A model generated the notes under the pieces. The model was not told the origin of the DNA. It saw only the letters and a list, made by a program, of their open reading frames with translations, and ran no database searches. This document shows, piece after piece, positions 1 to 32,297 of a DNA stretch of 32,297 bases. The stretch's first letter is position 1, and the number at the start of each line of letters is the position of its first letter. The position numbers were made by a program, and so were the translations under genes. Source of the DNA: Gammaproteobacteria bacterium. GTDB taxonomy: Bacteria; Pseudomonadota; Gammaproteobacteria; Chromatiales; Chromatiaceae. Where the stretch lies: contig JAUXDV010000001.1 of NCBI GenBank assembly GCA_030620735.1, forward strand, positions 1-32,297. The letters run 5' to 3'.

Positions 1-270
1 AACCGCACCACTCTAAAAATTATCGACATCGAGGCCGGACTGAAACGCCCTATCGTGCTGGACCAACTTGACCTGATCCGGCTGCGCAACATCTCGCCGG
101 CGTTCACGGGTGAGATGAAGATCTTCGAGACCGAGCCCCACCTGTTGCACATCTCCTGGCAGCATCCGCAAGCCACAGCAACCCTGAAAGCCGATCTGCG
201 CAATCACAGCTTCACGGTTTACCAGGGCGACGGTACGGACGAAGAAGTCCTTATCTCCTTCGAGTCTTAG
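1..270 (+). CDS. 3' end (C-terminal ~89 aa) of a gene entering from upstream; resembles the C-terminal domain of sucrose-phosphorylase-like (GH13_18) sugar phosphorylases
   Basis: Frame 1 is open from nt 1 to TAG 268-270 (NRTTLKIIDIEAGLKRPIVLDQLDLIRLRNISPAFTGEMKIF...). From memory, the RP-[IV]-V...L...RN..PAF.G pattern is typical of the C-terminus of sucrose phosphorylase relatives. It lies next to spp/sps. The antisense ORF 13..306 is not supported. Confidence 0.5.
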   Translation, partial: NRTTLKIIDIEAGLKRPIVLDQLDLIRLRNISPAFTGEMKIFETEPHLLHISWQHPQATATLKADLRNHSFTVYQGDGTDEEVLISFES

Positions 271-327
271 CCCCCCCCGTGATTGACCCCAGTCGAATTT
301 CGACAAACACTGCTACGGAGAACGAAA

Positions 328-1143
328 ATGAGAATCCTTGCGACTGATCTGGACCGGACGTTACTCCCGAACGGTAGCTGGCCACCGGATCCCGGCGCCA
401 TCGACCTCTTCAATGAACTCACTGAAAAGCATGACGTGCTGGTCGTCTATGTAACCGGCAGGAATCTTAACCTGACCGAGAATGCGATCAGGGAGTTTGG
501 CATCCGTTATCCCCATGTGCTCATCGGCGACGTCGGCACATCGATCCGGAAGTACGAACAAGACGGCTGGAAGTCCCACGACGGTTGGGTTACCCATGTA
601 AAACAGACCAGTCCCAGGTGGGATGCAGACGCGGTACGCAGCGCCGTAGCCGGAGTGGACGGCCTGACCGAGCAGGAGCGTGAGCATTGCGGCCTGTTCA
701 AGCAAAGTTACTACGTTGACCATGACAGGAGCGAGGCCATCTTGAAGGCCGTCGACGAACGGGTAAAAGATAAGTTCGACGAGGTTGTCGTTTACAGCTT
801 CGACTCTCAAACCGGCAAGGGCCTTCTCGACTTTCTCCCGCAAAGCGCAACCAAACAGACCGCACTCGAATACATCGCCGACGAATTTGGCGCCAGCAAG
901 TCGGATGTCGTCTTCTGTGGCGACAGCGGCAATGACGTCTTCCCACTCACGGCGGGCTTCTCCGGCGTGCTTGTGCGAAACGCGGACGAGCAGCTCGTCG
1001 CCGGCGTCAAGCAGGCGGCTGACGCGCACCCTGAACTTAAGCTTTACTTCGCGAAAGGCGGCTTCAAGGGCCTGAACGGTTTCTACACCAGTGGCGTCAT
1101 CGAAGGTGCCTACCACTACGGGATATTCTGCGACTCCGTTTGA
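328..1143 (+). CDS. spp: sucrose-6-phosphate phosphatase-like HAD-IIB hydrolase
   Basis: I moved the start to ATG 328, preceded by ACGGAG at 315-320. The N-terminus is MRILATDLDRTLL, which carries the canonical HAD motif I DxDxT. It also has VYVTGR and a C-terminal GDSGND motif. It is convergent with a sucrose-phosphate synthase gene. Confidence 0.8.
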   Translation: MRILATDLDRTLLPNGSWPPDPGAIDLFNELTEKHDVLVVYVTGRNLNLTENAIREFGIRYPHVLIGDVGTSIRKYEQDGWKSHDGWVTHVKQTSPRWDADAVRSAVAGVDGLTEQEREHCGLFKQSYYVDHDRSEAILKAVDERVKDKFDEVVVYSFDSQTGKGLLDFLPQSATKQTALEYIADEFGASKSDVVFCGDSGNDVFPLTAGFSGVLVRNADEQLVAGVKQAADAHPELKLYFAKGGFKGLNGFYTSGVIEGAYHYGIFCDSV

Positions 1144-1198
1144 GGCCCTTTGGGGAGCAGCGTCCGTTCGAGATCGCTGCAGACAAGGAGTCGACAAA

Positions 1199-3352
1199 TC
1201 ATGATGGCGCCTGCACCTTGCAGGTATTGAAAAAATCGTAGTATTCGAATGCTTCAAGAATACCCGCTGCATGCGGCTGGCCGGCGAAATAGATGCGCTC
1301 CTGATCCTCCAGCTGCGACAACTCCTCATGATGGCGGTTGCTCACAACCACGGCCAGTGTATTACCACGCATCATATCCTCATCAGCGCCGGAACCGCCC
1401 GCCACCAGGAGATGTTCGAGGGGGATATCGAGTCGTTGGGCGACATATCGCAGCGCCTGTCCCTTGGAAGCCCGCGATGGAACAAAGTCAAGGAACTGGC
1501 CGAAAGAGTATTGTATGTTGGCGGTGATCTCCTTCTGCCTGGCAAGGGCGATAATCTCGTCAATAGACGGTCCCTTCTCCGGATCGTAGTACCATGAAAC
1601 CTTGAACTGGCTCTGCTCCCGCCTGGGCTGAAGCTCAAGACCGTGCAGGCCGGAGAGTGCCCTGCGCACCCGGCTGGGATTCCAGTCATGATCGATATGA
1701 TCAGCCCAGTGGTCATCTTCCGTTAATGCCCGTCCATAGTGGATGCGTGTCCCGAGGCTGCTGATCAAGACATCCGGGTGTGGTATTCCGTGCTTCTTGA
1801 TCACGGCCAGTGCAGAATCCAGACGGCGGCCGGTGGCAATGCCGAAAATCACACACTTGCGGTTTTCCCTCACCACCGCGGAAAAATGCTCCAGCATTTG
1901 TTGATTTCCCAGCAGATTCTGATCCAGATCGCTGAAAATGGCGCGATCCCGGTAGCGAACTGCCCGCGGTGCGGGTCGTTCACCGGGAGCAGGGACACTC
2001 CTGCCATGCAGTTTGCCGATACATGCCATGTAACTTTTGGTATGGGCCTGCCAGGTATAGTGTTGCCGCACTCCCTCGATCCCGTTTCGAGACGCCTGCG
2101 ACCATGCCTCAGGATCATCAAGAAAAGTCAGCAAGGCTTTTGTAATGGCCTCTTTATCCAGCGGATCCACCAGTATTCCATTTTGACAGTTGGCAAGAAT
2201 GTCAACGGGCCCGCCATTTTCCGTTGCCACAACGGGCAGACCGCTGGCGGCAGCCTCCAAAATAGTCAGACCGAAAGGTTCGGTCAGCGCCGGATTGATG
2301 AACACGCCGCGACTCGCCGCTGCCAGGCGGTAAATCTCAGGCACCTCTTCGGCGCGGTGGCTCTTGGGCACTGCTACTTTGCCATAGAGATCATAGCTGT
2401 CGATCAGCAGCAGGATGTTGGTCAATACCGATTGAGCACCCGCTTCCATGTCACCGATGTCATCGCGGCTGCCGGCAATAATCAACAGGTTGGCTGCCTG
2501 CTGCAGCTCACTGGATTCACCGAATACCTCCAGCAGGATAAGGATATTTTTACGTTCATCCGGCCGCGACAGGGCAAGAATGAGGGGCTTGCCGGGCTTG
2601 CTTAAAAAACGCTCCAATTGTTCACCAAAGGCGACTTGCTCTCCGTCGCCTGGCGGGTAAAATTGCTGCAAATCGGTGCCTGGTGGAATAACCACCATGC
2701 GTTCCGGATCATAGTAATTGTAGAGCCCGTACTGCTCCTCGATTTCATTTTGCGTGCTGGTGATCACCAGGTCGGCGTTGGCCAGCACCTCCTCCTCTGC
2801 ATCGATGCGGCGCGCAATGTTGTAGGTGTGCTCGATCTCATCGCGCGACAGCCCCCGGGCCAACAGCCGTTTGCGCTTGTCCCGGCCCAGTGAATGCCCC
2901 GTATGGATGAGTGGAACAGCCAGCAGGTTGGCGAGCCGCACCCCAACGTAGCCGGCATCAGCATAGTGACTGTGCACCAGCTCTGGCATGCGGGGCTGAT
3001 CGTTGAGCCAATTGAGCAGGTTGTCAGTGAAGCTGTCAAGATGGTCCCACAGCTGCTCCTTTGGAAGATATTCGTCCGGTCCGGCATCGATGCGGATGAT
3101 GCGCATTTTGTCTGACAGGATCTCGACAGGTGCAGCATAGTCATCGCTGACAGCCGGATCCACCACCCTGCGCGTCACCAGGTCCACGCGTTCGACATCA
3201 TCGTCCATGGAGAGGCTGCGGGCCAAATCCAGCACGTACTTGGTCTGTCCGCCGGTGTCGGCATCACGCCCAAGCTCCAGATCAAGGCCGCGAATCAGGC
3301 CATGAACGCTGATCAGCAGCAGATACCGTTTTTGCGCTTTACTACGTGTCAT
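1199..3352 (-). CDS. sps: sucrose-phosphate synthase: GT4 glycosyltransferase domain fused to a C-terminal SPP-like HAD domain
   Basis: I moved the start to ATG 3350-3352 (MTRSKAQKRYLLLISVHGLIRG...), with GGAGAAACA just upstream on the minus strand. It has GT-B/GT4 motifs (HSHYADAG, EPFGLTILEAAASGLPVVAT). The C-terminal half is HAD-like (AIFSDLDQNLLG ... GGSGADEDMM). Confidence 0.85.
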   Translation of the reverse strand: MTRSKAQKRYLLLISVHGLIRGLDLELGRDADTGGQTKYVLDLARSLSMDDDVERVDLVTRRVVDPAVSDDYAAPVEILSDKMRIIRIDAGPDEYLPKEQLWDHLDSFTDNLLNWLNDQPRMPELVHSHYADAGYVGVRLANLLAVPLIHTGHSLGRDKRKRLLARGLSRDEIEHTYNIARRIDAEEEVLANADLVITSTQNEIEEQYGLYNYYDPERMVVIPPGTDLQQFYPPGDGEQVAFGEQLERFLSKPGKPLILALSRPDERKNILILLEVFGESSELQQAANLLIIAGSRDDIGDMEAGAQSVLTNILLLIDSYDLYGKVAVPKSHRAEEVPEIYRLAAASRGVFINPALTEPFGLTILEAAASGLPVVATENGGPVDILANCQNGILVDPLDKEAITKALLTFLDDPEAWSQASRNGIEGVRQHYTWQAHTKSYMACIGKLHGRSVPAPGERPAPRAVRYRDRAIFSDLDQNLLGNQQMLEHFSAVVRENRKCVIFGIATGRRLDSALAVIKKHGIPHPDVLISSLGTRIHYGRALTEDDHWADHIDHDWNPSRVRRALSGLHGLELQPRREQSQFKVSWYYDPEKGPSIDEIIALARQKEITANIQYSFGQFLDFVPSRASKGQALRYVAQRLDIPLEHLLVAGGSGADEDMMRGNTLAVVVSNRHHEELSQLEDQERIYFAGQPHAAGILEAFEYYDFFNTCKVQAPS

Positions 3353-3856
3353 TGTTTCTCCAAGCTTGATCCGGGAAATAATGGATGAGGCAGAAATCCG
3401 CATCTGAGGTTTTGAGAATTACATAACATGCGGGCATATGCAAGTCTCAACAGGGCGTTCAGACAATGATTGTTCACTGCCTGGGTGGAAAATCACTCAA
3501 GCGATGTCAGGAACCGGGGGTATAGTGTGTTCCTGAGCATGACAAAGAAAAAGAGTCCATGCCAATCCGTTCACAATAACGGCTTGATTGCGAAAGCTTT
3601 GAATGACCGTATGGAGTAGCTAATTTCTGAATCAGCGATCTGAGCAGATTTTGAGGGGTGCTGTGAATGACCGGTCAATGCTCCAATCTGTCATTGAGAG
3701 ATCATGTCAGAATCAACTCTCTACCATTGCTTCCTTTCATCACACCAAATTCGCCCATTTTGAGAAAATTTACTCGATTTATTGTCTCCCCTTGGGAGGG
3801 TTAAAACCCCCAGCTTCAGCTGGCAGCTTTCAGCATGAAGCGGTACTCTATGATGC

Positions 3857-3922
3857 ATGAAAGAGTGTAGAAGAGGAAGTCATTCAGTATTCCAGATTCA
3901 TCTCCACATGGTGTGGTGTACC
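3857..3922 (+). pseudogene. N-terminal stub (~22 codons) of an IS200/IS605-family Y1 transposase (tnpA)
   Basis: MKECRRGSHSVFQIHLHMVWCT matches the conserved TnpA N-terminus (R-G-SHSV-[FY]-x-[IL]-x-[YL]-H-[LM]-VW-[CV]-T-KYR). The expected KYR and the HUH and Tyr motifs are missing, because the frame continues into unrelated AT-rich membrane-protein-like sequence. Hairpins lie upstream, for example CCAGCT-TC-AGCTGG at about 3811-3824. Confidence 0.6.
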
Positions 3923-4153
3923 ACTCTAACTATTCTAGAAAAAAACAATATAAACAAACCCATTATTGCATGCGTGTCAGGCTTAATCATGGCAATCATA
4001 GTCTTCTTTGCAATTTCTATAGTTAACAATTATCCTTCTTTATCACAAACATGGCCTCTAGCAACTTTCTTTGTTTGTATAGGTGCCTTTTGCGGCGCTA
4101 CAGCTAGCGCATTAGCTCGCACTAACAAGGCCAATCAACATGGATCAAAATAA
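3857..4153 (+). CDS. hypothetical small membrane protein (two predicted TM segments); the 5' end is a chimera with the tnpA stub and the true start is uncertain (alternative ATG 3908)
   Basis: A 98-codon open frame is notable in ~38-40% GC DNA. It has hydrophobic stretches PIIACVSGLIMAIIVFFAISIV and WPLATFFVCIGAFCGATASAL. Its last codons and stop codon lie inside attC-like site 1, as is usual for integron cassettes. Confidence 0.4.
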   Translation: MKECRRGSHSVFQIHLHMVWCTTLTILEKNNINKPIIACVSGLIMAIIVFFAISIVNNYPSLSQTWPLATFFVCIGAFCGATASALARTNKANQHGSK

Positions 4154-4210
4154 GTGCCGTGAGTCTTTTTTCGCGGCACTTATTTTGCCCAGTTATTGGC
4201 AACGTTAGCA
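4119..4210 (+). other. attC-like recombination site 1 (~92 nt)
   Basis: The boxes are GCACTAAC (R''-like, 4119-4126), AA, GGCCAAT (L''-like, 4129-4135), then ATTGGC (L', 4195-4200), AAC, GTTAGCA (R', 4204-4210). The central stem is perfect over 13 bp: AAAATAAGTGCCG 4147-4159 pairs with CGGCACTTATTTT 4174-4186. L''/L' pair over 6 bp and R''/R' over CTAAC/GTTAG. Confidence 0.6.
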
Positions 4211-4227
4211 GCAATAAACCGCCCATC

Positions 4228-4256
4228 TTGCAATACGTGCAATAAAGGTATATATT
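4228..4256 (+). promoter_or_regulatory. sigma70-type promoter for brnTA, with a candidate operator
   Basis: The -35 is TTGCAA (4228-4233), the spacer is 17 nt, and the -10 is TATATT (4251-4256). The brnT ATG is at 4264 with no Shine-Dalgarno sequence, so the transcript may be leaderless. TGCAATA is repeated directly at 4229-4235 and 4238-4244, overlapping the -35. Confidence 0.5.
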
Positions 4257-4263
4257 TTATACC

Positions 4264-4527
4264 ATGTATCAATTCGAGTTCGACGAACAAAAAAGCGCAT
4301 CAAATCTGAAAAAGCATGGTATTGACTTTGTTACTGCCCAGGAACTTTGGAGTGATCCCGATCTTATTGAAATTAAGGCAAACTCTGACGATGAACCTCG
4401 TCATTTAATTGTTGCTAGCTTCGCAGGCAAACACTGGTCAGCAGTAGTGACCTATCGTAGAGATACAATCAGGCTTATTTCAGTAAGTCGTTCACGTAAA
4501 TCCGAGGTGCAACTCTATGAAAGCTAA
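4264..4527 (+). CDS. brnT: BrnT-family (DUF497) type II toxin
   Basis: The sequence is MYQFEFDEQKSASNLKKHGIDFVTAQELWSDP...IRLISVSRSRKSEVQLY. It carries the F-E-[FW]-D-x-x-K-x-x-x-N-x-x-KHG-[IV]-x-F signature and a C-terminal IR-[IL]-IS-x-R motif. It overlaps the downstream RHH gene by 11 nt. Confidence 0.8.
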   Translation: MYQFEFDEQKSASNLKKHGIDFVTAQELWSDPDLIEIKANSDDEPRHLIVASFAGKHWSAVVTYRRDTIRLISVSRSRKSEVQLYES

Positions 4528-4771
4528 AGCATTTGATAAAAACTTCGATGAAAACAAACAAGATATCATTGATGATCTTGATCTGACTACCTTACAGCGC
4601 CCTAATCAAAAACAAAAAAGAGTCAATGTTGATTTCCCTTCCTGGGTTATCGAATCTCTTGATAAAGAAGCAAGCCGTGTTGGCGTAACGCGCCAGTCCA
4701 TCATCAAGCTTTGGCTTGTAGAACGTCTTGAGGAAAAAGCTGCCAACAAGGCAAATGTACTCGGACAGTAA
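4517..4771 (+). CDS. brnA: BrnA/CopG-like ribbon-helix-helix antitoxin
   Basis: It is an 84-aa protein immediately downstream of brnT and overlapping it. The C-terminal part RVNVDFPSWVIESLDKEASRVGVTRQSIIKLWLVERL has an RHH pattern. Its stop codon (4769-4771) sits at the base of the attC-like site 2 stem. Confidence 0.7.
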   Translation: MKAKAFDKNFDENKQDIIDDLDLTTLQRPNQKQKRVNVDFPSWVIESLDKEASRVGVTRQSIIKLWLVERLEEKAANKANVLGQ

Positions 4772-4828
4772 AAAGCGCCGCACCTTCGTCGCTCTGCTTT
4801 TTGCTGCCGGTGATTTGCGACGTTAGCA
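4739..4828 (+). other. attC-like recombination site 2 (~90 nt)
   Basis: The boxes are GCTGCCAAC (R''-like, 4739-4747), AA, GGCAAAT (L''-like, 4750-4756), then ATTTGC (L', 4813-4818), GAC, GTTAGCA (R', 4822-4828). CTGCCAAC pairs with GTTAGCAG at 7 of 8 positions. GCAAAT pairs perfectly with ATTTGC. The imperfect central stem includes AAAAAGC 4770-4776 with GCTTTTT 4796-4802, CAG/CTG and CGG/CCG. Confidence 0.6.
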
Positions 4829-4835
4829 GAAATTC

Positions 4836-5366
4836 ATGCATATTCGAATAGCAACAAGTCTGGATCTTGACGATGTCCGCGGGGTCCATTTATGCGCCTT
4901 CCCAGATGGCGAGAGAGAGATTGTCTCGAAACTCGCTATTAATCAACTTTCCGAAGAAACAACTCCGCAAACAATATCCTTAGTGGCTGAAACCGATGGC
5001 ACTGTAGTTGGCCACGTAGCGTTCAGCCCCGTGACAATCGACACCAACGAAAATTTGCAGGGCTATATTTTGGCCCCACTCGGCGTAAAGCCCGAATATC
5101 AAAAGCGTTGCATTGGATCGAAACTAATAGAAAGTGGCATGCATCGGTTATTAGAAATGGAGGTAAATATGCTGTTTGTTTATGGTGACCCTAAATATTA
5201 CAGCAGATTTGGTTTCAACGTCGATGCTTCCGCTCGATATATTCCACCTTACAAGCTTCAATATCCTTTTGGGTGGCAGGCCATCACCCTTAACGAATGT
5301 AATATTGCAACATCACCTGTCAAATTAACTTGCATCGCTTCGTTATGCGACTCAGAACTTTGGTAA
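4836..5366 (+). CDS. GNAT family N-acetyltransferase (YhbS/COG3153-like)
   Basis: The acetyl-CoA-binding region is LGVKPEYQKRCIGSKLIESGM (Q/R-x-x-G-x-G/A-like). VYGDPKYYSRFGF is typical of the YhbS-like subgroup. The ATG lies 13 nt after the R' G|TT of site 2, with no obvious Shine-Dalgarno sequence. Confidence 0.75.
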   Translation: MHIRIATSLDLDDVRGVHLCAFPDGEREIVSKLAINQLSEETTPQTISLVAETDGTVVGHVAFSPVTIDTNENLQGYILAPLGVKPEYQKRCIGSKLIESGMHRLLEMEVNMLFVYGDPKYYSRFGFNVDASARYIPPYKLQYPFGWQAITLNECNIATSPVKLTCIASLCDSELW

Positions 5367-5506
5367 CCACACTGGCCTCTGAGCTTATAAGTTATAAACA
5401 GCCCGCGTATGACTGTTGTGGAGAAATGACAGGCGTCCAACAATCCTTAACAATGGTCATTCACCTGCCATTGGACGCAATCCCCTTATGCAACAGGCTA
5501 TTACTG

Positions 5507-6430
5507 TCACTCCTGTGATTTCCTACGCTTGCGCGCCCTAGGATGCGCCTTATCATACACCTGCGCCAGGTGCTGAAAATCGAGATGGGTATAGATCTGG
5601 GTGGTGCTGATATCGGCATGCCCGAGCAACTCCTGCACGGCGCGCAAGTCACTCGATGACTCCAGCAGGTGGCTGGCGAAGGAGTGGCGCAGCATGTGCG
5701 GATGCAGGTGCTGCGCAAGCCCCTGCTGCTGCGCACGATATGCCAGGCGCTGCTGTACCGTTCGCGGACTGATGCGCTTGCCTCGCTTGCTAACAAACAG
5801 CGCCTGCTCCTGTGTGGATGCAAGTTGGGAACGCGCCTTCAACCAGGCATCCAGGGCATTGCGGGCCATGCCGCCAACCGGAACCCGTCGTGTTTTTGCC
5901 CCTTTACCGGTTACCTCCAGTTGATCACCAACGGCAGGCAAATCCTCCACATCCAGCGACACCAGTTCGGCAAGGCGCAAACCTGATGAGTAGAAGAGTT
6001 CCATCATGGCGCGGTCGCGCAGCAGCAGTGGGTCGCGGCCGTGCATATTCAGCAGTTGTGCAACCTCGTCGGCATCAGCCAGATGCGGCAACGGGCGCTT
6101 CACCTTTGGCGCACGCACTCCCTCTGCGGGATTCTGCGTTGTCTCCCCCTCTCGAAGCAGATAACGATAGAAACAGCGCAGACTGGAGAGTTGCCGTTGC
6201 AGGCTCTTGCCGCCAATCCCATCGCGATGGCGGCTGGCAATCCACGTCCGAACCTGGTGTTGGCGCACCTGTGGCCAGCGTATCTGTTCGCCAAAGGGTA
6301 GTTGCTTCTGCAACCACGCCGAGAACTGTTTCAGATCCCGCTGGTAACTCTCCAGCGTGGCCGCAGAGAGACGGCGTTCATAGCGGATATAATCAAGAAA
6401 TGCAGCGATCAGGTCAACAGCGTGACTCAT
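5507..6430 (-). CDS. xerC: tyrosine recombinase XerC
   Basis: The protein is 307 aa. It has an N-terminal SAM-like domain ([23 protein letters not shown]). The catalytic region includes [12 protein letters not shown] and [13 protein letters not shown]. It sits in the conserved dapF-DUF484-xerC operon. Its ATG overlaps the upstream gene's TGA (ATGA at 6427-6430). Confidence 0.9.
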
Positions 6431-7110
6431 GCTTCAGCAGAGATGCGCGCCAATGCGTGACTGACCAGACCACCGAGGCGCTGCAGGAAACCCGTATCTT
6501 TGCCGGGGTGAAAGCGTTGTGCATCGCGGCTGCCGATTGCGAGAATGCCCCTGGTGTGCTTATGCTCCAGCGGGATCAATGCTGCAGAACCTGTCTCTGC
6601 AGCCAGTGAGCCAAACAGATACTCCAGCTGCTCTTTGTTCAAAACCCCGCACTTTGGTTTTCCATGCTGCAAAAAATCGGCAAACATCAGCGAGGCCGGC
6701 TGCCCTTCATTGACAGCCTTCTCCATATTGTCATCGGCAAACAGGCGCAGCTCCACCGCATCCGCATCGAACTGTTCACGCAGATCGTCGAGCAGAATAT
6801 CCATCAAACTTTCGAGATCATGACTCTCGACCAACATCAGGGTTAAATCATAGAGACGCTGATTAAGGTTTTCATTGTCGCGGGCAACTCCGATCAACTC
6901 CTCCAGCTGGGTGCGGTACTCATCTGCTTTGCCTCTCAGCAGCATGACCTGGCGTTGAATCAGAGAGATGCTGCCCCCGCCGGCATCATGAGCGATCTCC
7001 AGTTCCGACAACAATCCGGGGTGACGATCAAAATAGTCGCTATGGCCCTGTAGATACTCTCCGATTTCAGCTTCATACTGCTCATCAATCATTGCGTTCT
7101 CTTCTCTCAT
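6427..7110 (-). CDS. DUF484 (YigA-like) protein
   Basis: It holds the conserved position between dapF and xerC. The N-terminus ([21 protein letters not shown]) is typical of the family. ATGA overlaps occur at both ends (7107-7110 and 6427-6430). Confidence 0.8.
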
Positions 7111-7937
7111 AAGTCGATCACTCCTTCAAAAACCGCCACTGCAGGGCCAGTCATCCACACAGGCGCGCCATCACCGCTCCAGCTTATCACAAGCTCGCCG
7201 CCGCGCACCTTCACATTGACTCTCTCATCGAGAAGCCCACGCTGAATACCGGTGACTACTGCTGCGCAGGCCCCCGTACCGCAGGCGAATGTCTCACCAG
7301 TCCCCCGCTCATAGACGCGCAGCGCAATCTCAGAACGTGACAGCACCTGCATGAATCCGGCATTGACGCGTTGCGGGAACAGCGCCTGTGACTCCAACAG
7401 CGGCCCCAGCCGCTCGACATCCGTGCGCGCTACATCATCGACAAGCATCACAGCATGCGGGTTTCCCATCGACACAACGCCGACCTGATACACTTCGCCA
7501 TCGAGCTCAATCGGATAGGTCAGCGCCTGCTGCCTGGCATCAAACGGGATTTGCGAAGGAATAAACCGCGGTACGCCCATATCGATACGCACCAGGTGAT
7601 CCGCCTCATGATAAAGAGTGATGCTTCCACTGGCTGTCCCCACCCGCAACACATCCTTTCCGGAGAGTTCCTGGTCACGCACAAAGCAGGCAAAACAGCG
7701 TGCGCCATTGCCGCACTGCTCGACCTCCCCGCCATCCGCATTATAGATACGGTAGTAAAAATCGGTATCCACAGTGCGCGCCGCCTCAACCAACAGCACC
7801 TGGTCGCAGCCGATGCCAAAACGCCGATCGGCAATGAAACGGATCTGCCCGGCGCTCAACTCAAGCTGCTGATCAATGGCATTGAAGACCACAAAATCGT
7901 TGCCGAGACCGTGCATTTTTGTAAAAGAGAGTTGCAT
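7107..7937 (-). CDS. dapF: diaminopimelate epimerase
   Basis: [18 protein letters not shown] is the N-terminal signature. The two catalytic Cys motifs are present (EQCGNGARC and FACGTGACA). The protein is 276 aa. Confidence 0.95.
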
Positions 7938-8053
7938 CCGCTAAGTTTAGCAGAAGCAGCGCTCTCAAGAGCGGAGGGATAAGGATCGGGGCAAGGAGTG
8001 AGTGGAGGGTGTCAATAAGCTCCGCGCATGTGCACCGCATGTCTGATTTTTTT

Positions 8054-8082
8054 ACCACAGATGAACACAGATACACACAGAT
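8054..8082 (+). repeat. short tandem repeat: CACAGAT recurring three times with a 10-bp period
   Basis: CACAGAT occurs at 8056-8062, 8066-8072 and 8076-8082 (ACCACAGATGAACACAGATACACACAGAT). A related ACCACAGATAAACACGG lies at the window end (32279-32295). Confidence 0.8.
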
Positions 8083-8158
8083 TTTGCTCTGCGCCATAAG
8101 ATCCCTCGTCGCTCGTCCCTCACTTCCCTCGGGATGACACTGGTAAAATCTCACTCTT

Positions 8159-8240
8159 TGTCATTTCGAGCGCAGCGAGAAATCCAAAAAACTCGTAGAT
8201 TCATGGCCGGCTATGATCTCTCCCTGCGGTCGAGATGACA
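8159..8240. repeat. 82-bp inverted-repeat (MITE/REP-like) element
   Basis: The left arm is TGTCATTTCGAGCGCAGCGAGAAATC (8159-8184). Its reverse complement GATTTCTCGCTGCGCTCGAAATGACA resembles the right arm GATCTCTCCCTGCGGTCGAGATGACA (8215-8240). A third partial arm ...CTCGGGATGACA lies at 8128-8139. Confidence 0.7.
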
Positions 8241-8254
8241 GGCCACGCATCGCT

Positions 8255-9346
8255 TCAGGAGTCGGCAAGTGATGGATAGTCGTTGTAGCCTTCCGCACCG
8301 CCGCCATAGAAGGTCTCCGGGTCCGCCTCGTTCAGCGCTGCATCCTGTGCAAAGCGCTCGACAAGATCAGGGTTCGCGATATAGGGTACGCCAAAGGAGA
8401 CCATGTCCGCCTCGCCTGCTGCAAGAGTCGCATTGGCGCGCTTTTTATCATAGCCACCATTGGTCATGTAGTTCCCATCCCAATGCTGCTTCAGCGAGCG
8501 CAGATCAAAAGCCGGACCAGCCGCGCCCGGGGTCTCACTGCCCATCTCCGTGACATGCAGGTAGGCCAGGGCGAACTGATTCAGCATCGCTACAACCCTG
8601 GTGAAGGTTGCCTCGGGGTCTGAATCACGCATGTCATTGAATGGCTGCAACGGAGAGATGCGTATGCCGACGCGGTCATCACTCCATACCGAGGCGACCG
8701 CCTCCGTCACCTCCATCAGCAAGCGCACCCGGTTGTCAATGGAGCCGCCGTAGGAATCGTTGCGCTGATTCGTTCCGTCGCGCAGAAACTGGTCCAGCAG
8801 GTAGCCATTGGCGGCATGAATCTCGACACCGTCAAAACCGGCCTGCTTGGCATTGGCCGCAGCCGTCCGGTACTGCGTGATAATTGAAGGGATCTCGTCA
8901 AGCTCGAGCGCCCGCGGCATCACAAAGGGCCGGGGGCCGCTATAGGTGATTGCTTCGCCATCGGGCTTGATCGCTGACGGCGCCACGGGCAGCGTTTCGC
9001 CGGGAAGCAGCGAAGGGTGGGAGACTCTGCCTGTGTGCCAGAGCTGCAGAAAGATATGTCCGCCCTTCTCATGCACGGCATCGGTCACCGCCGTCCAGCC
9101 GGCAACCTGTTCATCGCTGTGAATGCCGGGGGTTGCCGGATAACCAAGCGCATTATCGGCTATTTGACTCCCCTCTGTCACGATCAGACCTGCACTCGCA
9201 CGCTGGGAGTAATGTTTGACATTCAATGACTGCGGCACATTACCCTCTGCTGCGCGGTTGCGCGTCATTGGTGCCATGACAATACGATTTGCCAGGTGAT
9301 AGGGGCCGACCTGGATTGGGGTGAAGAGATCAATATTCGACATCAT
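8255..9346 (-). CDS. NADH:flavin oxidoreductase / N-ethylmaleimide reductase-like (Old Yellow Enzyme family)
   Basis: The sequence starts MMSNIDLFTPIQVGPYHLANRIVMAPMTRNRA and contains HAANGYLLDQFL and GFDGVEIH motifs. I moved the start to the ATG pair at 9341-9346, because the upstream 9 codons (MCCYYVAKS) look non-native. Confidence 0.85.
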   Translation of the reverse strand: MMSNIDLFTPIQVGPYHLANRIVMAPMTRNRAAEGNVPQSLNVKHYSQRASAGLIVTEGSQIADNALGYPATPGIHSDEQVAGWTAVTDAVHEKGGHIFLQLWHTGRVSHPSLLPGETLPVAPSAIKPDGEAITYSGPRPFVMPRALELDEIPSIITQYRTAAANAKQAGFDGVEIHAANGYLLDQFLRDGTNQRNDSYGGSIDNRVRLLMEVTEAVASVWSDDRVGIRISPLQPFNDMRDSDPEATFTRVVAMLNQFALAYLHVTEMGSETPGAAGPAFDLRSLKQHWDGNYMTNGGYDKKRANATLAAGEADMVSFGVPYIANPDLVERFAQDAALNEADPETFYGGGAEGYNDYPSLADS

Positions 9347-9458
9347 GGATTTTGCCACGTAATAACAACACACTAATCCTAACCCATAAACCGTGATTAT
9401 TTCAAAAATATGGTAAAGTCCGCCTCATATCAATCAATGACCATGAGACACACAAGAG

Positions 9459-9842
9459 ATGAAGTATATTGTTGAATCACAAAAAAGTCTGGAGCAGGCT
9501 GCAGCCGACCTGGAAGCCGCTGTCGTCAAGCACAAGTTTGGCGTCCTGCATGTTCACGATCTGCAGGCGACCCTGAAAAACAAAGGCATTGATTTTCCCA
9601 ATGGATGCAAAGTTTTTGAAGTCTGCAATCCTCACAAGGCAAACACTGTACTCAACGAGGACATGAGTCTGAACATGGCACTGCCCTGCCGCATCTCCGT
9701 GTGGGAAGAGGATGGAACAACTAAAATCGGCATGCTCAGCCCCAAAGCCCTGCTGTCGGCGTTGTCGGACTCTCCTGTGCTCGCAAAGGTTGCCGAAGAG
9801 GTTGAAGCGATCTCGATCGACATCATCAATGACGCGAAGTAG
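9459..9842 (+). CDS. DUF302 domain protein
   Basis: It is 127 aa. The pattern KHKFGVLHVHDLQATLKNKGIDF...VFEVCNP...MALPCRISVWEEDG matches the DUF302 fold family as I recall it. Confidence 0.7.
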   Translation: MKYIVESQKSLEQAAADLEAAVVKHKFGVLHVHDLQATLKNKGIDFPNGCKVFEVCNPHKANTVLNEDMSLNMALPCRISVWEEDGTTKIGMLSPKALLSALSDSPVLAKVAEEVEAISIDIINDAK

Positions 9843-9900
9843 CACAACGCATGCTCAAAACGACGATTGATCAAGCAAGCTAAATTCTGGATTAATAGAT

Positions 9901-9921
9901 AGGTTTTAGGTTTTAGGTTTT
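9901..9921 (+). repeat. AGGTTTT heptamer tandem repeat (3 units)
   Basis: AGGTTTTAGGTTTTAGGTTTT is read directly. The same heptamer array recurs at 22487-22514. Confidence 0.9.
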
Positions 9922-9983
9922 CGCGGGCTATCGATCCCTGTTGGTATAGAATTCACCGATCTTATTGTACTGAGGAACCTGCA

Positions 9984-10430
9984 ATGCGTTTTTTACGATA
10001 TTTCGTGCCCCTGCTGATGCTGCTCATCGGCGTCGTGTTTTTGAGCTTTGGTTATCAGCATTGGCAGAAATCCAGCCAACTGCTACGGGCGTCAACTGCC
10101 ACCGAAGGCGTGATAGTCAGTGTAGATCCGTTCATGTCCAGCAAGGCCGGCAAATCCTCGTCGCTGCAGTACTTCCCCAAAGTGGCATTCACAACATCTG
10201 CAGGTGAGCAGGTTGAGTTTCAATCAACGGTGACTCGCCGTGCAGATCATTACAAAAAAGGCGACCAGGTGCGGGTGCTCTACCAGCAGGATGACCCGCA
10301 AACAGCGGTCATCGGCTCGTTCAACGACCTGTGGGCGCTGGCGCTCATCTTCGCAGTTTCCGGCGTGATGGTGATGCTGCTCTCCGGCTGGTTTTTTCGC
10401 CGCGCCCTTCGCGCTGAAAAACAGAATTGA
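9984..10430 (+). CDS. DUF3592-like membrane protein
   Basis: It has an N-terminal TM segment (FVPLLMLLIGVVFLSFGY) and a C-terminal TM segment (LWALALIFAVSGVMVMLLSGWFF). The beta-rich middle contains GDQVRVLYQQDDP, typical of DUF3592. Confidence 0.65.
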   Translation: MRFLRYFVPLLMLLIGVVFLSFGYQHWQKSSQLLRASTATEGVIVSVDPFMSSKAGKSSSLQYFPKVAFTTSAGEQVEFQSTVTRRADHYKKGDQVRVLYQQDDPQTAVIGSFNDLWALALIFAVSGVMVMLLSGWFFRRALRAEKQN

Positions 10431-10451
10431 TGCTCATTCAACCGGTGAGTC

Positions 10452-10472
10452 CCCTCTCCCTTTGGGAGAGGG
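10452..10472. repeat. GC-rich hairpin (REP-like) between convergent genes
   Basis: CCCTCTCCC-TTT-GGGAGAGGG forms a 9-bp stem and is followed by TTAGGGTGAGGGAGG. It has no U-tract on either strand, so it is not a canonical intrinsic terminator. It lies between the DUF3592 stop (10430) and the pat stop (10491). Confidence 0.6.
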
Positions 10473-10490
10473 TTAGGGTGAGGGAGGACG

Positions 10491-13172
10491 TTAAAGCCAT
10501 CGCTCCACATGCCGGATGGAGGGATCTTCAGGGGAGGCGGTGATCGAGAATCCAAGTGATTTCATAAGCGAAAGCATACGATGGTTATTTGACATCACTT
10601 CACCCTCCACCACGCGGACACCATGGCCACGGGCGGCTTCCATGATCGCTTCCATCAATTGAGAGCCTATCCCCTGGCCACCATACTTGTCGGATACTGC
10701 AAGCGCAAATTCACAGGAATTGCCATCGGGGTTGACCACATAGCGCCCCACTCCGATCTGCTCACATTGCTCCTGCTCCTTGATAACCGCTATGAGGGCC
10801 ATTTCACGGCTGTAGTCCAGCTGGGTGTAACGCACCAGCATCTCGGGACTCAATTCAGTGAGAGCGCGTATGAATCTGAAGTACTTGGCTTCGGCCGATA
10901 GGTTGCGCACGAACTCCTGTTCGATCTCCGCATCTTCCGGGCGAATGGGGCGGATCGTCATGACTGTGCCGTCTGCAAGATAGGCATGCCGGGTAAGATG
11001 GGACGGATAGGGGTGAATCGCCATATGGGAATATGGAACCGGTGAGGTGGGCGGCCGCTTTACCCGGATACGCGCATCAACCACCATCACGCCATCCTTG
11101 TCTGCAAACAGCGGGTTGATATCCATCTCCTGAATATGCGGGAGCTCGCACACCATCTCCGAGATCCGCAGCAGCACATCTTCCACCGCTGTTTTATCCA
11201 CGGCCTCCATCTTGCGAAAGGCGCCGAGCAAATGCGTCACACGGGTCCTGTTGATCAGGCGCTTCGCCAAAACGCGGTTCAGAGGAGGTATGGCCACCGC
11301 ATTGTCACGCATGATCTCTGCCATTGTTCCTCCCGCGCCAAAGGCAATGACCGGTCCGAAGACCGGATCCCGCTTGACCCCGACCATAAGCTCGCGTGCA
11401 TCTGCACTGGAAGCCATGGGCTCGACCGTGACACCACGCACCTCGGCGTCAGGCTTTATGCGCTGCGCCTCATCCACCAGGGATTTATAGGTGGTTCGCA
11501 CATCCGGAGCATTGAGGATATTGATTTTCACCCCCCCGACATCAGACTTGTGAGTGATCTGCGCAGAGCTGATCTTCATCACCACCGGAAACCCCAGCGA
11601 CTCGGCATGCACCAGGGCCTCGGCAGCGCTTCTCGCCTCCAGCGTTGGCGTACAGGGGATACGAAAAGCATTGAGGATGGCTTTGGATTCCGTATCGGAG
11701 AGCATATCACGCCGCTCCGCCAACACGGACTCGATAATCATCTTCGCGCCCTCGACATCAGGCGCCCTGGAATCAGTCAGTGGCCCGGGCGTCTGCAGCA
11801 GCAGCTTTTGATTGCAATAGTAATGACAGAGATAGGCGAAGGCTTCGACAGCCCGTTCCGGGGAAACGAAGCTCGGGACACCGCTGGCGGAGAAAATTTT
11901 GCGAGCCTCCTGCACCCTGGTCTCACCCATCCAGCAGGCGATTACCGGCTTCTCCTGATGATTTTTTGCGGCTTCGATGACTGCCTGTGCCGTCTCTTTC
12001 GGAGCGCTCATCGCTTGTGGCGTAAGCAGCGTCAGCACGCCGTCAACGTTCGGGTCTTTCAGGCAGGCCTCCACAACCTCGGCGTATCTTTGCGGCGAGG
12101 CGTCTCCCAGAAGATCTACCGGATTGCCGTGTGACCAGTGGGTAGGCAGAATTTTATTCAGCAGTGCGAGAGTCTCCGCAGTGAGCGTGGCAATTTCCAC
12201 GCCCATATCCTCGGCCCGGTCGGTGGCCAGTACGCCCGGCCCCCCGCCATTTGTGACGATGGCCAGCCGGTTGCCATTCACCCTTCTACCGGTAGAGAGA
12301 ATTGCGGCTGCGGCAAACAGCTGGCTAAAGGTCATGGCGCGGACCGCGCCCGCTCGCTCGAGCGCCGCATCAAACACATCGTCCTCGCCAATCATAGCTC
12401 CAGTATGCGTATACGCGGCGCGTGAACCTGCCCGGTGGCGGCCCGCTTTGAGAACGATAACCGGCTTGGCATGGGCTGCGCTGCGCAGACCGCTCATAAA
12501 GGCGCGAGCATCATGCACGCCTTCCACGTAGAGCAGAATGGCATCGGTTTTCTGATCGACCACCAGATAATCAAGAATGTCACCAAAGTCCACATCGGCG
12601 GCATTTCCCAGCGAAACAACGGTAGAGAACCCCAGCTGGTGCGGTACAGACCAGTCAAGAATAGCGGTGCACAGAGCACCTGACTGGGAGATCAAAGCCA
12701 GGCGGCCGTCCGGCGCCAGGGCGTCCAGGTGGGTGGCATTCAGGCCGATGCCAGGGCGCATCAAACCCAGGCAGTTGGGACCCAGCAGATGGATACCGTG
12801 ATGGCGCGCACTATTCGCCAGGGAATCCTCCAGCCGCTGGCCCTTTTTGCCGACTTCACGGAACCCCGCACTCAGCACGATAGCCGCTGCAACATCCTGC
12901 TCCCCGCAGCTGCGCATGATATCCAGAACTGTCGCGGCCGGCGTGGCGATAATGGCCAGATCGACTGTCGCATCCACCTCTTCCAGGCTCTTGTAGCAGC
13001 GGTGTCCCTGGATCTTTTTATGCTTGGAATTGATCGGGTACAACCCGCCGCGAAAACCCGCCTCAATCAGGTTTTGGAATACGCGTGCGCCAACACTGTC
13101 CTGTTCTTCACTGGCGCCGAACACGGCGATATTGTGGGGAGAAAAAAGTGCTTCCAGGTGATGCGGACCCAT
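10491..13172 (-). CDS. pat: Pat/YfiQ-type protein lysine acetyltransferase (NDP-forming acyl-CoA-synthetase-like domains plus a C-terminal GNAT)
   Basis: The protein is 893 aa. It has an N-terminal CoA-binding domain (IAVFGASEEQDSVGARVFQNL) and an ATP-grasp-like middle. The C-terminal GNAT domain is (YGGQGIGSQLMEAIMEAARGHG). This architecture matches Salmonella Pat and E. coli PatZ. Confidence 0.85.
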   Translation of the reverse strand: MGPHHLEALFSPHNIAVFGASEEQDSVGARVFQNLIEAGFRGGLYPINSKHKKIQGHRCYKSLEEVDATVDLAIIATPAATVLDIMRSCGEQDVAAAIVLSAGFREVGKKGQRLEDSLANSARHHGIHLLGPNCLGLMRPGIGLNATHLDALAPDGRLALISQSGALCTAILDWSVPHQLGFSTVVSLGNAADVDFGDILDYLVVDQKTDAILLYVEGVHDARAFMSGLRSAAHAKPVIVLKAGRHRAGSRAAYTHTGAMIGEDDVFDAALERAGAVRAMTFSQLFAAAAILSTGRRVNGNRLAIVTNGGGPGVLATDRAEDMGVEIATLTAETLALLNKILPTHWSHGNPVDLLGDASPQRYAEVVEACLKDPNVDGVLTLLTPQAMSAPKETAQAVIEAAKNHQEKPVIACWMGETRVQEARKIFSASGVPSFVSPERAVEAFAYLCHYYCNQKLLLQTPGPLTDSRAPDVEGAKMIIESVLAERRDMLSDTESKAILNAFRIPCTPTLEARSAAEALVHAESLGFPVVMKISSAQITHKSDVGGVKINILNAPDVRTTYKSLVDEAQRIKPDAEVRGVTVEPMASSADARELMVGVKRDPVFGPVIAFGAGGTMAEIMRDNAVAIPPLNRVLAKRLINRTRVTHLLGAFRKMEAVDKTAVEDVLLRISEMVCELPHIQEMDINPLFADKDGVMVVDARIRVKRPPTSPVPYSHMAIHPYPSHLTRHAYLADGTVMTIRPIRPEDAEIEQEFVRNLSAEAKYFRFIRALTELSPEMLVRYTQLDYSREMALIAVIKEQEQCEQIGVGRYVVNPDGNSCEFALAVSDKYGGQGIGSQLMEAIMEAARGHGVRVVEGEVMSNNHRMLSLMKSLGFSITASPEDPSIRHVERWL

Positions 13173-13236
13173 AATGGTAAATCCTAGAATCCTTGATTCA
13201 CTAAAATGCTTGCAAATGAGTCAAGTTTTAAAAGAA

Positions 13237-13301
13237 TCTCTCGCTAAGAACGCAAAGGACGCAAAGGTTTTTCTTGGCGGTCTTGGCGTCTTTGCGAGAG
13301 A
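13237..13301. repeat. 65-bp imperfect palindrome built from direct sub-repeats
   Basis: The outer stem is TCTCTCGC (13237-13244) with GCGAGAGA (13294-13301). The arms contain GAACGCAAAG/GACGCAAAGG and CTTGGCGGT/CTTGGCGTC sub-repeats. It lies in the pat/HDAC divergent intergenic region. Confidence 0.7.
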
Positions 13302-13410
13302 AAATATTTTTTTCATGCCTTGTCAATCTGAGACCTGACCTCACTAGATATAATGATTTTCTTCGTCTCAGATATATGCGAGCATTGTACGCATCTTCCA
13401 GAGTACTCAC

Positions 13411-14328
13411 ATGACTATTGCTTACATTACACATCCTGACTGCCTGCTGCATGAAATCGGCAACCATCATCCGGAACGGCCCGAGCGGCTTCACGCCATC
13501 CATGACCAGTTGATCAGATCCGGGCTCGAATTTGTACTCATCCCTCACGATGCCCCCCTTATCGAAACAGTGCACCTTGAAAGAGTGCATGACCCGGATT
13601 ATGTGGCCGACCTGTTCACGCGTGCGCCGAAGCAAGGCATTCTGACGCTGGATGACGACACCATCATGATGCCGAAGACCCTGAATGCCGCACGACGGGC
13701 GGCCGGGGCTGTTGTGCGCGGGGTTGAGCTGGTGCTGGACGAAAGTTTCACCGCCGCCTTCTGTGCTGTGCGTCCTCCGGGCCACCATGCGGAGAGAGGC
13801 CGCGCCATGGGATTCTGCTATTTCAACAATGTTGCCGTAGGCGCCGCTTATGCGCTCGAGGTGAAGGGGCTTGAACGCGTGGCTATCGTCGACTTTGATG
13901 TGCATCACGGCAATGGCACCGAAGATATTTTCCAGGATGACCCGCGGGTGCTGTTCTGTTCCAGCTTTCAAAGCCCCTTCTATCCTTTTTCCGGCGAAGC
14001 AACTGATTCCGAACATATTGTCAATGTCACTCTCCCTGCCGGCAGCGGCGGAGAGCTGTTCCGCGAACAGATAGAGCGTCACTGGCTGCCAGCCCTGCAC
14101 GACTTTCAGCCGCAGCTGCTGTTGATATCAGCCGGATTCGACGCCCATGTGGAAGATGAGATGGCGCAGCTGTGTTTGCGGGATGCCGATTTTGCCTGGA
14201 TCACCACTCGTCTGAAGGAGATTGCCGACCAGTATGCGCATGGGCACATCGTTTCAACACTTGAAGGCGGATACAGCCTCGATGCATTGGGACGCAGTGT
14301 TGCTGCACACCTGGACGCCCTGCTTTAA
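13411..14328 (+). CDS. histone deacetylase-family (class II HDAC/HDAH-like) deacylase
   Basis: The motifs RPPGHHA, DFDVHHGNGTE, SAGFDAH and LEGGY are all present. The protein is 305 aa. Confidence 0.9.
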   Translation: MTIAYITHPDCLLHEIGNHHPERPERLHAIHDQLIRSGLEFVLIPHDAPLIETVHLERVHDPDYVADLFTRAPKQGILTLDDDTIMMPKTLNAARRAAGAVVRGVELVLDESFTAAFCAVRPPGHHAERGRAMGFCYFNNVAVGAAYALEVKGLERVAIVDFDVHHGNGTEDIFQDDPRVLFCSSFQSPFYPFSGEATDSEHIVNVTLPAGSGGELFREQIERHWLPALHDFQPQLLLISAGFDAHVEDEMAQLCLRDADFAWITTRLKEIADQYAHGHIVSTLEGGYSLDALGRSVAAHLDALL

Positions 14329-14335
14329 AACACTC

Positions 14336-14500
14336 CTTAGTCGTTGTCCAAAAATAACTGCCCGATCCTGCTTGCCCTGTTGTCCCTATTCTGCGTTGCA
14401 GCAAGAGTTACATAACCCTGCTATGCGCCCCTTGCTGCGCCTTGAATACGAACAACATTGCTGCGCGATATCGGCAAGTTATTTATGGACAACTCCTTAG
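14336..14500 (+). mobile_element. 165-bp MITE, copy 1
   Basis: The terminal inverted repeats are TTGTCCAAAAATAACTGCCCGAT (left) and the reverse complement TTGTCCATAAATAACTTGCCGAT (right). Both ends are bounded by CTTAG. A second copy of the same length lies at 20548-20712, with ~19 substitutions and no indels by eye. Confidence 0.8.
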
Positions 14501-15744
14501 GGCAGTAATTTCTCACCCGCGTAGAGCGATTCGACAGTTTCACGCTCGCGAATCAGATGAAACTGATCGCCATCGACCATTACCTCGGCTGCGCGCGGCC
14601 TGCTGTTGTAGTTGGAACTCATGGTAAATCCGTAAGCGCCGCTGGAGCGCACAGCCAGCAGGTCGCCTGCCCTGAGGCTGAGTTCACGATCCTTGCCCAG
14701 AAAATCACCGGTTTCACACACCGGGCCGACAATATCGTAGATGCCGTCGCGCCCTTGCGAGTTGCGGTCGAGTGGAATAATCTGCTGTACAGCCTGGTAA
14801 AGAGCGGGCCGCAGCAGGTCGTTCATGGCTGCATCGACTATCGCAAAATCTTTCTCCTGCGTGGGTTTCAGGTACTCTACTTTTGTCAGCAGCACGCCGG
14901 CATTAGCCGCAACGGCGCGGCCCGGCTCCATGATGACTTCAAGATCCAGCTTGTCGAGTCGGGTGCGGATAGCTTTTGCATACTCCTGCGGGTGCGGCGG
15001 CTCCTCGTTATTGTAGGGAACGCCCAGACCACCGCCGAGATCGATGTGGCGAATATTGATGCCCTCCTTTGCCAGGGTGTCGATCAGGGCCAGCACCCGC
15101 TCCAGTGCATCGAGGAAGGGAGAGAGCTTAGTCAACTGTGAGCCTATGTGGCTATCGATGCCGATGATTTGCAGATGCGGCAGGCGCGCAGCAAAACGAT
15201 ACAGTTCGAGTGCGGCGTCAACATCGACGCCGAACTTGTTCTCCTTCAGACCTGTGGAGATGTAGGGGTGTGTATTGGCATCGACATCCGGGTTGACGCG
15301 CAGTGAAACCGGTGCGGTTTTATGCATCGCTGCAGCGACGGCATCGAGGCGCTTCAACTCCGAGGCCGACTCCACATTGAAGCAGTGAATGCCGATGTCA
15401 AGCGCCCGCTGCAGCTCATCGACTCTTTTGCCTACTCCGGAGAAGACGATTTTAGAGGCGTCGCCGCCAGCTGCCAGCACACGCTCCAACTCACCCATCG
15501 AGACGATATCGAAACCCGAACCGAGGCGCGCCAGCAGATTCAGGACGGCAATATTGGAGTTGGCCTTGACCGCATAACAGACCAGGTGCGAATGCCCCTC
15601 GAAAGCGTCGTTGAAGGCATGCCAGTGGCGCTCGAGCGTGGCGCGGGAGTAAACATAGCAGGGAGTGCCGTAGTGTTGTGCAATCTGCGCCAGCGGAACC
15701 TCTTCTGCATAAAGTTGCTCATCGATGTAGTGGAAGTGGTCCAT
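14497..15744 (-). CDS. lysA: diaminopimelate decarboxylase
   Basis: The protein is 415 aa. It has the PLP-binding region CYAVKANSN, plus GGGLGVPY, and it contains EPGRAVAANAG and CETGDFL motifs. Confidence 0.95.
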   Translation of the reverse strand: MDHFHYIDEQLYAEEVPLAQIAQHYGTPCYVYSRATLERHWHAFNDAFEGHSHLVCYAVKANSNIAVLNLLARLGSGFDIVSMGELERVLAAGGDASKIVFSGVGKRVDELQRALDIGIHCFNVESASELKRLDAVAAAMHKTAPVSLRVNPDVDANTHPYISTGLKENKFGVDVDAALELYRFAARLPHLQIIGIDSHIGSQLTKLSPFLDALERVLALIDTLAKEGINIRHIDLGGGLGVPYNNEEPPHPQEYAKAIRTRLDKLDLEVIMEPGRAVAANAGVLLTKVEYLKPTQEKDFAIVDAAMNDLLRPALYQAVQQIIPLDRNSQGRDGIYDIVGPVCETGDFLGKDRELSLRAGDLLAVRSSGAYGFTMSSNYNSRPRAAEVMVDGDQFHLIRERETVESLYAGEKLLP

Positions 15745-15746
15745 AT

Positions 15747-15914
15747 TTAACTCTTGGGTTGGTTCTGTTCATTGTGCTGTTTCTGCCCATCCTGTTTCTG
15801 CTCATCCTGGTTTTTATCGGGCATATAGAGCGGGCCTTTCTGGCCGCAGGCTGCCAGCTGAACTATTGAGATCAGCAGCACGAGGAGAAAAAATTTTTTG
15901 CTAGTGACATGCAT
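15747..15914 (-). CDS. lptM: LptM (YifL)-family small lipoprotein, 55 aa; below the ORF-track length cutoff
   Basis: My translation of the minus strand is MHVTSKKFFLLVLLISIVQLAACGQKGPLYMPDKNQDEQKQDGQKQHNEQNQPKS. It has a signal peptide, a lipobox (LAAC) and the family signature CG-x-KGPLY-x-P. It lies 2 nt upstream of lysA, the usual lptM-lysA arrangement. Confidence 0.8.
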   Translation of the reverse strand: MHVTSKKFFLLVLLISIVQLAACGQKGPLYMPDKNQDEQKQDGQKQHNEQNQPKS

Positions 15915-16072
15915 ATCAGGACCGTAGGATGTGGTGAACCAGCAAACAGCAAGGTTCTAATCATATCTAATCTATTTACCGCAGAATCATTCTATTCAGT
16001 TTTCTTTTCATTTCGTCAATGTGTTTCATGATTCATTCGTAAGTTATCAATAACACCCGCGAGTCACAATAT

Positions 16073-16153
16073 GTAGGATGCTGCTGAGCTTGCGAAGCGC
16101 ATCTGTCGAGTGAATCCGCGATCGATGCGCTTCGTTCCTCAGCAGCATCCTAC
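16073..16153. repeat. 81-bp near-perfect palindrome (two-tier hairpin) downstream of ubiI
   Basis: The outer stem is 16 bp: GTAGGATGCTGCTGAG (16073-16088) with CTCAGCAGCATCCTAC (16138-16153). The inner stem is 10 bp: GAAGCGCATC with GATGCGCTTC. It has no U-tract. It may act as a terminator for the ygfB-ubiI operon or be a REP-like element. Confidence 0.7.
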
Positions 16154-16172
16154 GCAATACTGCAGTCTCTTC

Positions 16173-17417
16173 TCACCAGCGGGGTTTACACAGTTTCGGC
16201 ACTTCACCCTCCATGCCGAGAGCCTGGCGCATGAAGAGAGCCTTTGCCGGGGCAATGCGGTCGGTGATATTCAGTCCCAGGTTGCGCAATTGGCGCACTC
16301 CAGGCGTGTCATTACTGAAGAGCCGGTTGATCGCCTCCATGCTCTTCTGCGTGACTAGATTATCTCCCCGGCGCGAGCGTTCATAACGCCTCAGCACAGA
16401 GTGCGAACCGATCGGCCGGTTTCTCTCTCGTGCATCCGTAATCACCTCGATGAGGAGTGCCGCATCGCGAAAACCCAGGTTGACGCCCTGCCCTGCAAGC
16501 GGATGAATCTGGTGAGCCGCGTCGCCGACCAGCGCCAGCCTGTTGCCGATGTATGTGGCCGCATGTTTGGACACGAGCGGATATGCAGCACGCGCGGAGG
16601 TGTGTGTGATCTCTCCAAGACGTTGTTGCGATGCCTCTGCAAGCGCTTGACAAAAGTCGGCGTCATCCATCTCGATCAGTCCAGCAGCATGTTCGGCCGT
16701 GGTCGACCATACAATCGAGCACTGCGTGCTGCTGACCGGCAGAAACGCCAGCGGTCCCGTGGGCAGGAAGTGCTGCCACGCGGTCTCTTCATGTGAGTTT
16801 GCGGTAGTGACAGTTGCAACCACGGCGCTTTGATGGAAATCATGGATATGCACTGCTATACCGGCCTTGTCGCGCATTTGTGAGTTGCTGCCGTCTGCTG
16901 CAATCAGTAATTGCGCATACAGGTGCTCACCACTCTCCAGCATGACGCTGATATCTTTGCTGCCTGCGACTGTTTTTTCAACCGTGGTGGAGGTATAGAG
17001 GCGGATATTGGCAATACTCTCCATCTGCTCCCACAACGCGGCAACAATGGTGCGATTCTGAATGATATGACCAAGATCCGCTTCGCCGATAGCGGCGCTG
17101 TCGAAATGGATATCCCCCATATCGAGGTTATCCCATACACGCATCTCTCTGTAGGGTTGAATGCCGCGCCGTACGATGCCGTGCCAGGCCCCAAGATTAT
17201 CCAGCAGATGCTGTGACCCCCGGTTGATGGCGGAGACACGTACATCGATCTCCTCTGCAGGCCACTCGCGCTGCGGTTCATGCTGCTCGATCACGGCAAT
17301 ATCAAGGCCTGCCCGGGCCAGACCACAGGCAACTGCAGCGCCAACCATACCGGCGCCGACGAGAATGACATCGTGGTGATTATTGCTGCTATTCATATCA
17401 TTCATTGTATTTGCCAA
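16173..17417 (-). CDS. ubiI: UbiH/UbiF/VisC/COQ6-family FAD-dependent ubiquinone hydroxylase (UbiI-like by position)
   Basis: It has a Rossmann motif DVILVGAGMVGAA and the LVGDAAHQIHPLAGQGVNLG motif. It lies downstream of ubiH as in E. coli (ubiH-visC). The start is ambiguous: ATG 17417, 17405 or 17396. The first overlaps ubiH by 20 nt. Confidence 0.8.
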   Translation of the reverse strand: MANTMNDMNSSNNHHDVILVGAGMVGAAVACGLARAGLDIAVIEQHEPQREWPAEEIDVRVSAINRGSQHLLDNLGAWHGIVRRGIQPYREMRVWDNLDMGDIHFDSAAIGEADLGHIIQNRTIVAALWEQMESIANIRLYTSTTVEKTVAGSKDISVMLESGEHLYAQLLIAADGSNSQMRDKAGIAVHIHDFHQSAVVATVTTANSHEETAWQHFLPTGPLAFLPVSSTQCSIVWSTTAEHAAGLIEMDDADFCQALAEASQQRLGEITHTSARAAYPLVSKHAATYIGNRLALVGDAAHQIHPLAGQGVNLGFRDAALLIEVITDARERNRPIGSHSVLRRYERSRRGDNLVTQKSMEAINRLFSNDTPGVRQLRNLGLNITDRIAPAKALFMRQALGMEGEVPKLCKPRW

Positions 17418-18633
17418 GGGACAGCCCTCTCGCGAGGCGTGAGTGTATACCGCTGAGTCCCATCGCGTGCCGGGCGATACGCTGACGCACTCCGGGCAGC
17501 AGGTCAGCAGCCAGCATACCGAGATTGCGTCCCACTGAGATGCCTCTGAGCGGATTGCCGAACAGCCGCACCAGCCCGTCAGTCAGCAGTGCGACCTGCT
17601 GCTGATCCGGCAGCCGCTGCTTCTGGTACTGCTGCAGCAGTTGCTGTGATCCCGGATCCTGCATCAGCCTGTCTGCATTGACGATCAGCCCGGCAAGCAC
17701 TGCAATATCACGCAGGCCGAGATTGAAACCCTGCCCCGAAATGGGATGCAGCGCATGTCCGGCATTGCCGAGCAGTGCAATGCGCGGGCGCACGGCTTCA
17801 TTTGCGGTCATCAGTGTCAGCGGATAGGAGAAACGTTCGCCAACGCGGCTGAAGCGTCCGCAGCGAAAACCCATGCGCTGCTGTAGCAGGGTGATGAAGG
17901 CATCGTCATCGAACGCCATCACATCATCACAGGCTTCACTGTCTATCGTCAGCACCACGCCGAAACGATTCTCCGTCATTGGCAGCAGCGCCAGCGGGCC
18001 GTTGGGGGTGAAGCGCTCATAGGCGATGTTGTGGTGCGGAATACCTGGCGTGACATTCGTCACTATGGCTGTCTGACCATACTCCCATTGACGTGTTTTG
18101 ATATCGAGCTGCTGACGAATCAGTGACTGCCCGCCATCTGCCGCAACCAGCAGGCGCGTCGTCAATTGCTGCTGCCGGCCATCGGCTTCGACAACCACGC
18201 TCAGTTGATTTTCTGTATGCGCAAATCCCACCACCGTGGCGGGAGAGATACGCGTGACATTGCTACTCTCAAGCTGCTGCGTGATGGCGCCGCCCAACTC
18301 CCGCGCCAGGGCGACGTAACCCAGTGCGGGAACCTGCTCTTCAGCGGCATCGAGATGCGTAAAACCAAAACCTCCGCGTTCAGAGACATGGATCTTTCTG
18401 ATTGCAGTAGCATTCGGAGCTATCGCCTCCCACAGGCCGATACCCTCGAAGATACGCTGACTGCCATAGGCCAGCGCAATAGCGCGATCATCAAAACTGG
18501 GCTGGTGATCTGCTGACGCCGCAACGCTCTCGATAATAGCAATGCGCATATCTGTATTTGCCAGAGCGCAAGCCAGCGTACTTCCGGCAAGCCCCCCACC
18601 GGCAATCACTATGTCGAAATCACTCGTTATCAC
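17398..18633 (-). CDS. ubiH: 2-octaprenyl-6-methoxyphenol hydroxylase
   Basis: It has DIVIAGGGLAGSTLA (an FAD-binding GxGxxG motif) and LLGNAGHALHPISGQGFNLG. It holds the conserved pepP-ubiH-ubiI position. Confidence 0.85.
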   Translation of the reverse strand: MITSDFDIVIAGGGLAGSTLACALANTDMRIAIIESVAASADHQPSFDDRAIALAYGSQRIFEGIGLWEAIAPNATAIRKIHVSERGGFGFTHLDAAEEQVPALGYVALARELGGAITQQLESSNVTRISPATVVGFAHTENQLSVVVEADGRQQQLTTRLLVAADGGQSLIRQQLDIKTRQWEYGQTAIVTNVTPGIPHHNIAYERFTPNGPLALLPMTENRFGVVLTIDSEACDDVMAFDDDAFITLLQQRMGFRCGRFSRVGERFSYPLTLMTANEAVRPRIALLGNAGHALHPISGQGFNLGLRDIAVLAGLIVNADRLMQDPGSQQLLQQYQKQRLPDQQQVALLTDGLVRLFGNPLRGISVGRNLGMLAADLLPGVRQRIARHAMGLSGIHSRLARGLSLGKYNE

Positions 18634-18678
18634 AACTCATGTACTCTTCACTCGATCCAGGTCACAGGAAAAGAAAAA

Positions 18679-19986
18679 TTATTTATTCATCAACGCCTCT
18701 ATCTCATGCGGTGTCTTGGGGGCGTCCTTCGAGAGTACATCATGTCCATCCTTCGTCACCAGCACATCGTCTTCGATGCGAATGCCGATGCCCTGCCATT
18801 TCTTATGCACGCCTTTTGTTCCCCTGGGAATATACAGCCCCGGCTCTACGGTCAATACCATCCCGGGTTCGAGGATGCGCCACTCGCCATCGACCTTGTA
18901 GTCGCCAACGTCGTGGACATCCATGCCCAGCCAGTGGCCGGTCTTGTGCATATAGAATTTTTCATACGCCTTCTTTTTTATCAGCGCAGTTATTTGCCCC
19001 TTGAGCAAACCCAGTTCGACCAGACCGCGGGTGATCACCCTGATCGCCGTCTGATGCGGCAGATGCCACTTGTTGCCGGGTTTGACTTTAGCGATAGCCG
19101 CTAGCTGGGCTTTCAGCACCAATCCATAGAGCAGCCGCTGCGGCTCACTGAATTTACCATTGACCGGCCAGGTCCTGGAGATATCCGAGGCATAGCAATC
19201 GATTTCACAGCCGGCATCGATCAACACCAGATCTCCATCTTTGAGCTCGTCATGGTTTTCGATATAGTGCAGAATACAGCCATTCTCACCGCCGCCAACA
19301 ATTGCGGGGTAAGCCTGACCCGTGGCATTTTTTACCCTGGTTTCATACTCAAATTGCGCCTGCAGATGATACTCGCGCATACCGGGACGGCACTTTTTCA
19401 TGAGATTGATATGCGCCTGCGCTGATAGCTTTGCCGCCCTGCGCATGAGCGCTATTTCTGAACGGCTCTTATACAGGCGCATGTCATGCAGGTAGTGATC
19501 CAGGGCAACAAACTCCAGCGGCCCGCGAAGACCCGAACGTGAACTCGCCCGTACCTTGCCAATCCATTCCGACATCTGCCGATCCAGCCGGGAATCACAC
19601 CCCATTGCATAATAGATGCGCTCACACTGCTCCAGCATGCGCGGCAAAATTTCATCAAGATCGCTAAAGGGAAAGGAGTCATCAGCGCTAAAATCGCGTA
19701 TCGCACCCTCCTGTCCGGCGCGGCGTCCATCCCACTGCTCTCTCTTGGGATCACGCTGACGACAGAAGAGAATATATTCTGCCGCCTTGCGGCCGGGGAT
19801 CAATACCGCAACAGATTCCGGTTCGGAAAAACCTGTGAGGTAATAGAAGTCGCTATCGGGACGATAGGTATAATGCACATCACGGTTGCGGATGCGTTCT
19901 GGTGCCGCCGGGATAATGGCAATCGAGTTTTTGCCCATCATACGCATCAACTGCTTGCGACGGCGCTTGAATTCAGTCGCGGTCAT
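18679..19986 (-). CDS. pepP: Xaa-Pro aminopeptidase
   Basis: I moved the start to ATG 19984-19986 (MTATEFKRRRKQL...), which parallels E. coli PepP (..QEFQRRRQAL..). M24B metal-ligand motifs are present (DAGCEIDCYASDISRT, HWLGMDVHD, TVEPG). Confidence 0.9.
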   Translation of the reverse strand: MTATEFKRRRKQLMRMMGKNSIAIIPAAPERIRNRDVHYTYRPDSDFYYLTGFSEPESVAVLIPGRKAAEYILFCRQRDPKREQWDGRRAGQEGAIRDFSADDSFPFSDLDEILPRMLEQCERIYYAMGCDSRLDRQMSEWIGKVRASSRSGLRGPLEFVALDHYLHDMRLYKSRSEIALMRRAAKLSAQAHINLMKKCRPGMREYHLQAQFEYETRVKNATGQAYPAIVGGGENGCILHYIENHDELKDGDLVLIDAGCEIDCYASDISRTWPVNGKFSEPQRLLYGLVLKAQLAAIAKVKPGNKWHLPHQTAIRVITRGLVELGLLKGQITALIKKKAYEKFYMHKTGHWLGMDVHDVGDYKVDGEWRILEPGMVLTVEPGLYIPRGTKGVHKKWQGIGIRIEDDVLVTKDGHDVLSKDAPKTPHEIEALMNK

Positions 19987-20518
19987 CAGGCTCGTCCTCA
20001 TAGATGGTCATGACAGCAACACGCAGGTATTCCTCCAGTTCGTTCATCTGCTGCCTCTGCTCTTCATCATCGGCATCAACGGACTCCACATCGAGACGCG
20101 TCAACTCGCTGATATCCGAGAGAGTCTCCTGCGCCACGTCAGACATCTTTCGCTCATTGTCCCTGACGCTGATGCCAAAACCGAAAAGAAATCCCTGGCA
20201 CCAGTTGACCAGCTGCTGCGCCCTTTCGTCATTGCGAATATCATCATCCGGAAGCATCAACTGGAAACCCATAACCGGGTCTTCAAGCTGCTCCCTGATT
20301 TCTGCATGCATCTGCAACAGAGTGCTTTTGCACTCCTGCACCTGCGGTTCATGCGCATCATTATCACGAAACAGCTCCTGCTGCATGAGTTGCAAAGAGG
20401 TCTCGAAGTCACCGCAGATCAATCCACAAACAAGTGCCTGCACCTCTGCCGGCCCTATCTCCATGCCGGCATCGGTGAGCTGCTGTTTTATTTCTTCATA
20501 TTCGGGAAGTTGATACAC
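19973..20518 (-). CDS. ygfB: UPF0149 family protein YgfB
   Basis: It uses a GTG start at 20516-20518. PAEVQALVCGLICG corresponds to PAEMHGLISGMICG in E. coli YgfB, and it has an acidic C-terminus. It holds the conserved position upstream of pepP. Confidence 0.8.
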   Translation of the reverse strand: MYQLPEYEEIKQQLTDAGMEIGPAEVQALVCGLICGDFETSLQLMQQELFRDNDAHEPQVQECKSTLLQMHAEIREQLEDPVMGFQLMLPDDDIRNDERAQQLVNWCQGFLFGFGISVRDNERKMSDVAQETLSDISELTRLDVESVDADDEEQRQQMNELEEYLRVAVMTIYEDEPDDRD

Positions 20519-20547
20519 GTCTTGTTGTCCGTAAATTAAAACTCTGA

Positions 20548-20712
20548 CTTAGGTGGCGTCCAAAAATAACTTACCGATCCTGCTTGTCCTGTTGTCCGTC
20601 TTCTGCGTTTCAGCAAAAGTCACATAACCCGGCTATGCGCCTCTTGCTGCGCCTTGAATACGAACAACATTACTGCGCGATATCGGCAACTTATTTCTGG
20701 ACGACTCCTTAG
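20548..20712 (+). mobile_element. 165-bp MITE, copy 2
   Basis: It has the same length and orientation as copy 1 and is bounded by CTTAG at 20548-20552 and 20708-20712. An extra solo TIR-like GTTGTCCGTAAAT lies just upstream at 20524-20536. Confidence 0.8.
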
Positions 20713-20846
20713 CCCTGCACACTTCGATCAGAACTTTTTACAAGCTATTTTACGCTCTCCTTCACCCGGAATCGCGAAAATATCTGTAAAATACGGGAAA
20801 TTTGATCTTTTATTGCTATTAGAGCGCTCTATTATGCCCTCTGGCA

Positions 20847-20875
20847 TTGACCCATTCCCACTTGCTCTCTATAGT
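20847..20875 (+). promoter_or_regulatory. sigma70-type promoter for the zapB-like/zapA (and possibly ssrS) unit
   Basis: The -35 is TTGACC (20847-20852), the spacer is 17 nt, and the -10 is TATAGT (20870-20875). It lies about 45 nt upstream of the ATG at 20918. Confidence 0.5.
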
Positions 20876-20917
20876 TCCAGATGAAGTTGATAGTTGCCGA
20901 TGAACGGAATAGAAAAT

Positions 20918-21127
20918 ATGCCTGATAATGAGTTGAAATCTCTTGAGTCCAAAGTCAACGATCTGGTCAATGCATGCATGCATTTGAAGCAGGAGAACCA
21001 GACCCTGCGCACCAGCCAGGATGACCTGGTGAGCGAGCGCGCATCGCTGATTGAGAAAACCGAACTCGCAAGAAACCGCGTTGAAGCCATGATCAGCCGC
21101 CTCAAGTCGCTGGAAGAAAATACATGA
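20918..21127 (+). CDS. ZapB-like coiled-coil protein (TIGR02449-type, commonly upstream of zapA)
   Basis: I trimmed the ORF to ATG 20918 (MPDNELKSLESKVNDLV...ARNRVEAMISRLKSLEENT, 69 aa). The length and heptad pattern fit the small coiled-coil gene that precedes zapA in pseudomonads. Its stop overlaps the zapA ATG (ATGA at 21124-21127). Confidence 0.65.
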   Translation: MPDNELKSLESKVNDLVNACMHLKQENQTLRTSQDDLVSERASLIEKTELARNRVEAMISRLKSLEENT

Positions 21128-21417
21128 GTGCGCCTAAACCTGTCTCGGTCACCATTCTTGGTGAAGAGTACCTGATCTCCTGTCCGCCCGATCAGGAATC
21201 ATCGCTGCAGCAATCCGCTGAACTTCTCGATGAACGCATGAGAGAGATTCGCGCCAGCGGTAAAGTGATGAACAGTGAACGAATCGCCGTCATGGCGGCC
21301 TTGAACCTGTCGAATGAATTGCTGCATCAACAACAGCAGGTCACGAGTGAATCCGGGAAAATCGATGAGCAGTTGCGCTCATTGAGGCATAAAATCGAGA
21401 CCGCTCTTAATCCGTAA
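21124..21417 (+). CDS. zapA: cell division protein ZapA
   Basis: It is 97 aa. The sequence VSVTILGEEYLISCPPDQESSLQQSAELLDERMREIR...ERIAVMAALNLSNEL is the classic ZapA pattern. ssrS and ygfA follow it, as in E. coli. Confidence 0.9.
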   Translation: MSAPKPVSVTILGEEYLISCPPDQESSLQQSAELLDERMREIRASGKVMNSERIAVMAALNLSNELLHQQQQVTSESGKIDEQLRSLRHKIETALNP

Positions 21418-21552
21418 CCCTCCACATCGATGTTGTGCATAACAACAAACCCATCAACTATACACCCTATTCACTCCCCTGATAGTATTGAATTTTTTTC
21501 TGCTAGCGGCAGATAAAAGAACTGGAATTTCAGTAAAAATAGGATAAGATGG

Positions 21553-21746
21553 TTTCAGGGTGATTACTACCGTGTTCGATAGTTGGTCGGTTTCTTGAGC
21601 CTTGCATTTACCCCGGGAGTGGAATGTATTACTGGTGTGCATGTCCGCCTTGAGCGGAAAGCCTTATGTGATACCTGAAACACCCACTTGAACTATTAAG
21701 GTTCAAGGGTATGATCGACGCCGGCATCCGTGGTATCACCCTACTT
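21553..21746 (+). ncRNA. ssrS: 6S RNA
   Basis: It holds the conserved zapA-ssrS-ygfA position. The closing helix is GGGTGAT (21558-21564) with ATCACCC (21735-21741). The 3'-half CACCCACTTGAAC-TATTAA-GGTTCAAGGGTA parallels E. coli 6S CACCUUGAACCAAGGGUUCAAGGGUUA. The ends are approximate, within about 10 nt. Confidence 0.7.
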
Positions 21747-21750
21747 CTTT

Positions 21751-21904
21751 AAGAGTGCTCTGATCGAATCGCCGTGCGCTTCAATCAGCCCCTCTTTCAA
21801 GCTTTTCTACGGAGGAAGAGTGATTTTCAGTATACGTTATAGTAGCTCTTCGTAACTTCACAATACCCCTGTACAGACGATTCTTTCATCCCTTCCCTAA
21901 TCCC
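21751..21904 (+). repeat. repeat family B, copy 1 (~150 bp)
   Basis: AAGAGTGCTCTGATCGAATCGCCGTGCGCTTCAATCAGCCCCTCTTTCAAGCTTTTCTACGGAGGAAGAG... aligns colinearly with 24910-25041. That copy reads AAGAAGGCTCTGAACGAACCGCTGCGCGCTTCGATCAAAGCCTTCCTGCAAGTATTTCTACGGGGGAAGGGG... Both copies end in a CCCTTCCC...CCCC tail. Confidence 0.7.
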
Positions 21905-21905
21905 C

Positions 21906-22502
21906 ATGTCGACAAACAAGCTTCGTTCATCCATTCGCCGGCAGCGTCTGCAGATCACGGCAGCACAGCAACGGCAGCATGCTTCTCTTGTGTGTAAAAA
22001 TCTCTCGCGGCTGCGCCAATTTCAAAAAGCCAGGCGCATCGCACTCTACCTCTCCGCCAATGGGGAGCTTGATCCGGCGCCCATCAGCACAATCAGCCGC
22101 CGCGCTTCCAAGCAGCTATACCTGCCGGTATTACACCCCTTCCGTCATGGACGCCTTTTTTTTTGTGAGTGGAGAGAATATGCCCCGCTGCAGCCAAACC
22201 GCTTCGGCATCCTCGAACCCTCCTGCCATGGCAACGCCGCAAAGCCGTTAAGGTCGCTGGATCTGATACTGGTTCCACTGGTGGCTTTTGACGCCGCCTG
22301 TCAGCGCATTGGCATGGGAGGAGGCTACTATGACCGCACACTTGGCAAGCCCAGGGGAAGCTCAACCTGGAAGCGTCCCTACCTGATCGGTATTGCCCAC
22401 GAATTGCAGAGGGTTCCAGCCATCAAATCACAAAAATGGGATGTGCCGCTGGATGCGGTAGTTACTGAAGCCGGGGTGTATAGGTCAGGTTTTAGGTTTT
22501 AG
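21906..22502 (+). CDS. ygfA: 5-formyltetrahydrofolate cyclo-ligase
   Basis: It is 198 aa. It has IALYLSANGELD, LYLPVL and GMGGGYYDRTL motifs and lies downstream of ssrS. The last codons (..YRSGFRF*) and the TAG stop lie inside the AGGTTTT repeat array. Confidence 0.85.
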   Translation: MSTNKLRSSIRRQRLQITAAQQRQHASLVCKNLSRLRQFQKARRIALYLSANGELDPAPISTISRRASKQLYLPVLHPFRHGRLFFCEWREYAPLQPNRFGILEPSCHGNAAKPLRSLDLILVPLVAFDAACQRIGMGGGYYDRTLGKPRGSSTWKRPYLIGIAHELQRVPAIKSQKWDVPLDAVVTEAGVYRSGFRF

Positions 22503-22600
22503 GTTTTAAGTTTTAAGTGAAATGCGCCTTGTTAAAACCTATGCTGGGTGTTATTACTGTGTTATCTAAAACTTAAAACCTTCCTACCTAAAACCTTCCC
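22487..22600. repeat. ~114-bp element with inverted arms made of AGGTTTT-type heptamers
   Basis: The left arm is AGGTTTT x3 plus AAGTTTT plus AAGTG (22487-22519). The right arm is CTAAAAC TTAAAAC CTTCCTAC CTAAAAC CTTCCC (22566-22600), which is the reverse-complement orientation of the same heptamers. Confidence 0.8.
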
Positions 22601-22641
22601 ATAGCGTTCAATGAACCCATTAATACAACAAAGGAGCTTTT

Positions 22642-23733
22642 ATGCAACGTCGTGACTTTCTCAAAAAGGCAGCTGCCGGCTCAATCGCAGCAGGTACTGC
22701 TCTTGGCGCATCCACTGCTGCACATGCCAAAGCTGAATTCAAATGGAAGATGGTCACCACCTGGCCAAAAAACTTCCCCGGCCTGGGCACGGGCGCCAAC
22801 AACCTGGCGGGACTGATCACCGAAATGTCCGGGGGGCGCTTGACAGTCAAGGTTTACGGGGCCAAGGAGTTGGTTCCAGCCTTTGAAGTGTTTGACGCCG
22901 TCTCCAGCGGAACTGCCGAGATGGGGCATGGCGCCGCCTATTACTGGAAGGGAAAAAATGAAGCATTCCAGTTTTTCTCCACCGTTCCTTTTGGACTCAC
23001 AGCCAATGAGATGAATGGCTGGCTCTACTATGGAGGCGGCATGGAGCTGTGGCGGGAGGCCTATGCGCCATTCAAGGTTCTGCCCGCTGCCGCAGGCAAC
23101 ACCAGCGTACAGATGGGGGGCTGGTTCAACAAGGAGATCAACAGCATCGCCGATCTCAAGGGATTGAAAATGCGCATCCCCGGACTTGGCGGCGAGGTGC
23201 TGAGACGCCTCGGCGGAACGCCTGTCAATCTTCCCGGAGGTGAACTCTTTACCGCTCTTTCATCAGGAACTATTGACGCCACTGAATGGGTCGGACCATA
23301 CAACGACCTCGCATTCGGCTTCTACAAGGCGGCCAAATACTACTACTACCCAGGCTTCCATGAGCCCGGCACAACGCTCGAAGCCATTATCAACAAGAAG
23401 GCTTACGAGAAGCTGCCTGCCGATCTCCAGGCGATCGTGATGAATGCCTGCAAGGTGGTGAATATGGATATGGTGGCGGAATATGCAGCACGCAATCCCG
23501 GCGCATTGCAGACATTGCTGAACAAGCACAAGGTTGAACTGCGCAGCTATCCGGACGATGTGCTGCAGCAATTGCGCATGGCCTCTCAGGAGGTTGTTGC
23601 AGAGCTGGCGAAAAAAGACGCCTTCAGCGCCAAAGTCTATGCCTCATATCAGAAGTTCCTCGAGGATACGGTTGCCTTCAGCACAGTTTCAGATCAGGCC
23701 TACCTGAATGCACGTGCTGAAAATAGCGCGTAG
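22642..23733 (+). CDS. TRAP transporter substrate-binding protein (DctP superfamily, COG4663-like) with a Tat signal peptide
   Basis: The twin-arginine leader is MQRRDFLKKAAAGSIAAGTALGASTAAHA. The mature part (FKWKMVTTWPKNFPGLGTGANNLA...EMGHGAAYYW) is typical of this SBP group. No dctQ or dctM lies nearby. Confidence 0.8.
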   Translation: MQRRDFLKKAAAGSIAAGTALGASTAAHAKAEFKWKMVTTWPKNFPGLGTGANNLAGLITEMSGGRLTVKVYGAKELVPAFEVFDAVSSGTAEMGHGAAYYWKGKNEAFQFFSTVPFGLTANEMNGWLYYGGGMELWREAYAPFKVLPAAAGNTSVQMGGWFNKEINSIADLKGLKMRIPGLGGEVLRRLGGTPVNLPGGELFTALSSGTIDATEWVGPYNDLAFGFYKAAKYYYYPGFHEPGTTLEAIINKKAYEKLPADLQAIVMNACKVVNMDMVAEYAARNPGALQTLLNKHKVELRSYPDDVLQQLRMASQEVVAELAKKDAFSAKVYASYQKFLEDTVAFSTVSDQAYLNARAENSA

Positions 23734-23750
23734 CGTAGAAAGAGAGCATT

Positions 23751-24911
23751 TTGAAACCCACCCTGCCTCCGTTATCGCTCTATATTCACATCCCCTGGTG
23801 TGTGAAAAAATGCCCCTACTGTGACTTCAACTCCCATGTGCTCTCTGCCGATATCGATGCAGAGAGCAATGAGGCCTTCTATGTCGAAGCGCTGTTAAAG
23901 GATCTTTCGACAGAGATCCCCTTGAGCAGTGACCGTGAGCTTGAAAGCATATTTATCGGTGGCGGCACTCCCAGTCTCTTCAGCGCCGCCGCGATCACCC
24001 AACTGCTCGACGGGGTGCGTACACTGATAAAGCTGAAATCCCGGGCGGAGATCACACTGGAGGCGAATCCCGGCGCCGCTGATGCCGCATTTTTTGCCGG
24101 TTACCGTCAGGCAGGCGTCAATCGCCTCTCCATCGGTGTGCAGAGCTTCAATGATGGACATCTTCGCAACATCGGACGTATTCACAGCGCACAACAGGCG
24201 CTGGAGGCATATAAGCTGGCATCAGATGCAGGCTTCCGCAACATCAATCTCGATCTGATGTATGGGCTGCCGGAGCAGTCCATTGACCAGGCGATGGATG
24301 ACCTCAAACAGGCCATTGCCCTGAAGCCACAACATCTCTCCTGGTATCAACTCACCATAGAAGCCAATACGCTCTTCAGCAGCCAGCCTCCCGCTGATTT
24401 ACCCTCTCATGAAAAACTGGCTGAGATCTCCGATGCCGGAATAGCGTTACTGGAAGAGCATGGCTTCAAGCAGTATGAAGTGTCGGCTTTTGCAAGCGGG
24501 GGGCATCAATGCAGGCATAACCTTAACTATTGGCAATTTGGCGACTACATCGGCATAGGAGCTGGCGCACATGGCAAATTGACATCAATGGATGGTCACA
24601 TCAACCGCCGCCGCAAACAGCGCTCTCCTGCGGCTTATGTCGAATCAACCCATTCAGGAGATACGCTCTCCAGTGAAAACCGCTTACAGGATGAGGATCT
24701 GCTGCTGGAATTCATGATGAATGTGCTGCGCCTCAATCAAGGCGTACCTGCAGCTGCTTTTGAGCAGCGCACCGGTCTCTCTCTGCAGGCCATTCAACTG
24801 CGATTGCTGCATGCAAGACGGGCAGGATTGCTGGAACAGGACCCGGAAGTGCTGAGAGCGACAGAGATGGGGCGTACATTTTTAAATAATCTCTTGATAA
24901 TGTTCAGTTAA
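23751..24911 (+). CDS. hemW: radical SAM heme chaperone HemW (YggW; coproporphyrinogen-III-oxidase-like)
   Basis: It uses a TTG start at 23751. LPPLSLYIHIPWCVKKCPYCDFNSH contains the CxxxCxxC motif and is near-identical in pattern to the E. coli HemW N-terminus. It also has IFIGGGTPS and NRLSIGVQSF. Confidence 0.9.
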   Translation: MKPTLPPLSLYIHIPWCVKKCPYCDFNSHVLSADIDAESNEAFYVEALLKDLSTEIPLSSDRELESIFIGGGTPSLFSAAAITQLLDGVRTLIKLKSRAEITLEANPGAADAAFFAGYRQAGVNRLSIGVQSFNDGHLRNIGRIHSAQQALEAYKLASDAGFRNINLDLMYGLPEQSIDQAMDDLKQAIALKPQHLSWYQLTIEANTLFSSQPPADLPSHEKLAEISDAGIALLEEHGFKQYEVSAFASGGHQCRHNLNYWQFGDYIGIGAGAHGKLTSMDGHINRRRKQRSPAAYVESTHSGDTLSSENRLQDEDLLLEFMMNVLRLNQGVPAAAFEQRTGLSLQAIQLRLLHARRAGLLEQDPEVLRATEMGRTFLNNLLIMFS

Positions 24912-25041
24912 GAAGGCTCTGAACGAACCGCTGCGCGCTTCGATCAAAGCCTTCCTGCAAGTATTTCTACGGGGGAAGGGGCGACTGTCGATATGTTGTA
25001 CCTGTCATTCTGTTTACCCTTCCCCCGAACCCCCATCCCCC
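24910..25041 (+). repeat. repeat family B, copy 2
   Basis: It is colinear with 21751-21904. An internal 10-bp inverted repeat pairs GGGGGAAGGG (24971-24980) with CCCTTCCCCC (25017-25026). It starts within the hemW stop codon. Confidence 0.7.
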
Positions 25042-25138
25042 GATTTATTTAGAGCTTGCATAACAACACCTCCTTGACATCTGAGGGCTGAGACAGTCTA
25101 CTTGCGCTGACTCTTTTTTATGCGAAAACAGGACTCTC

Positions 25139-27973
25139 ATGTGGCGTAAGTTATTCCGGCCAAAATGGCGGCATCGAAACCGGGACATTCGTGCTGAAGC
25201 TGTCCAGCTGCTGTCGGCTGACGACCCCAATCTTGTCGAGGTCGTTCGTCAGGATACAGATACCGGGATTCGCCGTCAGGCATTGCGGCGCGTTACTGAT
25301 ATCCAGCTGTTGCTTGATATTGCAGAGAGTGACACTGACGCATCCGTCTCCCGCGCAGCCGGCAGGCGTCTCTGGTACCTGCTTGCACAGAGTGAAGATG
25401 CAGAATCCGTGGAACAGACTCAAAATGTGCTGAAGCAGCATGGCAATAGTGAAATGGCGGAATATCTGCTTCGCCACAGCAAATCCGCCAAAATCCGACT
25501 GCAGGCGCTTGAAGAGATGCAGCAACCTGCGCTGCTCAGTGAGGTCGCGCTGACGGATAGAGACACTAATATCCGGCTGCAGGCGCTGGAACGCATCTCC
25601 AGGCTCTCCACACTGAAGCGCGTTGCAAAGGAATCGCGCGGTAAAAACAAGCGCGTCGCTCGCCGTGCGCGGGAACTGGTAGAGGAACAGACTTTACTGC
25701 AGGAGCAGCCTCGCCTGCAGCAGCAATTGTGCGATAAAATTGAGCACCTTGCTTCACTTCAGCATCCGGATCAAACGATTATGCATCAACTCCGCCAACA
25801 GTGGGAGAAGATTGGGACCGATGCCCCTGCGGAGCTGAAAACCAGATTCAACAACGCTCAACTGCAGATCGGCAAATCCATCGAGGAGTCGCGAAACAGC
25901 AGGGCGCAGCAGGATCATCAGCGCGAACTCTGCGAACAGAGCGACGCACTGCTGCATGATTTAGAGCAGAATGCCAACACGCCGTCACTTAACCTGAATG
26001 AAGTAGAGGCTGCTGAATGGATGCTGCGCAACAGCTGGCAGCAGCTTGAAAAGGATCTTGACGCCGTCAACCCTGCCCTCAAGAGTCGTTTTGCCGAATC
26101 GCAGCAGAGACTTGCACAGCGCCGCGGGCAAATTGGCCAATACCGGAAACTGCACGCACAACAACACGCCATCATTGCGGAGATGCAAAACCTCGCTGGA
26201 AATGACACTCAACTGACAGCATCCCGTGTAAAAGTCATAGAGTCCCGCTGGCATGCACTGAGATCGAAGCCTGATGCCGACATGGAAAAACATTTCCAGC
26301 AGCATCACTCTCAGGCAAAACAACACCTGCAGGCGAACATCGAATCATCAGCAAAACTCGAAGCCGAGCTGGAGCAGCTCCTTCAACAGCTTGGAAATGC
26401 GCTGGATCAGGGGCAACTGAATGCTGCAGGCGCCTCCCGCAGCAAGGCGCAGCACGTTCTGAAGAGACTCGAGAAGCTGGCGACAACGCAGCTGCGGCAG
26501 CACAAGGCATCCTATCATCGCCTGCTGGGACGTTTCTCGGAACTGCAGGACTGGCAGCGTTTCGGCAGCGATCACGTACGTGAAGATCTGATCAGCGAAA
26601 TGCAGCAGCTGATTCAGTCGGGGCTGCCTGCAAGAGAAATTGCCCACAATGTGCGTGATCTGAGAAACAAGTGGCGCCAACTGGATCGTAAAGGCGGCTC
26701 GGCTCCGGAGGCGATCTGGAACAAATTTAATGAGATCGCCGAGCAGGCATATAGCCCCGTCATTGCTGATCAACAGCGGCATCAACAGGAGCAACAGCAG
26801 GCCGCTCAGAGGCGCGCAGAATTCTGTGACCTGCTCATCAAAGAGCATGCGCAAGTTGACTGGTCCACTCCAGACTGGCCGGTGATTGACAAGCGCATAC
26901 AGGAGGCGCGAAAACAGTGGCGCAAGCTGGGTGGAGTCGACTCAAAAGCCTGGAAAAAGCTCAACAAGCGCTTTATCGATGCCGTAAAACCCTTTGAGGA
27001 AAAACTTGGGGAGATACGCGAATCTGAAAAGCTGCGCCGTGTGCGGCTCATCAAACAGGCACAGCGGCTCGTAGAAGAGCCCGATATCGATACTGCCATC
27101 CGGCAGACCAAGGCTGCACAGGAAAACTGGAGGCCACTCGTCAGCGCCAATAAACAGGTGGAACAGCAGCTATGGCAAGAGTTTAAAACTGCAACCGATG
27201 CTGTTTTTGCACGCCGCAGCGCAATGCATGAAAGCGAACAACAGCAGCAGTCAACAAATACCTCTGCCAAAAAAGCGATTTGTGAAAAGCTGCAGCAGCT
27301 GATCACCACTGAACATGAAAGCTGGTCTGCGGCTCGCAAAGAGCGTGATCAATTGGTGGATGAATGGAAAACCATCGGTCCGGCTACCCGCCAGCAATAC
27401 AAATCACTGCAGCAAAAATTCATGGATCTCACGCGTGCGTTTGATGAAGCTGAAAATGCGGCTTCAATCCGGAAAACTCGTCATCGTTTTGAACTGCTGC
27501 TGCAAAAGTCTGAGCTGTGCGACCGAATGGAGCAGCAGCTGTGCAGCCAGGATAGAGATATCAGCACCCGGAGTGAACAGTGGTCTGCACTGCCCGCACT
27601 ACAGCCAGCAATTGAATCCCGCATGCAAAGACGCTATCAGCACATCATCGATGCATTGGAGAATGGCGGTGATACTATCGAACAGCTATGCGCTCAGCGC
27701 AGCAGTAATCTGCAAAACAGCCTGCAACTGTGTCTCGAAATGGAGGTGCTCCTCGATATCGACTCTCCCGAAGCATTCCATGAACAACGCCGTCAATGGC
27801 AGCTTACTCACCTCTCCACTGCCATGACAGGTGGACTCACTCAAAACGAGAGTTCAAATGAGAATGTCAGGCGACTTCTTGAGGAGAGTTGTGTGAATGG
27901 TCCGCTGCCGCAAGAGGATGTCGACACTATCAGGCAGAGAGAGCGAAACATCGTTGCCGCCCTGCTCGAGTGA
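25139..27973 (+). CDS. DUF349 domain-containing protein (944 aa) with N-terminal HEAT-like repeats
   Basis: The body is long, Q/E/R/L-rich and helical. W-x-x-[FL]...F modules recur (EAIWNKFNEIAEQAY, WKKLNKRFIDAVKPF, QQLWQEFKTATDAVF, KSLQQKFMDLTRAF), as in DUF349. The N-terminus carries five D-x-IR-x-[EQ]A[LV] units. Confidence 0.75.
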   Translation: MWRKLFRPKWRHRNRDIRAEAVQLLSADDPNLVEVVRQDTDTGIRRQALRRVTDIQLLLDIAESDTDASVSRAAGRRLWYLLAQSEDAESVEQTQNVLKQHGNSEMAEYLLRHSKSAKIRLQALEEMQQPALLSEVALTDRDTNIRLQALERISRLSTLKRVAKESRGKNKRVARRARELVEEQTLLQEQPRLQQQLCDKIEHLASLQHPDQTIMHQLRQQWEKIGTDAPAELKTRFNNAQLQIGKSIEESRNSRAQQDHQRELCEQSDALLHDLEQNANTPSLNLNEVEAAEWMLRNSWQQLEKDLDAVNPALKSRFAESQQRLAQRRGQIGQYRKLHAQQHAIIAEMQNLAGNDTQLTASRVKVIESRWHALRSKPDADMEKHFQQHHSQAKQHLQANIESSAKLEAELEQLLQQLGNALDQGQLNAAGASRSKAQHVLKRLEKLATTQLRQHKASYHRLLGRFSELQDWQRFGSDHVREDLISEMQQLIQSGLPAREIAHNVRDLRNKWRQLDRKGGSAPEAIWNKFNEIAEQAYSPVIADQQRHQQEQQQAAQRRAEFCDLLIKEHAQVDWSTPDWPVIDKRIQEARKQWRKLGGVDSKAWKKLNKRFIDAVKPFEEKLGEIRESEKLRRVRLIKQAQRLVEEPDIDTAIRQTKAAQENWRPLVSANKQVEQQLWQEFKTATDAVFARRSAMHESEQQQQSTNTSAKKAICEKLQQLITTEHESWSAARKERDQLVDEWKTIGPATRQQYKSLQQKFMDLTRAFDEAENAASIRKTRHRFELLLQKSELCDRMEQQLCSQDRDISTRSEQWSALPALQPAIESRMQRRYQHIIDALENGGDTIEQLCAQRSSNLQNSLQLCLEMEVLLDIDSPEAFHEQRRQWQLTHLSTAMTGGLTQNESSNENVRRLLEESCVNGPLPQEDVDTIRQRERNIVAALLE

Positions 27974-28068
27974 TAGTGATATAATCTCGGACGTTTTTTG
28001 TGAACTCTTCAAGAGAATCATCCTGGGGCTGAAAAGACAGCCTCAATCCACACAATGGAGCAATATAG

Positions 28069-28647
28069 ATGCTAAACAAAGTTATTCCGGGCCTGGCGGC
28101 TCTTCTTCTCATGACCACTGGCGCTGTGTTTGCTGAAGACGCCGCTCCAAAGGAGAAAACCGGGGCTGTAGCCCCTGCGGCGGAGAAAGCTGCAGAGCAA
28201 AAACTTCCGGAGGGAGTCGAGCAATTCAAGGACTGGATCAAAGAGTGTGAAAAGCTCAAGGGTCCCGAGGGTAAAGAGATCGAACTCTGCCAGATCTCAC
28301 AGACGCTCACAAATACAGAGATCAATCAGCCTATGCTGAAAGTCGCCGCCGGCTATGTCCCCGGCAAGGAAGATGCTGTCATGATCCTCACCCTGCCGCT
28401 GGGAGTTATCCTGCCACCGGGCGTTCAACTCACAGTTGGCGAGGGCAAGGCCGCCAGGGTGCCCGTCACAACCTGTCTGCCGCAAGGCTGCCAGGCCGGC
28501 GTGCAACTTGACAAGGAGTTTACAGCGCGCCTGAAAAAAGGGAAGCAGATGATCGTTACATTTCTCGGCCCTGATGGTAAGCAGATCAATGCACCGATCT
28601 CTCTCTCCGGATTTACCGCCGGTATGGACAGCATCAAGCCAAAGTAA
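28069..28647 (+). CDS. invasion-associated locus B (IalB) family periplasmic protein
   Basis: It has a signal peptide (LAALLLMTTGAVFA) and an Ala/Pro/Lys-rich linker. The body is W-x-x-x-C...ILTLPLGVILPPGVQL...TCLPQGCQA, which is characteristic of IalB. Confidence 0.75.
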   Translation: MLNKVIPGLAALLLMTTGAVFAEDAAPKEKTGAVAPAAEKAAEQKLPEGVEQFKDWIKECEKLKGPEGKEIELCQISQTLTNTEINQPMLKVAAGYVPGKEDAVMILTLPLGVILPPGVQLTVGEGKAARVPVTTCLPQGCQAGVQLDKEFTARLKKGKQMIVTFLGPDGKQINAPISLSGFTAGMDSIKPK

Positions 28648-28655
28648 CACCGCTG

Positions 28656-29078
28656 TTATTCACCCTGAACCGTGACCGTCACCCGCCGCTGGTGGGGGCG
28701 GTGGCGGTGCTCCCATAGATAAACCCCCTGCCAGGTTCCAAGCCCCAGTCGCCCCCGCGTCACCGGAAGCGTCAAATCCATACCAGTCAGAATCGAGCGC
28801 ACATGCGCCGGCATATCATCCGGCCCCTCATCCACATGCACGAACATGGGATCGCCATCCGGGGCCAATCGCAGCATAAAAGTCTCCAGATCCCTGCGCA
28901 CATCCGCATCGGCATTTTCACACAGGATCAACGAAGCGCTGGTGTGATGGATAAAGACATGGCACAGGCCGCTGTCGATTCCTGACTCCGCCACCACAGC
29001 AGCGATCTCCGCCGTGATATTTGTCGTACCGCGTCCCCGCGTTTGGAAGTGCAGCTGTTGCTGATGGTTCTTCATCAT
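28656..29078 (-). CDS. yjbQ: YjbQ/UPF0047 family protein (secondary thiamine-phosphate synthase-like)
   Basis: I moved the start to ATG 29076-29078 (MMKNHQQQLHFQTRGRGTTNITAEI...). It has HTSASL, the HVRS motif and a WQGVYLWEHR motif. The 26 upstream codons of the listed ORF are translated REP palindromes (..PKLELG..). Confidence 0.85.
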   Translation of the reverse strand: MMKNHQQQLHFQTRGRGTTNITAEIAAVVAESGIDSGLCHVFIHHTSASLILCENADADVRRDLETFMLRLAPDGDPMFVHVDEGPDDMPAHVRSILTGMDLTLPVTRGRLGLGTWQGVYLWEHRHRPHQRRVTVTVQGE

Positions 29079-29099
29079 CTCTAATCCCGTTGATTTTTT

Positions 29100-29392
29100 C
29101 CGCTGGCGCCCAAGCTCCAGCTTGGGCGCACAACCCTGGAAGCTCCAGCTTCCCATAACTCATCACCAGGCCCGATCCACCTCGATCAAACCTTCCAGCC
29201 CATGATAATCCCGTGCACTGGAGTAACGCCAATGCTCCGACAGTTTGAACCGAAGCTTGAGCTTCGCGAGGTGGGTTCCCAAGCTGGAGCTTGGGAACCA
29301 GATACTTACTCTGCTGGCGCCTGGGAATCCCGCTGGCGCCCAAGCTCCAGCTTGGGCGCACAACCCTGGAAGCTCCAGCTTCCCATATCACA
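29100..29392. repeat. REP palindrome cluster, including a 146-bp direct repeat with a 230-bp period
   Basis: The palindromes share the core AAGCTNNAGCTT. GCGCCCAAGCT-CC-AGCTTGGGCGC occurs at 29106-29129 and 29336-29359. GGAAGCT-CC-AGCTTCC occurs at 29138-29153 and 29368-29383. CGAAGCT-TG-AGCTTCG is at 29251-29266. GGTTCCCAAGCT-GG-AGCTTGGGAACC is at 29274-29299. The segment 29100-29245 is nearly identical to 29330-29475. Confidence 0.9.
29163..29245 (-). pseudogene. duplicated 3' remnant (~27 codons) of the RAYT gene
   Basis: It translates to ..EHWRYSSARDYHGLEGLIEVDRAW*, identical to the C-terminus of the intact RAYT at 29393-29475. Nothing upstream of it resembles the rest of the gene. Confidence 0.85.
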
Positions 29393-29926
29393 TCACCAGG
29401 CCCGATCCACCTCGATCAAACCTTCCAACCCATGATAATCCCGTGCACTGGAGTAACGCCAATGCTCCGGCAGTTCGACATAGCCTCGTTTGACCGGGTT
29501 CTGATGGATGTATTCCAGCTTTTGCCTCATAACAGCTTCGCTCTCGATCAACTGAGGGTGGCTTCCCTCTTCCCAAACCTGGTAGGTCGATGCTGTTTTG
29601 TGCCGCCGCTTGAATAGCGCCAGTAGCTCCAGCATCCGTTGAGAGCGTCTCTTTTGAAGCAGCAGTAATATCTCGCGCGCCGTCCAGGATTTGAAGCGCT
29701 GGATATCCCGCCCCAGATCGGAGGAGGCTGCAACCATGTGCAGATGGTTCTCCAGAATCACATAGCCGTAAAGGGTGAAATCTGACTCCTGTTGCAGATA
29801 ACGCCAGGAGTCGAGAAGGATTTGCACCGTCTCCGGTCGGGTAAACAGGGGCAGCCAGTTATTGACCGTTGCGGTGAGAAAGTGAGGCGCCTGGGCATCA
29901 GTAATTTTATAGCGGCTTCTCGGCAT
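29393..29926 (-). CDS. REP-associated tyrosine transposase (RAYT; IS200/IS605 Y1-transposase-like)
   Basis: I moved the start to ATG 29924-29926, preceded by GGAAGGA. The sequence starts MPRSRYKITDAQAPHFLTATVNNWLPLF. It has the HUH motif in VILENHLHMVA and the catalytic-Tyr region LEYIHQNPVKRG. REP palindromes flank it on both sides. Confidence 0.85.
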   Translation of the reverse strand: MPRSRYKITDAQAPHFLTATVNNWLPLFTRPETVQILLDSWRYLQQESDFTLYGYVILENHLHMVAASSDLGRDIQRFKSWTAREILLLLQKRRSQRMLELLALFKRRHKTASTYQVWEEGSHPQLIESEAVMRQKLEYIHQNPVKRGYVELPEHWRYSSARDYHGLEGLIEVDRAW

Positions 29927-29948
29927 GATCTGGTTCCTTCCCTGGAAT

Positions 29949-30035
29949 CGAAGCTGGAGCTTTGCAATGCGGGTTCCCAAGCTGGAGCTTGGGAACCAGG
30001 TATTCTGCTGGCGCCCAAGCTCCAGCCTGGGCCGC
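29949..30035. repeat. REP palindrome cluster upstream of RAYT
   Basis: It contains CGAAGCT-GG-AGCTTTG (29949-29964) and GGTTCCCAAGCT-GG-AGCTTGGGAACC (29972-29997). A degenerate GGCGCCCAAGCTCCAGCCTGGGCCGC lies at 30010-30035. The order is colinear with 29251-29360. Confidence 0.9.
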
Positions 30036-30140
30036 GATGCAGAAAATTCTATCAGATCAGTGCGCAGGTGTCATGGTGGATGCGCTATCATAACTCCCAA
30101 TCACCGCAAGCCAACAGGTTACTTCAAGCAGGGAACATTC

Positions 30141-32231
30141 ATGGCGGCTAATTCACAATCACTGCAGGAGTTGCCAGTGACCACGTTGAAAGGTGTGGGG
30201 CCACGCATTGCCGAGCGTCTTGCTGGGCTTGGTATCGAGAGTGTTCAGGACATCCTGTTTCACCTGCCGCTACGCTATCAGGATCGCACCCGGGTCTACC
30301 CGCTTGGCGCCGTGCGCCCCGGCGAGCATGTGGTGATCGAGGCGAGCGTCGATCATGCCCAGATTCGTTTTGGACGCCGCCGCTCGCTGCTGGTGCAGGT
30401 CAGCGACAGCACTGGCACACTGGTGCTGCGTTTTTTCTACTTCTCCAATGCGCAAAAAGAGTCCTTTCGAAACGGCGTACGGCTGCGCTGCTTCGGCGAG
30501 ATCCGCAACGGGCCAGCCAGCTATGAGATCGTTCATCCCGAGTACTCCCTGCTCAAGGAGGATCAGGAGATAGAGGTCGATGATACCCTGACTCCTGTTT
30601 ACCCCTCCACAGAAGGGCTGCAGCAGCGCACCTGGCTTGAGTTGACGAAACAGGCCCTGGCACTGCTCGAGAACGGCGCACTGTTGACTGAACTGCTGCC
30701 GCCATCTCTCGATCTACTGCTGTCACAGCCGCTTGCCGGGGCGCTGCAACTGCTGCATCGTCCTCCTCCCGACATCTCGCTTGAAGATCTGCTGGAGGGG
30801 GCGCATCCTGCTCAGCAGCGCCTGGTCTTCGAGGAACTTCTCGCCCATCAGCTGAGCCTGCTGCAGATGCGCAGGCAGCAGCGCCGGCATCCTGCGCCCG
30901 CAATCGATGCGCAGGCTCCTCTTGCTGATCAGTTACTGAATAATTTACCTTTCTGTTTGACTGCCGCCCAACAGCGCGTGCTCGACGAGATCACTTCTGA
31001 CATGACGCTGCCCCACCCGATGCAGCGCCTGGTGCAGGGTGATGTCGGCTCAGGCAAGACCGTCGTTGCCGCCCTGGCCGCACTGCAGGCCATCAGCAGC
31101 GGCTATCAGACTGTGATCATGGCGCCGACCGAGCTGCTTGCCGAGCAGCATCTCAACAGCCTGCAGCAGTGGCTGCAACCACTGGGCGTAGCGTTAGTGT
31201 CGCTGTCGGGAAGCCACAAGGGCAAGGCGCGTGCGCAGCGCCTGGAACAGATTTCCAGCGGCGAAGCGCGCCTGATTATTGGCACACATGCACTCTTTCA
31301 AAGCGGCGTTCAATTCCACTCGCTTGGCCTGGTGGTGATCGACGAACAGCACCGCTTCGGCGTGCATCAACGCCTGGCGCTGCGGCAAAAAGGCGAGGCC
31401 GATGGCCTGCTGCCGCACCAGCTGATCATGACGGCCACGCCGATCCCTCGCACCCTGGCCATGACAGCCTATGCTGATCTTGATCTCTCTGTCATCGACG
31501 AACTCCCTCCGGGTCGCATTCCTGTAACAACCGTGGTGCTCTCCGATAACCGCCGGGACGAGGTCATCGAACGTGTCCGTGATGCCTGTCAGCAAGGCAG
31601 ACAGGCCTACTGGGTATGCACCCTGATCGAGGAGTCTGATGCCCTGCAGGCACAGGCGGCGGAAGATACTGCGCAACAGCTGCAACAGCAGCTGTCTCAA
31701 TTAAAGATTGCGCTGGTGCACGGACGCATGAATGCGACTCAGAAAGAGACGGCAATGAGTTCTTTCAAGGCGGGAGAAACCAATCTGCTGGTCGCCACGA
31801 CTGTCATCGAGGTTGGCGTGGACGTACCCAATGCCAGCCTCATGATCATCGAAAATCCCGAACGCCTGGGTCTGGCACAGTTGCACCAGCTGCGCGGGCG
31901 TGTCGGCCGGGGATCAGAGCAGAGCCACTGCGTGCTGCTTTACCATCCACCACTGGGCCAGCAATCGCGTCAACGTCTTGCAGTGATGCGCGACAGCAGC
32001 GACGGCTTTAAAATTGCACAAAAAGATCTGGAAATTCGCGGCCCCGGCGAAGTGCTGGGAACACGCCAGACCGGTGAACTGCAGTTTCGCATCGCCGATG
32101 TGGTGCGCGATCAAGAACTGCTGGCCCGCGTTCAACATGCAGCAACGGAGGTGCACACAAAGCATCCGCAGGCTGTCGCGCCATTGATTCAGCGCTGGAT
32201 CGGCCACAAGGTGCAGTACAGGGGGGTTTGA
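30141..32231 (+). CDS. recG: ATP-dependent DNA helicase RecG
   Basis: I moved the start to ATG 30141 (MAANSQSLQELPVTTLKGVGPRIAERLAGLGIESVQDILFHLPLRYQDRT). Helicase motifs are present: GDVGSGKT, DEQHRFGV, TATPIPRT and QLHQLRGRVGRG. The 72 upstream codons of the listed ORF are REP-derived. Confidence 0.95.
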   Translation: MAANSQSLQELPVTTLKGVGPRIAERLAGLGIESVQDILFHLPLRYQDRTRVYPLGAVRPGEHVVIEASVDHAQIRFGRRRSLLVQVSDSTGTLVLRFFYFSNAQKESFRNGVRLRCFGEIRNGPASYEIVHPEYSLLKEDQEIEVDDTLTPVYPSTEGLQQRTWLELTKQALALLENGALLTELLPPSLDLLLSQPLAGALQLLHRPPPDISLEDLLEGAHPAQQRLVFEELLAHQLSLLQMRRQQRRHPAPAIDAQAPLADQLLNNLPFCLTAAQQRVLDEITSDMTLPHPMQRLVQGDVGSGKTVVAALAALQAISSGYQTVIMAPTELLAEQHLNSLQQWLQPLGVALVSLSGSHKGKARAQRLEQISSGEARLIIGTHALFQSGVQFHSLGLVVIDEQHRFGVHQRLALRQKGEADGLLPHQLIMTATPIPRTLAMTAYADLDLSVIDELPPGRIPVTTVVLSDNRRDEVIERVRDACQQGRQAYWVCTLIEESDALQAQAAEDTAQQLQQQLSQLKIALVHGRMNATQKETAMSSFKAGETNLLVATTVIEVGVDVPNASLMIIENPERLGLAQLHQLRGRVGRGSEQSHCVLLYHPPLGQQSRQRLAVMRDSSDGFKIAQKDLEIRGPGEVLGTRQTGELQFRIADVVRDQELLARVQHAATEVHTKHPQAVAPLIQRWIGHKVQYRGV

Positions 32232-32297
32232 GAGAGTAGTGAGTAGCGAGGACTGAGGAACGAGTAGTTTATTGACTAACCACAGATAAACACGGTT
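32232..32297 (+). repeat. start of a repeat-rich intergenic segment, truncated by the window end
   Basis: GAGTAG-type short repeats are present (GAGAGTAGTGAGTAGCGAGGACTGAGGAACGAGTAG). They are followed by AACCACAGATAAACACGG, which resembles 8053-8070. Confidence 0.5.

Follow-up and report, generated by a model that had tools for sequence, protein, structure and literature searches.

An island of low G+C content and about 1.8 kb (positions about 3710 to 5506) at the junction of sps and xerC is, with a probability that we put at about 93%, a fragment of an integron cassette array without a nearby integrase, i.e., a CALIN. Positions are those of the window, by which we mean the whole stretch of 32,297 nucleotides that was analyzed. 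CALINs are defined as at least two attC sites that share a strand, are separated by less than 4 kb and have no intI nearby (PMC4889954), and the island holds attC sites at 4120 to 4210 and at 4741 to 4828, both on the plus strand and 618 bp apart. An earlier note made from the sequence alone had read the region as a chromosomal integron cassette array, and this reading is borne out by the membership of both sites in an attC family, by a modular cassette between them, and by integrases that neighbor members of the family in other genomes. The low G+C content that it had reported for the array also holds, with 0.40 to 0.44 over positions 3501 to 5500 versus 0.53 to 0.59 in the flanks. From left to right, the island would consist of a 5'-incomplete cassette with a small membrane ORF that ends in attC site 1, a 618-bp brnT-brnA cassette that ends in attC site 2, and a GNAT cassette without an attC site. 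CALINs are already a well-described kind of element, and the array found here adds one example to a known class.

Both sites share one box layout, as the earlier note had described: over about 4120 to 4211, site 1 (91 nt) reads CACTAAC-AA-GGCCAAT ... ATTGGC-AAC-GTTAGCAG, and over about 4741 to 4829, site 2 (88 nt) reads TGCCAAC-AA-GGCAAAT ... ATTTGC-GAC-GTTAGCAG. The R'' boxes are thus CACTAAC and TGCCAAC, the R' box is GTTAGCA in each, and the crossover points lie between G4204 and T4205 in site 1 and between G4822 and T4823 in site 2. The architecture of site 1 runs from R'' through a 3-nt spacer, an L'' helix, three one-base bulges on the same arm and a terminal stem of 13 to 17 bp to L', a spacer, and R'. 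Its perfect 13-bp stem (4147 to 4159 paired with 4174 to 4186), also noted earlier, was found again and extends to 17-nt arms that are 94% complementary in a repeat search. The upstream ORFs were likewise said to end in the sites, and their stop codons (4151 to 4153 and 4769 to 4771) do lie within the 5' arm of each hairpin. The 10-mer ACGTTAGCAG has exactly two copies in the window, at 4202 and 4820, a number that is not significant for the 10-mer alone, given that at least two matches with one mismatch allowed occurred in 38 of 100 shuffles.

Folding of single-stranded DNA, a check that the earlier note had proposed, gave one long imperfect hairpin pairing the two end boxes for both strands of both sites, with energies well below those of shuffled sequences. 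For site 1 these were −26.8 and −24.7 kcal/mol on the plus and minus strands (z = −7.8 and −6.6), and none of 200 shuffles folded as well; for site 2 they were −20.1 and −20.7 kcal/mol (z = −2.9 and −2.8), and 2 of 200 shuffles did. In the folds, the spacers remain unpaired as 3 × 3 nt (AAG/AAC in site 1 and AAG/GAC in site 2), three one-base bulges are spaced 4 nt apart on the R''/L'' arm, and the terminal stems of the two sites are unrelated in sequence. Both sites therefore have the features by which attC structures are recognized, namely imperfect pairing along one hairpin, a central spacer that stays unpaired, extrahelical bases confined to the L'' arm, and a terminal structure that varies (PMC5027507). 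Even with E values up to 1 admitted, Rfam models matched nothing in the island. The boxes of attC sites follow the consensus RYYYAAC for the inverse core R'' and GTTRRRY for the core R', in which AAC and GTT are invariant. Both triplets are exact in sites 1 and 2, and the R'' and R' boxes are complementary to each other and paired in the folds, with departures from RYYYAAC and GTTRRRY at two positions each. The caveat raised earlier that GTTAGCA is off consensus thus points to a real departure but is no obstacle, since GTTAGC is the core of 35 of 107 members of the family described below. Aquabacterium sp. G14 (L032), moreover, has a site that shares 96% identity with site 2.

To place the two sites among related sequences, a search pattern taken from them was scanned over 185,579 species genomes. 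It was found at 117 places in many bacterial phyla, against a chance expectation of about 8 by our own estimate; all of these have conserved ends, and nearly all form the same end-paired hairpin. Covariation was analyzed, and a covariance model (R1) built, on 107 of the 117 places, leaving out the window and its close copies; the pattern used to gather these sequences fixes their end boxes, and MAG contigs, in which cassette arrays are binned unreliably, are the source of many family members. Compensatory changes were seen in 12 of 20 consensus pairs. The structure with three bulges 4 nt apart on the R''/L'' arm was 92.9% paired, compared to 24 to 46% when the partners were slid, and had a covariation score of 0.341, compared to at most 0.096 in the controls. 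Cells with double changes numbered 319 versus 91 ± 9 in shuffles, and none of 500 shuffles reached the observed score. The proposal that structure is conserved here while the central sequence varies is upheld by these compensatory changes together with the unrelated terminal stems. The third bulge is an A in 98 of the 107 sequences, which corresponds to a T on the bottom strand; the extrahelical bases of attCoxa2 are G16, A20, and T24 (PMC5027507).

On the plus strand of the window, model R1 matches only 4740 to 4829 (site 2; 91.9 bits, E = 5e-23) and 4119 to 4211 (site 1; 75 bits, E = 2e-18), with nothing else at E < 1, and the reverse strand gives 15 and 12 bits; because the model was seeded with the pattern from sites 1 and 2, its end columns are circular evidence in these matches. 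Elsewhere, the model yielded 196 matches at E < 1e-3 in 100 loci, and the tallied loci with at least three matches have all of them on one strand (12 in L058 and 7 each in L067 and L025). Among classical attC sites, it also recovered those of arr-3 (35.7 bits, E = 1e-7), aac(6')-Ib4 (21.8 bits, E = 8e-4) and, weakly, aac(6')-IIc, all of them in class 1 integrons, on the correct strand and abutting the gene ends. The attC sites of dfrA17 and aadA5 were not found by R1, indicating that the model describes a subtype rather than attC in general. This subtype, AACAAGGCNAAT ... ATTNGCNACGTTAG, is shared across several phyla and is unusually well conserved in sequence. Like the attC sites of sedentary chromosomal integrons (the VCRs of Vibrio) and of mobile cassettes (arr-3, aadA7, and oxa2), it has R'' and R' boxes with AAC and GTT, an unpaired spacer and a variable terminal stem, and, as in attCoxa2, two or three extrahelical bases 4 nt apart on the L'' arm, with structure kept while sequence varies. 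The arr-3 site aligns to the family model through the stretches TAAC-AA, CGG-A-C, and CGTTAG. Differences from classical attC sites lie in the spacer (3 × 3 nt here, about 5 nt there), in the core (GTTAGCA versus strict GTTRRRY), and in the unusual conservation of sequence across distant taxa.

Between the two sites lies a cassette that has been exchanged as a unit. A brnT-brnA cassette of 618 bp from one cut between G and TT to the next (4205 to 4822, plus strand) had been predicted earlier, and a discrete block of about 616 bp indeed recurs in three different cassette arrays at 95 to 99% identity. The segment 4210 to 4825 is 95.5% identical in L122 and in L124 to L128 and 97 to 99% identical in L101/L123 and in L130, and in L129 the brnTA block, at 97.7% identity, opens a match that extends to 5169. 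The similarity begins at ACG/TTAGCAG and stops at CG/TTA, i.e., at the points between G and TT. The upstream neighbor of the cassette differs between contexts: in the L122-type array its neighbors are further toxin-antitoxin cassettes, YoeB/Phd and Phd/ParE, while in L101/L123 and L130 it is preceded by an extra cassette of 492 bp with a different attC site.

The cargo of this cassette is a type II toxin-antitoxin pair of the BrnTA family, encoded by the toxin gene brnT (4264 to 4527, plus strand; PF04365, 78.4 bits against a cutoff of 34.5) and the antitoxin gene brnA (4517 to 4771, plus strand; NF047399, 113.9 bits against a cutoff of 60), which overlap by 11 nt. The last codons of brnA run through the R''/L'' boxes of site 2. 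A promoter-like site lies at 4228 to 4256, and the pair is probably transcribed from a promoter of its own. An identical BrnA protein is encoded on 14 contigs, while exact-protein lookups of BrnT, GNAT, and DapF returned nothing on record. Type II toxin-antitoxin pairs that form a single cassette with their own promoter-like site are likewise found in chromosomal integrons, e.g., in the superintegron of Vibrio cholerae (PMC13108822), the difference being that the family is BrnTA here. The cassettes on either side are less complete. The first holds a small hydrophobic ORF (3989 to 4153, plus strand) with an uncertain start codon, whose final codons extend across R''/L'' of site 1 and upstream of which no boundary between G and TT was found. 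The third (4823 to 5425, plus strand) carries a GNAT acetyltransferase ORF (4836 to 5366), has no terminal attC site and breaks off exactly where its counterpart in L101 does. A candidate for a decayed third site after the GNAT gene (5444 to 5534, plus strand) was rejected, as it scored only 7.1 bits (E = 6.3), did not fold into a hairpin and, from 5507 on, is xerC coding sequence common to relatives without the array. With neither its first nor its last cassette complete, the array could be a fossil in decay, with brnTA as the one cassette that can still be excised.

Integrases of the integron type accompany the family in other genomes. Full-length IntI genes (402 to 460 bits on TIGR02249, whose cutoff is 265) are present in L011, L078, L091, and L059; in the first three, the first cassette is followed by the family site, in divergent orientation to intI, and in L059 the site is found about 5.7 kb downstream of intI, on the same strand. 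In the window, tblastn of IntI1 and VchIntIA matched only xerC, at 29 to 31% identity, and no intI pseudogene was seen in 3380 to 5560 or in L131 and L132. The description of the array as integrase-less therefore stands for intI and its pseudogenes in the window, which covers 4.1 kb to the left and 27 kb to the right of the array, and applies to that extent rather than necessarily to the whole genome. Complete integrons have intI, attI, and Pc beside the first cassette; here intI is absent, and what precedes the island on its left is native sps upstream sequence, common to relatives. The xerC gene next to the array encodes an ordinary XerC (371 bits on TIGR02224, cutoff 335; 124 bits on TIGR02249, cutoff 265). 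We considered a functional link between it and the array and rejected it: this XerC is standard and of the same length as in relatives, its gene is convergent with the cassettes and lies at the end of the array where an integrase would not be expected, and other arrays with the same cassettes have no xerC nearby.

It is possible, if less likely than not, that the attC sites are real and that the array is not orphaned but was split by rearrangement from a complete integron with its intI at another place in the same genome, its cassettes still being shuffled as if in cis. Rearrangement has been named as one route to CALINs, and many co-occurrences of CALINs with complete integrons within one genome have been reported (PMC4889954). 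The left end bears signs of rearrangement, namely a putative IS200/IS605 remnant and a cassette without a 5' boundary, and this genome alone has the sps-xerC junction. On the other hand, nothing in the window points to a detached integron, intI being absent over the 4.1 kb and 27 kb mentioned, and the other contexts of the same cassettes (L122 to L128, including L123) also lack intI within about 10 kb.

The flanks of the island raise a further alternative. Both the array and the sps-xerC junction are absent from relatives. In four of them, similarity ends precisely at the stop codon of xerC, and the genes downstream differ from one to the next; on the sps side, similarity stops at about 3700, from which it follows that the junction is unique to this genome. 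The earlier note had named as evidence against its reading the same genes at this locus in relatives, with normal G+C content and no site-like boundaries, and the relatives compared lack the array; a simple empty site was sought as well and none was obtained, the junction itself being absent from them. About 25 to 40 nt to the left of the island lies X' (3618 to 3683, plus strand), a conserved sequence of about 60 nt native to the upstream region of sps, of which only four copies were found; a scan of metagenomes gave one further copy, at a contig end. The IS200-type tnpA stub reported earlier (RRGSHSVFQIHLHMVWCT; 3857 to 3935, plus strand, fused in frame to the next ORF) is a possible N-terminal remnant of an IS200/IS605-type transposase: 7 of the 12 matches listed lie within annotated IS200/IS605 tnpA genes, while the match spans only about 20 residues at tblastn E values of 1 to 9 and Pfam models gave no match to the stub, so that this part of the claim is weak.

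In these circumstances, it would be conceivable, though unlikely, that the block was placed here, in L101, and in L129 without an integron integrase, perhaps by homologous recombination or transposition involving X' and the IS200/IS605-like remnant. In the window, L101, and L129, the brnTA-attC-GNAT block shares one truncation point and is 97 to 99% identical despite different genomic flanks, X' copies lie within 40 nt of it in all three contexts, and its right end lacks an attC site, which makes integrase-mediated insertion of the whole block unlikely. Against this, X' belongs to the native upstream region of sps in relatives without the array, has only four copies and is accompanied by no intact transposase, and ordinary rearrangement among close relatives would account for the same facts. 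We regard as still less probable that the block moved as one piece between chromosomal loci of related marine Gammaproteobacteria, likewise without an integron integrase, with X' as a recombination or landing site and perhaps with a hairpin-acting transposase of the IS200/IS605 type. To read the hairpins as lineage-specific REP elements or as bidirectional terminators unrelated to integrons, which the earlier note had named as a reading that would refute it and which is favored by their strong stems directly after ORFs and by other short REP-like repeats in this genome, is very improbable: the 32 kb contain just two copies, both within the low-G+C island, neither is called as a terminator or has a T-tail, the family spans phyla in co-oriented arrays and beside intI, relatives have the same core genes without the hairpins, and the cassette that the two sites enclose travels as one piece.

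Taking the island as a CALIN, the array would work as established integron biology predicts. The bottom strand of each attC site would fold into an imperfect hairpin, in which an integron integrase would recognize the R box, the unpaired spacer, the three extrahelical bases, and the variable tip; a cut between G and TT of the R' core would then release the cassette as a circle or allow its exchange, and the excised circle of 618 bp would carry the junction ...ATTTGCGACG joined to TTAGCAGCAAT. The integrase that would have built the array being absent here, the cassettes would move, if they are still competent to recombine today, only with IntI provided in trans, either by a gene at another place in the genome or by an element that enters the cell, and the brnTA pair would be the kind of addictive cargo that stabilizes such arrays.

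In comparison with the CALINs described by IntegronFinder (Cury et al. 2016, PMC4889954), the array is alike in its two attC sites on one strand, its co-oriented cassettes and its small size, in lacking intI and intI pseudogenes nearby, in a cargo unrelated to antibiotic resistance, and in the possible IS remnant at one edge. There is no essential difference; here the end cassettes are truncated, and the sps-xerC junction is absent from close relatives. What the array adds is the direct observation of a BrnTA toxin-antitoxin cassette that circulates among different chromosomal arrays of marine bacteria. Integrase-less arrays are thought to be reservoirs of cassettes for incoming integrons, an idea that is already established and that our findings leave unchanged.

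Two attC sites lie on the + strand on either side of the brnT-brnA cassette, site 1 at 4120-4210 (CACTAAC-AAG-GCCAAT ... ATTGGC-AAC-GTTAGCA) and site 2 at 4741-4828 (TGCCAAC-AAG-GCAAAT ... ATTTGC-GAC-GTTAGCA), both confirmed in the sequence at the positions proposed in the earlier note. As single-stranded DNA, either strand of either site folds into a single long imperfect hairpin with paired outer boxes (site 1, -26.8 and -24.7 kcal/mol for the two strands, z = -7.8 and -6.6; site 2, -20.1 and -20.7 kcal/mol, z about -2.9). A 10-mer common to both has by itself no significance; the layout as a whole is beyond chance. A terminator scan called neither site. attC sites are defined by three unpaired features, namely, a central spacer, extrahelical bases near L'', and a variable terminal structure, and this trio is recognizable in the predicted folds of the family, including the window sites. 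On the bottom strand, the three extrahelical positions of site 1 are occupied by G, T, and T; the published extrahelical bases of attCoxa2 are G16, A20, and T24 (PMC5027507), with a spacing of 4 nt in both. The R''/L'' boxes are read through in one and the same frame by the ends of both cassette open reading frames (ORFs; 4121-4153 and 4739-4771), so that two unrelated proteins end with a common ...NKAN... motif encoded by the recombination site.

Scanning one genome per species (185,579 species) with the pattern AACAAGGCNNAT-N(40-70)-ATNNGCNACGTTAG yielded 117 matches (L001-L117), against ∼8 expected by chance according to our own estimate. The conserved end boxes are present in 117/117, and nearly all fold into the same end-paired hairpin. 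The hosts include gammaproteobacteria (Sedimenticola, Endoriftia, tubeworm symbionts, Methylobacter luteus, and Neptuniibacter), betaproteobacteria (Aquabacterium, Thauera, Nitrosomonas, and Gallionella), the zetaproteobacterium Mariprofundus ferrooxydans PV-1, and members of the Desulfobacterales, Nitrospirae, Chloroflexota, Bacteroidota, Planctomycetota, and cyanobacteria; taxon assignments resting on short contigs of metagenome-assembled genomes (MAGs) need care, and since several hosts are isolates, the spread is not merely a binning artifact. The isolate Aquabacterium sp. G14 carries a site 96% identical to window site 2, and one in Thauera propionica is 91% identical to it. Site 1 has an 88% identical counterpart in a Eudoraea (Flavobacteriaceae) MAG (L108, 510-602), in which the hairpin tip (window 4160-4173) is inverted (CGAAAAAAGACTC versus GAGTCTTTTTTCG), resembling a flip of the loop inside the palindrome.

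An alignment of 107 family sequences (the window excluded, along with L101 and L108, which nearly duplicate it) shows compensatory double changes at 12 of the 20 consensus pairs, some at positions left free by the pattern. A structure model in which the R''/L'' arm carries three single-base bulges at 4-nt spacing was 92.9% paired, versus 24 to 46% when partners were slid by 1 to 3 columns; its covariation score was 0.341 versus at most 0.096 in the slid controls, and 0/500 shuffles reached it. These changes bear out the earlier proposal that structure is kept while sequence varies. The third bulge is A in 98/107 sequences, giving T on the bottom strand.

A covariance model trained on these 107 sequences (R1) was used to search the entire window with filters off. 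It matched the + strand at 4740-4829 (91.9 bits, E = 5e-23) and 4119-4211 (75.0 bits, E = 2e-18) and the - strand at the same two places with 15 and 12 bits (E = 0.037 and 0.38); every other match in the window had E > 1. The sites are thus oriented, run in the direction of the genes, and are confined to the island, not dispersed like a REP family. A third candidate at 5444-5534, overlapping the xerC end, found no support as an attC in the R1 search, folding, or comparison with relatives and was set aside. Among the first 100 loci, R1 found 196 sites at E < 1e-3, with 12 in L058, 7 each in L067 and L025, and 5 each in L066, L036, L072, and L057. Among the loci tallied, those with at least three sites carry all of them on the same strand, a few hundred to ∼1,500 bp apart, which is the architecture of cassette arrays. 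In a reverse test on three clinical class 1 integrons, R1 matched the attC sites of arr-3 (35.7 bits, E = 1e-7), aac(6')-Ib4 (21.8 bits, E = 8e-4), and, weakly, aac(6')-IIc (16.9 bits), all on the correct strand and adjoining the gene end. The dfrA17 and aadA5 sites were missed. The family is therefore a subtype of classical attC, and R1 is not a general attC detector.

The family is associated with integron integrases. Searches by tblastn used IntI1 and VchIntIA sequences as queries, the former being 100% identical to annotated intI1 genes. Full-length IntI homologues (42 to 49% identity) were found in the loci L011, L059, L078, L091, and L110, in the last as two adjacent pieces. L095 contains a partial match to the C-terminal part (residues ∼147-328) at 48% identity together with a weak full-length match (32%), and four further loci contain fragments. 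The ORFs of L011, L078, L091, and L059 score 402 to 460 bits on the NCBIfam model TIGR02249 "integron integrase" (cutoff, 265). The site that matched the pattern in L011, L078, and L091 comes after the first ORF next to intI and lies on the strand opposite to that gene, an arrangement that matches the canonical integron layout. Within the window, the integrase is absent, as had been noted earlier. Neither an intI pseudogene nor an Rfam family was found in the island. The recombinase of the window is an ordinary XerC, scoring 371 bits on TIGR02224 (cutoff, 335) and 124 bits on TIGR02249, below the cutoff of 265. A 6S (SsrS) RNA gene lies elsewhere in the window at 21561-21740 (+; RF00013, 80.1 bits; gathering score, 46.4).

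The island has a G+C content of 0.40 to 0.44 versus 0.53 to 0.59 in its flanks and sits between two leftward-reading genes, sps (1199-3403, -), for sucrose-phosphate synthase, and xerC (5507-6430, -). The sps ORF as listed (734 amino acids) is probably 17 codons too long (3352-3403), with its true start near 3352, because its closest homologues have 717 amino acids and cover 98% of the query. Four relatives (L118-L121; XerC 94 to 82% identical) resemble the window as far as the stop codon of xerC (5507) and carry four different gene sets beyond it, in which no attC was found. Two others (L131 and L132; synthase 96 to 98% identical) share the upstream region up to ∼3700, and no attC was found in them. 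The island thus spans about 3710-5506, and the sps-xerC junction is peculiar to the source genome.

The four island ORFs are co-oriented on the + strand. The first (3857-4153, 98 codons) resembles an IS200/IS605 transposase N terminus over its first ∼25 codons and is otherwise a small hydrophobic protein; this cassette lacks a recognizable 5' boundary and is fused to the ∼20-residue IS200/IS605-like stub, whose tblastn matches are weak (E = 1 to 9), with 7 of the 12 listed inside annotated tnpA genes. A promoter-like TTGCAA-17-TATATT (4228-4256) precedes brnT (4264-4527; PF04365, 78 bits) and brnA (4517-4771; NF047399, 114 bits). The GNAT acetyltransferase cassette (gene at 4836-5366) has lost its attC and shares its end point with the copy in L101, a MAG contig, so its truncation is older than the split of the two contexts. 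REP-like intergenic repeats in the window (10450-10484, 14343-14381, 14470-14499, and 20558-20593) and the L101 MAG (2135-2205) are 85 to 90% identical over 30 to 39 nt, which suggests that the two organisms are related.

Genes for an identical BrnA occur on 14 public contigs, and DNA comparison places the brnTA cassette in three array contexts. In L122 and L124-L128, similarity covers 4210-4825 only (95.5% identity), between an upstream YoeB/Phd module and a downstream Phd/ParE cassette; in L101/L123, it reaches ∼5425 (97 to 99%), including the GNAT cassette, with an extra 492-bp cassette upstream, which is also present in L130 (97 to 99%, ending at 4797, with the downstream side beyond its coverage); and in the window, the cassette stands between site 1 and the GNAT cassette. 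The limits of similarity in all comparisons are ACG|TTAGCAGCAAT and ...GCRRCG|TTA, which are the G|TT crossover points. They give the same unit as the 618-bp cassette (4205-4822) predicted in the earlier note, whose analysis proved accurate overall, these coordinates included. Exchange is thus modular at G|TT, and the strongest line of evidence is that the brnTA cassette moves as a unit in these comparisons. The 492-bp cassette ends in another attC (R1, 24.6 bits) and in L101 is preceded by a copy of site 1 (93% identical); its precise attC x attC excision from the L101 arrangement gives that of the window. The longer, integrase-less L122-type array (DUF4258, YoeB/Phd, BrnTA, Phd/ParE, SnoaL, EthD, GNAT, and glyoxalase) has a copper-ATPase region on one side and a urease operon on the other. 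Its YoeB/Phd module (L122 1150-1750, also in L124-L128) is reverse oriented and bounded by inverted GTTAAGGC ... GCCTTAAC boxes, without a full attC on the right, and may be an inverted cassette. In L101, a ∼168-bp insert (3596-3763) splits brnT, inactivating the toxin gene and leaving brnA intact; it is not in the window, L129, L130, or the L122-type arrays and is possibly a small mobile element.

Integrase-independent movement of array fragments, mediated by a conserved ∼60-nt element (X') native to the sps upstream region, would be mildly novel if true; we consider it improbable. X' (window 3618-3683; L101 4877-4942; L129 1-54; L131 ∼9400-9480, -; L136 2115-2160, -) directly adjoins the brnTA-GNAT block in two other contexts, on its opposite side in L101 and fused to an attC tail in L129, and similarity among all copies stops at GGTCAATRC. 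X' could represent the end of a repeat or a hot spot of recombination. An intI elsewhere in the source genome is a real possibility, if the less probable case.

By integron biology, the folded bottom strands would be IntI substrates (PMC4889954, PMC5027507). Since no integrase is nearby, the brnTA cassette, the sole one with intact sites on both sides, would depend for its excision on an integrase provided in trans. With its promoter-like site, the pair would be addictive, self-expressed cargo of a type that is common in chromosomal arrays. The integrase could have been lost by rearrangement, by IS-mediated deletion, or by block transfer. The element fits the definition of a CALIN, a cluster of attC sites lacking an integron integrase (at least two sites <4 kb apart on one strand, no nearby intI; PMC4889954). 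Cury et al. counted 279 CALINs in ∼2,500 genomes and discussed the same possible origins, as well as CALINs as cassette reservoirs (PMC4889954); the array adds another example to a known class and is of modest interest. The striking sequence conservation of this attC subtype (L001-L117) between classes and phyla suggests that a common cassette pool is widely shared.
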